Source: an uncultured Eubacteriales bacterium (GTDB lineage: Bacteria > Bacillota > Clostridia > Christensenellales > CAG-138). Taken from it: a DNA stretch of 64,000 nt. The notes beneath the pieces are model-generated. The model searched no databases, was not told where the DNA came from, and worked only from the letters and a program-made list of their open reading frames with translations. Made by a program: the position numbers and the translations under genes. Where the stretch lies: assembly GCA_902786465.1 (NCBI GenBank), contig CADACQ010000009.1, positions 87,501-151,500 of the forward strand, in the 5' to 3' direction. Below are positions 1 through 64,000 of the stretch, in pieces. Numbering within the stretch: position 1 is the first letter of the stretch; every line of letters begins with the position of its first letter.

Positions 1-888
1 CTTCTTGATGATCTCGGCGGCGGGCTTGCCGATCTTCTCGGACAGCTCCTTCACCGTGATCATTTCGGAAGTGATCACCGCGTGATCGATGACCACCGGG
101 GCGGGCTTGACCGCCTCCTGCTTGTTGCTCTTGCCCTTGCGGCGGCTGCCCATGGAGCCGTCCTCGTCCCACACCACAGAGGGACCGTTTTCCTTCTGCA
201 TGGCCTTCTTGTTCTTGGCCTTCTTGTCCTTGTCGTAATTGTTGTTGTTCCGGTTCCGGTTCTGATCCCGGGACCCGGCGCTGGGGTTGATGATGACGGC
301 GCGGCTGCCGCCCTGTCCTCCCTGGGGCCGCTCAGGCCGGGGACCGGCGTTGTCCCGCCGGGGCCTGTCGCCAGAGGGGGCGGGCTGACCGTCGGCCGGA
401 CGGCGATCCTGGCCGGCGGGCCGAGGGCCGTTGTCCCGACGGGGACGGTCCTCCCGGGCTACGTAGGCCGGCTTCTGGACCGGGGCCGCCGGCTTCTGGA
501 CCGGGGCTGCGGGAGCCTCTACCTGGGGGGCGGGCTGCTCCTGCGGCGCTGCCACAGGTTCCGCCGGAGCAGGGGCTTCCGCCTGGGGGGCGGGCTCCGC
601 CGGGGGTTCGGGCGCGGCCTGGGCCGTGGCTTCGCTGACCTGGTCCGCCTCGTCCGCCACATAGGCGTTGCTCTCGCCGGACTCCAGGAATCGCTTGAGC
701 CGCTCGGCCTTCTCCCGCTCCGCCTGCTCCCGCTGCTCCCGCTGCTCCTTCTCGATGAGCCGGTTCTCCGCAGCCTTGGCAGACGCAAGCAACGCCGACA
801 GAGACTCCCGGTCGGTTTTGATCCGATCCAGCAGTGCCTCTGCGCCGCTCTTGACGCTCTTCGCCGTGTCAAAGAAATTAGATGCCAT
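1..888 (-). CDS. infB: Translation initiation factor IF-2, N-terminal part (partial, continues beyond left edge)
   Basis: This frame is not in the ORF track because it runs off the window. The minus-strand ATG at 888-886 lies 5 nt after the ylxQ stop. It reads MASNFFDTAKSV..., then an acidic and Pro/Ala-rich region with PAAPVQK repeats, then ...VVIDHAVITSEMITVKELSEKIGKPAAEIIKK (IF2 N-terminal motif). The position after nusA-ylxR-ylxQ matches the conserved operon order. Confidence 0.85.
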   Translation of the reverse strand, partial: MASNFFDTAKSVKSGAEALLDRIKTDRESLSALLASAKAAENRLIEKEQREQREQAEREKAERLKRFLESGESNAYVADEADQVSEATAQAAPEPPAEPAPQAEAPAPAEPVAAPQEQPAPQVEAPAAPVQKPAAPVQKPAYVAREDRPRRDNGPRPAGQDRRPADGQPAPSGDRPRRDNAGPRPERPQGGQGGSRAVIINPSAGSRDQNRNRNNNNYDKDKKAKNKKAMQKENGPSVVWDEDGSMGSRRKGKSNKQEAVKPAPVVIDHAVITSEMITVKELSEKIGKPAAEIIKK

Positions 889-892
889 ACGT

Positions 893-1207
893 TCAACCCC
901 CTACTTCCGTTTCGGATGCCACTGCATCCCGTATCATATTTGCAAACTGTATATCCGTCACCGCCATGACCACGTGGCCCTCCCGGCCGATGGCCCGTCC
1001 CACCTCGGGGACCAGCATGAGCGGTATGTTTCTGCCCGCGCACAGGGCCGAAAAGCGGTCCCTGGTGTTTTCGGACGCGGTCTCTTCCAGCAGCACCAGT
1101 TTGGCCTTCCCCGCCTTCAGGGCGCGGGCCGCGGCGAACTCGCCGCTTTGGCACTTCCCCGCCCGGCGGCAAAGGCCCAGGCTGTTAAAGAGCTTCGTTT
1201 CCGCCAC
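893..1207 (-). CDS. ylxQ: L7Ae/YlxQ-family RNA-binding protein
   Basis: 104 aa. N-terminus is [23 protein letters not shown]..., with KLVLLEETASENT, typical of YlxQ. It lies between ylxR and infB. Confidence 0.8.
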   Translation of the reverse strand: MAETKLFNSLGLCRRAGKCQSGEFAAARALKAGKAKLVLLEETASENTRDRFSALCAGRNIPLMLVPEVGRAIGREGHVVMAVTDIQFANMIRDAVASETEVGG

Positions 1208-1463
1208 CTGCGATCACCTGCCTGAGCGCGTCCACGGCCGCCTCGGTAAGCGGCTGCTCCAATGCCCGATCCAGGGCCCGGATCTTCAAAGCCTTGTTGA
1301 GGCAGGCCTCCGACCGGCACAGGTACGCCCCCCGGCCGTTTTTGCGGCCGGTCTCATCGGCGACGATCTCGCCCTCGGGCGTGCGCACCACCCGGATCAG
1401 CTCCTTCTTGGGCTTCATCTCCCGGCAGGCCACGCACATGCGCATGGGGACCTTCTTCATCAA
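1185..1463 (-). CDS. ylxR: YlxR/RnpM (DUF448) family protein
   Basis: 92 aa with the [21 protein letters not shown]...GRGAYLC signature. It sits immediately downstream of nusA. Confidence 0.85.
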
Positions 1464-1467
1464 CGCC

Positions 1468-2526
<1,059 letters not shown>

Positions 2527-2547
2527 TGTCGTGTCCTTTCGTCTCTA

Positions 2548-3018
2548 TTAAAACTCGATATACGGGCGGATGAGCGCCGCGTCCTTCTTCTGGATGGTGT
2601 GGTCCTTGCCGCCCTCGGTGCGCAGGACGAAGCTTGCTTCGTCGTAGCTCACCAGGGTGCCGTGAAGATGCTTCAGGCTCTTGCCCGAGGCCATCTTGAG
2701 GGGCGAATAGAGCTTCACCTCGATGGGCTTGCCCATGTTCCGCTCGTAGTCCTTCTCGAGCTTCAGCGGCCGGTCCAGGCCCAAACTGCTGACGGACAGG
2801 GTGTAGGCCTGCTCGATGGGGTCCGCCTCGTCCAGCACCGGCTCTAGGGCCCGGCTCACCGTTTCGCAGTCCTCGATGGTGACGCCGCCCTCCCGGTCGA
2901 TGTAGAAGGTCAGCACCCAGTCGCCGTACTCCTTCTGAAACTCCACGTCCCAGAGGACGAAGCCCAGCTTCTCCACCGTCTCCCGGCACAGGGATTCGCA
3001 CAGCTCAGTGGTCTTCAC
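2548..3018 (-). CDS. rimP: Ribosome maturation factor RimP
   Basis: 156 aa with a GTG start preceded by GAGGGGAGGAA. LWDVEF...YIDREGGVTIEDCE is typical of RimP. It is the first gene of the nusA operon. Confidence 0.9.
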   Translation of the reverse strand: MKTTELCESLCRETVEKLGFVLWDVEFQKEYGDWVLTFYIDREGGVTIEDCETVSRALEPVLDEADPIEQAYTLSVSSLGLDRPLKLEKDYERNMGKPIEVKLYSPLKMASGKSLKHLHGTLVSYDEASFVLRTEGGKDHTIQKKDAALIRPYIEF

Positions 3019-3034
3019 GTCGTTCCTCCCCTCT

Positions 3035-3063
3035 CATAAGGAAAGAGTGGGTCGCCCCACTCT
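3035..3063 (-). promoter_or_regulatory. Leader hairpin (attenuator candidate) upstream of rimP
   Basis: The minus-strand RNA AGAGTGGG-GCGA-CCCACTCT forms a perfect 8-bp stem and is followed by TTCCTTAT. It lies between the predicted promoter and the rimP RBS. Confidence 0.35.
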
Positions 3064-3092
3064 CCACACTTGTTTCTCATTCCAACGGTGGC

Positions 3093-3121
3093 AGTATACC
3101 ATAGTATGTTGAAAAGCGCAA
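3093..3121 (-). promoter_or_regulatory. Sigma-A-like promoter of the rimP-nusA-infB operon
   Basis: Minus strand reads TTGCGC - 17 nt - TATACT. Confidence 0.4.
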
Positions 3122-3138
3122 GAGAAATTTCAAAGGAT

Positions 3139-3732
3139 TTACAGGCGCGCAAGCGTGCCCGAAACCAGATACATGCTGTCGTCGGAAAGGACCTGGTCCA
3201 CGGCGACGAAGGGGGCCATGAGGGCGGCAAGGTCCTCGGCGGGCATGAGGCCGTAGGACACGTGGCTGGCGCCGCCCCGGTGGTGGTCGTTGATGCGCGC
3301 CCGGCTCATGCCGTGGGCCACGGTCAGGCGGCCGCCGGGCTTGAGCTGGCGGGACAGGTTCTCAAAGAGATTTTCAGGCTCGGAAAAGTGGGGAAAGGCG
3401 TTGTAGATCAGGATGCAGTCGAACATGCCGAAAGCCGCCTCCTGAGCGTCGGCGCAGAGGATCGTGACCCGATGGTCCCCGGCGAACTTGCTTTGGGCGA
3501 CCTCCGCCATCTTGGGGGATATGTCCACCGCCGTCACGTGGGCCGCACCCCGGCTCAGGTAGTCCGGGATCAGGACGCCGGTGCCCGTGGCCACGTCCAG
3601 CGCTTCCACGCCGGGGGCCACGCCCGCCATATCTAAAATGCGGGCGATCACCGGCTCGTTGCGGACCATGCCCGCGTCCCAGGTGGGGGCCAGGCGGTCA
3701 AAGAATTCGATCACGTCCCTGGTGTCGATCAT
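3139..3732 (-). CDS. Class I SAM-dependent methyltransferase
   Basis: 197 aa with motif I LDVATGTGVL and a downstream LKPGGRL. Confidence 0.8.
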   Translation of the reverse strand: MIDTRDVIEFFDRLAPTWDAGMVRNEPVIARILDMAGVAPGVEALDVATGTGVLIPDYLSRGAAHVTAVDISPKMAEVAQSKFAGDHRVTILCADAQEAAFGMFDCILIYNAFPHFSEPENLFENLSRQLKPGGRLTVAHGMSRARINDHHRGGASHVSYGLMPAEDLAALMAPFVAVDQVLSDDSMYLVSGTLARL

Positions 3733-3740
3733 AGTTTCTC

Positions 3741-3774
3741 CTTAGAAAAGGAGCCGCACGAACATGCGGCTCCT
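3741..3774 (-). terminator. Intrinsic terminator after the decarboxylase operon
   Basis: Minus strand reads AGGAGCCGCA-tgttcg-TGCGGCTCCT followed by TTTTCT. Confidence 0.6.
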
Positions 3775-3790
3775 ATACATGCATGAGGGT

Positions 3791-5230
3791 TTAGATGGAG
3801 AGGTCCTCCACGTACAGCTCCCGGACGGCGGGGGCCGCGGGGGCTTCCTTCTTGGGCTCGGGCTTGGCTTCCGGCTCGGGCTTCACGAGGCCGTCGCGGA
3901 CGTCGAAGAACTTCTTGGCCACCTGGGGCAGGAGCGCGTAGCTCAGCACGTCCTCCTCCTGATGGGCCTGCTCGCCCAGCTCCTTCTTGTACTTTTCGAG
4001 CTCGGGCTCGATGAGATCGGCGGGACGGCAGGTGATGACCTTCTCGTCGCCGATGGCCATCTTGCGGACCTCCTCGTTCACTTCGCCGGGGAGCTTACCG
4101 TAGGCGCCGCGCAGCAGGTCCTTACTGTTGTTGGGGAAGGTCTTGTAGCGGCCCATGAGCACGTTGAAAACGGCCTGTGTACCCACGATCTGGCTGGTGG
4201 GGGTCACCAGGGGCGGATAGCCGAAGTCCTTGCGGACCTGGGGGATCTCCGCCAGCACGTCGTAGTACTTATCCTCGGCGCCAGCGTCCTTGAGCTGCTT
4301 GACCAGGTTGCTGAGCATGCCGCCGGGCACCTGATAGATGAGGGTGTTGGTATCCACCATCATGGACTTGGTGGTGTAGATGCCCTCCTGCATCATCCTC
4401 TCCTGGACCTTGCGGAAGTGCTTGGCTACCTCGGCCAAGGCGTTGAGGTCCAAGCCGGTGTCCCGCTCGGTGCCCTTCAGGGTGGCCACCAGAGATTCAG
4501 TGGCGGGCTGGGAGGTGCCGTTGCCGAAGGGGCTGAGGCAGGTGTCCACGATGTCCACGCCGGCCTGGGCGGCCATGAGGTTGGTCATGTCGCCGGTGCC
4601 GGTGGTGTTGTGGGTGTGCAGGTGGATGGGGATGTCCCCCAGCTCCGCCTTCATCTTCTTCACCAGGCTGTAGGCATCGTAGGGCAGCAGCAGGTTCGCC
4701 ATGTCCTTGATGCAGATGGAGTCAGCGCCCATCTCGACCAGCTCCTTAGCGAGCTTCACGAAGTATTCCTCGCTGTGGACCGGGGAGATGGTGTAGCTCA
4801 ACGCCGGCTCGCACCAGCCGCCGTACTTCTTGGTGTACTTGATGGCGGCTTCCAGGTTCCGAGTGTCATTCAGGGCGTCGAAGATGCGGATGATGTCGAT
4901 GCCGTTCTCGATGGCCTTGCGGCAGAAAGCCTCCACCACGTCGTCGGCATAGTGCTTGTAGCCCAGGATGTTCTGGCCGCGGAAGAGCATCTGCAGCTTG
5001 GTCTTGGGCAGGGCCTTGCGGAGCTTGCGAAGCCGCTCCCAGGGATCCTCGTTGAGGTACCGGAGGCAGGCGTCGAAGGTGGCGCCGCCCCACACCTCCA
5101 GAGACCAGAAGCCGATGTTGTCCAGGGCTTCGCAGGCGGGGAGCATGTCGGAAAGGGGCATCCGGGTGGCCGCCTTGCTTTGGTGGCCGTCCCGCAGGAT
5201 GGTATCGGTGATGTACAGTTTATTGGCCAT
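3791..5230 (-). CDS. Oxaloacetate decarboxylase alpha-type carboxyltransferase subunit (HMGL-like TIM barrel, no fused biotin domain)
   Basis: 479 aa: ITDTILRDGHQSKAATRM...EVWGGATFD...HLHTHNTTG. This matches the carboxyltransferase domain of OadA / pyruvate carboxylase subunit B. Confidence 0.85.
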   Translation of the reverse strand: MANKLYITDTILRDGHQSKAATRMPLSDMLPACEALDNIGFWSLEVWGGATFDACLRYLNEDPWERLRKLRKALPKTKLQMLFRGQNILGYKHYADDVVEAFCRKAIENGIDIIRIFDALNDTRNLEAAIKYTKKYGGWCEPALSYTISPVHSEEYFVKLAKELVEMGADSICIKDMANLLLPYDAYSLVKKMKAELGDIPIHLHTHNTTGTGDMTNLMAAQAGVDIVDTCLSPFGNGTSQPATESLVATLKGTERDTGLDLNALAEVAKHFRKVQERMMQEGIYTTKSMMVDTNTLIYQVPGGMLSNLVKQLKDAGAEDKYYDVLAEIPQVRKDFGYPPLVTPTSQIVGTQAVFNVLMGRYKTFPNNSKDLLRGAYGKLPGEVNEEVRKMAIGDEKVITCRPADLIEPELEKYKKELGEQAHQEEDVLSYALLPQVAKKFFDVRDGLVKPEPEAKPEPKKEAPAAPAVRELYVEDLSI

Positions 5231-5238
5231 AGTCTACC

Positions 5239-6318
5239 TCACTTAAACAGGGACAGGAACACGCCCGCGGCGATGGCCGAGCCGATGACGCCGGCCACGT
5301 TGGGACCCATGGCGTGCATGAGCAGGAAGTTGCCGGGCTTGGCCTTCTGACCCTCCACCTGGGAGACACGGGCCGCCATGGGCACCGCGGACACGCCGGC
5401 GGAGCCGATGAGGGGGTTGATCTTTTCCTTGAGGAAGAGGTTCATGAGCTTGGCCAGGAGCACGCCGCCGGCGGTGCCGCCGCCGAAGGCGAAGATGCCC
5501 AGAGCCATGATCTCCAGGGTCTGGAGCTTCAGGAAGTTGGCGGCCGTGGCGGTGGCGCCAACGGAAACACCCAGGAAGATGGTGACGATGTTGCACAGCT
5601 CGTTCTGGGCGGTCTTGTTGAGACGGTCGGTGACGCCGGATTCCTTAAACAGGTTGCCCAGCATCAGGCAGCCCACCAGGGGCGCCGCATCGGGCACCAG
5701 GAAGCTCACGAAGATGGTGACCGCGATGGGGAAGATGATCTTCTCCGTCTGGGACACGGCACGGAGCTGCTTCATGGTGATCTGCCGCTCCTCCTTGGTG
5801 GTCAGCGCCCGCATGATGGGGGGCTGGATCACCGGCACCAGGGCCATGTAGGAGTAGGCAGCCACGGCGATGGCGCCCAGGAGCTCAGGGGCCAGCTTGG
5901 TGGTGACCAGGATGGCCGTGGGGCCGTCCGCGCCGCCAATGATGCCGATGGAGGCGGCCTGGGGCGTGGTGAAGCCCAGGATCAGGGCGATGCCGTAGGC
6001 CATGTAGATGCCCAGCTGGGCGGCTGCGCCCAGGATCAGGGACTTGGGGTTAGCAATGAGGGGACCGAAGTCCGTCATGGCGCCGACACCCATGAAGATC
6101 AGGCACGGATAGATGCCCAGCTTGACGCCCAGGTACAGGTAGTCCAACAAGCCGCAGTTCTTGGGATCGGCCAGGGCCGCCCAGTTGACGTGGCCCTCGG
6201 CGTAGATGTCCGCATGATACAATCCCGCGCCCGGCAGGTTGGTGAGCAGCATGCCGAAGGCGATGGGGAGCAGCAGCAACGGCTCGAACTTCTTCACGAT
6301 CGCCAGATACAGCAGCAC
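5239..6318 (-). CDS. Na+-translocating decarboxylase beta subunit (OadB/GcdB/MmdB family); N-terminus disrupted, see findings
   Basis: 359 aa, a polytopic membrane protein: [24 protein letters not shown]..., [22 protein letters not shown]. The track start is a GTG with an in-frame TAG three codons upstream. Confidence 0.85.
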
Positions 6319-6386
6319 GCAGGCGGACTATCGAAGATCTGATAGAAGCCGGTCGTTTTTAAGAATTCAAGTATGGCGGTGCCCAT
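6294..6386 (-). other. Out-of-frame 30-codon ORF carrying the apparent true N-terminus and RBS of the beta subunit
   Basis: The ATG at 6386 is preceded by GAGGT, about 10 nt upstream and right after the BCCP stop. It reads [20 protein letters not shown]..., then runs out of frame into the 5239..6318 ORF. The distance from 6386 to 6318 is 68 nt, which is not a multiple of 3. Confidence 0.5.
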
Positions 6387-6404
6387 AGTTCGGTGACCTC
6401 ACAA

Positions 6405-6836
6405 TCAACCGATGGAGCACAGCAGCTGGCCGGAGGAAACGGTGGAACCCTTCTGGACGGACAGGTTGGATACGGTGCCGGCGCAGGGGGCGATGATCTC
6501 GTTCTCCATCTTCATGGCTTCCAGGATCATGAGGATCTGACCGGCGGTGACGGCCTGGCCGTTGGCTACCCGCACATCCAGGATGTTGCCGGGCATGGGG
6601 GCGTTGATGTTCTCACCCTTGCCGGCGGGGGCAGCGGCGGGCGCGGGCGCGGCCTTGGGGGCGGGCTTGGGTGCAGCGGCCTTGGGGGCGGCGGGACGGG
6701 CGGGGGCGGCGCCGGGGATGGGCCGACGGGGACCGGCGGCGGGCCGGGCAGCGGGGGCGGCGGGGGCGCCAGCGGCGATCTCTTCCACTTCCACCTGATA
6801 CAGAACACCATTCACATTGACGTTGAAAGTACGCAT
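6405..6836 (-). CDS. Biotin carboxyl carrier subunit of the decarboxylase
   Basis: 143 aa with an Ala/Pro-rich linker and the biotinylation motif EAMKMENEI. Confidence 0.9.
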   Translation of the reverse strand: MRTFNVNVNGVLYQVEVEEIAAGAPAAPAARPAAGPRRPIPGAAPARPAAPKAAAPKPAPKAAPAPAAAPAGKGENINAPMPGNILDVRVANGQAVTAGQILMILEAMKMENEIIAPCAGTVSNLSVQKGSTVSSGQLLCSIG

Positions 6837-6857
6837 GATTCCTTTTTCCTCCCTAAA

Positions 6858-7229
6858 TCAGTTCAATCTTGTAATGGATAAGATGCGGATGCCGCTTACG
6901 TCCTCGCCCATGACGGTGGCGATGGCGGCGGCGATGGCGGCCACCAGGCTCTGGCGGTCTTCAAACTCCTCCGCCTCGGGCTCGGGTGCCGGCTCCGGTT
7001 CGGCCGCGGCGGCGACGGGCGCGGCAGGTTGTTCTGCGGGCATGGCTTTTGCCGCCTGCTCAGCTTTCTTGGCCGTCGATCTGCCCAGGATCTTCCCCAG
7101 CAGGGTGATGATCAGGATCAACGCAAGCAAGCCTACGAAGACGGTGCCAAAGCCCAGCACGAATACGGTGGGGAACGGAAGATCGGTGTTCGCCGCTACC
7201 ATTGCCCATAGACTCATGTTGGTCAACAT
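6858..7229 (-). CDS. OadG-like small membrane subunit
   Basis: Trimmed to the ATG at 7229, preceded by CAGGAGGGAAAA. It has one TM segment (FVLGFGTVFVGLLALILIITLLG), an acidic Ala/Pro linker, and the C-terminal AAIAAAIATVMGE motif typical of OadG. Confidence 0.7.
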   Translation of the reverse strand: MLTNMSLWAMVAANTDLPFPTVFVLGFGTVFVGLLALILIITLLGKILGRSTAKKAEQAAKAMPAEQPAAPVAAAAEPEPAPEPEAEEFEDRQSLVAAIAAAIATVMGEDVSGIRILSITRLN

Positions 7230-7362
7230 TTTTCCCTCCTGCAAGTTTTCATGCATTATGAGTCTTCATTATGACCCATCTTTTATTAAATTCGACGCAA
7301 ATCCTCTTTTCCCTTCTTCCTTCTCAGGAATCGTTAATATATTTTCCGGTCATGCTGTTCCT

Positions 7363-8061
7363 ATGCTGATACTGTTTCTCCGGGCGGTGCTCCTGTACGT
7401 CTTCATCCTCTTCATCCTGCGCATGACGGGCAAGCGGCAGATCGCGGATCTGCAGCCCTTCGACCTCATCATCACCATGGCCATCGCGGACCTTGCTTCC
7501 ACGGCCATCGCGGACACGGACATCCCCCTGCTCTACAGCGTGGTGCCCATTTTGGCTCTGTACCTGGTCCAGCAGGCGGTGGCCTTTTTGAGCCTCCGAT
7601 CCCGGCGGTTCCGGACCTTCGTGTGCGGGTCCCCCCTGCTGCTGGTCCGGGAGGGGGTCCTTCAGGAGGGGATCATGCGGCAGGCCAACTACACCGTTTC
7701 GGACCTCTCCGACCATCTGCGGGCCCAGCAGGTCTTCGACCTGAAGTCCGTCCAGTACGCCATCCTGGAGACCAACGGCTCCCTGTCGGTGCTGGAAAAG
7801 CAGAAGGCGGACCAGCCCCAGCCCAAGCTCAGCTACATGCTGATCCTGGACGGGGAGTTCTGCCGGACGGCCCTCAAGCACCTTCGCATCCGCCCCAAGG
7901 CCCTGAAGGAACTGCTGCGGCGGTTCGGGGTGACGGATATAGGGGACGTGTTCTATCTCCAATACCTGGGGGACGGGTCGTTGCGGCTGCAGCTGAAGGC
8001 GAAGCGGGGCGCGAAGATCAAGGACATCCCGAAGAAGGAGGCGAAGGAGCTGTGTTCGTAA
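7363..8061 (+). CDS. DUF421 (YetF-like) membrane protein
   Basis: Trimmed from the 6817 track ORF, whose first 182 codons are antisense to oadG/BCCP. It reads MLILFLRAVLLYVFILFILRMTGKRQIADLQPFDLIITMAIADLAS. Confidence 0.8.
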   Translation: MLILFLRAVLLYVFILFILRMTGKRQIADLQPFDLIITMAIADLASTAIADTDIPLLYSVVPILALYLVQQAVAFLSLRSRRFRTFVCGSPLLLVREGVLQEGIMRQANYTVSDLSDHLRAQQVFDLKSVQYAILETNGSLSVLEKQKADQPQPKLSYMLILDGEFCRTALKHLRIRPKALKELLRRFGVTDIGDVFYLQYLGDGSLRLQLKAKRGAKIKDIPKKEAKELCS

Positions 8062-8420
8062 AGGTCCGGCAGGCGTTCACCGTGGGGGCGATCCTGTTTC
8101 TGCTCATGCTGTTCCTCCTCCCCTCCCTGTACCTTAAGCGCGAATGCGAAGCCCTGAACCAGCTCTGCGACCAAGTGGTCAGCAGCCGGGACGGGGCCGC
8201 CTATGACGAGCTGAAGGAGCGCTATGAGGCCATGCGGGGCAAGGCGGAGCTGTTTTTGGATCACAAGGTCATGGACGAGGCCACGGTGCCTCTGGAGCTC
8301 ATGGGGGTGTACCTGGACGCTGGCGACGCCGTTGCCTTAGAGGCTGCAGCGGCGGAATTCCGGCAGGCCCTTCGGTGCATGCTGTCCATCGAGACGGGGG
8401 ATATCCGGCTGCTTTTGTAA
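8052..8420 (+). CDS. DUF4363-like small membrane-anchored protein
   Basis: The GTG start overlaps the DUF421 stop. It has one N-terminal TM segment followed by a helical region. A DUF421-DUF4363 pairing is common in spore formers. Confidence 0.6.
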   Translation: MFVKVRQAFTVGAILFLLMLFLLPSLYLKRECEALNQLCDQVVSSRDGAAYDELKERYEAMRGKAELFLDHKVMDEATVPLELMGVYLDAGDAVALEAAAAEFRQALRCMLSIETGDIRLLL

Positions 8421-8451
8421 CTTTTTCGCAACGGGGCGGTATACTCGGGGC

Positions 8452-9318
8452 ATGAAGAAAAGGATCGACAAATCCCAGCTTTGGGCCGCTTTGACCCTGC
8501 TGCTTTTGGCGGCGTCCGTTTGGTTCGGACTGCCGCCCTACTACCATTTCGTGGCCGTGGGCTTAGCCGCCCTGGCCCTCCCCGCCCTGCTCTGGCGCAA
8601 GGGGGCCTTTTGGATCGCGCTGCTGGCCCTGGTGGGCTGCGGTGTCTTCCTGCTGCGCTTTCGGGCCTCCGGCTACCACTTTACCGCCCTGATCCCCCTG
8701 ACCGCCGCGGTCCTGATGCCGGTGTTCCGGTTCGGAAAGCGAGGGTTGAAGCGCCTGGCGGGGGCGGCCTTGGCGTTGGGGCTGGTCCTGTTTTTCGCGG
8801 CGGAGATCCCCATCCTGTACACCGCCCTCACCGCCGCCGAAAGCGACGCCCCCTACGTGATCGTCCTGGGTGCGGCGGTCTACGGCGAGACCCCCTCCAT
8901 CTCCCTGCGGCACCGGTCGGACCGGGCGGCGGCGCACCTACAACGCAACCCGGACGCCGTGGCCGTGGTCTCCGGCGGCCAGGGCGAAGGCGAGGACATC
9001 TCCGAGGCGGAAGCCATGCGCCGGTATCTCGTCGACAAGGGCGTAGCGGGCGACCGCATCCTTTTGGAGGACGCCTCCACCTCCACGTTGGAAAACTTGA
9101 CTTTTTCCAAACGGGTCATCGAAAACAGCGGCGGGGACCCCGCCCGGGTGGCCGTGGTGTCCAGCTCCTACCACCTGTACCGGGCAAAGCGCATGGCGGC
9201 CGCCCTGGGCATGGCGGCGGAGGGCCTCCCCAGCTCCGACGGCTATCCCGTCTACATGACGGGCATGTACCTCCGGGAGGCCGTGGCCGTGTGGAAGCTG
9301 TGGGTCCTGGGTATATAA
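8452..9318 (+). CDS. YdcF/ElyC-family (DUF218) membrane protein
   Basis: 288 aa with N-terminal TM segments, then YVIVLGAAVYG...VVSGGQGEGEDISEAEAM...VVSSSYHLYRA. Confidence 0.8.
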   Translation: MKKRIDKSQLWAALTLLLLAASVWFGLPPYYHFVAVGLAALALPALLWRKGAFWIALLALVGCGVFLLRFRASGYHFTALIPLTAAVLMPVFRFGKRGLKRLAGAALALGLVLFFAAEIPILYTALTAAESDAPYVIVLGAAVYGETPSISLRHRSDRAAAHLQRNPDAVAVVSGGQGEGEDISEAEAMRRYLVDKGVAGDRILLEDASTSTLENLTFSKRVIENSGGDPARVAVVSSSYHLYRAKRMAAALGMAAEGLPSSDGYPVYMTGMYLREAVAVWKLWVLGI

Positions 9319-9340
9319 AAAGCCGCTTCCTGACGAAGCG
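9317..9340 (-). terminator. Terminator after rluB
   Basis: Minus strand reads CGCTTC-gtcag-GAAGCG followed by GCTTTTTA. Confidence 0.45.
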
Positions 9341-9350
9341 ACTCTGTATA

Positions 9351-9374
9351 GGAACGGGAGACCGTTCCTTTTTC
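9351..9374 (+). terminator. Terminator after the DUF218 gene
   Basis: GGAACGG-gaga-CCGTTCC followed by TTTTT. Confidence 0.6.
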
Positions 9375-9375
9375 G

Positions 9376-10095
9376 TTATTCTTTGGCGGCTTTGAGCAGG
9401 GCGTCGATCTCGCTGTCGGTGAGGTAGCGCCACTGGCCGCTCTTCAGGTCGCCCAAGGTCAAAGGGCCGTAGCCCTCCCGCTTGAGGCGCAGTGTCCTGT
9501 GGCCAACGGCCTCCAGCATGCGCCGGATCTGCCGGTTGCGGCCCTCGTGGATGGTGATGGAGATGCCCGTATCCCCCTTCTGATTGGCGGTGGTGTAGTT
9601 GATGCGGGCGGGGGCGGTCATGCCGTCCTCCAACATAACGCCGTTAGTGAGCTGGGCCCGCTGCTGGGCCGTCAGCTTCCCGTCGCAGACAGCGTAGTAG
9701 GTCTTCTCCACCTTGAAGCGGGGATGAGTCATCTTGTTGCACAGGTCCCCATCGTTGGTCATGAGCAACAGCCCTTCGGAATTGAGATCCAGGCGGCCGA
9801 TGTTGTAGAGCCGCTCCGGGATGTCGGTGAAGAAGTCCTGGACGGTCCTGCGGCCCTCCGGGTCCGAGCTGGAGCAGATGACGCCCCGAGGCTTATAGAA
9901 GAGGATGACGATCCGCTTCTGGACCAGGGTCACGGGCTGCCCGTCCAGCAGCACTTGGTCCCCCGGCTCCACGGACATACCCAGGGTGGCCACGGTGCCG
10001 TTCACCGTGACCCGGCCCTCCTCGATGAGCTTTTCCGAGGCCCGCCGGGAGGCCACCCCCGCCGCGGCCATGAACTTCTGCAATCTCTCCCCCAT
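9376..10095 (-). CDS. rluB: 23S rRNA pseudouridine synthase, RsuA/RluB family
   Basis: 239 aa with an S4 domain (RLQKFMAAAGVASRR) and the catalytic GRLDLNSEGLLL. Confidence 0.9.
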   Translation of the reverse strand: MGERLQKFMAAAGVASRRASEKLIEEGRVTVNGTVATLGMSVEPGDQVLLDGQPVTLVQKRIVILFYKPRGVICSSSDPEGRRTVQDFFTDIPERLYNIGRLDLNSEGLLLMTNDGDLCNKMTHPRFKVEKTYYAVCDGKLTAQQRAQLTNGVMLEDGMTAPARINYTTANQKGDTGISITIHEGRNRQIRRMLEAVGHRTLRLKREGYGPLTLGDLKSGQWRYLTDSEIDALLKAAKE

Positions 10096-10107
10096 GCGCT
10101 TCCCTTT

Positions 10108-11229
10108 CTATGCGGTCAGATATCCCCGCAGGACCCGTTTCAAAAACCATCGGAAGGTCAAAGACGGCACCCCTTCCCTCACAATCAGCGGGACGGTTTT
10201 GACCGATTCCCCGTTCACCGTGAGGATGGCTTCGCCAGCTTTAGTCCCTGCTTCCACCGGCGCGATCAAACCCGGAATTAGACGGATATCCAATGCCGTC
10301 TCGTCCCGACCGTCCCTCCTGACGGGATACAGTATACCTTCTTTCGCCACGGCAAGCAACGTTTTTTTCGCGCTGCCGGTCACCGTGATTGTGCCCACGG
10401 CCAAGCCGGGGGTCAGGAAGATGCGGAGCTTGTAGTCCGCAAAGCCCCGGTCCAAAATCTTTGGGGCGTCGTTCCACATGTCCGGGGCGTTCAGCACCGC
10501 GCCGATGAGCAGCATCCCCTGCCGCTGGGCCGCGAAGCACAGGCACCGGCCCGCCTTCTTGGTGAAGCCGGTCTTGACCCCGCAGCCGCCCTCGATTTGG
10601 GTCAGGACCTTGTTCTTGGTGTGGAAGGTCCGGGGCTTGTCACCGGTGGACGTCATATATCGCTGGGTACTCACCAGCTCCCGAAAGAAGGGTTCCGCCA
10701 TGGCCGCGGCGGCCATGCGGCAAAGGTCATAGGCGCTGGTGTAGTGGTCGGGGTCGTGGAGGCCGTGGGGGTTCATAAAGTGGGTATCGGAACAACCCAG
10801 GGCCGCCGCCTTGGCGTTCATCCGCGCCGCAAAGACGTCCACGGAGCCGCTGAAATGGACGGCCAACGTCACCGCCGCGTCGTTGCCGCTGACCATCATA
10901 AGGCCGTATAAAAGGTCCCGCAGGCTGAGCTTCTCCCCCGCGTTGAGGTGCATGGAGGAGCCCTCGGTGCCCGCCGCCTCCGGGGGCACGACGATGAGGG
11001 TGTCCAGGTCCTCCCCCGCCTCCAGGACCAGCAGGGCGGTCATGATCTTGGTGGTGCTGGCCATGGGGAGCCGATCGTGCTCGTGTTCCCCCAGGAGCAG
11101 CCGTCCGCTGGTGGCCTCCACCAGGGCCCAGGCCTTGGCGGTGATCCGTCCCTCCTTCTGGGCGGCCCGAGCCTGGCCGGGGATCAGCAGGAGCAGAATG
11201 AGCAGCAGGGACCGAAAGCGCCTTACCAC
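10108..11229 (-). CDS. D-alanyl-D-alanine carboxypeptidase (S11 family, low-MW PBP)
   Basis: 373 aa with a signal peptide and the motifs SxxK (ASTTK), SxN (SGND) and KTG (VKTGFT). Confidence 0.9.
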   Translation of the reverse strand: MVRRFRSLLLILLLLIPGQARAAQKEGRITAKAWALVEATSGRLLLGEHEHDRLPMASTTKIMTALLVLEAGEDLDTLIVVPPEAAGTEGSSMHLNAGEKLSLRDLLYGLMMVSGNDAAVTLAVHFSGSVDVFAARMNAKAAALGCSDTHFMNPHGLHDPDHYTSAYDLCRMAAAAMAEPFFRELVSTQRYMTSTGDKPRTFHTKNKVLTQIEGGCGVKTGFTKKAGRCLCFAAQRQGMLLIGAVLNAPDMWNDAPKILDRGFADYKLRIFLTPGLAVGTITVTGSAKKTLLAVAKEGILYPVRRDGRDETALDIRLIPGLIAPVEAGTKAGEAILTVNGESVKTVPLIVREGVPSLTFRWFLKRVLRGYLTA

Positions 11230-11639
11230 GATTCCCCTTCCTTCTCCTGCTCCTTCTGCTGAAGGCTCAGCCGGACCTCCTTCACGAACTTGGGGAGCTG
11301 CCCCACCAGTCGATCCAGGGTGGAGTCGTAGTTGGCGGGGACCACCGTGACCCCCTCCTCGGTGGTGACCAGGAAAGCCTTGGGGGTCAGGGACACCCCC
11401 GCCACAGCGGTGCCCAGAAAGGGGAAGGTCTTCTGCTCCGCCAGGGCCGCCCCAGCCACCTTGCCCGTGGGGGCATACTCCCCGCCGCCGGAGAAGAAGC
11501 CGAAGCTGACCTTGGACACGGGCACCACCACCCCGTTCCCCGCCGGGATGGGCTCGCCCACGATGGTGTTCACGTCCACGATGGTCTTCAAGCGGGCCAT
11601 GGTGGTCTCGATGATGGATTCAACGCTTTGCATGTGCAT
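11223..11639 (-). CDS. ytfJ: Sporulation protein YtfJ (GerW family)
   Basis: 138 aa: VDVNTIVGEPI...VVPVSKVSFGFFSGGGEY. Confidence 0.85.
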   Translation of the reverse strand: MHMQSVESIIETTMARLKTIVDVNTIVGEPIPAGNGVVVPVSKVSFGFFSGGGEYAPTGKVAGAALAEQKTFPFLGTAVAGVSLTPKAFLVTTEEGVTVVPANYDSTLDRLVGQLPKFVKEVRLSLQQKEQEKEGESW

Positions 11640-12165
11640 GTTTTCCTTTCAGATATTCGAGGATATTCTGTGCCAGGACGAAGCGGCCTATTCCCGAAAG
11701 CCGCAGGGCGCAGATGTTTTTGTCGAAGCAGGCCGTAGGCCGGAGGATCACCTCGTCACAGGCGAGGGCCCCGGCGGCCTTCAACAGCCCGTGGAGGAAG
11801 CCCAGGGCTTCCACGGTCAGGGCCCCATCCGTCTCCAGGCCCACCCAGAGGGTGGCCGAGAGGCGCTTGTGGCGGATCACGGGGGCAAAGCTGCCCTTCT
11901 TCTTCCGCCCGCCGCCCAGGGGCTTGCGACCGCCCCGGCCGTCCAAACGATAGAACTTTAGATAGGGCGGCTGCAAAAAGTCTCCTTCGAGCCGCAGCCG
12001 CAGCAGGGAGGCCACGACCACCTCTCCCCGGCCGCAGGTGGGCGAGAGCCGGGCGTCCAGCCGGAGGCTAAAGGGCCAAAGGAGCAGATAGAGCAGGGTG
12101 AATGCGCCTGCGAACAGCCAAATCATGGCTTTAGCCTGTCCCATGGGCCTGATTTCACGCACCAT
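11620..12165 (-). CDS. DUF2953 (YtfI-like) sporulation membrane protein
   Basis: It has an N-terminal TM segment and sits directly upstream of, and overlapping, ytfJ as in Bacillus ytfI-ytfJ. Direct sequence similarity is weak, and the start may be at an internal Met. Confidence 0.5.
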   Translation of the reverse strand: MVREIRPMGQAKAMIWLFAGAFTLLYLLLWPFSLRLDARLSPTCGRGEVVVASLLRLRLEGDFLQPPYLKFYRLDGRGGRKPLGGGRKKKGSFAPVIRHKRLSATLWVGLETDGALTVEALGFLHGLLKAAGALACDEVILRPTACFDKNICALRLSGIGRFVLAQNILEYLKGKHAHAKR

Positions 12166-12209
12166 TTCCCATCTTTTTCACATTTCATCCATGCACAGCC
12201 GCGGATTTC

Positions 12210-12218
12210 TGCTATAAT
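12210..12218 (+). promoter_or_regulatory. Extended -10 promoter element for the DUF5685 operon
   Basis: TGcTATAAT lies 18 nt upstream of the ATG at 12236. No good -35 is visible. Confidence 0.35.
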
Positions 12219-12235
12219 ACCTGTATTGAGGCTCT

Positions 12236-13081
12236 ATGTTTGGATATATCGGCACAATCGAATCGGAACTGAAGGTGCGGGAGGCCGCCAGCTATAAGAG
12301 CTGGTACTGCGGCCTGTGCAAGTGCATGAAGCGCCGCTACGGCCCCTTTTCTCCCCTGTTCCTCCAATACGACTGCGCGTTCCTGGCCCTCCTCTTCTCC
12401 GGGGAGCTGGGGGAAGCGGTGGACGCCAAACGGTGCCACTGCTTGCACCGGTGTCACGACCCCCACCGAAAGTACCGGCTGGAGACCCCCGCCCTCCGAT
12501 TCGCCGCGGCGGTGAACGTGCTCCTCGCCTACTACAAGTGTCTGGACGACTGGCGAGACGAACGAGACCTTATGAAGGGCGCCGCCGCCCTGCTCCTCAA
12601 GGGAGCCGTGAGGAAGGCCGGGCGGGATTATCCGGATCTGAAGGCGCGGACGGAGCGGTTCTACGAGGACCAGGCCGCCATGGAGCAAGACGACGGGCGG
12701 CTGGACGCGGCGGCGGACCCCACGGGCAAGTATCTCGAAGCCCTGGGGGACATGCTCCCCTTCCCTGAGCAGGAAAAGCTCCCGTTGAAATGGCTCCTCT
12801 ACAACCTGGGCCGATGGATCTATCTCATGGACGCCTGGGACGATCGGGAGAAGGACGGTCAGAAGGGGACCTTCAACCCCTATCTGAAGGCCAACACCTC
12901 TAAGGATGACGCCGCCTTCGGGCTCTACGCCTCGTTGGAGGAGGCTCGCAAGGCCTTCGATCTTCTGTCCCCCCACCGGGATCGGGGGATCATGGAAAAC
13001 GTACTTTATCTGGGGTGCCCTGAGCGCACCCGGAAGGTTTTGGAAGGAAGCGGAAAGGAGGTCGGTCATGAATCCCTATAA
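12236..13081 (+). CDS. DUF5685 family protein (Cys/His-rich, function unknown)
   Basis: 281 aa starting [36 protein letters not shown], with [10 protein letters not shown] and [11 protein letters not shown]. Confidence 0.75.
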
Positions 13082-13712
13082 GGTATTGGGCGTCAGCGAA
13101 AACGCCTCCCAGGAGGAGATCCGCAAGGCATATCTTGCCCTGGTGAAGAAGTATCATCCCGACCGCTATGCCGACGGGCCCATGAAGGACATGGCCAACG
13201 AGAAGCTCAAGGAGATCAACCAGGCCTACGAGATGCTCACCAAGAAGAAGGAGTCCTCGGGCTACGGCGGCTCCTCGAGCTACGGCGGCTACGGCTCCTA
13301 TGGGCACAGCACCTATTCCCAGGGCGGCTATTGGCAGAGCCAGGGCAGCTATTCCGGGGACTACGCCCAGGAGTTCTCCCGGGTCCGCAGCTACTTCTCC
13401 CAGAACAATCTGAACGCCGCCCGGACCGTGCTGGACGGCATCCCTCTGCACAACGCGGAGTGGCACTACCTCTACGGCATCCTCTACTTCCGCTGGGGCT
13501 GGTACGACCAGGCCCGGCAGCATCTTTCCATGGCCTGCAGCATGGAGCCGGGGAACATGGAGTATCAGAACGCCTACGCCACCGTCATGAACACGGGGCG
13601 GCCCTACGCCAACGGGCCCATCAACATGGGCGGGCAGGACTGCGACATGTGCGACTGGTGCACCACCATGCTGTGCCTCAACTGCCTCTGTAACTGCGGA
13701 GGCTGCCACTGA
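13068..13712 (+). CDS. J-domain protein with Gly/Tyr/Ser-rich linker and Cys-rich C-terminus
   Basis: The ATG at 13068 is preceded by AAAGGAGG and overlaps the DUF5685 3' end by 14 nt. It reads [32 protein letters not shown] (HPD motif). The C-terminus is [26 protein letters not shown]. Confidence 0.85.
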
Positions 13713-14248
13713 TGGAGAAGAAGAAGCTGCCGCTGAGCCGGCGGGTGTCCCTGGGCGCCATGGTGGCCGCCCTGACGCTGCTGTTCCTCTACGCCTCGGA
13801 GGTGCTCACCGGGTTTCGGTTCCTGTGCGCGGCTCTCAGCGGCTTTTTCGTGGTGGTGCTGGTCCAGGAGGACCTGTTCGGCACCGCCTGGCTGTGCTTC
13901 CTCGCGGTGACCATCCTGGGGTTCCTGCTCTGCCCGGACCGCATGAGCTGGTTCATGTACGTGGCCCTCATCGGCCACTACGGCATCGTGCGCCGGTTCT
14001 TCCAGAAGTTCATCACGGTCCCCGCCGTCCGGTCCGTCTTCACGGTCCTCTACTGCAATCTGGGCACGGCGCTGGGCCTTTGGGCCATGTACACCGTGGC
14101 CGAGGTGAACGTGCTGGAGATGCTGCCGGACATCCCTTTGGTGGTGATCATCCTCATCGTGGAGGCGGTGTTCTTCCTGCTGGACATCCTCTTCGAGGCT
14201 GCGGCGAACCTGTATCAAAAGCGGGTCCGTCGATTCCTGCTCCATTAG
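13712..14248 (+). CDS. Polytopic membrane protein, unknown function
   Basis: 178 aa with about 5 hydrophobic segments. The ATG overlaps the J-domain gene stop (TGATG), and GGAGG lies about 10 nt upstream. Confidence 0.6.
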   Translation: MEKKKLPLSRRVSLGAMVAALTLLFLYASEVLTGFRFLCAALSGFFVVVLVQEDLFGTAWLCFLAVTILGFLLCPDRMSWFMYVALIGHYGIVRRFFQKFITVPAVRSVFTVLYCNLGTALGLWAMYTVAEVNVLEMLPDIPLVVIILIVEAVFFLLDILFEAAANLYQKRVRRFLLH

Positions 14249-14284
14249 CATACGCCCGTCCCTTTCGTCCCATACTAAGTCATC

Positions 14285-16630
14285 ATGGGACGGAAACGAA
14301 ACACAGATATCAATCCAGCTGCCCACCGCCGCCTGAAGCGGTGGCTTTTTTGTATCGCCGCCTTGATCCTCATCCCGGTGGCGGCGGTGGCCGCCTACGT
14401 GCTGAGCCGGGACGCCTGGCACATGCTGGACGAGGAGAAGCTCAGCTACGAGAAGCTTAGCGTCCAGGTCTTCGACGGGAACGATCAGCTCTTTTCCGCC
14501 CTCTCCGGCGGCGAGGAACGGCTGCTGACCCGTATCGAGGACCTGCCCGACCACGTGAAGAACGCCTTTATCGCCGCCGAGGACGCCCGGTTCTACGACC
14601 ACCCGGGGGTGGACGTAGTGCGTATTTTGGGGGCCGCCTGGAGCGACCTTAAGGCCGGGGCCTTCGTGGAGGGGGCCAGCACCATCACCCAGCAGCTCAT
14701 CAAGCTCACCCATCTCAACAGCCGCAAGGAACTCTCCCGGAAGGTGGACGAAGCCATCCTGGCGGTCCAACTGGAGCGGCTCTACGGCAAGGACCAGATA
14801 CTGGAGATGTACCTCAACACCGTCTACTTCGGTTCCGGCTACTATGGCCTCGAGACCGCGGCCCGGGGGTACTTCGGCGTGAGCGCGTCGGAGCTGAGTC
14901 TCGATCAGGTGGCCCTTTTGGCCGGGGTGCTCAAGTCCCCCGCCCGCTTCTCCCCTCAGCGCCGTCCCGAGGCGTCTGTGGGCCGCCGGGGCGTCATCCT
15001 GCACCTGATGGCGGAGTACGGGATGATCTCGGAAGCGGAGGCCGACGAAGCCTCCGCTCGGCCTTTGCGTCTGAAAAAGGATTCTGTTTTGGAGCGCCGG
15101 GGGTACTATGTGGATTACGCTCTGCTGGAGAGCTGCCGGCTGCTGGGGGTCACCATGAACCGGCTGCTGAACGACGGGTACAGGATCTATACAGGCATGG
15201 ACCGGGAGGCGGAGGCCCTATGCGAATCTCTCTTTCGGGAGGACCGGTTCTTCCCCCAGGTGAACGGGGAGAGCGCCCAGGGGGCCATCTGCCTCATGGA
15301 CGCCCGCACGGGCTGTATCTGCGCCCTGGTGGGGGGCCGGGACGAGAACGTGGCCCTGGGGTACAACCGGGCTGTGCGCATCCGCCGCCAGCCCGGGTCC
15401 GTCATCAAGCCCATCCTGGTCTACGGTCCGGCTCTCGAAGCCGGGTACACGGCGGCGGACATGCTGCTGGACGAAAGCTCCACCTTCGGGGACTACGCCC
15501 CCTCCGACGCCAGCCGCCGCTATCGGGGCTGGGTCACCATGCGGGAGGCGGTGACCCGGTCCTTGAACATCCCGGCGGTGGAGCTGTTCAGCGAGCTGGG
15601 CATCGGCCGCTGCAAAAGCTTCGCCCGACAGCTGGGCATCCCCTTCGACAAGAACGACACCCGCCTTGCTTTGGCCCTGGGGGGCTTCACCTATGGGGTC
15701 TCCCCCAAGGAGCTGTGCGCTGCCTACGCCGCCTTCGCCGCCGGGGGCGTGTATCGGACCCCCACGCTGATCCGCCGCATCGAGGACAGGGACGGCCGCG
15801 TGGTCTACGAAGCCCACCCCTTCGCCCGGCGGGTCATGAGCGAGGGCAGCGCCTTCATCCTGACCAGCATGCTCCAAAGCGTGGTCCAGCAGGGCACGGC
15901 CAAGGCCCTCAGCGACCTTCCCATGGAGGTGGCCGCCAAGACGGGCACTGTGGGGGACGAGACCGGGAACCGGGACATATGGCTGGCCGCCTACACGGCG
16001 GAGCATGCGGCTGTGATCTGGATGGGCTTCGACGAGAACAGCCATGGCAAGCTCCTGCCCCCGGACTCGGGGGGCGGCGGCTATCCGGCAGCCCTCATGA
16101 AGGAGGTGTTGACCGGCCTCTATGCGGACAGGACGGCCCCGGTCTTCCATCAGCCGGAGTCCGTGGTACGGGTGCGGCTGGACGGCTACACCATGGACGC
16201 CCAGCACGAGGCCGTGCTGGCCACCAGCTACACGCCCGACAGCTACGGGGTCTGGGAGTATTTCCTCAAGGGCACGGAGCCCACTGACGAGAGCGCCTAT
16301 TGGTCCGTGCCGGAGCCGCCGGATGACCTTTCCGTCACCCGGGCCGGGAACCTGGTCAGCGTCCGGTTCACCCCCAAGCAGGATCACGTCCGATATCTAT
16401 TGTACCGGGAGACGGCGGACGGCTACGCCACGCTGCTGGCCACCTTCGAGGGCACGGAAGCGGGGGTATACACGGACGACGTGTCGGAGCTGCCGGGGCG
16501 GATGCTGTCCTACTACGTGGTCCCCGTGCACCCCATGATCACCGTGGCGGGCACGCCCCTGGTGGGGCCTTCCTCCGAAAAGGTGTCCCTGTTTCTGTAT
16601 GCACCGGATTATTTTTTGAATGCATCGTGA
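14285..16630 (+). CDS. Class A penicillin-binding protein (glycosyltransferase GT51 + transpeptidase)
   Basis: 781 aa with a TM anchor, the GT51 motifs EDARFYDHPGVD and GASTITQQL, and the transpeptidase motifs SVIKP and KTGT. Confidence 0.9.
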   Translation: MGRKRNTDINPAAHRRLKRWLFCIAALILIPVAAVAAYVLSRDAWHMLDEEKLSYEKLSVQVFDGNDQLFSALSGGEERLLTRIEDLPDHVKNAFIAAEDARFYDHPGVDVVRILGAAWSDLKAGAFVEGASTITQQLIKLTHLNSRKELSRKVDEAILAVQLERLYGKDQILEMYLNTVYFGSGYYGLETAARGYFGVSASELSLDQVALLAGVLKSPARFSPQRRPEASVGRRGVILHLMAEYGMISEAEADEASARPLRLKKDSVLERRGYYVDYALLESCRLLGVTMNRLLNDGYRIYTGMDREAEALCESLFREDRFFPQVNGESAQGAICLMDARTGCICALVGGRDENVALGYNRAVRIRRQPGSVIKPILVYGPALEAGYTAADMLLDESSTFGDYAPSDASRRYRGWVTMREAVTRSLNIPAVELFSELGIGRCKSFARQLGIPFDKNDTRLALALGGFTYGVSPKELCAAYAAFAAGGVYRTPTLIRRIEDRDGRVVYEAHPFARRVMSEGSAFILTSMLQSVVQQGTAKALSDLPMEVAAKTGTVGDETGNRDIWLAAYTAEHAAVIWMGFDENSHGKLLPPDSGGGGYPAALMKEVLTGLYADRTAPVFHQPESVVRVRLDGYTMDAQHEAVLATSYTPDSYGVWEYFLKGTEPTDESAYWSVPEPPDDLSVTRAGNLVSVRFTPKQDHVRYLLYRETADGYATLLATFEGTEAGVYTDDVSELPGRMLSYYVVPVHPMITVAGTPLVGPSSEKVSLFLYAPDYFLNAS

Positions 16631-16669
16631 AAACGGCATGTTTTTTGCAGACCATACTGTATAAAGAGA

Positions 16670-16698
16670 TTGACTATTCATGTCGTTCTTTATATAAT
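16670..16698 (+). promoter_or_regulatory. Sigma-A-like promoter of the GntR gene
   Basis: TTGACT - 17 nt - TATAAT in an AT-rich gap. A small palindrome, ATTAG-CTT-CTAAT, lies just downstream. Confidence 0.45.
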
Positions 16699-16739
16699 AT
16701 ATTAGCTTCTAATTAAGAATATGTTGAAAGAGGTGCGTC

Positions 16740-17405
16740 ATGGATTATCGTGAATTGGCAGAAGCGGTCGGTCCCCGTACCGGCGCGACCCAGGAATGGG
16801 TGTTTCGCGTGCTGCGGGAGGGCATCATCAGCGGCAAGCTCAAGGGCGGCACGCAGCTCAAGCAGGACGAGGTGTCCGCGGCGCTGACCGTGAGCCATAT
16901 CCCCGTGCGGGAGGCCCTGCGGCAGCTGGAGGCTCAGGGGCTGGTGACCATCCATCCCAACCGGGGCTCCACCGTGACCCAGCTCAGCCGTTCGGATCTG
17001 GAGGACATGATGGAGATCCGGGCCAGCATCTCCTACTATATCGCCCGCCGGGCCATCCCCCTCATGAGCGAGGAGGATCTGAACGAGCTGCAGGCCGTCA
17101 TCGAGGAGCAGAAGACAGCTCAGGACATGTTCGAGGAGGAGCGCCTCAACTACAAGTTCCATGAGATCCTGACTCGCCGGGCCAAGAACAAGGTGGCGGA
17201 CATGTTCATCGAGCTCATCCACTGGAACGCCGATCGGTATTTGAGGGACGCCCTCTATACGGATCCATCCCGCCGGGGCCAGTCCATCGCCGAGCATCAG
17301 GCCATTCTGGACGCCTGTCGGGCCGGGGACGCGGAGAAGGCCAGCAGCCTCCTCCACGACCACATCATCGAGGCCCGCAAGTACATCCCCGAGGACCTGG
17401 ATTAA
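16740..17405 (+). CDS. GntR-family transcriptional regulator (FadR/FCD-type C-terminal domain)
   Basis: 221 aa with a winged HTH (LKQDEVSAALTVSHIPVREALRQLEAQGLV) and a helical FCD-like C-terminus. Confidence 0.85.
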   Translation: MDYRELAEAVGPRTGATQEWVFRVLREGIISGKLKGGTQLKQDEVSAALTVSHIPVREALRQLEAQGLVTIHPNRGSTVTQLSRSDLEDMMEIRASISYYIARRAIPLMSEEDLNELQAVIEEQKTAQDMFEEERLNYKFHEILTRRAKNKVADMFIELIHWNADRYLRDALYTDPSRRGQSIAEHQAILDACRAGDAEKASSLLHDHIIEARKYIPEDLD

Positions 17406-17566
17406 GTGTTGGTCCGAAAGTAGAGCAGCAGGAGCAGGCCCAGGTCTACAGCCAATAAAAAGAATATGGGCAGGGCGGCAGCGATGCCGCCCTTTTTGAT
17501 GCAGTAAAGGGCGTAGGCCGCCCCGTACAGCAGGATGCCGCCAGCCGCCAGCATGAAAAGAAACAT
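17402..17566 (-). CDS. Small (54 aa) two-TM membrane protein downstream of gerAC
   Basis: Too short for the ORF track. The ATG at 17566 is preceded by GGAGGGAAGG. It reads MFLFMLAAGGILLYGAAYALYCIKKGGIAAALPIFFLLAVDLGLLLLLYFRTNT. Its stop overlaps the convergent GntR stop. Confidence 0.4.
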   Translation of the reverse strand: MFLFMLAAGGILLYGAAYALYCIKKGGIAAALPIFFLLAVDLGLLLLLYFRTNT

Positions 17567-17578
17567 ACCTTCCCTCCT

Positions 17579-18748
17579 CTATTCCAGGGCCGGGTCCTTG
17601 GGGCTGTGGGACAGCTTCACCTTCACCCGGAAGTCCGGCTCCACCTCCTTAAGGCGACGGGCGAATCCGTAGGCGCGCCAGCTGTCCCAGCTTCGGAAGG
17701 CGCAGATGGCGTCCCGGCCCACGCTGAACACGTCCGCCCCCGCCGCCGCCGTGGCGCGAAACACCTGCTCGAGCTCCGCTTTGAGGTAGCTTTCCGCCGC
17801 AGTGATCAGCTCCTCCGATTCCACCTCCACCTGGGCCGGATGCTCCAAATCCCCCTCCAAAACGATCTCGCAGGTGAAGATCCCCGCCTGCCAACGCCTC
17901 TTAGGCTTCCCCACGGCGTAGAGGGCCAGGTCCAGCTCCGTCCCCTTCCAGGGCAGGCGCAGATGGCCCGTCCGAAAGGCGCCGTTGGCCATGAGCACCA
18001 GCATGGTGTGCTGGCCGGAGAGGACGCCCGCCATCCGATCCCCCGCGAACACGGCGCTGCCGCAAAGGGAGGTCTTGATCTGCCCCTCCCCCAGGAGGCC
18101 GCCGCCCAGGTAGGGATAGACCTGTCCCCCCACCATGTCGGGCTGCAGGGGGCCGCCCACCAGCCCGGCGTAGGGAAGCAGGGCGTCTCCGGTGTCGTTG
18201 GAGAAGGCCTCCCGGACCCGGCTCAACCCCCAGTCCTCCACATAGCCGAAGTTTTCCTCGAACAGCTTCACGTTGGTCTTCAGCCGGTTCATGCTGGGGT
18301 CCCCCTCGCTGACCAGGCCCCGGAAGGCCCCTCGCATGTCCTCCTCCACCACGATGACCCGGACGTTCTGCCGTATCTTCAGCCGGCTCAGGGCCCCCGC
18401 CATGACTGCCTCCATCTCCCCCGCCTCCGCCAGCTCCCGGGAGAAGGCCAAAAGGGTGGTCCGCTCGAAGGAGAGCTGGGCGGGCAGGGCTCCCGAAAGG
18501 GCGTCGATGGCGGCGAAGAGGCTCCCCTCCTCGGCGCAGACCATGGACACCTCCCCTCTGTCTCCCCCATCCTCCCCGCTGCCCGCGGTGTCCTCGTTCA
18601 GCAGGAACACGAACCGATAGGGCATGGCGTCCCCTCGCTCCACCCCCAGATCCAGCACGTAGCAGTATCTGTCCAGGGGCACGCCCCCCAGGCAGCCGCC
18701 CGAAAGGGGCAAAACCAGCAGCAAGAAGGCGATGACGATCCGCTTCAT
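17579..18748 (-). CDS. Ger(x)C-family spore germination lipoprotein
   Basis: 389 aa with a lipobox (LPLSGGC). It is the third gene after the GerAA and GerAB homologues and overlaps the gerAB stop. Confidence 0.85.
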   Translation of the reverse strand: MKRIVIAFLLLVLPLSGGCLGGVPLDRYCYVLDLGVERGDAMPYRFVFLLNEDTAGSGEDGGDRGEVSMVCAEEGSLFAAIDALSGALPAQLSFERTTLLAFSRELAEAGEMEAVMAGALSRLKIRQNVRVIVVEEDMRGAFRGLVSEGDPSMNRLKTNVKLFEENFGYVEDWGLSRVREAFSNDTGDALLPYAGLVGGPLQPDMVGGQVYPYLGGGLLGEGQIKTSLCGSAVFAGDRMAGVLSGQHTMLVLMANGAFRTGHLRLPWKGTELDLALYAVGKPKRRWQAGIFTCEIVLEGDLEHPAQVEVESEELITAAESYLKAELEQVFRATAAAGADVFSVGRDAICAFRSWDSWRAYGFARRLKEVEPDFRVKVKLSHSPKDPALE

Positions 18749-19821
18749 AAGCGCCTCCTACGAAACAGGGACCGGCCCCACAGCAGCCCCAGGGGCGCCA
18801 ACAGCAGCAGATACCCCCAGCGGTAGACCAGGCGGACGGCGAAGAGCACCTGGTCGGAATCGAAGTTGAACAGCAGCACCAGTCCCATGCACAGCAGCAC
18901 CAGCAACGCCCCAACGGGGCGAATGTCCTCCACGGCCATGGTCCGGCACAGGAGCAGGGCGGCAGCGTAAAGATAGAAGGCGGCGGCTACCAGGCCCGTG
19001 GCCACCCACAGGAACAGCACCAGCATATCGAGGCGCAGGCCCAGGCGCTCCTGCCGAGCGGCCATGGTCATGCAATACACAGGGGCGCTGAGGGAGGCCA
19101 TGTCCGGCCCGAAGAAGGTGAGCCCCAGTCCGAGATGGAGGGAAAAGGCCCCGGCCCCGCCCAGCAGCAGGCCCCGGTCCACGCCGCTCAGGGTGTTTTT
19201 TCTCCCCTGGCACCCCTTCCCCACGGCGAACAGGGCGAGTCCCGGCGCCAGGAAGCGCAGCAGGGCCGAACCGGTCTGATCCAAGAATGTGGAGAAGCAG
19301 GGGCTGAACAGAGGGAACAGATGATAGAGGGCGAAGGCCGGGGACGCCAGCAGCAGCGTCAGCGCCAAGGCGAGGGCGGCGGGGAGCAGCAGGAGCTTGG
19401 CCATGCGCCCCACGCACTCCATGCCCCGCAGCACCAGCAACAGCAGCACCGGCAGCAGGTAGAGTACGATGGGCACATAGTCCGCCTCCACGAAGATGTA
19501 TCGCTCCATGGCCAGGGTGAACCGAAAGAGGGGCAGGGCCGCCGAGAGCACCAGGCCCGCGACGAGGGGCAGAGCCAGAGTCTTGAGTCCCCCGGACAGC
19601 AGGTCGCTCAGCTCCCGGGCCTCCTGGCGGGCCATGGCCCCGTCCACCAGCCGCAACAGCAACAGCGACAGCAGCGCCCCGGCGGCAGTGGCCATATAGC
19701 ACACGTTCCCCTGGGCGAAGGTGTCGCTGACGTTCACGGAGAAGATGCCGGAGATGAGGGCGGCGATGCCCACGGCGCAGGCGCTCTCCTGCCGGCCGAA
19801 GCGGCCCAGGCGCAGGTTCAT
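18745..19821 (-). CDS. GerAB-type spore germination permease
   Basis: Trimmed to the ATG at 19821, which forms an ATGA overlap with the gerAA stop. It reads MNLRLGRFGRQESACAVGIAALISG... and is a polytopic APC-like membrane protein. Confidence 0.8.
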   Translation of the reverse strand: MNLRLGRFGRQESACAVGIAALISGIFSVNVSDTFAQGNVCYMATAAGALLSLLLLRLVDGAMARQEARELSDLLSGGLKTLALPLVAGLVLSAALPLFRFTLAMERYIFVEADYVPIVLYLLPVLLLLVLRGMECVGRMAKLLLLPAALALALTLLLASPAFALYHLFPLFSPCFSTFLDQTGSALLRFLAPGLALFAVGKGCQGRKNTLSGVDRGLLLGGAGAFSLHLGLGLTFFGPDMASLSAPVYCMTMAARQERLGLRLDMLVLFLWVATGLVAAAFYLYAAALLLCRTMAVEDIRPVGALLVLLCMGLVLLFNFDSDQVLFAVRLVYRWGYLLLLAPLGLLWGRSLFRRRRL

Positions 19822-21407
19822 AGGGCCGCCTCCCCGTTCATATCGTCCTGAGCATGCCCCTGGCCCGTGACCTGGCCCCGGAAGAACAGGGTCTCCCGGG
19901 CCACCGTCCTGGGGGCATAGGGTGAGAGGAATGGCACGCCGAAGGACTTCTGGTCTACGAGCAGGACGAGGGCGGCCATGATCCCGCAGCTGAAGCCCAA
20001 CAGCCCGCCCATGAGGGCCAACAGACACAGGGCCACCCGGTAGCAGGCCACGGCGATCTGCAGGTCGTAATTGGGGATGACGAAGTTGCCGAGACCCGTG
20101 AGAGCCACGATGATGAGAGCCACGGTGGAGACGAAGTTGGCAGACACCGCCGCCTGGCCCAGGATGAGGCCGCCGATAATGCCCACGGTCTGGCCCACGG
20201 TGCCCGGCACCCGGACGCCCGCCTCCCGGACCAGCTGGAACACCGTCAGCAGAAAGATCATCTCCGCCCCCATGGGCAAGAACACCAGCTTGCGGGAGGA
20301 GACGACCGTGGAAAGGATATCGCTGGACAAAAGTCCCTGGTGATGGTACGCCAGGGCCAGGAAGTAGGCGGGCATGAGGACGGACACCGCCGCCCCGAAG
20401 AGCCGCACGAATCGGATGATGGACCCGGCGGACCGCCGAAGGTAGCTGTCCTCAGCGGTGAGCAGCAGCCCCGACAGGGTCACTGGCAGGATCAGGACCT
20501 GGGGGCTGCCCTCCACCAGGATCACCACCTTCCCCGCCATCACCGCGGCGGCGGCCCGGTCCGGCCGCTCCGTCAGCAGGGTCTGGGGCACCGGGGACCA
20601 GGGCCGATCCTCGATGCGCTGGCCCAAGGTCCCGGCGGACAGCAGCAGGTCCGTCTTCACCCCGTCCAGGCGCTTCTTCACCTCCAGGAGCAAGGCTTCG
20701 TTGCACACCCCGTCCAGGTAGCAAAGGGCCAGCTTCACGTTGTTTTTGCTGCCGATATCCCGAAATTCGCACACGAAGTCCGCCCGCCGGACGATGCGCC
20801 TCAAAAGGGTGATGCTGATCCTGAGGTTCTCGTGGAAGGCTTCCCGGGGACCCACCACCGTGCTCTCGTTCTGGGCGGTGCCCACGCCCCGGCAGGCGTA
20901 GCCCCGGGTGTCCAGGAGGACGGCCTCCCGTTCCCCCTCCAGCAGCACCGCTGTGCGCCCCTCCAGGATTGCCTGCTCCACCTGGGCCCAGCGGTCCGTC
21001 TTCTCCGCCTCCTGAAGGGAGAAGACAGCCTCCAGGGCGTAGTCCGCCAGGCCCTTGCCGCTCGGAGGCAAGGGGTGCTCCATGGCCTGCTTCAGGATGA
21101 AGTCGCTGATCCCGGCCCCGTCGGCCATGCCGTTGAGGAACACGGCGAGGGCGTTCACGGACCCGCAAAAGCGGAAATCCCTCAGGATAAGGTCCGTATT
21201 CACCTCCGCCGAGAAGGCCGTCTCCAATCGCCGCTTGCTCTCCCGCAAGCTTTTGGGTACGGTCCGCCCGTCGGGCGTTTCGGGAACAGGCGACCGTTTT
21301 CGCCCATGAAAAAAGGACGGTTCGCCCGGCTCCGCTTCCAGGAGCTCGAATCGTCCATCCGGTTCGTCAAAGCGCAGCGCGCGCCCGATGGTTTCCAAAG
21401 CTTTCAT
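19818..21407 (-). CDS. GerAA-type spore germination protein
   Basis: 529 aa with a soluble N-terminal domain and C-terminal TM segments (...GIIGGLILGQAAVSANFVS...), typical of the GerA family. Confidence 0.9.
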   Translation of the reverse strand: MKALETIGRALRFDEPDGRFELLEAEPGEPSFFHGRKRSPVPETPDGRTVPKSLRESKRRLETAFSAEVNTDLILRDFRFCGSVNALAVFLNGMADGAGISDFILKQAMEHPLPPSGKGLADYALEAVFSLQEAEKTDRWAQVEQAILEGRTAVLLEGEREAVLLDTRGYACRGVGTAQNESTVVGPREAFHENLRISITLLRRIVRRADFVCEFRDIGSKNNVKLALCYLDGVCNEALLLEVKKRLDGVKTDLLLSAGTLGQRIEDRPWSPVPQTLLTERPDRAAAAVMAGKVVILVEGSPQVLILPVTLSGLLLTAEDSYLRRSAGSIIRFVRLFGAAVSVLMPAYFLALAYHHQGLLSSDILSTVVSSRKLVFLPMGAEMIFLLTVFQLVREAGVRVPGTVGQTVGIIGGLILGQAAVSANFVSTVALIIVALTGLGNFVIPNYDLQIAVACYRVALCLLALMGGLLGFSCGIMAALVLLVDQKSFGVPFLSPYAPRTVARETLFFRGQVTGQGHAQDDMNGEAAL

Positions 21408-21443
21408 GGGGAAAGGATAGACACGATCCCCTCCCTCTATTCC

Positions 21444-22166
21444 CTATCGCAACAGCAAAAAGGCGTGGACCTGGTCCGTTTCCTCCTCGCTGAGGACCAC
21501 GACGCGCTCCTCTCCGGACCGCCCAAAGGCGGCCTTGATCCGCTGGCCCGGCCGGATCTCCCGGCGATAGACCAGCGTCACGTCGTCGAAGCGGTCCATG
21601 TCCTCGTCCTCAGGCAGGGCCTCGCTGAACAGGTCCATGTAGGCGGTGTTGTGGACGTGGTCGTTGCAGTCGATCATGGCCCGATTCACCTGGACCGACA
21701 CGGTGCGTTCCGGGGTGAAGGCGGGAGCCTCCCGGGGGAAGGCGTAGCCGGGGAAGGTCTGATGATCCTGCTCCAGGCCGTAGGGCTCCACGATCTCGGG
21801 GGTCATGCGCAGGACCCGGGTGTTGTGCTCGTCCAGCACCAGCCAGGAGGAGGTGGCTTTGGCCGCCGCTTGCCCCTGCTGGTCGTACAGCATAAAGTCG
21901 CGGGTGGTCTGGAGCCGCCCGTAGCCGCTGGCCCAGGTGAGGCCGCTGACCGTTTGGGACAGCAGGGGCCGATGGTCCACGACCAGCCGCCAGCCCACCA
22001 CCATCCAGGAAAGATGACACTTCTCCCGGTCCATGAGCCCCTGGCCGATCCTGGTCCCATGGATGCAGGCAAGGTTGGTCAGCATGATCAAGAAGCCCTT
22101 GTTGGAGAGCACGAAGCCCTTGCCCGTGTCCTCCAGCCGGACCAGGAAATCCTGTTTGACTTGCAT
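21444..22166 (-). CDS. Acyl-ACP thioesterase family protein
   Basis: 240 aa with a tandem hotdog pattern, including a C-terminal DCNDHVHNTAYMD motif. Confidence 0.75.
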   Translation of the reverse strand: MQVKQDFLVRLEDTGKGFVLSNKGFLIMLTNLACIHGTRIGQGLMDREKCHLSWMVVGWRLVVDHRPLLSQTVSGLTWASGYGRLQTTRDFMLYDQQGQAAAKATSSWLVLDEHNTRVLRMTPEIVEPYGLEQDHQTFPGYAFPREAPAFTPERTVSVQVNRAMIDCNDHVHNTAYMDLFSEALPEDEDMDRFDDVTLVYRREIRPGQRIKAAFGRSGEERVVVLSEEETDQVHAFLLLR

Positions 22167-22207
22167 AAACGTCTCTCCCCTATCTATAAGTATGCAAAGC
22201 GGGTGCT

Positions 22208-22243
22208 ACGGAAAAGCGGCGCAGCCGTGGAAGCTGCGCCGCT
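22208..22243 (-). terminator. Terminator after ppdK
   Basis: Minus strand reads AGCGGCGCAGC-ttccacg-GCTGCGCCGCT followed by TTTTCC. Confidence 0.6.
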
Positions 22244-22266
22244 CGGTCAACGTTTCGGAAGGCGCT

Positions 22267-24894
<2,628 letters not shown>

Positions 24895-24935
24895 GTTCTT
24901 TTTCCTCCCGTATAAGATTTGGTTTGGAACGATTT

Positions 24936-24964
24936 ATTATATCAATCCATCGACAGGATTGCAA
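24936..24964 (-). promoter_or_regulatory. Sigma-A-like promoter of ppdK
   Basis: Minus strand reads TTGCAA - 17 nt - TATAAT. Confidence 0.5.
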
Positions 24965-25002
24965 GGATTTTTCATCCTTTTGAGCTCTCGATGCGTGAAA
25001 TG

Positions 25003-25030
25003 ATACAAAAAGGGAGAGCAGATCTCCCCT
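25003..25030 (-). terminator. Terminator after the AEC transporter gene
   Basis: Minus strand reads GGGAGA-tctgc-TCTCCC followed by TTTTTG. Confidence 0.6.
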
Positions 25031-25034
25031 TTGC

Positions 25035-25973
25035 TCAGCAATACCCCATGCCCCGGAGGGCCAACACCCAGAGGAACATGGTGAACAGGGACAGCAATGA
25101 CGTGGTGGCCACGATCTCCGCCGCCAGCTCCCCGTCGCCGCCCAGCTCGTAGCTCATGGCCACGGACACCACCGCCGTGGGGGCCGCCGTAGCCGTCATG
25201 ATGCCCACCAGCGCCGCGTCCCGGAAGCCCAGGAGCACCGCCGCGGGGACCACCAGCAGCGGAGAAAGGATCAGCCGCGCCGCTGACACGCCCAGGACCA
25301 GCTTCTTGTTCTTGGCCATGGACTGGAGGGTCAGGGACGCGCCCACCAGCACCATGGCGAAGGGGGTGGCGGCGCTGCCCAGGGCCTTCATGGGCTTGTC
25401 CACATACTCGGGGAAGGTGATCTTGAAAGCGGCACACAGGGCGCCCAGGGCCGAGGCGATGATGAGGGGGTTCTTGATGATGTTCAGCAGTATCTTGCCT
25501 ACGTTGACCTTGCCGCCCCGCAGGAGCTCGAAGGTCAACACCGCCAGCAGATTGAAGGAGGGGACAACCACGGACACCAGCAGGCTCACGGGGCCCACAT
25601 TCTCCGGCCCGCAGAGCTGCTCGGCGTAGGCCATGCCCAGCAGCACGAAGTTGCTCCGATACATGGCCTGGATGGCTACGGAGGACTGCCGATAATCCTT
25701 GATGATGCGGGGCACCGTCAGCATATAGACGGCGAAAAGGAAGAACACGGCGGCGGCCCCGAACAGCAGGAGCTTGCCGCTGTCCGCCCCGGAGAAGTTG
25801 GCGTTGCGCACGTTGTTGAACAGGCTGAAGAACAGGAAGGACCGGAACAGGAGGGCGTTCATCTTGGGCAGGTCCTCCGTCTTCAGAATCTTCATCTTCC
25901 GAAGCACGGCGCCGGTGGCCATATAGAAATACAGCGGGAAGAGGGCCAGAAACGTGTTGGTCAGCAGCTGCAT
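25035..25973 (-). CDS. AEC (auxin efflux carrier) family transporter
   Basis: 312 aa with about 10 TM segments and the typical AEC N- and C-terminal repeat organisation. Confidence 0.8.
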   Translation of the reverse strand: MQLLTNTFLALFPLYFYMATGAVLRKMKILKTEDLPKMNALLFRSFLFFSLFNNVRNANFSGADSGKLLLFGAAAVFFLFAVYMLTVPRIIKDYRQSSVAIQAMYRSNFVLLGMAYAEQLCGPENVGPVSLLVSVVVPSFNLLAVLTFELLRGGKVNVGKILLNIIKNPLIIASALGALCAAFKITFPEYVDKPMKALGSAATPFAMVLVGASLTLQSMAKNKKLVLGVSAARLILSPLLVVPAAVLLGFRDAALVGIMTATAAPTAVVSVAMSYELGGDGELAAEIVATTSLLSLFTMFLWVLALRGMGYC

Positions 25974-25976
25974 GGG

Positions 25977-26744
25977 TCACTCCTGTTCCGTCGCCTGAGG
26001 CGGCATATGCAATGAGGCGAACAAGGCCGCGGCCTTTTCGATGCCGGGCAGGTACAGTTTAGCATAGGGGACGAGATGTGACAAGACTTCCCCGCGAAGG
26101 GGCTCCTTCATCCTGACCCGGCCCAGCTGGTCGTCGTCGAGGAGCAGCATCCGCCGCATGGCCTCCAGGGCCGTTTTCCCGATCCGCCGCCCCACGGGGG
26201 AGCAGGCCATGCACACCGCCCCGCCCCGATCGGGCAGGAAGCGGATGAGGGGGTCCTCCCGAAGGTCCCGGCCGCAGACGGCGCAGTGGGTGATGGCGGG
26301 GCGAAAGCCAGCCAGGGACAGGAAGCGGACCAGAAAGCAAGCCGTCAGGTCCCCGGGGTCGTTCTCCCCGTAGGTCAAGAAGGACAGGGTGTGATAGAGC
26401 AGGGAGAAGATGGCCTCGCTGCTCTCCTCCGCCTGGACGCCCTCCAGGCACAGGGCCGCGCAAAGGGAGGCCGCGGCGAATCGGCCCACGTCCTCCCGCA
26501 GGGGGTAGAAGCTTTCCAGCACCTCCCCCTGGTCGATGATGTACTTGTTCTTGTGATAGAAGAGCTGATACTCCCCGTAGGTGAAGGGCTGGGTGCAGGC
26601 CAGCAGCGGCGACGTGGCCTTGCGGCAGTTCCGCGCCTTGGCGTCCACCCGGCCCTGCTCCGCTGTGAACAGGGTGAGAATCCTATCGTTGTCCCGGTAA
26701 TCCACCGTCCGGATCACCATGCCCCTGAGGGTCAGATCCGCCAT
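25977..26744 (-). CDS. recO: DNA repair protein RecO
   Basis: 255 aa with an OB-fold N-terminus (GMVIRTVDYRDNDRILTLFT) and a Cys4 zinc motif (CAVCG...CMAC). Confidence 0.9.
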   Translation of the reverse strand: MADLTLRGMVIRTVDYRDNDRILTLFTAEQGRVDAKARNCRKATSPLLACTQPFTYGEYQLFYHKNKYIIDQGEVLESFYPLREDVGRFAAASLCAALCLEGVQAEESSEAIFSLLYHTLSFLTYGENDPGDLTACFLVRFLSLAGFRPAITHCAVCGRDLREDPLIRFLPDRGGAVCMACSPVGRRIGKTALEAMRRMLLLDDDQLGRVRMKEPLRGEVLSHLVPYAKLYLPGIEKAAALFASLHMPPQATEQE

Positions 26745-26850
26745 GCTCCTTCTCCCGCAGCCGGGCGTACTTGAGATACGCCTCCACCCGGCCGCTTTCG
26801 TAAAATGCCTGAAAAGCCTTCTTTTCTTCCTCTGTCGTAAACGGTGTCAT
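26683..26850 (-). CDS. YqzL-like small protein
   Basis: Too short for the ORF track at 55 aa. The ATG at 26850 is preceded by AAAGGAGG. It reads MTPFTTEEEKKAFQAFYESGRVEAYLKYARLRE.... It sits between era and recO as in Bacillus, and its 3' end overlaps the recO start. Confidence 0.55.
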   Translation of the reverse strand: MTPFTTEEEKKAFQAFYESGRVEAYLKYARLREKEHGGSDPQGHGDPDGGLPGQR

Positions 26851-26922
26851 GAACGCCTCCTTTCAGAAAAAGTATGGGCTCATGATTGGTTCAACTATAC
26901 AAGGTCTCCGTTTTCCAACTCT

Positions 26923-27077
26923 GTCAAATCCAGCGACATGCGCGGTGGATTTGACTCATCGCAGGTCTCGCCGCCCGGTAAACCGCAAGGTTTATAGGCG
27001 AGACCTGGAAGCGAAGCGAAGGCGGAGCGCCCCGCCGCAGCGGTCCAGTCTGTCGAAACCGCAGGTCTCGACAGACT
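26923..27077 (-). other. Cluster of three stem-loops sharing a CGCAGGTCTCG motif (structured RNA or repeat element, unassigned)
   Basis: Three hairpins are present. H1 is 26923..26955, with 10-bp arms GTCAAATCCA/TGGATTTGAC. H2 is 26962..27007, with 11-bp arms CAGGTCTCGCC/GGCGAGACCTG plus an inner TAAACC/GGTTTA stem. H3 is 27047..27077, with 10-bp arms AGTCTGTCGA/TCGACAGACT. None is followed by a U-tract. Confidence 0.4.
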
Positions 27078-27079
27078 AA

Positions 27080-27928
27080 TTAGCCTTCGTAGCCCAGCTC
27101 ATTGAGGACGCTCTGCCGGTTGCGCCAGTCGTCCTTGATCTTCACCCAGAGCTGCAGATTCACCTTGACCCCCAGGAGCCACTCCATGTCCTCCCGGGCT
27201 GCGGAGCCGATCCGCTTTAGCATGGACCCGCCCCGGCCGATGATGATGCCCTTGTGGCTGTCCCGTTCGCAGAGGATGGTGGCGTAACAGTCCATGATCT
27301 GCCCGTCAGGCCGAAGCTCCATCTTGTCCATGCTGACGCCGATGCCGTGGGGCACCTCGTCCTTGAGGAGCTCCAGGGCCTTCTCCCGGATCATCTCGGC
27401 ACAGATCAGCCGCTCCGGTTGGTCCGTCACCATGTCCGGGGGATAGTACTGGGGCCCCTCGGTGAGATAGCTGAGGAGCAGGGCCTCCAACTCTACGAGG
27501 CCCGTGCCCTTGAAGGCGGAGATATGGTGGATATTGTCGAAGCCGGCCCCCCGCAGGACTTCCTCCGCCTCGTCGATCTGCAGTTTCGTGGCGATGTCGC
27601 ACTTGTTGAGGAGCACGATCACGGGGCACTTCGATTGCTTCAGCCGCTCCATGATCTGCCGGTCCCGCTCCCCCACCCCCTTGCGGGCGTCCACCAGGAA
27701 GAGGATGGCCTCCACGTCGGAGAGACAGTCCCCGGCGGTCTTCTGCATGTACTCCCCCAGCTTGTTCTTGGGGGTGGTCATGCCGGGGGTGTCCAGGATC
27801 CGGTTCCGGGTGGTCTGGGCCCGGTCCGTGACGATGGAGATCTTCTGGCCGACGAGGGCGTTGATAAGGGTGGATTTGCCCACGTTGGGGCAGCCGATCA
27901 GGCTGAAAAAGCCGCTTTTGTACGCCAT
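27080..27928 (-). CDS. era: GTPase Era (with apparent internal in-frame deletion, see findings)
   Basis: 282 aa with G1 GCPNVGKS, G3 DTPG, G4 NKCD and a KH domain (...GIIIGRGGSMLKRIG...). Only 5 residues separate TTRNRI and DTPG. Confidence 0.9.
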   Translation of the reverse strand: MAYKSGFFSLIGCPNVGKSTLINALVGQKISIVTDRAQTTRNRILDTPGMTTPKNKLGEYMQKTAGDCLSDVEAILFLVDARKGVGERDRQIMERLKQSKCPVIVLLNKCDIATKLQIDEAEEVLRGAGFDNIHHISAFKGTGLVELEALLLSYLTEGPQYYPPDMVTDQPERLICAEMIREKALELLKDEVPHGIGVSMDKMELRPDGQIMDCYATILCERDSHKGIIIGRGGSMLKRIGSAAREDMEWLLGVKVNLQLWVKIKDDWRNRQSVLNELGYEG

Positions 27929-27929
27929 A

Positions 27930-28349
27930 TCAGACCCCCAGGTCCTTGGGTCCGAAGGAGTGGGGCAGCAGCGTCTCGAAGTCGGACACGTCCACCTTGG
28001 TCCTGTCCCGGTTGGCGGTGACGATGATGAAATCCTTGTCGCAGAACTCCGCCATCACCTGGCGGCACACGCCGCAGGGAAAGCCCATCTCCTCCCCCGT
28101 GGCGATGACGGCGATGGCCCGAAAGGCCCGATGGCCGTCGTAGACCGCCTTGAAGAAGGCCGTGCGCTCGGCGCAGATGGTGGGGGTGAAGCCAGCGTTC
28201 TCGATATTGCAGCCCTGATAGATCTGGCCGTCCGCCGTCAAGAGGGCCGCGCCCACGTTGTATTTCGAATAGGGGGCGTAGGAATGGTCCCGGGCCTCCT
28301 GGGCCTTGTCCAGCAGCAGGTCTATCTCCTGTCGCGTCAGTTGGTTCAT
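27930..28349 (-). CDS. cdd: Cytidine deaminase
   Basis: 139 aa with the motifs CAERTA and PCGVCRQ. Confidence 0.9.
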   Translation of the reverse strand: MNQLTRQEIDLLLDKAQEARDHSYAPYSKYNVGAALLTADGQIYQGCNIENAGFTPTICAERTAFFKAVYDGHRAFRAIAVIATGEEMGFPCGVCRQVMAEFCDKDFIIVTANRDRTKVDVSDFETLLPHSFGPKDLGV

Positions 28350-28786
28350 CTCGTTTCACCGATCCTTTCCAAAATAGTCCGCTGGCGAGCGCGCATGACC
28401 TGCTCCTCCGCCTCGTTCATATGGTCGTATCCCAGGATATGGAGGGTGCCGTGGACCGCCAGAAAGGCCAGCTCCCGGCTCAAGCTGTGGCCGTACTCCG
28501 CCGCCTGCTCCACGGCCCGGCTGCGGCAGATCATGATGTCCCCCAGATACCCGTCGGGGGAGCCCAAAAGGGCCTCCCCTTCCCGGCTGGGGAAGGTGAG
28601 CACGTCCGTGACCCGATCCACGTTCCGAAAGTCCCGGTTGAGCTGTTGGATATGGTCCGGTCCCGCCACCAGCACGGTGATGTCCCCCGCTGCGCCCTCC
28701 ATTTCGAGGGCCGTTTCACAGGCGGTGCGGATGCACTCTTCCTCCTCCGCCGTCAGGGCCTCGTCCTCTGCGTATACTTCGATCAT
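28346..28786 (-). CDS. ybeY: rRNA maturation endoribonuclease YbeY
   Basis: 146 aa with the HGTLHILGYDH metal-binding motif. Confidence 0.9.
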   Translation of the reverse strand: MIEVYAEDEALTAEEEECIRTACETALEMEGAAGDITVLVAGPDHIQQLNRDFRNVDRVTDVLTFPSREGEALLGSPDGYLGDIMICRSRAVEQAAEYGHSLSRELAFLAVHGTLHILGYDHMNEAEEQVMRARQRTILERIGETR

Positions 28787-30942
28787 GCTTCCTCCTTGGG
28801 ATAGGTGATGCGGTCGTGCAAAATCCCGGCGAAGGTCTGCAAAAAGCTCTCCTCCACCCGGGCAAGCTCGCTCAGCGTGAGATCGCAGTTCACCAGCTGC
28901 CCGTCCTCCATCTTGCCCCGGATGACCCGATGGACCATGTCCTTCACCTGTTCGGGGCTGGGGCCGCCCAGGGAGCGCACCGCCGCCTCGCAGCTGTCCG
29001 CCATCATGACGATGGCGCTTTCCTTCGTGCTGGGCTTGGGGCCCGGATAGCGGAAGTCCGCCTCCCGCACGTCCTCCCCCGCCTTCTTGGCCTTCACATA
29101 GAAGTAGGCGGTCATGGTGGTGCCGTGATGCTCCCGCACGATGGCACGCACGGCGGCGGGCACCCGATACCGCTGCAGGATGGCGTCCCCGTCCGCCACG
29201 TGGGCGATGATGATCCGGGAGCTCTCCCGGGGCGGCAGCTCGTCGTGGGGGTTGACGCCGTTGGCCTGGTTCTCGGCAAAGTGCCGGGGGGATTTGAGCT
29301 TGCCCGCGTCATGGACGGCGGCCGCCGCCTTGGCGAGCAGGGCGTTGGCGCCAATGCTCCTTGCCCCGCTCTCCGCCAACAGGGCCGCCATCTGGCAGTG
29401 ATGGTAGGTGCCGGGGGCGTTGTTCATGAGCCGCCGCTGAAGGGGATGGTCCATATTGAGGAGCTCGTTGAGCTTGGTGCGGGAGGGAAGATCGAAGAGG
29501 ATCTCCCAGATGGCCGTGAGGCCCAAGGCCAGCACCAGGGCGATGATGGCGCCCACGAAGAACAGGCCGAAGGCCGTGACGCTGATGAGCAGGCCGTCCC
29601 CCGCCAGAAGCTTGGGCACCGCCGGAAGGAGGCCCCCCACCGCGCCGCCCACGATAGCCGCCGGGACCATGGCGGGTCGCTTGTCGTCCACCGCCAGGAT
29701 GCCCACCGCCACCACCGCCGCCAGCAGGGTGCCGGCCACCAGGGCGAAGGTCTCCCCCGCCAGCAGGCCGGAGGGCGGCAGCAGCAGCCCCGCCGTCAGG
29801 GCCACGGGCACGCTGGCGCCCAGGGCCGTCCGCTTCTCGTGGGTGGCGGCGATCATGAGGGGGGCCAGCAGGACCGGTGCGATGCGGCTCTCAAAGAGGG
29901 TGAAGACCCAGCACACCGCCAGGTTCAGCATGAGCAGCAGGCACAGCCGCACCATGACCAGGGGCGACAGGGCGGTTTCCCGTTCAAAGAGCAGCAGATA
30001 CAAACCGTAGACCAGGTACACGGGCAGCAGATACAGCAGGAAGCTCCCTACGGGGCCCCTGTCCGCGCCCGTTTTCAGCATGTCCAGGGCCACCAGGTGC
30101 AGGATGTCCTTTTGGGAAAGGGTCGTCCCCTTCTTGAAGAGCAGCTCCCCCTTCTTGACGGCCACCGGCGTCACGTCGTTCGCGGCAGCGGTGCGGGCCT
30201 TCTCCGTCTCCACCTGGTCCACCACGGCGGAGGCCACGAAAAACTTGTCGATCAGGTTCCCGGCCAGCTCCGTCTTGCTGACGGCGGGCAGGCTGGTCTG
30301 CTTCATAGCCTCCTTGGCCCGGTAGCGGGCGGACTCCAGCTCGCTTTCCTTCACGCCGGCGTTCATCCCCGTCAGGATGGCGTCCTCCAGGGCCGCCCGA
30401 AGGGGGCCGCTGTCGGGCAGGCTCCCGGCGGCATGGAGGCTGCTGCGGGGCAGATAGGTGTTGAGGAGGGAATAGGCCATGACGGAGTCCAGGGTGCCGC
30501 TGAGGCCGTACTCGTTGAGCTTCGACTGGAGTTCCGTCTCCTTCACCAGCACGTTCCAGGCGGTCTGGTTGTAGAGCATGCCGTTGTACTCCTGGGCCCC
30601 CTCCTCCCAGCGCAGTACCATGTCCTTCATGAACAGATCGTACTGGTCGAACCAGGCGGCCAGGGCCTGTCCCTGGGCGGCGACGATGGACTCGTCCAGG
30701 CGGTAGACCGGCTGGACCCGGTCCCGGGCTGCCTGCCGGAGCTCGTCGGTCCGATAGGCGTCGGTCCCGGCCACGGGATAGACCACGTCCTCCGTCAGTA
30801 CGTCCCCGGCCTGCACGTCCAAGCGCACGTCCGGGTAGCGGAGGCACAGGAGGAACAGGTTCACCAGGCATACCAAAATGAGCAGCGGCAGCCCCACGGC
30901 CCGCTTGAGCCCTCTTCTTATGCTCGCTCTCTGTCCGTCCAT
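28783..30942 (-). CDS. 7TM-receptor/HD-domain phosphohydrolase (YqfF/PgpH family)
   Basis: 719 aa comprising an extracellular N-terminal domain, a 7-TM block and a C-terminal HD domain (HDAGK..., REHHGTT). Confidence 0.85.
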   Translation of the reverse strand: MDGQRASIRRGLKRAVGLPLLILVCLVNLFLLCLRYPDVRLDVQAGDVLTEDVVYPVAGTDAYRTDELRQAARDRVQPVYRLDESIVAAQGQALAAWFDQYDLFMKDMVLRWEEGAQEYNGMLYNQTAWNVLVKETELQSKLNEYGLSGTLDSVMAYSLLNTYLPRSSLHAAGSLPDSGPLRAALEDAILTGMNAGVKESELESARYRAKEAMKQTSLPAVSKTELAGNLIDKFFVASAVVDQVETEKARTAAANDVTPVAVKKGELLFKKGTTLSQKDILHLVALDMLKTGADRGPVGSFLLYLLPVYLVYGLYLLLFERETALSPLVMVRLCLLLMLNLAVCWVFTLFESRIAPVLLAPLMIAATHEKRTALGASVPVALTAGLLLPPSGLLAGETFALVAGTLLAAVVAVGILAVDDKRPAMVPAAIVGGAVGGLLPAVPKLLAGDGLLISVTAFGLFFVGAIIALVLALGLTAIWEILFDLPSRTKLNELLNMDHPLQRRLMNNAPGTYHHCQMAALLAESGARSIGANALLAKAAAAVHDAGKLKSPRHFAENQANGVNPHDELPPRESSRIIIAHVADGDAILQRYRVPAAVRAIVREHHGTTMTAYFYVKAKKAGEDVREADFRYPGPKPSTKESAIVMMADSCEAAVRSLGGPSPEQVKDMVHRVIRGKMEDGQLVNCDLTLSELARVEESFLQTFAGILHDRITYPKEEA

Positions 30943-30961
30943 AGCTTGTCCCCCGCTGCTG

Positions 30962-31924
30962 TCAACCGTTCTTTTCGCTGCGCTCGTAGGCCTGGATGAT
31001 CCGCTGGACCAGCTCGTGGCGCACCACGTCCTTGTGGGTGAGCTGGATGACCTTGATCCCCTCCACGTCCCGGAGGATGCCGATGGCGTGGATAAGGCCG
31101 CTCTTCTTCTCCCGGGGCAGGTCGATCTGGGTGATGTCGCCGGTGATGATGGCCCGGCTCCCCTCGCCGAGGCGGGTCAGGAACATCTTCATCTGCTCGA
31201 TGGAGCAGTTCTGGGCTTCGTCCAGGATGATGTATGCGTTGTTGAGGGTCCGGCCCCGCATGTACGCCAGGGGCGCCACCTCGATGGCCCCCCGCTCCAT
31301 CAAATTCCGGTAGGTCTCCATGCCGAAGAACTCCTGCAGGGCGTCGTAGAGGGGCCGCAGATAGGGGTCCACCTTGTTCTGCAGGTCGCCGGGTAGGAAG
31401 CCCAGCTTCTCCCCCGCCTCCACGGCGGGCCGAGTCAGGATGATCCTGTCCACTTCCTTATTCTTGAAGGCCAGCACCGCCATGGCCACGGCCAAATAGG
31501 TCTTGCCCGTGCCTGCGGGGCCCACGCCGAAGACCAGCTCATATTCCTTCAGAGCCTGGACGTACTTCTTCTGGCCCAGGGTCTTGCACTTGATCTGCTT
31601 GCCCCGGGCGGTGAGGGCCACCACGTCGCCCATGATCTCGGAAATCAGATCCGCGTTCCCCTCTCTGGCCAGGTCCACCGCGTACCGGATGCGGCTCCGG
31701 TTGATGGGCTCCCCCTTGCGCTGCATGGACAGGAGCTTTTCGAGGACCGTCCTGCAGAGGGCGGCGTTCTCCGCCTCCCCCTCGATGCCGATGCCGTCCC
31801 CGTTCACGGTGATGAGGGTGCCCGTCTCCTGCTCGAAGACGGAGATGTTTTCGTCCAGGACGCCGAACAGGCCCGCGGCGTCCTCCATGCTGTCAAGCTC
31901 GATCCGTTCCGTTTTGATCTCCAT
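30962..31924 (-). CDS. phoH: PhoH-family ATPase
   Basis: 320 aa with Walker A GPAGTGKT and YIILDEAQN. Confidence 0.9.
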   Translation of the reverse strand: MEIKTERIELDSMEDAAGLFGVLDENISVFEQETGTLITVNGDGIGIEGEAENAALCRTVLEKLLSMQRKGEPINRSRIRYAVDLAREGNADLISEIMGDVVALTARGKQIKCKTLGQKKYVQALKEYELVFGVGPAGTGKTYLAVAMAVLAFKNKEVDRIILTRPAVEAGEKLGFLPGDLQNKVDPYLRPLYDALQEFFGMETYRNLMERGAIEVAPLAYMRGRTLNNAYIILDEAQNCSIEQMKMFLTRLGEGSRAIITGDITQIDLPREKKSGLIHAIGILRDVEGIKVIQLTHKDVVRHELVQRIIQAYERSEKNG

Positions 31925-31931
31925 GAAATCC

Positions 31932-33101
31932 TTACGATATCTCCTTTGTGTATCCGATATTTTCCTCTGTGGTCACCGTGCAGACGCCGTACAGCTTCCC
32001 GCCCTTTTCCACGGTGTGGCGATCGATCATGATGATCTTTGCCCCCCGGGGCACCTGCAATAGCGCCATGCGCTCCGCTTCGAAGAGGGCCGCTTCCTTC
32101 CGTTCCGCCGGGGTCAGGGTCCGCTCCGTCTTTACCTTCTCCCGCCAGGTCCCGTAGCATACGCTGAGGGGCCAGGGCGTCAGGGTGATCGCATCTTCAT
32201 CCGTTGCCAGCTCGGCGTCCTCGAAGGGGCAGCCTCGCTCCAGCCATTTCCACGAGCCCCCGTACAGGGCGGCATAGGGGGCGGTCGCTCCCGTCTCGGC
32301 CCATTCCACCGCCGTCCGCGGGGCTTCCACCTGGGCCTTGTAGAGAACGGCGGCCAGCACCTCCCCGTAGGCGTGGGTGGAATAGGTCATGGACCCGTCC
32401 CGGGCGGTGACGCGGCCGGCGATGAGCAGCTGACCCTTCTTCACCCGGTCCCCGGCCCTGACCTGAGCCCGGCCCCCGTAGGCGGTGATCTTGGTGACGA
32501 CGCCGTCTCGGGTGGACACCAGATCGCAGGGCACCGTCAGATCCAGGCGCTCCCCTTCGGCCATGGCCTCCCGGGCCCGGACCCGGAGGAAGACGCCGTC
32601 CACGTGGAGCTCCAAAAAGGCCAGCTCGTCGTACTGAGCTGCCACGTAGTCCCCCACATCGGAGAGAACGAGGGCCCGGGCGTCCCGGCCCGGCGACAAG
32701 CCCTGCTCCAGGAGAGATTGGCGGAGCACCGCCTCGTCCATGCGTCGGCAGCCCTGAATGTCCACGAACCAGATCCGCTGGGAGGCCCACCAGGTCAAAA
32801 GCAGCGTACAGGCCATGCCCAGGAGGAGCACCCGGCGGCGCCACAGCCGCCTAAGGCGAAAGGGGCCGCCCATCTTCTTCAGGATGCGCACCCGGCAGCG
32901 GCGGCGCCGGTCCAGCCTATGGAGCTTTCGAAAGTCCCGGGCGGGCATGGTGCAGATCAGGGTGCGGCTGTCCAGCCGCCTGAGGTCCCACAGAGGCACG
33001 CCTGACGCCTCCAAAAGGGAGGCCACGCGCTCGGGATATACTCCTTCAATTTGGATTATAACATACCCGTTGTAAAAAAGCCACTTTTTCTTATTCCCCA
33101 T
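31932..33101 (-). CDS. yqfD: Sporulation protein YqfD
   Basis: 389 aa starting ...YVIIQIEGVYPERVASLLEASGVPLWDL, with a central TM segment. It follows yqfC. Confidence 0.85.
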   Translation of the reverse strand: MGNKKKWLFYNGYVIIQIEGVYPERVASLLEASGVPLWDLRRLDSRTLICTMPARDFRKLHRLDRRRRCRVRILKKMGGPFRLRRLWRRRVLLLGMACTLLLTWWASQRIWFVDIQGCRRMDEAVLRQSLLEQGLSPGRDARALVLSDVGDYVAAQYDELAFLELHVDGVFLRVRAREAMAEGERLDLTVPCDLVSTRDGVVTKITAYGGRAQVRAGDRVKKGQLLIAGRVTARDGSMTYSTHAYGEVLAAVLYKAQVEAPRTAVEWAETGATAPYAALYGGSWKWLERGCPFEDAELATDEDAITLTPWPLSVCYGTWREKVKTERTLTPAERKEAALFEAERMALLQVPRGAKIIMIDRHTVEKGGKLYGVCTVTTEENIGYTKEIS

Positions 33102-33360
33102 AGGCCCACCGCATAAGCCGCCCCACGATCAGCGCCTGGCTCTCCCCCAGCTCCTTCACCAGCAGCCCTTCCCCTGCCACGCTGAGGACGCCGCAGCCTG
33201 TCAACAGCAGCACCTCCTGCTCCGTGCAGCGGCGGACGCCGGACACGTTCTCCACCAGCATCTTGTCCCGACCCACCACGGTGATCCGGGGCACATGGGG
33301 GTCCATATCCTCCGGCAGGTCCAGCAGCCGGAGCGTGCGTTTCCACAGATCTTTCCTCAT
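33091..33360 (-). CDS. yqfC: Sporulation protein YqfC
   Basis: Trimmed from the 33091..34368 shadow ORF. It reads MRKDLWKRTLRLLDLPEDMDPHVPRITVVG...LLVKELGESQALIVG and is 89 aa. Confidence 0.8.
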   Translation of the reverse strand: MRKDLWKRTLRLLDLPEDMDPHVPRITVVGRDKMLVENVSGVRRCTEQEVLLLTGCGVLSVAGEGLLVKELGESQALIVGRLMRWAYGE

Positions 33361-33444
33361 AGTCCAGCATATGCAAATAATGGTCCTGTACAACGAAAAG
33401 ATTATCTGGTATGGTATATGGTATCGAATCAGGAGGAAAGAACC

Positions 33445-34380
33445 ATGGAAATGAACGAAAAGATCGAATATGACCTCAGCAAGCCGGAGACCGCGCCGGT
33501 CCCGTCCAGGCGGGAGATGCGTCGAGCCTTCAGCCGCATGGCCCTGGGGCTGTGTTTGGGGCTGCTGGCGAGCGAGCTGGTGCCCACGGTGCTGCAGTCC
33601 GTCATCCCGGACTACGACGCCCAGGCTCACGCCTTTTTGGTGGGGGGCCTGTGCACGGGGCTGTTCACCCTGCCGGTGATGCTGCTGCTCACCCGGCGCA
33701 TCTCGACGAAAAAGCCTGAAAAAGGCCGGCTGTCCCTGGGCGGCTTTTTCGCCCTGGTGGCCATCTGCTACGCCTGCATGATCGTGGGGAACCTGGTGGG
33801 CATGGGCATCAACAGCATCCTGTCCCCCAACTCCGTAAACCTGATCGGGGAGCTGGCCACCGCCGCCGGTGCCTCCGCGGAGATGGTGGTCGCCTTCGTG
33901 GTGCTGGCCCCGGTGTTCGAGGAGCTGGTATTCCGGAAGGTCCTGGTGGACCACGTGCTGCCCTTCGGGGAGTGGCCCTCCATCCTGTTCTCCGGCATCA
34001 CCTTCGGCCTCTTTCACGGGAACCTGACCCAGTTCTTCTACGCGACGGTGCTGGGCATGATCCTGGCGTATGTGTACATCCGCTGGGGGAACATCCTCTA
34101 CACCATCGGCATCCACGCCTGCATCAACTTCCTGGGCGGGGTGCTGCCGGTGCTGGTCCCCGCCGCCTCCTACTTCATCCTGCTGGTGGCCCTGGCGGGG
34201 GTGGTGCTGTTCTTCGTTCTCAAGAAGAACGTCCATGTCGACCGGAACGCCGTGCCCGGCGTGGGCGGGGCCATGTTCGGCAACGGGGGCATGATCCTGT
34301 TCATGATCCTGGGGTGCTTGCTCATGGTGCTGGTGGCGGTGGTCATGAACCACCCGGAGCTGACCCAAGGGCTCATGTAA
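33445..34380 (+). CDS. CPBP-family intramembrane glutamic endopeptidase (CAAX protease/Abi)
   Basis: The ATG at 33445 follows AGGAGG. The motifs EELVFRK and FGLFH are present. Confidence 0.8.
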   Translation: MEMNEKIEYDLSKPETAPVPSRREMRRAFSRMALGLCLGLLASELVPTVLQSVIPDYDAQAHAFLVGGLCTGLFTLPVMLLLTRRISTKKPEKGRLSLGGFFALVAICYACMIVGNLVGMGINSILSPNSVNLIGELATAAGASAEMVVAFVVLAPVFEELVFRKVLVDHVLPFGEWPSILFSGITFGLFHGNLTQFFYATVLGMILAYVYIRWGNILYTIGIHACINFLGGVLPVLVPAASYFILLVALAGVVLFFVLKKNVHVDRNAVPGVGGAMFGNGGMILFMILGCLLMVLVAVVMNHPELTQGLM

Positions 34381-34395
34381 AAACCCGAGTATATG

Positions 34396-34425
34396 AAAAG
34401 GAGCCGGAGACCGGCTCCTTTTTTG
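34396..34425. terminator. Bidirectional terminator between convergent CPBP and ABC permease genes
   Basis: AAAAGGAGCCGG-aga-CCGGCTCCTTTT, with A/T runs on both sides. Confidence 0.65.
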
Positions 34426-34440
34426 ATGCTTGGAGATAAG

Positions 34441-35379
34441 CTACCGTTGCCCCTTGTCGTAGGGGATGCCCTCGGCCTTGGGGGCCCGGGACTTCTTGGA
34501 GGTGAACGCCAGGACCACCAGGGAGATGATATAGGGCAGCATGTTGTAGACGTTGCCGGGGATGTTCAGGGCCGCCAGGAAATCGAAGCCGCTGTACACG
34601 TTGGACAGGGCCCTGAAGAGGCCGAAGAGCAGGGCCGACACGGCGATGCGGATGGGCTTCCACTGACCGAAGATCATGACCGCCAGAGCCAGGAAGCCGA
34701 AGCCGGCCACGCCGTTTTCGAACTTCCACAGGGACACGCCCGCCAGGATGTAGCAGAGGCCGCCCATGCCGCCCAGCAGGCCGGAGAGGAGCACGCCGGA
34801 CCAGCGCATCCGGTAGACGTTGATGCCCACGGAGTCCGCCGCCTGGGGATGCTCGCCGCAGGCCATGAGCCGAAGGCCGAACTTGGTCTTGTAGAGGAGG
34901 ATGTACACCACCACCACGGCGACGACCACCAGGAGCATGAACCAGTTGAACTCGAACCCGCCGATGCTCACCATGAACTTCTCACGGGCCGCCACGTAGC
35001 TGATCTCGGAGGAGTGGTTGTCGGGGTTCATGGCGGTGTTCATGGCCTTCACGAAGACCGTGGCGCCGGCGGTGCCCAGCAGGTTCATGGCCGTACCCAC
35101 CAGAGTCTGGTCCGCCTTGAAGTTGATGCACGCCACGCCCAGCAAGCAGGAGTAGAGCATGCCGAAGGCGATGGCGGCCAGGATGGACAGGATGACCAGC
35201 AGGGGCCCGGGCAGGGTGGCCAGGTTGCTCATGACCAGCGCGCCGCCCAGGGCGCCGATGACCATGATGCCCTCAAGGCCCAGGTTGATGACGCCGGAAT
35301 GCTCGGAGATACAGCCGCCCAGGGCCACCAGGGTGAGGACGGAGGAAAAGATCAGGGTGTATTGGATCAGCAGCAGCAT
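34441..35379 (-). CDS. ABC transporter permease (BMP/nucleoside-type, RbsC-like)
   Basis: 312 aa polytopic protein, the last gene of an ATPase-permease-permease operon. Confidence 0.85.
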   Translation of the reverse strand: MLLLIQYTLIFSSVLTLVALGGCISEHSGVINLGLEGIMVIGALGGALVMSNLATLPGPLLVILSILAAIAFGMLYSCLLGVACINFKADQTLVGTAMNLLGTAGATVFVKAMNTAMNPDNHSSEISYVAAREKFMVSIGGFEFNWFMLLVVVAVVVVYILLYKTKFGLRLMACGEHPQAADSVGINVYRMRWSGVLLSGLLGGMGGLCYILAGVSLWKFENGVAGFGFLALAVMIFGQWKPIRIAVSALLFGLFRALSNVYSGFDFLAALNIPGNVYNMLPYIISLVVLAFTSKKSRAPKAEGIPYDKGQR

Positions 35380-36515
35380 TACCGATCGCCTCCTTTCCCG
35401 GCAGCAGGGGCCGGTTTCTTGGGCGCCTTGTCTCCCCGCTTAGCGAGGAACTTGCGGATGGTCAGCTTGATGAAGAGCACGAAGCCGCAGAGGTAGATGA
35501 TCACCGCGGAGATGAGATCGGAGATCTGGGCGCAGTACATGTTGGTGTTCACGAAGGCGCCGCCGTCGGTGATGTGCTGGATGAAGTAGGAGGAGAACAG
35601 GGTGCCGATGGGGCTGAGGCCCCCCAGGAAGGCGGCGGCGATGCCGTTGAAGCCCATGCCCGGCACGGAGGACTGGGTGCACTCCCAGCGCATATAGCCC
35701 GTCTGATAGAGGAACGACGCGCCGAGGCCCGCCAGGCTCCCCGCGATGGTGAGGGTCAGGATGATGTTCCGCTTCTCGGCCATGCCGCAGTACTTGGCGG
35801 CGTTCTTGTTGTAGCCGGTGGCCTTGAGCTCGTAGCCGAACTTGGTCCTATCGAGGACCACGCCCACCGCTATGGCGATGAGGATGGTCAGCGGGATGGC
35901 GATGGTCACGTACTCGTTCCCGCCGAAGAGCTTGTCCAGGCCCATCTTGGGCAGGAAGGCCTTGGGGTTCACCTTGTCGAGATACAGGGTGTAGGGGCTG
36001 GCTCCCTCCTTCACCTTAGTGAGGATGGTGTTGGTGGTATAGAGAGCGATCCAGTTGAGCATGATGCCCGAGATGACCTCGTTCACGTTGCAGTAGGACT
36101 TGAGAAGGCCTACGATGCAGCCCAGGAGCGCGCCGGCGCAGATGGCCATGAGCATGCAGGCGTACCAGGGGAGGCCCAGGCCCAAGGCGCCGTAGAGACA
36201 GGCGCAGGCGCCCGCCACGTACTGGCCGGCGGTGCCGATGTTGAACAGGCCCACCTTGTAGGCGAACAGGATGCTCAAGGAGCACAGCACCAGGGGCATG
36301 GTCTTCGCCAAAGTGTTGGCAAACTTGCGCCACTGGGTGGCGGGCTTACTGTAGGTCATAAAGTTCTTGAGCACGTTGACGATGGACTCACTGGCGCCGG
36401 CCGGATTGATGCACAGCAGCACGATGTATCCGATGAGCACACCCAGCAGGATGCAGATGAGGGAGGCGATCAGCGCCTGTGCCCCTTCTTTTTCCAGAAA
36501 TCTGCCCTTCTTCAT
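35379..36515 (-). CDS. ABC transporter permease (BMP/nucleoside-type)
   Basis: 378 aa polytopic protein with overlapping start/stop codons to both neighbours. Confidence 0.85.
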   Translation of the reverse strand: MKKGRFLEKEGAQALIASLICILLGVLIGYIVLLCINPAGASESIVNVLKNFMTYSKPATQWRKFANTLAKTMPLVLCSLSILFAYKVGLFNIGTAGQYVAGACACLYGALGLGLPWYACMLMAICAGALLGCIVGLLKSYCNVNEVISGIMLNWIALYTTNTILTKVKEGASPYTLYLDKVNPKAFLPKMGLDKLFGGNEYVTIAIPLTILIAIAVGVVLDRTKFGYELKATGYNKNAAKYCGMAEKRNIILTLTIAGSLAGLGASFLYQTGYMRWECTQSSVPGMGFNGIAAAFLGGLSPIGTLFSSYFIQHITDGGAFVNTNMYCAQISDLISAVIIYLCGFVLFIKLTIRKFLAKRGDKAPKKPAPAAGKGGDR

Positions 36516-38098
36516 GCGATCACCTCATCTCTCTTGGCACCGGCCATGTAGAGGCCCAGCTCCTCCTGTGTGGTCTTCTTGGGGTCCAGCTCGCCCACGA
36601 TCTCGCCCTCGTACATGACCAGGATCCGATCGGGCACGTCCATGACCTCGTCCAGCTCCAGGGATACCAGCAGCACGGCCTTGCCCGCGTCACGCTGGGC
36701 CACCAGCTGCTTGTGGATGTATTCGATGGCGCCCACGTCCAGGCCGCGGGTGGGCTGTACCGCCACCAGAAGCTCGGGGTCCTTGTCGATCTCCCGGCCC
36801 ACGATGGCCTTCTGCTGGTTGCCGCCGGACATGCTGCGGGCGATGGTGATGGGGCCCTGACCGGAACGAACGTCGTACTGCTCGATGAGCTTTTCGGCGT
36901 ACTTGCGGATGTTGCCCCGCTTCAGGAAGCCCGCCTTATCCGTGAACTCCGGCTCGAAGTACCGCTCCAGGATGAAGTTGTATTCGAGGGAATAATCCAG
37001 GACCAGACCGTGCTTGTGCCGGTCCTCGGGGATGTGGCTCATGCCCAGGATGTTCCGCTCCCGGATGGGGGCCTTGCTGATGTCCTTGCCGTTGAGCAGG
37101 ATCTTGCCGGACACCAAGGGCTCGAGGCCGGTGAGGCCATAGACGAACTCGGTCTGGCCGTTGCCGTCGATACCGGCGAGGCACACGATCTCGCCCCGGC
37201 GGACCTTCAGGGACACGTTCTTCACGGCGTTGTTGCTATGGGCCTTGGAGGCCACGGTCATGTTCTCCACGGAGAGGACCACCTCGCCGGGCTCCTTGGG
37301 CTCCTTGGCCACGTGGAAGTTGACGTTGCGGCCCACCATCATGGCGGAGAGCTCCTCGGCGGTGGTGTTCTTGGTCTCCACGGTGCCGATGTACTTGCCC
37401 TTGCGGAGCACGGAGCAGCGGTCCGCCACGGCCATGATCTCGTTGAGCTTGTGGGAGATGAACAGGATGCTCTTGCCCTCCTTGGAGAGATTCTTCATGA
37501 TGGCCATGAGCTCGTCGATCTCCTGGGGGGTCAGCACGGCGGTGGGCTCGTCGAAGATCAGGATCTCGTTGTCCCGATAGAGCATCTTCAAAATCTCGGT
37601 GCGCTGCTGCATGCCCACGGTGATGTCCTCGATGCGGGCGTCCGGGTCCACCTGCAGGCCGTACTTCTCGGACAGGGCCAGGATCTTCTTCCGGGCCTCG
37701 TCCTTCTGGAGGAAGCCGGCCTTGGTGGGTTCCACGCCCATGATGATGTTATCGAGGACCGTGAAGCATTCCACCAGCTTGAAGTGCTGATGGACCATCC
37801 CGATGCCCAGATCGTTGGCGTCGTTGGGGTCCTTGATCTGGACCTCTTTGCCGTCCTTCTTGATGATCCCCTCCTCCGGCTGATAGAGGCCGAACAGCAC
37901 GCTCATCAGCGTGCTCTTGCCCGCGCCGTTCTCACCGAGGAGCGCGTGGATCTCGCCCTTTTTCAGCTGAAGGGTGATGTCGTCGTTGGCGATGATACCC
38001 GGGAACCGCTTGGTGATGTGCAGCATCTCTATGGCATAGGGACTCTGCGCCGCGGCGGATTTGACTTCTTCCAAGGTGAACGCCCTCCTTCTTCTCAA
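36512..38098 (-). CDS. ABC transporter ATP-binding protein with duplicated ATPase domains
   Basis: It has two Walker A sites (GENGAGKST, GIDGNGQTE) and LSGGNQQK. A more likely start is the TTG at 38074, preceded by GAAGGAGGG. Confidence 0.9.
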   Translation of the reverse strand: MRRRRAFTLEEVKSAAAQSPYAIEMLHITKRFPGIIANDDITLQLKKGEIHALLGENGAGKSTLMSVLFGLYQPEEGIIKKDGKEVQIKDPNDANDLGIGMVHQHFKLVECFTVLDNIIMGVEPTKAGFLQKDEARKKILALSEKYGLQVDPDARIEDITVGMQQRTEILKMLYRDNEILIFDEPTAVLTPQEIDELMAIMKNLSKEGKSILFISHKLNEIMAVADRCSVLRKGKYIGTVETKNTTAEELSAMMVGRNVNFHVAKEPKEPGEVVLSVENMTVASKAHSNNAVKNVSLKVRRGEIVCLAGIDGNGQTEFVYGLTGLEPLVSGKILLNGKDISKAPIRERNILGMSHIPEDRHKHGLVLDYSLEYNFILERYFEPEFTDKAGFLKRGNIRKYAEKLIEQYDVRSGQGPITIARSMSGGNQQKAIVGREIDKDPELLVAVQPTRGLDVGAIEYIHKQLVAQRDAGKAVLLVSLELDEVMDVPDRILVMYEGEIVGELDPKKTTQEELGLYMAGAKRDEVIA

Positions 38099-38188
38099 GA
38101 CTCATGGCATACCATGCCACTATGGGAACAGTATACTATATGGCCTGGCATAAATCAAAACATATTTTACGATTTGTGACAAAATTAT

Positions 38189-38218
38189 GACAAACAAAAG
38201 CGCCGCGGGGCGGCGCTT
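38189..38218 (-). terminator. Terminator after the ECF S-component gene
   Basis: Minus strand reads AAGCGCCG-ccccg-CGGCGCTT followed by TTGTTTG. Confidence 0.6.
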
Positions 38219-38236
38219 CATTGGATGAGAGATGGT

Positions 38237-38770
38237 TTATTCGTTCAGCATGAGCTTGGCCTTCTTGAGGGCGGCCACCACCGGCGGGATCAGAACGAGC
38301 TGCAGGACGATGCCCGGCCAGGCGTTGGCGAAGGCGCCGGCCCAGAAGGCGGCCAGGGTGAAGCTCTTGCCGGCGGCGCCCATGAGAAGGGTCATGGCGA
38401 GGCCCCACACGAGGCGCCCGCCGATCATGGCGAGGATCAGCGCCAGGTACAGGTAAGGGGTCTTCTTGGGCAGGAGCTTATAGAAGAGCCCGGACAGGAG
38501 CCCGTAGGCCGCCAGCTCGAAGGCCATGGCCGTGGCCGTGGGGAACAGGGGCGGCATCCCGAAGAGAAGGGAGCGCAGGATGGGCGCGATCAGGCCCACG
38601 GCGAGGCCCCACACCGGCCCGCAGAGGAAGCCGCAGAGGAGCACGGGGATGTGCATGGGCAACAGCTTGCTGCCGATCTGGGGGATCTGGCCCGTGAGGA
38701 AGGGCAGCACCAGGCACAAAGCGAGGCACACGCCGGCGTAGGTCAGCTTCAAAACGTTCTTGTTTTTCAT
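38237..38770 (-). CDS. ECF-transporter S-component-like membrane protein, substrate unknown
   Basis: Trimmed to the ATG at 38770. It is 177 aa with about 6 TM segments: MKNKNVLKLTYAGVCLALCLVLPFLTG...LPMHIPVLLCGFLCGPVWG. No ECF A or T genes lie nearby. Confidence 0.65.
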   Translation of the reverse strand: MKNKNVLKLTYAGVCLALCLVLPFLTGQIPQIGSKLLPMHIPVLLCGFLCGPVWGLAVGLIAPILRSLLFGMPPLFPTATAMAFELAAYGLLSGLFYKLLPKKTPYLYLALILAMIGGRLVWGLAMTLLMGAAGKSFTLAAFWAGAFANAWPGIVLQLVLIPPVVAALKKAKLMLNE

Positions 38771-38899
38771 GGGTTTTCCTTTCTTTGGACGCAAAAAGCA
38801 CCGCCCTCCGTTCACGGAAGGCGATGCCTTCAAAGCATCCGTTCAAATGATAGTATTGGCGGGCGTGCTGCCCCGTGCCGACTTCCTGCCGACGGGGAA
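38771..38899 (-). promoter_or_regulatory. Structured 5' leader with terminator/antiterminator (orphan riboswitch or attenuator candidate)
   Basis: The minus-strand terminator is CGCCTTCCG-tgaa-CGGAGGGCG followed by GTGCTTTTTG (38792..38823). An upstream segment, CAGCACGCCCGCC (38858..38870), is nearly complementary to the terminator 3' half. A 5' hairpin, CCCCGT...ACGGGG, encloses the direct repeat GTCGGCA-GGAA-GTCGGCA. Confidence 0.45.
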
Positions 38900-38929
38900 A
38901 GTATAGCAAAGGGGCGGGCCCTCTGTCAA
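38900..38929 (-). promoter_or_regulatory. Sigma-A-like promoter of the ECF S-component gene
   Basis: Minus strand reads TTGACA - 18 nt - TATACT. The -35 overlaps the DUF3842 stop codon. Confidence 0.5.
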
Positions 38930-39342
38930 TCGGCTTTTTTTAGCAGCACCACGATCCGGCGCACGGCGTCCTCGATAAGCTCGCCCATGGGCCTCTCCCC
39001 CACCCCGGCCACCAGGGTATCGCACCGGTTCATGGGGATCAGCACCCGGACGGCATCGCTCCTGCCCACGGCCATGGCCATGGCGGGGGTCACCTCCCCC
39101 AGGAGGGCGTCCGCGATGACGATGCCCAGGGGGCCTGCGATGATCCTGGCTCGGCGGGCGTTGACGATGACGGCGTTCTCGCCGGTGGCGGCCCGGTCCG
39201 CGCCGCCCTTCAACATATTCTCGGTGGCGGTGGAGTTGGTGCCCACGGCGGTGATGTCCGCCTGGGGCAGGGCCTCCCGCAGCCTTTTGGTGAGAAGCTT
39301 CCCCAGGTTCCCGCCCTGGCCGTCGATGATCAGGATATCCAT
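38926..39342 (-). CDS. DUF3842 family protein
   Basis: 138 aa: MDILIIDGQGGNLGK...AVGTNSTATENMLKGGA...LIPMNRC. It lies 9 nt downstream of kamE. Confidence 0.8.
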   Translation of the reverse strand: MDILIIDGQGGNLGKLLTKRLREALPQADITAVGTNSTATENMLKGGADRAATGENAVIVNARRARIIAGPLGIVIADALLGEVTPAMAMAVGRSDAVRVLIPMNRCDTLVAGVGERPMGELIEDAVRRIVVLLKKAD

Positions 39343-39351
39343 GAACTCCTC

Positions 39352-40143
39352 CTATCGATCCAGGCCTCGCCGGGTCAGCTCCTCCACGGCGAAGGAGGCC
39401 ACGTCCTCGGCGAACTTGCGGGGGCCGAAGCCGGCGTCGAAGCCCAGCTCCTTGGCCAGCTCGTGGGTGATCCGGGCGCCGCCACAGATGACCACGAAAC
39501 GGGATCTGAGGCCCTCCGCCTCCAAAAGCTCGATGAGCTCGGTCATGTTCTGAATGTGCACGTCCTTCTGGGTCACGGTCTGGGACACCAGCAGCACGTC
39601 CGCATTCAGCTCCACGGCCTTCTTCACGAAGTCCTCGTTCTCCACCTGGGCCCCCAGGTTGTAGGCTTCGATCATCTCGTAGCGCTCGAGACCGTAGTGG
39701 CCGGCGAAGCCCTTCCGGTTCATGATGGCGTCGATGCCTACGGTGTGGGCGTCGGTGCCCGTGGACGCGCCCACGAAGACCAGCTTCCGGCCGAAGTGGC
39801 TGCGGATGTAGTCGTTGACCTCCTCCATGGACATGACGCTGCTCTCCACGGTCTTGACCTCGATGTGCTCGTAGTCCACCGTGTGGACGCAGGAGCCGTA
39901 GACCACGTAGAAGGTGAAGCTTTCGTCCAGCTTCACGGCCCCGGCCACGTTGGGCTCTTCGAGCCCCATCTTTCGGGCCAGCTGCCGGGCGGCCTCCATG
40001 CCCTTCTCGTCGTCCTTCACGGGCAGGGTGAAGCTCAGCTGCACCTTGCCGTCGTTCATGGTGTCGCCGTAGGCCTTGATCCGGGTCAAATCCAACGTCC
40101 GATCAAAGCTCTTGACGCTCATATCGTAGAGTCCGCCGCTCAT
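39352..40143 (-). CDS. kamE: Lysine 5,6-aminomutase beta subunit (B12-binding)
   Basis: 263 aa with a Rossmann-like B12-binding C-terminal half (VFVGASTGTDAHTVG). It overlaps the kamD stop. Confidence 0.9.
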   Translation of the reverse strand: MSGGLYDMSVKSFDRTLDLTRIKAYGDTMNDGKVQLSFTLPVKDDEKGMEAARQLARKMGLEEPNVAGAVKLDESFTFYVVYGSCVHTVDYEHIEVKTVESSVMSMEEVNDYIRSHFGRKLVFVGASTGTDAHTVGIDAIMNRKGFAGHYGLERYEMIEAYNLGAQVENEDFVKKAVELNADVLLVSQTVTQKDVHIQNMTELIELLEAEGLRSRFVVICGGARITHELAKELGFDAGFGPRKFAEDVASFAVEELTRRGLDR

Positions 40144-41696
40144 TTCGTGCCTCCTTCCAGCAGGGTCAGGAAGGGATTGTAGTACCCCTCGGCCCGCAGC
40201 ACCACGCCATTTAGGCCTTTGCCGCCGTCCCGCATGCGCTTGATGTCGGCGAAGGTGCCGTGCTCCAACGTGGCGAAGAGGCCGTCATGCTCGATCTTTT
40301 CCAGCAGGTCCGCGGCCTTGGTCAGCACCTCGTCCGCCCGATGGGCCATGATGCCGTCGGGCTTGAAGGTCATCTCCTCCCCCAGGTCCTTCATGGTGTT
40401 GAACACGTACCGGGCGTTCTCGATGGACAGGGCCCGATCCGACATGAAGGGGGTGTGGATGGCCTCGGTCATCATGCCCAGCAGGTGGATCTTCTGGCCG
40501 GTGAGGATGGTGACCATGTTGAAGAGGGCGTCCTGCACGTGACCCCTAAAGATGTTGCCCGTCATGAACTTGGTGGGCGGCATGTACTTCAAGGGGGCCT
40601 TGGGGAAGATCTCCCGGGCCATCTGGGCCTGAGCGAGCTCGTAGAGGAAGCCGTTCTCTCTCGCGGGGTCGATCTCGAAGGCGTGGCCCAAGCCCTGCTG
40701 CTCCTCGGGGAGCCCGGCGCACAGGGCGAACTGCTCGTTGAGGAACTGGCTGGCCAGGACCGTGTGGGCCTCCTCCACCGCGTCCGCCGTGGTGAGGTAG
40801 TTGTCCTCGCCCGTGTTGATGATGACGCCCGCGAAGGCGTTGATCCGGCGGGAGAAGCTCTGGTCGATCAGCGTCCGCTGCATGTTGATGTCCCTAAAGA
40901 GGATGCCGTAGAGGGCGTCGTTCAGCATCACGTCCAACCGCTCCAATGCACCCATGGCGGCGATCTCCGGCATGCACAGGCCCGAACAGTAGTTGCACAG
41001 GCGGATGTAGCGATGCTCCTCCGCCCCCACCTCGTCGAGAGCCGCCCGCATAAGGCGGAAGTTCTCCTGGGTGGCGTAGGTGCCGCCGAAGCCCTCGGTG
41101 GTGGCCCCGTAGGGCACGTAATCGAGGAGGCTCTGGCCAGTGGTGCGGATGACTGCGATCACGTCCGCCCCCTGTCGGGCGGCGGCCTTGGCCTGGACGA
41201 TGTCCTCGTAGATGTTGCCCGTGGCCACGATGACGTAGAGGTAGGGCCCCTCCTTGTCGCCGTACTCGGACAGGTACTCGTTCCGCCGGGCCACATTTTG
41301 GCGGATGCGCTCCGCGCTGGCTTTGGCTGCCGGCTCGATGGCGGCTTGGATCTCGTCGAAGCTGTGAGGGGCCACCTTTGAGAGGTCCAGCTCCCCCCGG
41401 TCCACGGCCTCGGCGATCTCTTGGGGCGAGAGGCCCGTCTCGGCCATGGCGTTGCCCAAGGCGTAGGCCGCCCCGTAGGGCAGCAGGCCCTTTTCGAGCA
41501 GGTGATCCACCACTACGTTGGGCAGGGGCACGCCCACCTCGTTCACGCCGTCGATGAGCAGCAGGCGGCACACCGCCCGTTCCACGGTGACCGTGGTGTG
41601 TCGGTCGATGAAGGCCTGGGTGTCCACCGCCACCTGACGGGCGGCGGCCCGGGCCCGGTCGACCTTATGTTGATCCAGATTCAGCTTGGATGCCAT
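40140..41696 (-). CDS. kamD: Lysine 5,6-aminomutase alpha subunit
   Basis: Trimmed to the ATG at 41696, which forms a TAATG overlap with the kamA stop. It is 518 aa: MASKLNLDQHKVDRARAAARQVA...LCNYCSGLCMPEIA. Confidence 0.9.
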   Translation of the reverse strand: MASKLNLDQHKVDRARAAARQVAVDTQAFIDRHTTVTVERAVCRLLLIDGVNEVGVPLPNVVVDHLLEKGLLPYGAAYALGNAMAETGLSPQEIAEAVDRGELDLSKVAPHSFDEIQAAIEPAAKASAERIRQNVARRNEYLSEYGDKEGPYLYVIVATGNIYEDIVQAKAAARQGADVIAVIRTTGQSLLDYVPYGATTEGFGGTYATQENFRLMRAALDEVGAEEHRYIRLCNYCSGLCMPEIAAMGALERLDVMLNDALYGILFRDINMQRTLIDQSFSRRINAFAGVIINTGEDNYLTTADAVEEAHTVLASQFLNEQFALCAGLPEEQQGLGHAFEIDPARENGFLYELAQAQMAREIFPKAPLKYMPPTKFMTGNIFRGHVQDALFNMVTILTGQKIHLLGMMTEAIHTPFMSDRALSIENARYVFNTMKDLGEEMTFKPDGIMAHRADEVLTKAADLLEKIEHDGLFATLEHGTFADIKRMRDGGKGLNGVVLRAEGYYNPFLTLLEGGTK

Positions 41697-42955
41697 TACT
41701 TTATCCGTTCCTCTCTCAACAGGCCCTTGGGCGTCATGTACTTCTGCTCCACGCCCTGCTCCAATCCGGCCACGCCTACCTTGCTCTCCTTCCGCTTGCC
41801 GGTGCACACGGGGCAGTGGCAGTTCTCCTCATAGTGGGTGGGCTCGGAATAGGTGGTGATGACGCCCTCGAAGTTCCGAAGGACGATCTTGCCGGGCTTC
41901 TGGGAGATCAGGTAGGTGGGCATCACCGGGGTCTTGCCGCCGCCGCCCGGGGCGTCCACCACGAAGGTGGGCACGCACAGGCCGCTGGTGTGGCCGCGAA
42001 GGCCCTCCATGATCTCGATGCCCTTCGATACCGGGGTGCGGAAGTGGCTGAGGCCCAGGGAGGGGTCGCAGGCGTAGATGTAGTAGGGGCGCACCCGGAT
42101 GTAGACCAGCTCGTTCACCAGCTTCTTCATCACGTGGACGCAGTCGTTGACGCCGGCGAGAAGCACGCTCTGGTTCCCCAGGGGGATGCCCGCGTCGGCG
42201 AGGCGCGCGCAGGCTGCCGCCGCCTCGGGGGTGATCTCGCTGGGGTGGTTGAAGTGAGTGTTGACCCAGATGGGATGGTACTTCTTCAGCGTGGCGCAGA
42301 GCTCCGGGGTGATCCGCTGGGGGCAAACCACGGGGGTGCGGGTGCCGATGCGGATGATCTCCACGTGCTCGATGGTCCGAAGCTCGGCGACGATCTGCTC
42401 CAGGAGGCCGTCGCCCAGCATCAGGGCGTCGCCGCCGGAGAGGAGCACGTCCCGGACCTCCTCATGCTGCCGGATGTACTCGATGCACTTTTTGATCTGC
42501 TCCATGGGCACGGCGCAGTCCGTCTGCCCGGCGAAGCGCCGGCGGGTGCAGTGGCGGCAGTACATGGAGCACTGGTCGGTGACCAGGAACAGCACCCGGT
42601 CGGGGTACCGATGGGTCAGGCCCTTCACAGGGGAATCCGTGTCCTCGTGGAGGGGGTCCGCCGCCTCGTAGGGAGCCGATTCCAGCTCGTGGGCCGTGGG
42701 CACCGCCTGGCGGCGGATGGGATCATAGGGATCGTTGAGGTCGATGAGGGACAGGTAGTAGGGGGTGATGGCCATGCGCAGCCGACCCAGGGTCCGGCGC
42801 ACGCCCTCTTCCTCTTCCTCGGTCAGGTTCATGTACTTCTTCAGGTCCTCCAGGGTCTCCACCCGGTTCTTGACCTGCCAGTGCCAGTCGTTCCACAGCT
42901 CATCCGGCACATCCCGGAACAGCCCGTTCTTCCGGGCGTAATTCTCAAAATGCAT
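41696..42955 (-). CDS. kamA: L-lysine 2,3-aminomutase (radical SAM)
   Basis: 419 aa with the CSMYCRHCTRR cluster motif, LLSGGDAL, and a C-terminal zinc Cys motif. Confidence 0.95.
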   Translation of the reverse strand: MHFENYARKNGLFRDVPDELWNDWHWQVKNRVETLEDLKKYMNLTEEEEEGVRRTLGRLRMAITPYYLSLIDLNDPYDPIRRQAVPTAHELESAPYEAADPLHEDTDSPVKGLTHRYPDRVLFLVTDQCSMYCRHCTRRRFAGQTDCAVPMEQIKKCIEYIRQHEEVRDVLLSGGDALMLGDGLLEQIVAELRTIEHVEIIRIGTRTPVVCPQRITPELCATLKKYHPIWVNTHFNHPSEITPEAAAACARLADAGIPLGNQSVLLAGVNDCVHVMKKLVNELVYIRVRPYYIYACDPSLGLSHFRTPVSKGIEIMEGLRGHTSGLCVPTFVVDAPGGGGKTPVMPTYLISQKPGKIVLRNFEGVITTYSEPTHYEENCHCPVCTGKRKESKVGVAGLEQGVEQKYMTPKGLLREERIK

Positions 42956-42978
42956 ATCCAGACTCCTTATGCAATGAT

Positions 42979-44019
42979 TTATACGTATTTTTCGTCGAAC
43001 AGGGCCCGCAGTTTGGGGTTCTCCCGAAGCACGTTCAGCGTGATCTCGGCGTGATCCTTGGTGTAGCCGTTGCCGATGATCATGTTCACGTCCTTGCCGA
43101 TGCCCTCGGCGCCCAGGGCCGCCTTGGTGAAGCTGGTGGCCATGGAGAAGAAGTACACGAGACCGTCGTCCCGCACGGGCAGGATGGCGCTCATCTCGCA
43201 GTTGGGCTGGTTCACGCAGCAGATGGAGATATCGTACTCCTTGCCGCCGTTGGCCGCCAGGGCCGCCTCCAGCACCGCCACGGGCTCCGTCGCGGAGGCC
43301 ACGATGACCTTATGGTACACGCCCAGCTCCATGAGGGCGGGGACCTGCTTGGGGTTCCTCACGAGGCCCACCACGTTGCCGGTGGGGCCCACCTTCTTCA
43401 TGGCCTCGTAGCCGCAGAGGACGGCGCTCTTGCCGTTGGCGCCCAGGATCAGGACGGAATCGCCCTCCTTAGGGAGCTTACGGGCCTGGGCGGGGGCGCC
43501 CGCTACGTCGAGGGCCGCGAGAGCCAACGCTTCGCTCATATCGTTGGGAAGCTTGGCGTAGATGCCGCTTTCGAAGAGGACGGCTTTGCCCACGATGTCC
43601 ACCCGGTCGATGTCCTTGTGGACGGCCAGGATCTTGTCGATCCTGAGCGGCGTCAGGGACAGGGACACCAGGGAGGCGATCTTGTCGCCCACCTTGAGGT
43701 CGCGATCCTTCAAGTCCTCGCCGATATAGGCCACGGTGCCGATGAACATGCCGCCGGAGCCGGTGACGGGGTTCTGCTGCTTGCCCCGCTCAGCTACGAT
43801 CCCCATGATCATCTCGCCGATCTTCTGCTCGTCGCCGCCGCAGGCCTCCTCGATCTGGGTGAAGGAGGCGGAGTCGATGTTCAGGGACTGGACGTCGCAG
43901 ATGATCTCGTTGGAGTAGAGGACGTCCATGTTGTTGTCGATCCGGTAAGCCGCCTGGGTGAGCACGCCCTTGGGCTCGATGACGCGATGGGTGCCGTACT
44001 TGTTGCCTTTGAGTGCCAT
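42979..44019 (-). CDS. kdd: L-erythro-3,5-diaminohexanoate dehydrogenase
   Basis: 346 aa starting ...YGTHRVIEPKGVLTQAAYRIDNNMDVLYSNEIICDVQSLNIDSASF. It sits between kamA and kce. Confidence 0.85.
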   Translation of the reverse strand: MALKGNKYGTHRVIEPKGVLTQAAYRIDNNMDVLYSNEIICDVQSLNIDSASFTQIEEACGGDEQKIGEMIMGIVAERGKQQNPVTGSGGMFIGTVAYIGEDLKDRDLKVGDKIASLVSLSLTPLRIDKILAVHKDIDRVDIVGKAVLFESGIYAKLPNDMSEALALAALDVAGAPAQARKLPKEGDSVLILGANGKSAVLCGYEAMKKVGPTGNVVGLVRNPKQVPALMELGVYHKVIVASATEPVAVLEAALAANGGKEYDISICCVNQPNCEMSAILPVRDDGLVYFFSMATSFTKAALGAEGIGKDVNMIIGNGYTKDHAEITLNVLRENPKLRALFDEKYV

Positions 44020-44070
44020 GAATTTTTCCTCCGTATAAAATGTATTTTTATAAGTTTATGCTGTATATAT

Positions 44071-44913
44071 TCACTTGACAGGGCAGTTGGGGCCGCCGAC
44101 TAAGCCCAGGATGGCCCGAGCTTCCGCGGGGGAGGCGATCTCCCGGCCCAGCTCCCGAGAAAGGCGCACCACCTTCTCCACCAGCTCGCCGTTGCTGCGG
44201 GCCTTCACACCCCGGGAGAGATAGAGATTGTCCTCGAAGCCCACCCGAACGTTGCCGCCCATGACAATGGCGGGGGCTGCCAGGGTGAAGGCGCTGCGGC
44301 CCACGCCTGTGGCCGTCCAGGTGGAGCCGGCGGGGATGGCGCTGTCCATCCAGACCAGGTTCTGGACCGTGGCGGGGGAACAGCCGGGGACGCCCAACAC
44401 GAAGTTGAACTGCATGGGCGCGCCGGGGACCTCCCCCTTGCGGGCCATGTTCAGGATGGTGTCGAGATGCCCCATCTCGAAGCACTCGTACTCGGGCTTG
44501 ATGCGGTTCTCGATCATGCGCTGGCCGAACGCCCGCATGGTGGGCATGGTGTTGTCGAAAATCTCGTCGCCGAAGTTGCAGGTGCCGCAATCCAGGGTGG
44601 CCATCTCCGGGAACAGCTCCGTGGGCTGGAGCCGCTCCTGGGGTTTCATGCCCGTGGCGCCGCCGGTGGAGGGGATCATGATGACGTCGGGTAGCTCCGC
44701 GCGGATGGCGTCCATGACCACCCTAAACCGCTCCCGATCCTGGGTGGGGGTGCCGTCGTCCCAGCGGACGTGGACGTGGATGATGGAAGCTCCCGCGTCG
44801 TAGGCGGACCGGGCCTCCCGGACCATCTCCTCTACGGTGTAGGGGACGGCTATGTTCTGCTGTTTGGTGACCTCTGCGCCGCAGATGGCGGCGGTGATGA
44901 TAAGCTTCTCCAT
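44071..44913 (-). CDS. kce: 3-keto-5-aminohexanoate cleavage enzyme (BKACE/DUF849)
   Basis: 280 aa: MEKLIITAAICGAEVTK...ASIIHVHVR. Confidence 0.9.
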   Translation of the reverse strand: MEKLIITAAICGAEVTKQQNIAVPYTVEEMVREARSAYDAGASIIHVHVRWDDGTPTQDRERFRVVMDAIRAELPDVIMIPSTGGATGMKPQERLQPTELFPEMATLDCGTCNFGDEIFDNTMPTMRAFGQRMIENRIKPEYECFEMGHLDTILNMARKGEVPGAPMQFNFVLGVPGCSPATVQNLVWMDSAIPAGSTWTATGVGRSAFTLAAPAIVMGGNVRVGFEDNLYLSRGVKARSNGELVEKVVRLSRELGREIASPAEARAILGLVGGPNCPVK

Positions 44914-44914
44914 A

Positions 44915-45298
44915 TCAGTTGAACCTTTGCTTGTCCTTGGGGGTCACGCAGGTGCCGCTGGCCCGGCAGACCAGGATGGGGTCAGACAGGACCTCCGCCG
45001 CGGAATCGTTGATGTCCGGCCGGGCGGTGATGACCTTGCGGGCCTCAAAGACCATCTTCCGGGAGGTGTTGCCCTCGGACACGATCTCGCCCGTGGCCTC
45101 GATGAAGTCTCCGGCGTAGACCGGCGCCTTGAACTCCACCATGTCGTAGGCGCAGAACAATCCCTCGTCCCCGTCCCGGCGGATTAGCAGCTCCGTCGCC
45201 ACGTCCCCGAACAGCTCCAACATCTTCGCGCCGTCCACCAGATTCCCGCCGTAATGGGCGTCGTGGGCGCTCATGCGCACTCGAATGGTCACTTGCAT
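44915..45298 (-). CDS. kal: 3-aminobutyryl-CoA ammonia-lyase (hotdog fold)
   Basis: 127 aa, the first gene after the riboswitch, with RBS AAGGAGG. Its size, hotdog-like sequence and context match Kal. Confidence 0.75.
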
Positions 45299-45322
45299 AC
45301 TCCTGCCTCCTTATACATTTTG

Positions 45323-45411
45323 AAATAGAAAAACACTATGGAAAACGAGACTTCCCATAGCGCTCCGTCCAAGAAAAAGGCTATCGACGCGGAATGACCG
45401 TATCGATAGCG
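45323..45411 (-). terminator. Two tandem intrinsic-terminator-like hairpins in the kal leader
   Basis: T1 (45371..45411) is GCTATCGA-N15-TCGATAGC followed by CTTTTTCTT. T2 (45323..45360) is CTATGGGAA-gtctcgt-TTTTCCATAG followed by TGTTTTTCTATTT. Confidence 0.5.
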
Positions 45412-45414
45412 CTT

Positions 45415-45580
45415 CGTCAACCAGACGACAGTGGCCGAGTTCTGTCCGCCCGGCCCCCAAGAAGCGGCAGCGGCGAAGCTCCCTCCTCTTTCGGCGGCTG
45501 CGCCCCTTTCCCGGGGGACCGTTCGCCCGTTATCCCCGCCGGGTACCCTGCGCGCCGCGCCTCTATCCACAATATTCTGT
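45415..45580 (-). promoter_or_regulatory. Lysine riboswitch (L-box) aptamer
   Basis: Minus strand reads GGATAGAGGCGCGGCGCGCAGGGTACCC...CCCCGGGAAAGGGGCGCAGCCGCCGAAAGAGGAGGG...GGCCACTGTCGTCTGG. The conserved L-box blocks AGAGGCGC, GAAAGGGG, GCCGAAAG and ACTGTC occur in the correct order and spacing. Confidence 0.8.
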
Positions 45581-45587
45581 TGTAGGT

Positions 45588-45617
45588 ATTGTATCAAAAA
45601 AGTTGCCGTTTTGTCAA
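45588..45617 (-). promoter_or_regulatory. Sigma-A-like promoter of the lysine fermentation operon
   Basis: Minus strand reads TTGACA - 18 nt - TACAAT. The -35 overlaps the stop codon of the MutS-like gene. Confidence 0.5.
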
Positions 45618-47083
45618 TCGGGACGGGGGATATATTCCCGCCGGATGGCCGAGAGCAAGCCCTCCTCCACCCCCAGGAGCTCGGCCACGGAGAGGGCCTT
45701 TTGGGGCACGGCGGCGTCGGTGATCTCCTCCACGCCGTAGTCCATGAACCGGCGCAGGACCGTGAGCTTGTCGGCCCCGGCTTCGATCATGCGGCGGCCC
45801 TCCGATACGCCCAGATCCCGGACGCCCCGGGTGAGGAACCGGCGGCTCGCCCGGGCGGCCACGGCCTCGTAGTGGGTGACGAAGAGGCAAATTGAACCGG
45901 AAGCGTTGAAGTAGGACAGGGCTCCCTGCTGGAGCTTCACGGCCTCGGCCGGGTTGGTGCCCCGGGCGAACTCGTCGAAGAGGACCAGGCAGAAGCCGCG
46001 CTGCACGGCCCGGGCGGCAGCGTCCGCGGCCATGAGCTCCCCACCGAAGGAGGACAGGCCCTCCCGACCGTCCTCCCCCTCCCCCCGGACCAGGCACAGG
46101 CAGTCGAAGAGGGGCACGGTCGAGGCGTCGGCGAAGGGGAACAAGCCGCAATGAGTGAGATACACGTTCAGGGCCAGGGTCTTGAGGCACACGCTCTTGC
46201 CGCCCATGTTGGCTCCGGTGAGCACGGCGGCCCCGGGAACGAGGGACAGACTGAGGGGCGTGAAGGCGGCCCCCTGGCGTTGGAGGCTGTCCCGGATGGC
46301 GGGATGGACCATGTTCACGAAGGACAGCTCCCTATCGGTGAGGGTGGGTTGGACGCCGCCCAGTTCCTGGACCAGGGCGGCTTTGGCAAAAAGCAGGTCC
46401 AGATGAGCGAGGGCGTCCAGGCTGTCAGCTATGGCTTTTCGGTAGGACACCAGCTTTTGGGACAGGGCCGCGCACAGGCGTTGCTCCGCCTCCGCCTCCC
46501 GGGCTACGATGGATGTGCGCTGCAGGAGCAGGGCTTCACGCTGGTCGCCGGCGGCCTGGGCGATCTGTTTTTCAATGATCCGCTTCTCCTCCCGGACGGC
46601 GGCCAGGTCAGCCGACCACTGGTCCCGCAGGGAGAAGGATGGGTTGCCGGAGTTTTCCGGGTCCAGGATAAAGAGGGCTTCGGGCACCTCCCGCAGGGCC
46701 AGGTCCTCCCACCGGGCGGAAGCCTGCAGGGCGGCGAAGTCCGCCGCCAGGCCCCGGAGGAGGAGCAGATACCGCTTCAGCTCGAAGAGCTCCACTTGGT
46801 CGAGGTCCCGCTGGCCCAGCCTCGTAACGGTGGCGCGGATATCCCGAAGCTGCATGAGCTCCTGCCGAAAGCCGCGGAGGGCGGGATGGTCCCCCAGGGC
46901 CACGGCCTTGCCCAGGTCCTCGAGCTCCCGCTGCAGGGCTTCCCGCTCAGATGGGGCATAGGGAGCCAGGGCCCGCTTTTTCTCCCGGCCCAGGGGGCTC
47001 AGGGGCAAAAGCCGGTCCAGCACGAAGTCGAGGCCTATATCCTGTTGCTGCTGCAAAGTCAATTCCATTGGGTTTCCTCCCAA
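45614..47083 (-). CDS. MutS-domain-V ATPase, candidate lysine 5,6-aminomutase reactivase ATPase (KamC-like)
   Basis: 489 aa with Walker A GANMGGKS and a LFDEFARGTNP motif as in MutS domain V. It has no mismatch-binding or Smr domains. It is adjacent to the kam operon. Confidence 0.7.
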   Translation of the reverse strand: MGGNPMELTLQQQQDIGLDFVLDRLLPLSPLGREKKRALAPYAPSEREALQRELEDLGKAVALGDHPALRGFRQELMQLRDIRATVTRLGQRDLDQVELFELKRYLLLLRGLAADFAALQASARWEDLALREVPEALFILDPENSGNPSFSLRDQWSADLAAVREEKRIIEKQIAQAAGDQREALLLQRTSIVAREAEAEQRLCAALSQKLVSYRKAIADSLDALAHLDLLFAKAALVQELGGVQPTLTDRELSFVNMVHPAIRDSLQRQGAAFTPLSLSLVPGAAVLTGANMGGKSVCLKTLALNVYLTHCGLFPFADASTVPLFDCLCLVRGEGEDGREGLSSFGGELMAADAAARAVQRGFCLVLFDEFARGTNPAEAVKLQQGALSYFNASGSICLFVTHYEAVAARASRRFLTRGVRDLGVSEGRRMIEAGADKLTVLRRFMDYGVEEITDAAVPQKALSVAELLGVEEGLLSAIRREYIPRPD

Positions 47084-48021
47084 ATGTTCACCACAGGCAC
47101 GTCCACCTTCCTCGCCACCAGCTCCTGGAAGGCGGCGGCATCGTAGGGCGCGCCGCAGGCGGAAAAGGGGTTCACGGTCACGGCGACGAGGGCGTTCTGT
47201 CGGCGGACCCGGAAGGAAATGCCCCGGGCCCGGAGCTTCTCGTAGTTCTCCCGGGACAGGAGCAGCCGGGTCCCGTCCTCCACGGCGATCTGCTTCGGAA
47301 GGGCTTTACGCCGCAACAAGGTCGCAGCCATGGCGTCCGTGAAGGCTCCCGTGGCGTACAGGATATCCCCCAGCCCCGCCAGGGCTTCCGCCAGCTCGTC
47401 GAACAGGGCCTCTCCCCGGGCGAAGCGGCGGCCCGCCATATCCGGCCAGGGACCGCTGACGGGCAGGGTCAAAAGCTGGGCCACGAAGGCCGTGTCCGCG
47501 GCGGTCTTCTCCATGTCCGGGCCGTAGCTGGCACCGGTAGAGAGGATCACCCCCTCCGCCGCCTCGGGGGCGCACAGGCTCCGGCGAAAGAGGGCGCCGT
47601 CGATGAGCACCTTCTCCGCCCCGAAGCCTTTGAGCTTCGCCGTCAGGGATACGATCTGCTCCGTCATGGAGGGGCCCGCCAGCTCCACGAATCCATCGGA
47701 CAGGGCCCGCAGGATCGCCACCTCACCGAGGGGCGTGTAGATGCCGGTCAGGTCCAATATCTCCCCCGTCACGTCGCACTTGGGGAGGAGCCCCCGGGCC
47801 GTGGCGAACAAAGTGCCCCCCGTCAGGTAGATGGGGGGCTTGTTGGTGCCGGTGATAAGATCCTCCCGCTCCCCGTCCCGGCCGATGGAGGTCAAGGCAA
47901 GGGAAACGCCCCGGGCCCCAGCGCCCTGAATGAGGGCGTTGAGCGCGGTGGTCTTCCCCGCGTTCTTGCACATCCCCGCGAGGCACAGGGTGGTATAGGG
48001 AGCGACGAGGTCAAAGAGCAT
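47059..48021 (-). CDS. P-loop protein, candidate aminomutase reactivase partner (KamB-like)
   Basis: 320 aa with an N-terminal P-loop, GMCKNAGKTT. It overlaps the MutS-like gene by 25 nt. Confidence 0.55.
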   Translation of the reverse strand: MLFDLVAPYTTLCLAGMCKNAGKTTALNALIQGAGARGVSLALTSIGRDGEREDLITGTNKPPIYLTGGTLFATARGLLPKCDVTGEILDLTGIYTPLGEVAILRALSDGFVELAGPSMTEQIVSLTAKLKGFGAEKVLIDGALFRRSLCAPEAAEGVILSTGASYGPDMEKTAADTAFVAQLLTLPVSGPWPDMAGRRFARGEALFDELAEALAGLGDILYATGAFTDAMAATLLRRKALPKQIAVEDGTRLLLSRENYEKLRARGISFRVRRQNALVAVTVNPFSACGAPYDAAAFQELVARKVDVPVVNIWEETQWN

Positions 48022-48024
48022 AGC

Positions 48025-48957
48025 TTATTTCCAGAGTTCGTCGGGATACAGGCCCGCGGCCTTCATCTCCCGGATGCTCTGCTGGAGGGCAGGCATGTCC
48101 TGCTTGTAGGTGACGCCGTGCCACTTGGCGGCGCAATGGAGCACCTTCACGCTGGCCTTGCCTTCGACGATCAGGTCGTTGGTGAGCCGGGGCACCAGGT
48201 ATTCGCACTTTAAGGGGTTCTTGGGCAGGTTCTCGTCCAGGAACGCGGGGAAGCGCTTCTCCGCCTCCTCCAGGAAATCGGGCATGTAGCCCCAGAAGTT
48301 CATGGACACGGTGTCGTCGGGATCGAGGGCCGTGTAGGTCTTCCCCTCGTCCTCGGTGAAAGCGATGCCGCCCTCCCGCTTCTCGATGCGCAGCCGCTCC
48401 GCGATGGAGGTCAGATAGTCGTTCTCGTCCACCACGCACACGCCCCGGGCCACGTGGCCGTTGTCGGTGACGGTGTTCTTCAAGAGGTAGCCCACCATGG
48501 CGTACTCGCCCTTCTTGTGGGGCTCCTTCAGGTAGTCGTAGATGGTCTTATAGGCTTCCCGGCCGTAGAAGTCGTCGGCGTTGATGACGGCGAAGGGGGC
48601 GTCGCCGATCAGGTCCTTGGCGGCCAGCACGGCGTGGGTGGTGCCCCAGGGCTTCACCCGGCCCTCGGGGACGCTGTAGCCCTCCGGCAGGGTGTTCATA
48701 TCCTGAAAGGCGTATTCAAGCTCCAGGAAGGGGCGGACGCGGCTGCCGATGACCTCCTCGAAGTCCTCGGCCATCTCCCGCTTAATGATGCACACGGCCT
48801 TCTCGAAGCCGGCCCGCTTGGCGTCGAACAGGGAGAAGTCCATGATCACGTGGCCTTCCTTGTCCACCGGGTCCATCTGCTTCAAGCCGCCGTACCGGCT
48901 GCCCATGCCGGCTGCCATGATGACGAGAATGGGTTTCTTCATTTCCAATACCTCCAA
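48025..48957 (-). CDS. Sugar-phosphate nucleotidyltransferase family protein
   Basis: 310 aa with the N-terminal signature ILVIMAAGMGSRYGGLKQ (a G-x-G-S/T-R type nucleotidyltransferase loop). It lies downstream of galK. Confidence 0.7.
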   Translation of the reverse strand: MEVLEMKKPILVIMAAGMGSRYGGLKQMDPVDKEGHVIMDFSLFDAKRAGFEKAVCIIKREMAEDFEEVIGSRVRPFLELEYAFQDMNTLPEGYSVPEGRVKPWGTTHAVLAAKDLIGDAPFAVINADDFYGREAYKTIYDYLKEPHKKGEYAMVGYLLKNTVTDNGHVARGVCVVDENDYLTSIAERLRIEKREGGIAFTEDEGKTYTALDPDDTVSMNFWGYMPDFLEEAEKRFPAFLDENLPKNPLKCEYLVPRLTNDLIVEGKASVKVLHCAAKWHGVTYKQDMPALQQSIREMKAAGLYPDELWK

Positions 48958-48989
48958 ATCGTTTTTATGTGATGTGTTTGATCCCGTTT

Positions 48990-50156
48990 TTACAGTTCTC
49001 GGGGACCGCCCCCGATGCTAGCCACGTAGAAGGCACAGGGATAGCCGATGGCCGCTTCATATGCGGCGCCGACCTTCTCCATGACGGCGTCCACAGCGTC
49101 CCTGTTCACGATGGCCACGGCGCAGCCGCCGAAGCCTGCCCCGGTCATCCGGGCCCCCAGGACCCCGGGGCGCTTCCTTGCCTCGTCCACCAGGGTGTCG
49201 AGCTCCTTGCAGGACACGGCGTACAGGTCCCGCAGGGAGTCGTGGGAGGCGTCCATGAGCCGGCCAAAGGAGATGAGGTCCCCCTGCCGCAGCTTCTTGC
49301 AGGCCTCCACGGTCCGGGCGCACTCATAGACCACGTGCTCCGCCCGGTTTCGTTCCGTCTCGTTTTCGATCAGCTGCTTGTTGGCTTCGAAGGTACGAAG
49401 GTCCACCGAGGCCAAATCCTTCACGTTCAGGACCTTCTGCAGGGCCTTCAGGGCGCTTTCGCACTCTGAACGGCGCTCGTTGTACTTGGAGTCCGCCAGG
49501 GTGCGGCGCTTGCAGGTGTTCATGATGAGGATCACGTTGTCGCCCAGCTCCACAGGCACGTACTCGTAGCTCAGGGTGCCGGTGTTCAGGAACACGGCGG
49601 AGTCCTCCTGCCCAAGAGCGATGCTGAACTGGTCCATGATGCCGCTGTTGAGGCCGATGAACCCGTTCTCCGCCCGCTGGCCCAACAGCGCCAGCTCCAC
49701 GTTGGTCACATCGAGATCGTAGCAGGCCCGAAAGGCTTCCCCCGCCACCATCTCCAAGGACGCGGAGGAGGACAGGCCTGAGCCGTTGGGGATGTTTCCA
49801 TAGATCAAAAGCTCGAAGCCGGAATTGAGCACGATCCCCCGCTCCCCCAGGGCGAACAGCATGCCCAGCACGTAGTTGGTCCACTGGTTCCGCTCGTGGA
49901 AGCGGACGCTGCGCAGCGTCCCCTCCAGCACCCCCGCCTGGGGGAAGTTCAGGGAGTAGAACCGGAGCCGATCGTCGGCCCGGCGGCGGAGCAGGCCCCA
50001 GGTGCCCATGGTCAGGGCGCAGGGCAGCACGTGGCCGCCGTTGTAGTCCACGTGCTCGCCGATCAGGTTCACCCGGCCGCCGGCGAAGAAGACGCGGGGC
50101 TCGGCCCCGGGGCCGAAGGCCTCGTAGAAGGATCGGATCAATTCCCCTTTGGTCAT
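48990..50156 (-). CDS. galK: Galactokinase
   Basis: 388 aa with GRVNLIGEHVDYNGG and the GHMP motifs PNGSGLSSSA and GAGFGGC. Confidence 0.95.
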   Translation of the reverse strand: MTKGELIRSFYEAFGPGAEPRVFFAGGRVNLIGEHVDYNGGHVLPCALTMGTWGLLRRRADDRLRFYSLNFPQAGVLEGTLRSVRFHERNQWTNYVLGMLFALGERGIVLNSGFELLIYGNIPNGSGLSSSASLEMVAGEAFRACYDLDVTNVELALLGQRAENGFIGLNSGIMDQFSIALGQEDSAVFLNTGTLSYEYVPVELGDNVILIMNTCKRRTLADSKYNERRSECESALKALQKVLNVKDLASVDLRTFEANKQLIENETERNRAEHVVYECARTVEACKKLRQGDLISFGRLMDASHDSLRDLYAVSCKELDTLVDEARKRPGVLGARMTGAGFGGCAVAIVNRDAVDAVMEKVGAAYEAAIGYPCAFYVASIGGGPREL

Positions 50157-52423
50157 GCTTCCACTCCTTTGATATAGTACAGCTCCGAGCCGAAGTCGCT
50201 CAGCATCCGGATATCCTTGTTGTAGCCCGTGCCGATGAACCGGGTGTTGAGAGGCACCCCCTCATTGAGGGCCCGGCCCGTGGCGGTGAAGGTGGCCTCC
50301 CCGTCGGGGAGCATGAAAAACTTGTCGATGGTGCGGATGATGAAGCCGCCCTTCTTAAGGCTCACCGGGGCCACGTGCTTCAGGAGGCTTGCCAGGGGGC
50401 CCACCCGGACGCCCTTGGTCTGCCGCTCCACGGCGTAGGTCCTGTCAGGGTCCAGCCCCGGCACCCGCAGCACGTCCGCCGGCGCGGCGGCCTCGTTGTC
50501 CATGAGGAAGCGGGCGGCCATGGCCTCCTTCTCCCCCAGGGCCACCCAGGTCTCCATGCCGTTCTGACGGCCCAGGCGCTGGAAGCGGCCGAACTGGAAG
50601 GTCTTGCGGTGGGCCTTGTAGAAGGCCATGTCCTTCTTCGCTTCCTTCTTCTCCGCAGTGGTCAGGGTCCCAAGGTCCATCTCCCAGCCCAATGCCCCGA
50701 AGGCGGAGGTGTGGAAGCGGGTGGAAAGAGGCGTTTCCCGGAGGGTCTGCTGGTGGGGCGCCTCGGAGATATGGGCCCCCATGGTGGATATGGGATACAG
50801 GTAGGAGAGCCCGCCCTGGATCTTCACCCGTTCGATGGCGTCCGTGTCGTCGCTGGCCCAGATCTGCTGGCTGTAGCACAGCATGCCCAGGTCGAACCGA
50901 TTGCCGCCGGAGGAGCAGCTTTCAAAGAGGATGTGGGGCCGGGGATAGAAGATGCGGCCCAGCACGTCGTAGAGCCCCTTGATGTACTCGTGGAAGAAGG
51001 CCCCGTTCTCGCAGAAGGGGGAGTACATGTCGGACATATGCCGGTTCATGTCCCACTTCACGTAGGCGATGTTGGAGCTGTCCAAAATGCGGCTCACGTT
51101 CTCCACGATATAGTCCCGGACCGCCGGGTTCACCAAATCCAGCAGGAGCTGGTTCCGGCCGTAGGAGGGCTTCCGGTTCGGCAGCTTCACCGCCCAGTCG
51201 GGATGGGCCCGGTAGAGGTCGCTGTTCTCGTTGACGCTCTCCGGCTCCACCCAGAGGCCGAAGCTCATGCCCAGCTTGTTGATCTTCGCGCAGAGGCCCT
51301 CCAGGCCGTGAGGCAGCTTCTTTTTGTCCACGGTGTAATCCCCGAGCCCCCCCTTGTCGTCGTTCCGGCCCTGGAACCAGCCGTCGTCCAGGACGAACAG
51401 TTCAGCGCCCGCCTTCTTCGCCCGCTTGGCCAGGGAGAGGAGCTTCCTCTCCCGAAAGGAAAAAAAACAGGCTTCCCAATCGTTGCAGAGCACCGGCCGT
51501 TCCTTTCCCTTCCAATCGCCCCGGATCACGTGGCCGTTGATCATGACCCCCTCCGGCGTCTCGAAGGATGCGCCGGGGGCCAGGGTATAGCGGAAGCACC
51601 GGGGGGTGATCCCCGCCATGACCCGGACGAGGCCGTTCTCCGCCTTCTCCACGGCGGTGTAGTGGTTGCCGCTGTAGAGGAGGTTGAAGCCCCAGCAGCG
51701 CCCCTGCTCCTCAGAGCAATGGGCTTCGGAAAGGAGCACGCCCGGGTTGTGCTTGTGGCCGGAGGCGCCGGTGCTGCCCTCGTTCACGTAGATGCCGGAC
51801 ATAACGGGCCGATCGTGGCGCCGGGCTTCCCGTATCCAGCCGCCGTCGAAGGTGGTGAAGGTGAGCTCGGCGGCAGGCACCAGGTCCAGCATGTAGCTCA
51901 TAAGCTTGTCGATTATCACGGGGGCCTCTCCCCCGTTCTTCAGCACCGCCCGGCGGGTGATCACGTCCTCATGGGGATAGACCGTGTAGACCAGGTCCAA
52001 CGTCACGGGGGCCTCCTTCTCCTTCAGATGGAGGATCAGGGTCTCGGCGTCGTCGCCGTAGGCCGTGGGCAGGGTCTCCATGGGCAAGGGGCCGTCCTTC
52101 CGCTCGTGGGATTCGTAGACGAAATCGTTGGTGAAAGCGCCGTCGGGGAGGGTCAGCTCCGCGGGCGGGTTCCGAAAATCGCCCTTGCCCACGCCGCTCC
52201 ATTCGAGGGCCAGATCGTCCAGGCAGTAGGTGTCGCTGCTCTCGTCGTATAGGATGGAGGAGCCCCGGGCGATGGTGGTCTTGGCCGCCAGGGCCCCCCC
52301 GTCCGCCAGGGACACGGGGCCGCCGTAGTGAAGGTGTTCGAGATGACCGAAGGGGGTCACCCGAAAGAGGTAGGCGGTGTGGTCCGTGGCCAAGCGGAAA
52401 ACTTTGTCGCTGCATTCGATCAT
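50153..52423 (-). CDS. GH36 alpha-galactosidase (with apparent internal in-frame deletion, see findings)
   Basis: 756 aa: ...KERPVLCNDWEACFFSF..., FVLDDGWF, YVKWDMNR, CSSGGNRFD. Confidence 0.9.
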   Translation of the reverse strand: MIECSDKVFRLATDHTAYLFRVTPFGHLEHLHYGGPVSLADGGALAAKTTIARGSSILYDESSDTYCLDDLALEWSGVGKGDFRNPPAELTLPDGAFTNDFVYESHERKDGPLPMETLPTAYGDDAETLILHLKEKEAPVTLDLVYTVYPHEDVITRRAVLKNGGEAPVIIDKLMSYMLDLVPAAELTFTTFDGGWIREARRHDRPVMSGIYVNEGSTGASGHKHNPGVLLSEAHCSEEQGRCWGFNLLYSGNHYTAVEKAENGLVRVMAGITPRCFRYTLAPGASFETPEGVMINGHVIRGDWKGKERPVLCNDWEACFFSFRERKLLSLAKRAKKAGAELFVLDDGWFQGRNDDKGGLGDYTVDKKKLPHGLEGLCAKINKLGMSFGLWVEPESVNENSDLYRAHPDWAVKLPNRKPSYGRNQLLLDLVNPAVRDYIVENVSRILDSSNIAYVKWDMNRHMSDMYSPFCENGAFFHEYIKGLYDVLGRIFYPRPHILFESCSSGGNRFDLGMLCYSQQIWASDDTDAIERVKIQGGLSYLYPISTMGAHISEAPHQQTLRETPLSTRFHTSAFGALGWEMDLGTLTTAEKKEAKKDMAFYKAHRKTFQFGRFQRLGRQNGMETWVALGEKEAMAARFLMDNEAAAPADVLRVPGLDPDRTYAVERQTKGVRVGPLASLLKHVAPVSLKKGGFIIRTIDKFFMLPDGEATFTATGRALNEGVPLNTRFIGTGYNKDIRMLSDFGSELYYIKGVEA

Positions 52424-52462
52424 GGTCTTTCTCCTTATGTCAAATACTTGGGTATGGAAAAC

Positions 52463-54067
52463 TTATTTTTCTTCGATCAGCACCGCTTCCCAGGGCTGAA
52501 GCTCACAGTCCAGCTCCTTGGTGCCGTGGGTGGAGAGGACGGGATAGCCCACCAGGGGGAGCTTCACGGGCTTTGGCGACCAGTTCACCGCCACGATGAC
52601 CCGCTCATCCCCCAGCCGCCGTTCGATCTTGATCCAGTCCTTCTCCCGGCTGATGAGGCGGAAGCGGCCCTGCTTCAGCACGTCGCTGCCGTTCCGGTAA
52701 GCCATGAGGGTGCGGAACCAGTTCAGCACGGAGTCGGGGTCGTTTTCCTCCGTCTCGGCGTTTATGGTCACGTGGTTGCCGTTGACCTTGATCCAGGGGG
52801 TGCCGCTGGTGAAGCCGCCCTCCGGGCCGGGGGTCCACTGCATGGGGGTCCGGGCGTTGTCCCGGCTGGCCTTCTTCATGCGCTCGAAGATCCGTTTGTC
52901 GTTGAGGCCCAGCTTTTTCAATGTGGGGACCATGTTCTTGGACTCCACATCCTGGATGTCGTCCATGGAGGTGAAGTCGAAGTTGGTCATGCCCAGCTCC
53001 TCCCCCTGGTAGACGAAGGGGGTGCCCCGAAGGGTGAGGAGCAGGGTCAGGATGGCCTTGGCGGAAGCCGGGCTGTCGTCCCCGAAGCGGGACACGGACC
53101 GGGGCTGGTCGTGGTTCTCCAGGTAGACCGCGTTCCAGGGCAGCTTTTTCTGCCACTTGACGAGGCTCCTGAAGAGCCGCTGGGGTTTGAACTTCCGGGG
53201 CAGCCACTTGACGAGGAAGCAGTCCGCGTTCATATGCTCGAAGGAGAACACCATGTCCAGCTCGCCCCGGCCGGGGTCCGTCAGCTCCCGGGCCTTCCGG
53301 GGGGACACCAGCACGGTCTCGCCCACGGTGAAGCAGTCGTATTTAGAGAGGACCTCCCGGCGGAACCGCTGGAGGAGCTCATGGCAGCCGGGGCGGCCGA
53401 TGTAGTATTCGCTGCCCACCAGGGCGCCCTTGGGGAAGCCGTTCTTCAGGCTGTCCTTCCAGAGAAGGTTGATGACGTCGCATCGAAAGCCGGACACGCC
53501 CCGGGCGAGCCAGAAGTCCATGACCCGCTCCACCGCGTCGATGACGACGGGGTTCCGATAGTTGAGGTCCGGCTGGCCCTTGGCGAAGAGGTGCAAATAC
53601 CACTGCCCCCGGACTTCGTCGAAGGCCCAGGCTCCGCCGCCGAAGAAGCTGGTCCAGTTGTTGGGGGGCCGCTTGCCGTTCCCATCCCGCCAGATGTAGA
53701 AATCCTCGTAGGGGGCTTCCCGGCGGCGGCTCTTCTGGAACCATTCGTGCTGATCGGAGGTATGGTTGATGACCAGGTCCATGACGATCCGAAGGCCCAG
53801 GGCGTTGGCCTTTTGGATCAATTCGTCCATATCGGCCAAGGTGCCGAACTTGGGGTCGATATCGCAGTAATCGGAGATATCGTAGCCGTTGTCCTCGCCG
53901 GGGGAGCGATAGACCGGGGAGAGCCAGAGGATGCCCACCCCCAGGGATTTGATATAGGGGAGCTTGGAGATGATGCCGGGGATGTCGCCCATGCCGTCGC
54001 CGTTGCTGTCGCAATAGCTCATGGGATAGATCTGATAGACTGCCTGTTCCTTCCACCACTTCTCCAT
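52463..54067 (-). CDS. GH13 alpha-glucosidase / oligo-1,6-glucosidase family
   Basis: Trimmed to the ATG at 54067 after AAGGAGGG. It reads MEKWWKEQAVYQIYPMSY.DSNGDG.GD, with DLVINHTS, GFRCDVINL, VGE and ENHDQPR. Confidence 0.9.
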   Translation of the reverse strand: MEKWWKEQAVYQIYPMSYCDSNGDGMGDIPGIISKLPYIKSLGVGILWLSPVYRSPGEDNGYDISDYCDIDPKFGTLADMDELIQKANALGLRIVMDLVINHTSDQHEWFQKSRRREAPYEDFYIWRDGNGKRPPNNWTSFFGGGAWAFDEVRGQWYLHLFAKGQPDLNYRNPVVIDAVERVMDFWLARGVSGFRCDVINLLWKDSLKNGFPKGALVGSEYYIGRPGCHELLQRFRREVLSKYDCFTVGETVLVSPRKARELTDPGRGELDMVFSFEHMNADCFLVKWLPRKFKPQRLFRSLVKWQKKLPWNAVYLENHDQPRSVSRFGDDSPASAKAILTLLLTLRGTPFVYQGEELGMTNFDFTSMDDIQDVESKNMVPTLKKLGLNDKRIFERMKKASRDNARTPMQWTPGPEGGFTSGTPWIKVNGNHVTINAETEENDPDSVLNWFRTLMAYRNGSDVLKQGRFRLISREKDWIKIERRLGDERVIVAVNWSPKPVKLPLVGYPVLSTHGTKELDCELQPWEAVLIEEK

Positions 54068-54081
54068 AGGTCCCTCCTTGT

Positions 54082-54972
54082 TTATGCGTACACTGTGACC
54101 AGATACTTGGGGATGAGCTCGATGGGCTTGTAGTTCAGCTTGCTGTAGCGGATGCCCTCGTCCCCGGCGTCGTCCTCCCGGTTCACGTAGGTAAAGCCCG
54201 TGCCCATGAAGTTCACGAAGGCCTGGGCCATGGCCGGATAGGCGCCGGAGGCGTTCACGTCCGCCTTCTCCGCGTGGGCGAAGAGGGTGTCCCCCTTGAT
54301 CTCGCCTACGGAAAGGGCCGTGATCCCCAGCCGGGTCACGAGACAGGCCGCCCGCTGGTTCAGCTTGCAGGCGATCTCTATGAGGTCCATGGTGCCCTTG
54401 AGCTCGTTTCGCTCCACCTCGCTCATCTCCGGGTGCTCCGCCTCGATCCGCTCCAGAAAGGCGATGCACTCCGGGAACATATCCTCGGTGATCTCCCGGC
54501 ACTCCGCCTCGGGGTACTCCTTGTAGAACCGGTTTACGTGGTTCTTCTGGCTGTGATGCTTCTTGCCGCTGAAGGTGCGGAAGCTGTCCGCCTCATAGAG
54601 ATAGTCGAACCAGTCCCGCTTCTCCTCCGCGATATACAGATTTCCGTATCGCGCTTCGATGAGGGGCAGCTGATCCGCCCCCACGCAGGCAAAGCGCAGC
54701 TCCTCGCCCAGTTCCCTGGCGTCCTGCTCGGCAATGGCGAAGCCTTCGTTCACGTCCCCCGGACCCACGGGCACGGAATAGCACGGGCCGATATGCTTAT
54801 ATACGGACCGCGTCACCAGCGTTCCCCCGGCGATGGCGAAATGGGTCTGAAAGATGTTGCGCCACTGGAAGGTGACCCCCGCCGTGTTGTCGCAAATTCG
54901 ATTGGTACAGGCAGAAAAATAAGGCTCCATCGCCTCGATGTTCCGACAGCTCACCGGTGAAAAAACGCTCAT
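54082..54972 (-). CDS. DUF2156 (lysyl-PG synthase C-terminal-domain-like) soluble protein
   Basis: Trimmed to the ATG at 54972, giving 296 aa. The ...FSGKKHHSQKNHVNRFYKEYPE... pattern resembles the aminoacyl-transferase (GNAT-like) domain. There are no TM segments. Confidence 0.6.
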   Translation of the reverse strand: MSVFSPVSCRNIEAMEPYFSACTNRICDNTAGVTFQWRNIFQTHFAIAGGTLVTRSVYKHIGPCYSVPVGPGDVNEGFAIAEQDARELGEELRFACVGADQLPLIEARYGNLYIAEEKRDWFDYLYEADSFRTFSGKKHHSQKNHVNRFYKEYPEAECREITEDMFPECIAFLERIEAEHPEMSEVERNELKGTMDLIEIACKLNQRAACLVTRLGITALSVGEIKGDTLFAHAEKADVNASGAYPAMAQAFVNFMGTGFTYVNREDDAGDEGIRYSKLNYKPIELIPKYLVTVYA

Positions 54973-55079
54973 GCTTCCCCCGACCGAGGGCCTCCTCCTC
55001 CGGGCCCGCCCAGGCGGGTCCCTTTGGCAGTAAGTATACCAAAGAAACCGGGTTTTGTGAAGAGCTTCACAGCTTTTCC

Positions 55080-55108
55080 TTGACGGTATGCAAAAAAACG
55101 CATACAAT
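55080..55108 (+). promoter_or_regulatory. Sigma-A-like promoter of the HAD gene with embedded palindrome
   Basis: TTGACG - 17 nt - TACAAT. The spacer contains the inverted repeat GTATGC-aaaaaaac-GCATAC. Confidence 0.45.
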
Positions 55109-55146
55109 AGGGAAAATGATTTATCCTCTTACCGAAAGGATACCCT

Positions 55147-55812
55147 ATGCAGCTGATCGCCTTTGATCTGGACGGCACGTTGTGCAACACCATTGAAGAT
55201 ATCGCCGGTTCCCTGAACCGTTCCCTGGAAAAGCACGGCATCGACCCCTATCCCCTGCCCGTGGTGCAGAACATGGTGGGCCGGAGCGTGGCCTATATGT
55301 GCCAGCGGGCCATGCCCCACGGCCGGGAGAACGACTGGAAGCCGGTGATGGACAGTTTCTTTGAGGACTACACCCATCACTCCCTGGACCATACCCGCCC
55401 CTACCCCGGCGTGACGGAGACCCTGCGGGCCCTGAAGGACCGGGGGTATCTCCTGGCCGTGGTGACCAACAAGCCTCACGCCCACGCGGTGCATATGATC
55501 TCGGAGCTGTTCCCACCCCACGGGGACCTGTTCTGCCAGGTCCAGGGCCAGAACAGCAAGTTCACGCTGAAGCCCCACCCCGCCAGTTTGCAGTTCGTTT
55601 TGGACATGCAAAAGGTGAAGAACGCCAACGCCGTCTACGTGGGGGATTCGGAGGTGGATTTCCAGTTCGCCCGCAACGGCGGCCTCCACTTCTGCGGCGT
55701 CAGCTGGGGGTTCAAGGGCCGCCCCTTCCTGGAGAACCTGAACAGCGAATTCGTCATCGATGAGCCCCGGGAGCTCCTCGCCGTCATGGACAAGCTGGAG
55801 AAGGAAAACTGA
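55147..55812 (+). CDS. HAD-family hydrolase (phosphoglycolate phosphatase-like)
   Basis: 221 aa with motif I FDLDGTL, VTNK, and GDSEVD. Confidence 0.85.
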   Translation: MQLIAFDLDGTLCNTIEDIAGSLNRSLEKHGIDPYPLPVVQNMVGRSVAYMCQRAMPHGRENDWKPVMDSFFEDYTHHSLDHTRPYPGVTETLRALKDRGYLLAVVTNKPHAHAVHMISELFPPHGDLFCQVQGQNSKFTLKPHPASLQFVLDMQKVKNANAVYVGDSEVDFQFARNGGLHFCGVSWGFKGRPFLENLNSEFVIDEPRELLAVMDKLEKEN

Positions 55813-55822
55813 ACGGTATACG

Positions 55823-55854
55823 AAAACGGAGAAAGTCGCGGCTTTCTCCGTTTT
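55823..55854. terminator. Bidirectional terminator between convergent genes
   Basis: AAAACGGAGAAAG-tcgcgg-CTTTCTCCGTTTT. Confidence 0.65.
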
Positions 55855-55871
55855 GATCTCATACTGCGGCG

Positions 55872-57455
55872 TCAATCGTGGATCAGGCGCTCGCCCAGGG
55901 CGTCCCGTAGGAACGGTGCGAACAGGTAGTTTTCCACGCCCTCCAGAATGCGATGGAACGCCGCGCCGTCGTAGTAATAGACTCCGTCTCCGTCCCAGTA
56001 TAGGAACGTACCGTCCTCCAGCATACGGAACCGCAGGAACGTCGTTTCGGGGATGGAATCGAAGATCACCGTCACCTTCTCGCCGTCGAAGCGGCAGAAC
56101 CTTCCCACGCTGTGGAAAAACAGCTGCTCGTTTTCTCCCTCCCCCGAACCATGAAAATTGTTCCATAGCTCGTCCACGACGCCCACCAGTTTTCCCTTGA
56201 AATACAGGTTGCAGGTGATGGCGTCCTCGGTCTTGACCACGATAAAGTCGTCCCGAAATGGCACCACCCTATAATTGTCGTCCGAGATCAGCTTCGGCTC
56301 CGAAACACCGCTTCTATCCACAGTCACCACATAGGTGGTCTCATGCATAAACGAGTCGGCGTCCTCCCTAAAATCCGTTTTCGTGCCGTATACGATCCGC
56401 CCGCCGTCATCTAGGATATAGGAAAGGAATACGCGTTGACCCGGTTCCTGGGCGCAGACAAGCAGCGGCGCGTCGTCTCCGAACTGGACGTAAAGGGAGC
56501 CATCGCGGAAAAACGCATACATGTCGGATTTGATGATATGCGCCCCTTCGACGTTTTCCAGCAGTTTGACCTTCTTGATCCCATCGAACTGCCAAAGCGT
56601 ATGGTCATGCTCGCTCCAACAGACCGTGCCATCCCTCTCGATGGAATACCCATATGCCTCATAATCGTCCGAAAGGGTCATCGGCTCCGTGTCCTTGCGG
56701 TACAACTTCAAAGCTTTTCCTTCACCTGCAAGCACCGTTTGGAAATCTTCGCTGACATCCTCGATATAATCTTTGATTCCGATAGGCTCACCGCCATCCA
56801 TGACAAGAAAATCTCCGAGCGGTTCATCCATATAGAAGATAAAGGAGTTCCCGTCCAGGGACAGACTGAACTGGTCAACTCTGCCCACGCTCTCCTCAAT
56901 GCGCTTTGCTTCGCCGTTTTTGTACAGATACAGGGTCTCCAAAGGTTCGCCGTCGATCTCGCCGTCCTCGTCTTTCAGGAACAGGAAATCGTTGTCGCCC
57001 TGGGAGGTCGCAAAGCGCTTGACGCCGTTCACCGCGTCCGGGTCCACCGTCACCGGGGGCTTGTGGGGGTCGTCCAGGTCGATGATGCGCAGCGTGCCGT
57101 CACTGGGTTCGATGAACGTGAGCGCCGTGCCCTCAGTGAGATAATTGTATGGGCCATGCGCATATATCCCGCCCTGGTGAAGCAGGATCGATTCGCCGTA
57201 GGCATAGAGATACGTCGCTCCGTGGGATACATAGATGAGCAGGTGGTCCTCCAGGTTCACCGGTTCGACCGTTTGGGGCAAAGTCACGATCGCTTCCGTG
57301 ACAGGGAAGCGTTCTACCTCCGGCGCGGCGCTTGCTTCAGCCGTTACCGGTTCACTCGGCCCGGCTGCCGTCTGGCTCGTCACGTCCTCCCGCCGTGCCA
57401 CCGGCGCGCAGGCGAACAGTGCAAAGCATAGACACAGGACAAACACTCGTTTCAT
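55872..57455 (-). CDS. Lipoprotein of unknown function (beta-rich, possibly propeller-like)
   Basis: Trimmed to the ATG at 57455 after AGGGAGGG. The signal/lipobox is MKRVFVLCLCFALFAC. I do not recognise any catalytic motif. By eye it is less GC-rich than its neighbours. Confidence 0.6.
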   Translation of the reverse strand: MKRVFVLCLCFALFACAPVARREDVTSQTAAGPSEPVTAEASAAPEVERFPVTEAIVTLPQTVEPVNLEDHLLIYVSHGATYLYAYGESILLHQGGIYAHGPYNYLTEGTALTFIEPSDGTLRIIDLDDPHKPPVTVDPDAVNGVKRFATSQGDNDFLFLKDEDGEIDGEPLETLYLYKNGEAKRIEESVGRVDQFSLSLDGNSFIFYMDEPLGDFLVMDGGEPIGIKDYIEDVSEDFQTVLAGEGKALKLYRKDTEPMTLSDDYEAYGYSIERDGTVCWSEHDHTLWQFDGIKKVKLLENVEGAHIIKSDMYAFFRDGSLYVQFGDDAPLLVCAQEPGQRVFLSYILDDGGRIVYGTKTDFREDADSFMHETTYVVTVDRSGVSEPKLISDDNYRVVPFRDDFIVVKTEDAITCNLYFKGKLVGVVDELWNNFHGSGEGENEQLFFHSVGRFCRFDGEKVTVIFDSIPETTFLRFRMLEDGTFLYWDGDGVYYYDGAAFHRILEGVENYLFAPFLRDALGERLIHD

Positions 57456-57601
57456 ATCGCCACCCTCCCTTATTCGCATCAAGCATATCATGGAGATTCG
57501 TCATACATGCGGAATAAGTGTGAACTCTGTCGTTTTTCGATCATCGTATTGTATCGGAGCGAAGAAACCAATGGAAGTCGAGACCATGCGGGAATAGTTT
57601 C

Positions 57602-57629
57602 TTGACTTCCTGCCAGAATAGGATAAAAT
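57602..57629 (+). promoter_or_regulatory. Sigma-A-like promoter of the AI-2E transporter gene
   Basis: TTGACT - 16 nt - TAAAAT. Confidence 0.4.
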
Positions 57630-57652
57630 GAAATAAATTCTACTGCATACGG

Positions 57653-58777
57653 ATGGACCATATGAACAAAAGACTTCGGGAAAAGCCCTGGTATAACAAC
57701 GCGGTGGCGCTGTGCATCGCCGTGATCCTTTACGTGCTGCTGACCCACTGGGGCGGCGTGCGGGAGAGCGTGGGCACCTTCTTCCGGTACTTCTCGCCGG
57801 TGATCCTGGGCGCCATCATCGCCTATATCGTGAACCCCCTGGCGGGGCTCTACGGACGGACCCTGTTTTGCTGGATCAAGAAGGAGAAGGTGAAGACCTT
57901 CCTCTCGAACTTTCTGGCCATCCTGACGGTGATCCTGTTCCTGGTGTTCCTGCTGCTAATGCTCATCCCTCAGCTCATCGAGAGCGTGGCCACCTTCGCC
58001 GGGAACCTGGACGGGTACGTGGCCTCCCTCCACGCCATGCTGGATTCTCTGGGCGTGTCCTCCTCGGCTTTGGGGCTGGACAAGTTCATCGATTCCTCCG
58101 AGGCCCTCATCGAGACCGTGACCGACTTCGTGAAGCAGAACCTGAGCAAGATATTGTCCGCCTCCGCCAGCGTGGGCAAGGGGGCGATCCAGTTCCTGGT
58201 GGGCTTCCTGCTGTCCATCTACCTGCTGGGCGACAAGTCCCGGCTGAAGAACGGGGGTCAGCGGCTGCTGACCGCCGCCCTGGGGGGAGCCAAGTACGAG
58301 AAGCTGGCGAAGGTCCTGCGGCGGTGCCACTCCATCCTGAACCGGTACATCGTCTTCAACCTGCTGGACAGCCTGATCGTTGGCGGGGCCAACGCCCTCT
58401 TCATGGCCATCGTGGGCATGCCCTACGTGGGCCTCGTGTCCTTCGTGGTGGCCGTGTTCAATCTGCTCCCCACCTTCGGCCCCGTGTTCGGCGCCCTCAT
58501 CGGCGGCTTCGTGCTGCTGATGGTGAACCCCTGGCACGCCCTGGCCTTCCTGATCTTCACGGCGATTTTGCAGACCATCGACGGCTACATCCTCAAGCCC
58601 AAGCTCTTCGGAGACTCCCTGGGCGTGTCCGGCCTGTGGATCCTGGTGGGCGTCATCGTAGGCGGCCGGGCTTTCGGCGTGGTGGGCATCCTGCTAGCCA
58701 TCCCCGCCGTGGCTATCCTGGACTTCCTCTACCGGGAGCACTTTTTGCCCTGGCTGGAGGCGCGGCCCAAGGACTGA
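57653..58777 (+). CDS. AI-2E family transporter (PerM/YtvI-like)
   Basis: 374 aa with about 8 TM segments and a C-terminal ...LKPKLFGDSLGVSGLWILVG... typical of the family. Confidence 0.85.
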   Translation: MDHMNKRLREKPWYNNAVALCIAVILYVLLTHWGGVRESVGTFFRYFSPVILGAIIAYIVNPLAGLYGRTLFCWIKKEKVKTFLSNFLAILTVILFLVFLLLMLIPQLIESVATFAGNLDGYVASLHAMLDSLGVSSSALGLDKFIDSSEALIETVTDFVKQNLSKILSASASVGKGAIQFLVGFLLSIYLLGDKSRLKNGGQRLLTAALGGAKYEKLAKVLRRCHSILNRYIVFNLLDSLIVGGANALFMAIVGMPYVGLVSFVVAVFNLLPTFGPVFGALIGGFVLLMVNPWHALAFLIFTAILQTIDGYILKPKLFGDSLGVSGLWILVGVIVGGRAFGVVGILLAIPAVAILDFLYREHFLPWLEARPKD

Positions 58778-58794
58778 TTCGATAATAATAAGTA

Positions 58795-58832
58795 AAGGGG
58801 CTGCCGCCAAAGCGACAGCCCCTTGTTTTTTT
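58795..58832. terminator. Terminator hairpin between convergent genes
   Basis: GGGGCTG-N12-CAGCCCC followed by TTGTTTTTTT. There is an A/T-rich run on the other side as well. Confidence 0.55.
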
Positions 58833-58836
58833 GCTC

Positions 58837-60417
58837 TTACTTGGTGCCGGTCAGGGCTACGCCGTTAACATACAGCGTGTAGCCGTTGGAAACAATGTTC
58901 GCCGCCTCGCCCGTGAACGAAGTGATATAGGTGTCGCCGGTCAAGACCCACGTGGAGGTGCTGTCCAGTGTGACGTCGACAGTGCCGACCTCGGTGGAAA
59001 CGACCTCTCCCTTGGCGTTGGTGATGCTGCCTGAGATCGTACCGATCAGGACCGAGCCGTCAGTCAGGTTCAGCGTCAGGGTGGAATCGCTCCCCACCAG
59101 GATCGTTCCGGCAAGGGCCTGCTTGCTGGCGTTCAGCGTGGCGACGTTGCTTGCGCCGCTCCAGCCGTCCGCGCAGACCGAGAGTAGGATGTTTTGCGCG
59201 TCCTCGTTGAGGATCGTGACATCGTTCAGGTTGATGACGGCGTTGGTGTTGGTCACGTGGAACACGTGGCCGCTTTTACTGGTCAGGCTCCCGCCGGTCA
59301 TGGTGAAGGCGGAGGTGCCGCTGTCCGCGTCCCCGGACATGGACTGGTAGATCATGATGGTGTCCAGGAAGCTGGCGTTGCTGTTCATCTTCGTATTGTT
59401 GGCCGTCATGTCGCAGTTCGTGAGCTCGATGCTGTTCTTGCCCTCGATGCACACGCCCTCGGAGAGGTTGGAGGTGAGGGTGGCGTTGCTTACGTGGATC
59501 TCCGCCGTGGAGTAAATGGTGGGAGAGCCCAGGCCGTTGGAGGTGTAGGTGCCCCCGTCCACGTAGACCGTGCCGCCGCCCCGGTCCGTGCGGATGGGCG
59601 CGGAGGACTGGCCGGAGGTGGTGACGGTGAGGTCGTAGGCGTAGGTGACGCCGCCGCCCGTGGTCATGATGCCGCCGGAGCCGCCGCCCGTGGTGGTGAT
59701 GACGGTGTCCCGGATGGTGAGGGTGGTGCCGTCCCCCGCGGCCCCGTTCCGGCCCCCGTTGCCGCCGTAGCAGAAGACGCCGTTGGCGCCCATGGCGTCA
59801 GAGGTGATCGTGCCGCCGGTGATGGTCACGTCAGCCCCGTCCTTGACGAGGACCGCCGCGTTCAGGCCGTAGAAGTTGCAGCTGTCGCCGCCGTCGGAGC
59901 TGCCGGACTTGGTGACGGTGGCATCGTCGATGGTCACCGCGTCCCCGGTGCTGATGAGCAGGGCGCTTTCGTCCGCGGTGTCGGAAGCATAGGTTTGTCC
60001 GCTCTGGCTGTCGGCAGAGGTGATCTTGACCGCGCCCTTGTAGTCGATATCCGCGCTGCTGCCGCCGGGGCCGCCGCCGGGTCCCCCTGCGGGGGGCTGT
60101 CCCATGCCGCCGGGGCCGCCGGGCATGCCTCCGGGTAGGGTGCCGTCGGGCCGTTCGGGCGGCTGGCCCATGCCCCCGGGCGGAGTGCCGTCGGGCGGGG
60201 TGCCTTCGGGCCGTCCCCCCATGTCGGCGGGCGGGTTGCCGTCGGGCGCTGCCGCCGCCGCTGCCGTCGTTTCTGTGGTCTGGTCCGTGGTCTGGGCCGC
60301 GTCCTCGGACGTGGCCGTCTCGGTCTTGTTCGTGGAGCTATTGCAGCCCAGGGCCAGCCCCGTCAGGAGGCACAGGACCAACCCCAGGCAAATCCATTTC
60401 GTATGCTTGCGCTTCAC
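58837..60417 (-). CDS. Lipoprotein with Pro/Gly-rich linker and parallel-beta-helix-like repeats
   Basis: 526 aa with the lipobox LALGC. It has a GGMGQPP-type repeats linker, followed by repeated motifs of the form (V/I)T(I/M)xGGT(I/Y)TS... Confidence 0.7.
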   Translation of the reverse strand: MKRKHTKWICLGLVLCLLTGLALGCNSSTNKTETATSEDAAQTTDQTTETTAAAAAAPDGNPPADMGGRPEGTPPDGTPPGGMGQPPERPDGTLPGGMPGGPGGMGQPPAGGPGGGPGGSSADIDYKGAVKITSADSQSGQTYASDTADESALLISTGDAVTIDDATVTKSGSSDGGDSCNFYGLNAAVLVKDGADVTITGGTITSDAMGANGVFCYGGNGGRNGAAGDGTTLTIRDTVITTTGGGSGGIMTTGGGVTYAYDLTVTTSGQSSAPIRTDRGGGTVYVDGGTYTSNGLGSPTIYSTAEIHVSNATLTSNLSEGVCIEGKNSIELTNCDMTANNTKMNSNASFLDTIMIYQSMSGDADSGTSAFTMTGGSLTSKSGHVFHVTNTNAVINLNDVTILNEDAQNILLSVCADGWSGASNVATLNASKQALAGTILVGSDSTLTLNLTDGSVLIGTISGSITNAKGEVVSTEVGTVDVTLDSTSTWVLTGDTYITSFTGEAANIVSNGYTLYVNGVALTGTK

Positions 60418-60602
60418 CGTTTTTTCTCCCTTCCTGTATCTTTGCCCCTATCCTACGCCCTGAATCTTAAAACAATCTAAAAGGGCACGGGCAGCCAAAA
60501 GTTTTACAAAGGCGGGTCTGGGACAGGCTTGCTTTTCGGCCCACAGACGAGTAAGATACTGTCAAGATCATACCATATTTTGAGAGGATCGCCGCCATCT
60601 CC

Positions 60603-61679
60603 ATGAAACGGTCCCATCGTTTGAACTGCATATGGCTGTTGGGCCTGCTGCTCCTGCTGGCCTGCGCCCAGCCTGCCGCCACGGTGGAGGCCCCGCCTTC
60701 GCCCACGGCGGAACCGGTCACCGCCGCCCCTGCCACCGCCACGCCCCTGCCTCCCATACAGGTGCTGCTGACGCCGGTGCCCACGCCAACGCCCTCCCCC
60801 ACCCCCACGCCCAGCCCTACGCCGGTGCCTACGCCTACCCCGGAGCCCACGCCCACCCCCGCCCCCTTCGCGGCCGTGGCCGCGCCTGCGGATCGAAAGC
60901 CCGCCCGGTATCTGACGGCGGCGGAAACTGCCGGCCTGTTCTACTGGGCGGAGAAGGATATGTACCTGGCCTACGGGCAGGTGGGGAACGATGAGGTGGG
61001 CTTCTATCCCGCCGACGAAACGGGGAACGTGGCCCCCGGCTCTATGCCTGTGGACGTGCCCTGCCTGGTGCCCCTCTACACCCCCGCCGATCCGCCTCAA
61101 AGGGAGGATGAAAAGCTCCTGGTCCTGTACCTGCCCACCCAGAGCGTGGTGGCCTTCCATGGGGAGAACGGGGAATGGATCGAGGATCGGATCATGATCT
61201 GCTCCTCGGGCCGGGGCGGCAACGCCACGCCCGTGGGCCGATACACCATCTACGAGACCTACGACTACAAGCTCCTGGGCTCCGAGGAAGAGGACACCCT
61301 GTGCTATGGGTTCTGGGCCTGCCGGTTCTACAAGGGGCACCTGTTCCACTCCGTGCCCATCAGCTACGACGCGGGCACGGACAAAGCCAAGGCCCACCGC
61401 ATGACCAACATGCTCTCCTACCAGAGGCTGGGCACCACGGCCTCCCACGGCTGCGTGCGGATGACGGTGGCGGACGCCAAGTATATCTACGATCTGGCCA
61501 CCTTCTATACGGTGAACGTGTGGGTCACCAAGGACAAGGGCCCCACGCCCCCCAAGCCCCCCAAGATCATCTGGACGCCCCCCTACACCTATCAGAAGAA
61601 ATACGGCTGGGACCCCACGGACCCTGACCCGGCCAACCCGTATTTGACACTTTCGACGCCCTCCCCCACGCCCCAATAG
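60603..61679 (+). CDS. L,D-transpeptidase (YkuD domain) lipoprotein
   Basis: 358 aa with the lipobox LLLAC, a long Pro/Thr linker, and the catalytic HSVP...ASHGCVRM. Confidence 0.85.
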   Translation: MKRSHRLNCIWLLGLLLLLACAQPAATVEAPPSPTAEPVTAAPATATPLPPIQVLLTPVPTPTPSPTPTPSPTPVPTPTPEPTPTPAPFAAVAAPADRKPARYLTAAETAGLFYWAEKDMYLAYGQVGNDEVGFYPADETGNVAPGSMPVDVPCLVPLYTPADPPQREDEKLLVLYLPTQSVVAFHGENGEWIEDRIMICSSGRGGNATPVGRYTIYETYDYKLLGSEEEDTLCYGFWACRFYKGHLFHSVPISYDAGTDKAKAHRMTNMLSYQRLGTTASHGCVRMTVADAKYIYDLATFYTVNVWVTKDKGPTPPKPPKIIWTPPYTYQKKYGWDPTDPDPANPYLTLSTPSPTPQ

Positions 61680-61768
61680 ACTGCGCATCCTTCATCCACG
61701 CGCATTTTCCGAGCGCAGACGTTCGTTAGCCTTCACAGAGGGATGAAACTTTTGATATACTGTCGGAT

Positions 61769-63436
61769 ATGAAAGAAGTCATAAGAAAAACCATTGCCTT
61801 GTTGCTGCTGACGCTGCTGGCGCTGCCCGGCTGCGGGTCGCCGTCTGCGCCCACCCAGGAAGCTGCCGCCACGGCCGCGCCTGTCGCCACCGTCGCCCCC
61901 GCCACCATCCCTGCGGCCACGGCTGTGCCAACCATCACGCCTGCGCTGACGCTGACTCCCTCCCCCGTGCCTACCCCGTCTCCGACGCCCACGCCGACGC
62001 CCACCCCCACCCCGACGCCCACGCCCATCCCGCTGGACCGGCTGGACGGGCGCAAGAGCGTGGAGGCGCGGCTGTTCCCGCTGCTGAGCTGTTCTCCGGA
62101 GCCCACCGCCACGGTGGAGCCTCTGGCCACGCCCAACCCGCTGCTGGAGGGCGTAGGCCACCTGGGCGCCATGGTCTTCGCCCATGTGCCCGTCCTGACC
62201 TACCCCTACGACACCGCCCCTGTGAAGGGCCGTGAGTCCTATCATCTGTTCTATATCCACAACCTGTACAACCGGCAATACTACTACGCCACCACCCAGG
62301 ACGGGCTCACGGGCTATATCAAGGCCAGCCAGTGCGTGGCTCTCAACCAGGCGGATATAGAGCGGTACTTCGACGCGGTCAATACGCTGCAGAAGACCGT
62401 GGATTTCTATTCCCCCGACGCGTTCATTCGGGAGCTGCAGACCGGCGCCGACCAGGGGACCATGGCGGACAGGATCTACGCCGCTCTGGGTCGGCTGGGC
62501 CTGGATTTCGATCCCTATTACTATCAGCTGTACAAGAAGGCCCTGGACGACGACGAGCGCTATCCTCTGTTCTATAAGGACGACGTATACAATTCCCTGC
62601 TGTTTCGGCTGTTCAACACGGCGGGGAATCTGGTGTACTACGACGGACAGCCCACCCAGTGGGAGTACGTGCCCGCCAACGGACAGCTGGAGAAGGGCGA
62701 CATCCTGTTCTTCACGGAACCGTTGGAGCAGGGCAGCAGCGGCGTGCTGGACGGGTTCGAGTTCGTCGTGAAGGGACCCTACTCCGGGGCGCTGACGGGC
62801 TGCGGCGTGTATATGGGCGATGATCGGGCCCTGCTCCTCCGGGGCGGGCAGGTGAAGGCCGTGGAATGGACGGCGGCCCTGCAGCGAACGCTGGATTCGG
62901 CCCGGCGCATCCATTTGGAGGTCTACGACGAGAAGCAGATGATCGTGGAGGACATGATCGCCCAGATTTACGACTGCCTGGGCACGCCCTACAACAACTT
63001 CCGGCGCAAGGGGGAATACTCCTTCGACTGCTCCGGTCTCATCTCCTGGCTCCTTATCCGCATGGAGATCACCCCCGCCTTCTATGGGCACCAGCCTTTC
63101 ACCGGCTACAACGCCTCCGGTCTCTCTCAGATCGATTTTTACTACTGGCACTACAAGAAGCACATCCACCTCATGCGGCCCGCCGCGCGGGACGACGAGA
63201 AGGGCCTGCCCTCCATGGACGTGCTGCAGCGAGGGGACCTGGTGTTCCTGCGCAAGGAAGTGGACAACGGCCGGGTGGGCCACGTGATGGTCTATTTGGG
63301 CGACGGCCGGGTCATCCACTCCACCATCATTGACGAGGATCACGGCGGCACGGTGGTGGCCTTCTTCCGGCCGGAGCTGCAGCTGCTGTATCAGACGGCG
63401 CTGCGGATCGACACCATCACCCTCCCCGGTAGATGA
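61769..63436 (+). CDS. NlpC/P60-family peptidoglycan hydrolase lipoprotein
   Basis: 555 aa with the lipobox ALPGC, a Pro/Thr linker, and a C-terminal NlpC/P60 domain (FDCSGLISW...GHVMVYLGDGRVIHS). Confidence 0.85.
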   Translation: MKEVIRKTIALLLLTLLALPGCGSPSAPTQEAAATAAPVATVAPATIPAATAVPTITPALTLTPSPVPTPSPTPTPTPTPTPTPTPIPLDRLDGRKSVEARLFPLLSCSPEPTATVEPLATPNPLLEGVGHLGAMVFAHVPVLTYPYDTAPVKGRESYHLFYIHNLYNRQYYYATTQDGLTGYIKASQCVALNQADIERYFDAVNTLQKTVDFYSPDAFIRELQTGADQGTMADRIYAALGRLGLDFDPYYYQLYKKALDDDERYPLFYKDDVYNSLLFRLFNTAGNLVYYDGQPTQWEYVPANGQLEKGDILFFTEPLEQGSSGVLDGFEFVVKGPYSGALTGCGVYMGDDRALLLRGGQVKAVEWTAALQRTLDSARRIHLEVYDEKQMIVEDMIAQIYDCLGTPYNNFRRKGEYSFDCSGLISWLLIRMEITPAFYGHQPFTGYNASGLSQIDFYYWHYKKHIHLMRPAARDDEKGLPSMDVLQRGDLVFLRKEVDNGRVGHVMVYLGDGRVIHSTIIDEDHGGTVVAFFRPELQLLYQTALRIDTITLPGR

Positions 63437-63451
63437 AGCATAGCCAAAACC

Positions 63452-63490
63452 AGAAGCGCCTTCCGCAAAGCAGCGGAAGGCGCTTTTTTC
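63452..63490. terminator. Bidirectional terminator between the two convergent NlpC/P60 genes
   Basis: AGAAGCGCCTTCCGC-aaagca-GCGGAAGGCGCTTTTTTCT. Confidence 0.7.
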
Positions 63491-63501
63491 TGCTCTCTCT
63501 T

Positions 63502-64000
63502 TCAGGACACGCTCTCGATGCGGAGCGAAACGTAGTACTGCTTCTGCAGGGCGCGGCGGAAGTTGGCTACCACGGTGCCGGAGTACTTGTTGTTGATGTA
63601 GGTGGAATGGATCACGCGGCTGTCGCCCAGGTACACCATCACGTGGCCGATCTTGCCGCCGCCGGAATTCAGGAGGAAGATGATGTCGCCCCGCTCGAAG
63701 CCGTCCAGGGACTTCTGCCCCTCCTCCACGGTCACAGGGATCACCATATGGACCTTCTTCTTGCCGTGCCAGATATAATCCATGATGCTGGCCCGCCCCG
63801 AAGCCGTGGTCTCGGTGAACTTATAATACACGTACCCCTTGGGATAGAGCTCCATCCGCTCGAAGCACCAGGAGATGATGCCGGAACAGTCGAAGGAGAA
63901 GTCCCCCGTGCGGTTGAAATTGCTGTACGGGGTGCCCAGGCAGTCGTAGATCTGGGCGATCAGATCCTCCACGATCAGCGCCTTGTCGTCGAAAACGTCG
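63502..64000 (-). CDS. NlpC/P60-family hydrolase, C-terminal part (partial, continues beyond right edge)
   Basis: The frame stays open to the window edge (...DVFDDKALIVEDLIAQIYDCLGTPYSNF...FDCSGIISW...GHVMVYLGDSRVIHS). It is paralogous to the C-terminus of the 61769..63436 gene. Confidence 0.8.
   Translation of the reverse strand, partial: DVFDDKALIVEDLIAQIYDCLGTPYSNFNRTGDFSFDCSGIISWCFERMELYPKGYVYYKFTETTASGRASIMDYIWHGKKKVHMVIPVTVEEGQKSLDGFERGDIIFLLNSGGGKIGHVMVYLGDSRVIHSTYINNKYSGTVVANFRRALQKQYYVSLRIESVS

Follow-up and report, generated by a model that had tools for sequence, protein, structure and literature searches.

A lysine riboswitch with a repeated aptamer 3' end and two terminator-like hairpins upstream of a lysine-fermentation operon

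The lysine-fermentation locus and its leader

The window analysed here, a 64 kb stretch of DNA, encodes the operon kal-kce-kdd-kamA-kamD-kamE on its minus strand (39352..45298). We identified kal (45298-44915), kce (44913-44071), kdd (44019-42979), kamA (42955-41696), kamD (ORF 41807-40140, with its family match beginning at residue 41) and kamE (40143-39352) by NCBIfam equivalogs, and all six exceed the curated cut-offs, in agreement with the first-pass annotation, which had placed lysine-consuming genes downstream of the riboswitch. Two further genes of the same strand lie upstream of the leader, kamB (48021-47059) and kamC (47083-45614), annotated as lysine 5,6-aminomutase reactivase. The source is an uncultured rumen Clostridiales bacterium, and the window Kal is 96-97% identical to Kal of the metagenome-assembled genomes (MAGs) RUG472 and RUG11019.

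Transcription of the leader is predicted to start from a sigma-70-type promoter (45588..45617, minus strand), which consists of the -35 box TTGACA (45617-45612), an 18-nt spacer containing TG and the -10 box TACAAT (45593-45588). The promoter had been read from the sequence beforehand and is present on the minus strand as described, matching at 11 of 12 positions where 0.2 such sites occur in the shuffled region; both boxes are unchanged across six relatives. Its -35 box overlaps the stop codon of kamC. The terminator scan revealed no terminator between kamC and this promoter. At the other end of the leader, the Shine-Dalgarno sequence AAGGAGG (45312-45306) and the kal ATG (45298-45296), together 45296..45312 on the minus strand, stay unpaired in all states predicted by folding.

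The leader carries a lysine riboswitch aptamer (L-box) with helices P1-P5 at 45399..45573 on the minus strand. Its identity, recognized at first from conserved sequence blocks, is confirmed by the Rfam covariance model RF00168, which matches 45573..45399 with 64.2 bits against a gathering score of 30 (E 1.8e-14). The alignment spans model positions 1-182 of 182 and is not truncated; it is the sole Rfam match in the 64 kb window, which holds no second Rfam family. P1-P5 of the five-way junction are all paired in the alignment, with a few non-canonical pairs. As a criterion for the junction we used the conserved L-box blocks AGAGGNGC, GCCGAA, CUGUC and GAGNGCUA, and the window leader contains AGAGGCGC, GCCGAAAG, ACUGUC and AGCGCUA. 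By family, as judged from its sequence, the element is a genuine lysine riboswitch.

The covariance model forms P1 from GGAUAG (45568-45563) and CUAUCG (45409-45404), with five standard pairs and one G.G. The 5' strand of this helix (45563..45568), which folding also recovers, can be extended to UGUGGAUAG (45571-45563). The P5 5' strand is UCGUC (45424..45428) in the same alignment. The 3' end of the aptamer, hereafter copy 1 (45404..45418, minus strand), is composed of the P5 3' strand GACGA, the junction segment J5/1 (AGCG) and the P1 3' strand CUAUCG.

Terminator T1 and the direction of the switch

The first of two terminators in the leader, T1 (45371..45410, minus strand), has the form GCUAUCGA-N15-UCGAUAGC followed by the U tract CUUUUUCUU (45379-45371). 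Its stem, GCUAUCGAU.ACGG / CCGC.GUCGAUAGC, occupies 45410-45380, and the hairpin has a predicted energy of -18.0 kcal/mol. Both T1 and the second terminator, T2, consist of a G+C-rich hairpin and a U tract (CUUUUUCUU and UGUUUUUCUAUUU, respectively). The terminator scan lists a single site in the leader, corresponding to T2 (45366..45330), where 1.3 are expected in shuffled sequences, and thus indicates no enrichment; T1 is unlisted because of its bulged stem and long loop. T1 is retained throughout the window's family, in which variation is confined to the loop.

The 5' arm of T1 is made up of J5/1 and the P1 3' strand. This overlap was claimed from the sequence, and in the covariance model the P1 3' strand falls exactly there, with no antiterminator in between, as in a transcriptional ON switch. 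In the folding analysis, the minimum-energy structure keeps the aptamer and P1 until the T1 3' arm has been transcribed; once this arm exists, T1 prevails over P1 (-88.8 versus -82.7 kcal/mol, about 6 kcal/mol).

Related loci were gathered with a 10-sequence Kal alignment; a direct search for Kal homologues gave only sequences of >90% identity. Each of the 22 riboswitch-bearing kal loci obtained, which come from Clostridia and Fusobacteria, has the P1 3' strand and J5/1 within a downstream hairpin. An ON reading is clear in 19 of them (7 single-terminator, 5 relay-type and 7 duplicated-strand leaders), and the three remaining, from Fusobacterium, are atypical. The ON-type wiring suggested in the first-pass annotation is supported by the model placement of P1, by alternative-structure folding and by these 22 loci. 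The riboswitch most likely turns on the lysine-fermentation operon; lysine binding and the direction of the switch are inferred.

The pbuE (ydhL) adenine riboswitch is the textbook transcriptional ON switch. In the window leader, as in this switch, the P1 3' strand directly shares nucleotides with an intrinsic terminator's 5' arm, and the ligand would have to be bound by the time the 3' arm of the terminator is made. The pbuE riboswitch differs in having one terminator, no duplicated closing strand and a purine aptamer with a three-way junction.

An ON-type lysine riboswitch at lysine-fermentation genes is already known as a prediction and is not new here. Predicted ON-type LYS elements, or L-boxes, upstream of kal, kce and kamA have been described in Clostridium sticklandii, Fusobacterium nucleatum and Thermoanaerobacter (Rodionov 2003 as cited in PMC2258182; Mukherjee 2017, PMC5584792), and the accessible portions of this comparative work assign positive control to the lysine-utilization gene context (PMC5584792, PMC2258182). 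Natural ON-type lysine riboswitches in the accessible literature are computational predictions only. As far as these portions describe them, the predicted elements share with the window leader the aptamer family, the pathway and the logic, in which a ligand-stabilized P1 buries part of the terminator stem. The same portions speak of one riboswitch and positive control, and mention neither a second terminator nor a repeat of the aptamer 3' end.

The repeated closing strand and terminator T2

T2 (45323..45365, minus strand) has a core stem formed by CUAUGGGAAG and UUUUCCAUAG (45360-45336), extendable to 45365-45331, and a U-rich tail UGUUUUUCUAUUU (45335-45323), with a predicted hairpin energy of -17.1 kcal/mol. 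A second terminator-like hairpin flanked by a repeated octamer had been pointed out, and both are present in the sequence. The octamer, AGCGCUAU, is real and proves to be part of a longer repeat: copy 1 (GACGAAGCGCUAUCG) and a second copy at the base of the T2 5' arm (copy 2, GACGGAGCGCUAUGG, 45355..45369, minus strand) are identical at 13 of 15 positions. Copy 2 repeats the P5 3' strand, J5/1 and the top of the P1 3' strand. When tested as a 16-mer, the repeat matches at 13 of 16 positions, and none of 2000 shuffles was as good. The outer parts of the two platform units are also alike, with a 49-nt period, and judging from this sequence similarity part of the resemblance between the copies could stem from tandem duplication of the entire platform.

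The repeat recurs in other leaders. In the 16-mer test the window, L005, L017 and L041 score 13/16 and L054 scores 15/16 (shuffle p <=0.001), and L006, L061 and L019 score 11/16. Scanning metagenomes with a sequence pattern brought in a human-gut family controlling kce (L085, L106 and L153), L092 and more variants of the window's family; these loci are pre-selected, as the pattern required AGCGCTAT in copy 1 and GCGCTAT in copy 2, and about 50 of the 80 loci retrieved lacked aptamer motifs and were dropped as chance matches. The second hairpin has no good U tract in L092 and a degenerate one in L006. Altogether the duplicated-strand arrangement is found in at least eight lineages, not fully independent of each other, whose inner stems, loops and spacers have wholly diverged. 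A cross-locus control, in which copies from different leaders gave a mean of 9.8 and copies from the same leader 10.3, did not discriminate, because J5/1 and CUAU are common to all L-boxes.

The T2 hairpin itself is conserved in the window's family, where it shows no compensatory double changes, and it has compensatory pairs in the gut family. The spacer between T1 and T2 is shorter than 10 nt in the window's family, and we found no conserved element between the two terminators other than the aptamer-derived repeat.

Copy 2 retains the ability to pair with the aptamer. UCGUCUG, on the 5' side of P5, can pair fully with UGGACGG of copy 2 (7/7, counting wobble pairs). Across 15 leaders, copy 2 and the P5 5' strand are paired in 92.4% of cells, with double changes at four pairs; the native copy 1 reaches 86.7%, and controls in which the copy 2 pairing was slid reach 31-47%. 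Within the P5 3' strand the copies differ independently at eight points, and pairing survives seven of these changes, with an estimated chance probability of ~0.001. The types of P5 3' copy (GACGG, GGAUGG, GAUGG and CAUGA/CGUGG) follow the lineage-specific P5 5' strand, and the copy-2 positions that discriminate between partners in L061, L041 and L085 match the P1 5' strand and not the T1 3' arm.

We propose to define a duplicated-closing-strand tandem-terminator L-box as one whose second hairpin or terminator opens, in its 5' arm, with a further copy of the aptamer 3' end (P5 3' strand, J5/1 and upper part of the P1 3' strand) that can still pair with the P5 and P1 5' strands. The window leader belongs to this class, whose definition is that of the present work and corresponds to no curated family. 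T2 belongs to an apparently undescribed conserved design: the sensor's final 15 bases occur twice, by which one sensor could control two serial terminators. Nothing relevant to a second or tandem terminator in lysine riboswitch leaders turned up in the literature searched; Rodionov 2003 is known to us through citing papers, and an earlier description there is possible.

One aptamer and two terminators: proposed mechanism and alternatives

Given the analyses above, we favour, with somewhat better than even confidence, a lysine-activated transcriptional L-box in which two intrinsic terminators are coupled to one aptamer through the duplicated closing strand. The first-pass annotation had suspected a three-way alternative pairing around the octamer. 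This holds in spirit: the repeat is a conserved copy of the aptamer 3' end and links T2 to the sensor. Five segments would form mutually exclusive helices: (1) the P1 5' strand, (2) copy 1, (3) the T1 3' arm with its U tract, (4) copy 2 and (5) the T2 3' arm, giving the chain P1 / T1 / antiterminator / T2. When lysine is present, P1 (1:2) would be locked and T1 (2:3) blocked; the freed segment 3 may then capture segment 4 as an antiterminator, so that T2 (4:5) is hindered and RNA polymerase reaches kal. When lysine is absent, T1 and T2 would both form, and serial termination would keep the basal level very low.

A second route may operate on transcripts that have escaped T1 with the T1 hairpin already formed. 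Such a transcript could rebuild the full aptamer with copy 2, housing the T1 hairpin in the P5 loop, and sense lysine again at T2; this is possible because copy 2 keeps its complementarity to the P5 and P1 5' strands. Closure by copy 2 is plausible because copy 2 differs from copy 1 at only 2 of 15 positions and because a comparable fold is tolerated in L028, where Infernal closes the aptamer over a 67-nt P5-loop insertion that starts with another copy of AUGCGCUAU and still scores 61 bits. The predicted energies of a copy-2-closed aptamer with T1 and of a copy-1-closed aptamer with T2 are equal or lie within 1.5-3.5 kcal/mol of each other, in either direction. A lysine-bound aptamer would probably be slow to swap copy 1 for copy 2, and the re-closure route would therefore serve only transcripts in which T1 has already formed. 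Both routes of T2 antitermination are likewise inferred. We tentatively suggest, while giving it well under even weight, that the leader comprises one aptamer core which either of two 3' strands can close, each strand being joined to a terminator of its own, and that the sensor is read at T1 and then again at T2.

The first route could also act alone. The pairing of the T1 3' arm with copy 2 would then be the sole antiterminator of T2, the P5 3' copy a functionless passenger of duplication, and the aptamer never closed by copy 2. In support of the relay, whether alone or within the favoured mechanism, the T1 3' arm and U tract are predicted to pair with copy 2 when P1 is enforced in the window, and the predicted antiterminator reaches -27.1 kcal/mol in L041 and -25.4 kcal/mol in L054, exceeding their own T2. 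A relay with the same logic and without the P5 copy exists in Clostridium relatives, the resemblance of the window's platform units to a 49-nt tandem duplication fits a passenger, and the copy-2 P1 has just four standard pairs in the window, L017 and L019. Yet the P5 3' copy, which belongs neither to the antiterminator nor to the T2 stem, tracks the lineage-specific P5 5' strand, with pairing preserved in seven of the eight copy differences; the discriminating positions in L061, L041 and L085 suit P1 over the T1 arm, and L028 closes its aptamer with a distal copy. We regard the relay alone as less likely than the favoured reading, with well under even odds.

T2 may instead be unregulated, a constitutive back-up terminator or attenuator, or a duplication relic that lowers expression, with T1 alone responding to lysine. 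Weighing against the favoured coupling, the antiterminator of the window's family (-10 to -12.6 kcal/mol) is predicted to be weaker than T2 (-10 versus -15.5 kcal/mol), and T2 remains thermodynamically favoured in the window with P1 enforced once its 3' arm has been made. The latter also fits an unregulated T2, as does the lack of compensatory double changes in this family. A constitutive terminator before a catabolic operon would, however, limit induction. In no fewer than eight lineages with wholly diverged inner stems, loops and spacers, the repeat also falls precisely on the T2 5' arm, and the lower T2 stem, which would be free to covary if the hairpin alone mattered, stays identical to the aptamer 3' end. 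These observations make an unregulated T2 improbable. Even less probable is a two-input AND gate in which T2 answers some further signal, be it another ligand, a small RNA or a protein: among other riboswitches, tandems that combine two distinct inputs are known (PMC9481103) and nothing was found against protein binding at the conserved AGCGCUAU, but the window holds no second Rfam family, the aptamer-derived repeat is the only conserved element in a T1-T2 region whose spacer is under 10 nt in the window's family, and the leader's own RNA partners already explain the repeat. That the element is instead an ordinary OFF switch, with termination promoted by lysine as it is in biosynthetic L-boxes and most characterized lysine riboswitches (PMC11477304), is scarcely credible here, as the P1 3' strand doubles as the 5' arm of the terminator and there is no separate antiterminator for P1 to destroy, the downstream genes consume lysine, and the accessible parts of published comparative work assign positive control (PMC5584792, PMC2258182).

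The proposed coupling of two terminators to one aptamer has partial counterparts in known systems. It resembles the trp leader attenuator (1:2 / 2:3 / 3:4), in which adjoining segments pair exclusively and the state of the first helix propagates along the chain; the input there is a stalled ribosome and here would be a ligand-bound aptamer, and the chain here is one element longer, with two terminators. It also resembles tandem riboswitches with several complete units for the same ligand, known for TPP, AdoCbl and, as a double arrangement, lysine (Sherlock et al. 2022, PMC9481103), in having two serial terminators under one ligand, from which a lower basal level and a steeper response are expected. 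Those tandem riboswitches duplicate the entire aptamer, that is, contain at least two complete ones, whereas the window leader has a single RF00168 match for both terminators and repeats only its last 15 nt. The classification in that review makes no provision for a lone single-site aptamer that serves several expression platforms.

Duplication of the closing strand may be a new design principle by which a single aptamer can gate two serial terminators, which would give tandem-like tightness without a second sensor. If this is true, the leader would be a naturally occurring 'one aptamer, two expression platforms' riboswitch with two sequential checkpoints and a steeper and tighter response, at an extra cost of ~50 nucleotides versus an entire second aptamer. 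Such a design bears on riboswitch folding kinetics, including strand exchange and relay antitermination, and on synthetic biology, where tight, low-leak ON switches are difficult to build. Because it precedes the pathway of lysine fermentation to butyrate and acetate in Clostridia of the rumen and the human gut, it probably determines how much lysine must be present before these bacteria begin to use it. The window leader is a good experimental substrate, being compact and strongly predicted, and its promoter is clean, its terminators are two and its operon is defined.

Two further pairings in the leader were considered and rejected. A third CUAU, within the T2 U tract (UUUUUCUAUUU), pairs with the P1 5' strand in the minimum-energy fold of the full leader; we discount it as a designed element because its C is lost in the close relatives L090 and L113 and because any strand rich in purines pairs with U runs. 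GACG of copy 2 could also pair with CGUC inside the T1 3' arm, but this possibility exists in the window alone and in none of the other lineages.

The lysine riboswitch and its first terminator

The minus-strand leader starts at the promoter recognized in the first-pass annotation, TTGACA-18-TACAAT with an upstream TG (45617-45588), which matches 11 of 12 positions; 0.2 promoter-like sites are expected in shuffles of the region, and the -35 and -10 hexamers are unchanged across six relatives. The L-box identity proposed for the following aptamer was borne out by a match to the lysine riboswitch family RF00168 (45573-45399, minus strand) that covers the whole model at 64.2 bits (gathering score 30; E 1.8e-14) and is the sole Rfam match across the 64-kb window. 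In the model, P1 pairs GGAUAG (45568-45563) with CUAUCG (45409-45404) through five standard pairs and one G.G. The downstream ORFs, described earlier as lysine-consuming, pass the NCBIfam equivalog cut-offs for Kal, Kce, Kdd, KamA, KamD and KamE, and kamB and kamC (aminomutase reactivase) lie upstream of the riboswitch on the same strand. The nearest genomes are the uncultured rumen Clostridiales MAGs RUG472 and RUG11019 (Kal identity 96-97%).

The promoter -35 box (45617-45612) overlaps the kamC stop codon (45614). No terminator was seen after kamC in the window, and thus transcripts from kamB-kamC may also run into the riboswitch. At the other end of the operon, a 138-aa ORF without an NCBIfam match (38926-39342, minus strand) adjoins the kamE 3' end, and next come an ECF-type S component and an ABC transporter similar to a putative B6 transporter family, at scores under the cut-offs.

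T1, the first of two intrinsic terminators between the aptamer and kal (GCUAUCGA-N15-UCGAUAGC then CUUUUUCUU; minus strand, -18.0 kcal/mol), has a 5' arm (45410-45402) made of the last two J5/1 bases and the P1 3' strand, which by construction allows P1 or T1 to form, but not both. This overlap had been claimed by eye, and the P1 3' strand of the RF00168 model does fall within the arm. Stepwise folding, the alternative-structure prediction that the annotation had called for, gives the P1-closed aptamer as the minimum-energy structure before the T1 3' arm exists; once that arm is made, T1 wins (-88.8 versus -82.7 kcal/mol with P1 enforced). The gap of ~6 kcal/mol is plausibly of a size that ligand binding and tertiary contacts could cover. 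The Shine-Dalgarno sequence is free of pairing in every predicted state, which suggests that control by the riboswitch is transcriptional. Overall, the earlier interpretation of the leader is supported.

In a passage of Barrick and Breaker (2007; PMC2258182), Rodionov (2003) is cited for ON-logic lysine riboswitches that bury parts of the terminator stem, and Mukherjee (2017; PMC5584792) assigns positive regulation to the riboswitches before kal and kce of C. sticklandii, F. nucleatum and Thermoanaerobacter. The ON wiring in the window, in which lysine would favour read-through, agrees with both. Thus, this riboswitch is a further case of a kind already known, so far only as predictions.

The second terminator and the repeated aptamer 3' end

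The second terminator-like hairpin noted previously, T2 (CUAUGGGAAG-5-UUUUCCAUAG then UGUUUUUCUAUUU; minus strand, -17.1 kcal/mol), is present, and the octamer seen at both P1/T1 and T2 is real and part of a longer repeat, confirming the original observation. Copy 1, the aptamer 3' end, reads GACGA-AGCG-CUAUCG (P5 3' strand, J5/1 and P1 3' strand); copy 2, GACGG-AGCG-CUAUGG (45369-45355, minus strand), is identical to it at 13/15 positions and forms the base of the T2 5' arm. In a 16-mer test the window scored 13/16, a value that 2000 shuffles of the downstream region never reached. T2 is kept in the window's family, where only its loop varies, and compensatory pairs are present in the T2 of a human-gut family. 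The two platform units of the window resemble a 49-nt tandem duplication (GACGAAGCGCUAU...AUAGCCUUUUUCUU versus GACGGAGCGCUAU...AUAGUGUUUUUCUA), so part of the similarity between the copies is probably inherited.

The T2 U tract holds a third CUAU, and in the full-leader minimum-energy structure UUUUUCUAUUUCAAAAUG pairs with the P1 5' strand (regions 45323-45335 and 45563-45575). This pairing is probably incidental, as the C is lost in close relatives.

We found no description of one aptamer coupled to two terminators via a repeated closing strand in the searchable literature, whose coverage does not extend to Rodionov (2003). A 2022 review of tandem riboswitches (PMC9481103) offers no class into which one single-site aptamer serving several expression platforms would fit, and its lysine entries are only 14 double, complete lysine riboswitches, whereas the window has a single aptamer and two terminators. 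Judged from sequence, the tandem-terminator, duplicated-strand architecture appears to be a new version of the predicted ON lysine riboswitch, conserved in rumen and human-gut Clostridia, and merits experimental test.

Proposed relay and re-closure

We propose that the two terminators are linked by a relay of five segments: the P1 5' strand (1), copy 1 (2), the T1 3' arm and U tract (3), copy 2 (4) and the T2 3' arm (5). Segments 2 and 4 are alike, so segment 3 is complementary to either one. With lysine, 1:2 and 3:4 would pair; without it, 2:3 (T1) and 4:5 (T2) would form, making both terminators lysine-dependent. A second terminator uncoupled from lysine would just cap induction. In ViennaRNA folding of a window transcript ending before the T2 3' arm, with P1 enforced, GAUAGCCUUU.UC pairs with GA.GGAG.CGCUAU. 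Antiterminator energies are predicted at -10 to -12.6 kcal/mol for leaders of the window's family, -19 for those of the gut family, and -27.1 and -25.4 at L041 and L054 (L-numbers denote compared loci from other genomes or metagenome contigs, with positions in locus coordinates). At these last two the antiterminator is stronger than T2 (-19.9 and -16.7 kcal/mol, respectively), and the spacer folds its own hairpin, bringing segments 3 and 4 together. For the window, T2 is stronger than the antiterminator and wins thermodynamically when complete; antitermination in this leader would need to be kinetic.

The P5 3' strand part of the repeat falls outside both the antiterminator and the T2 stem, so its inclusion is unexplained by the relay. 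Pairing data for P5, constrained folding and a natural leader suggest that copy 2 may also close the aptamer in place of copy 1, with the T1 hairpin placed in the P5 loop. Over 15 distinct leaders, 92.4% of cells show pairing between copy 2 and the P5 5' strand (slid controls 31-47%; native copy 1, 86.7%), and double (compensatory) changes, AU to GC and CG to GC among them, are seen at four pairs. Seven of eight independent differences between the copies at the five core P5 positions are pair-keeping Watson-Crick-to-wobble transitions (p ~0.001 by our own calculation, assuming a neutral preservation probability of ~0.3 per change). The copies differ as GAUGA versus GACGG in L006 and CAUGA versus CGUGG in L061, with one pair-keeping difference each in L019, L092 and the window family; the sole break is in L041. 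Discriminating copy-2 positions in L061 (A, position 3), L041 (U, 7) and L085/L153 (C, 5) match the P1 5' strand but not the T1 3' arm; L054 (G, position 7) goes the opposite way.

In constrained folding up to the T2 end, the aptamer closed by copy 2 with T1 formed is as good as that closed by copy 1 with T2, or within a few kcal/mol: -105.2 versus -103.5 kcal/mol in the window, -96.3 versus -90.4 in L054, -114.2 versus -109.5 in L085, -97.2 versus -92.1 in L017 and -109.1 versus -112.6 in L005. P1 in the window has four standard pairs with copy 2 and five with copy 1. A natural precedent for such a fold is L028 (Ca. Avichristensenella intestinipullorum, 2179-2420), where a complete aptamer is aligned by RF00168 (61.2 bits) across a 67-nt P5-loop insertion. 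This insertion starts with AGAUGCGCUAUACCG, which repeats J5/1 and the upper part of the P1 3' strand once more, and then has a GC-rich hairpin that lacks a U tract. The leader resembles a two-terminator (type III) one with a decayed first terminator. Re-closure by copy 2 would matter kinetically for transcripts in which T1 has formed but not terminated; strand exchange in time by a lysine-locked, copy-1-closed aptamer is unlikely.

kal leaders in other genomes

We fetched 80 kal loci (L005-L084) from one-genome-per-species contigs. RF00168 lies directly upstream of kal in 22, all from Clostridia or Fusobacteria, and is absent within 2.5 kb in 58 (Bacteroidales, Myxococcota, Thermotogota, Spirochaetota and others); lysine-riboswitch control of the pathway appears confined to Clostridia and Fusobacteria. 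J5/1 and the P1 3' strand lie within a downstream hairpin in 22/22 riboswitch-bearing loci, three Fusobacterium leaders being atypical. Type I leaders have one P1-overlapping terminator (L009, L020, L027, L028, L038, L073, L077). Type II leaders, from Clostridium spp. (L040, L055, L062, L082, L083), have a terminator preceded by a P1-overlapping hairpin that lacks a good U tract. Type III leaders have two terminators and the duplicated strand (the window, L005, L006, L017, L041, L054, L061 and, doubtfully since its second hairpin lacks a U tract, L019).

For type II leaders whose P1 3' strand is blocked, folding predicts a relay: the first hairpin's lower 3' arm becomes free and pairs with the terminator 5' edge. 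The relay has four elements (P1, hairpin without U tract, antiterminator and terminator; ~2280-2500), and the freed arm captures a sequence resembling the P1 3' strand in degenerate form.

The type III repeat occurs in Christensenellales (L017, GGAUGGAGAGCUAUUG / GGAUGGUGCGCUAUCG), Lachnospiraceae (L041), Clostridiales SUG10 (L054, CAUGAAGCGCUAUUG twice, exact), Oscillospiraceae (L061, CAUGAAGCGCUGUUC / CGUGGUGCGCUAUUC) and, as a weaker match (11/16), Eubacterium sp. (L019). A metagenome scan, with a pattern fixing AGCGCTAT in copy 1 and GCGCTAT in copy 2, added a human-gut kce family (L085, L103, L106, L153), L092 and more window-family variants. The repeat always extends from the P5 3' strand to the end of the P1 3' strand or slightly beyond it, and T1 and T2 of different lineages have unrelated inner stems, loops and spacers. 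These lineages are not fully independent.

In the human-gut family (L103:3560-4000; L085, L106, L153, L162), the duplicated strand precedes kce, not kal, and kamC has an intrinsic terminator of its own, after which comes a TTGACA-17-TATAGT promoter; 24 metagenome contigs share an identical core around the repeat. L092 (reverse strand, ~1395-1650) has no good U tract past the second, copy-2-containing hairpin, and that of L006 (2430-2470) is degenerate (UACUUAUUUUC); the second element of both may act differently or weakly.

In two Fusobacterium kal leaders (L025:2219-2500, L036:2234-2500) the first hairpin past P1 is very weak, and a downstream CCUCUAUUUUUUAU, ~30 nt 5' of the Shine-Dalgarno sequence, shows full complementarity to the P1 5' strand plus J1/2 (AUAAAAAAUAGAGG). 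Their logic may differ from that of Clostridia. In the Eubacterium sp. MAG (L019), kal and kce are each preceded by a complete ON-type lysine riboswitch of their own (2110-2284 and 2966-3143), the second within the 325-nt kal-kce gap and with its own P1-overlapping terminator.
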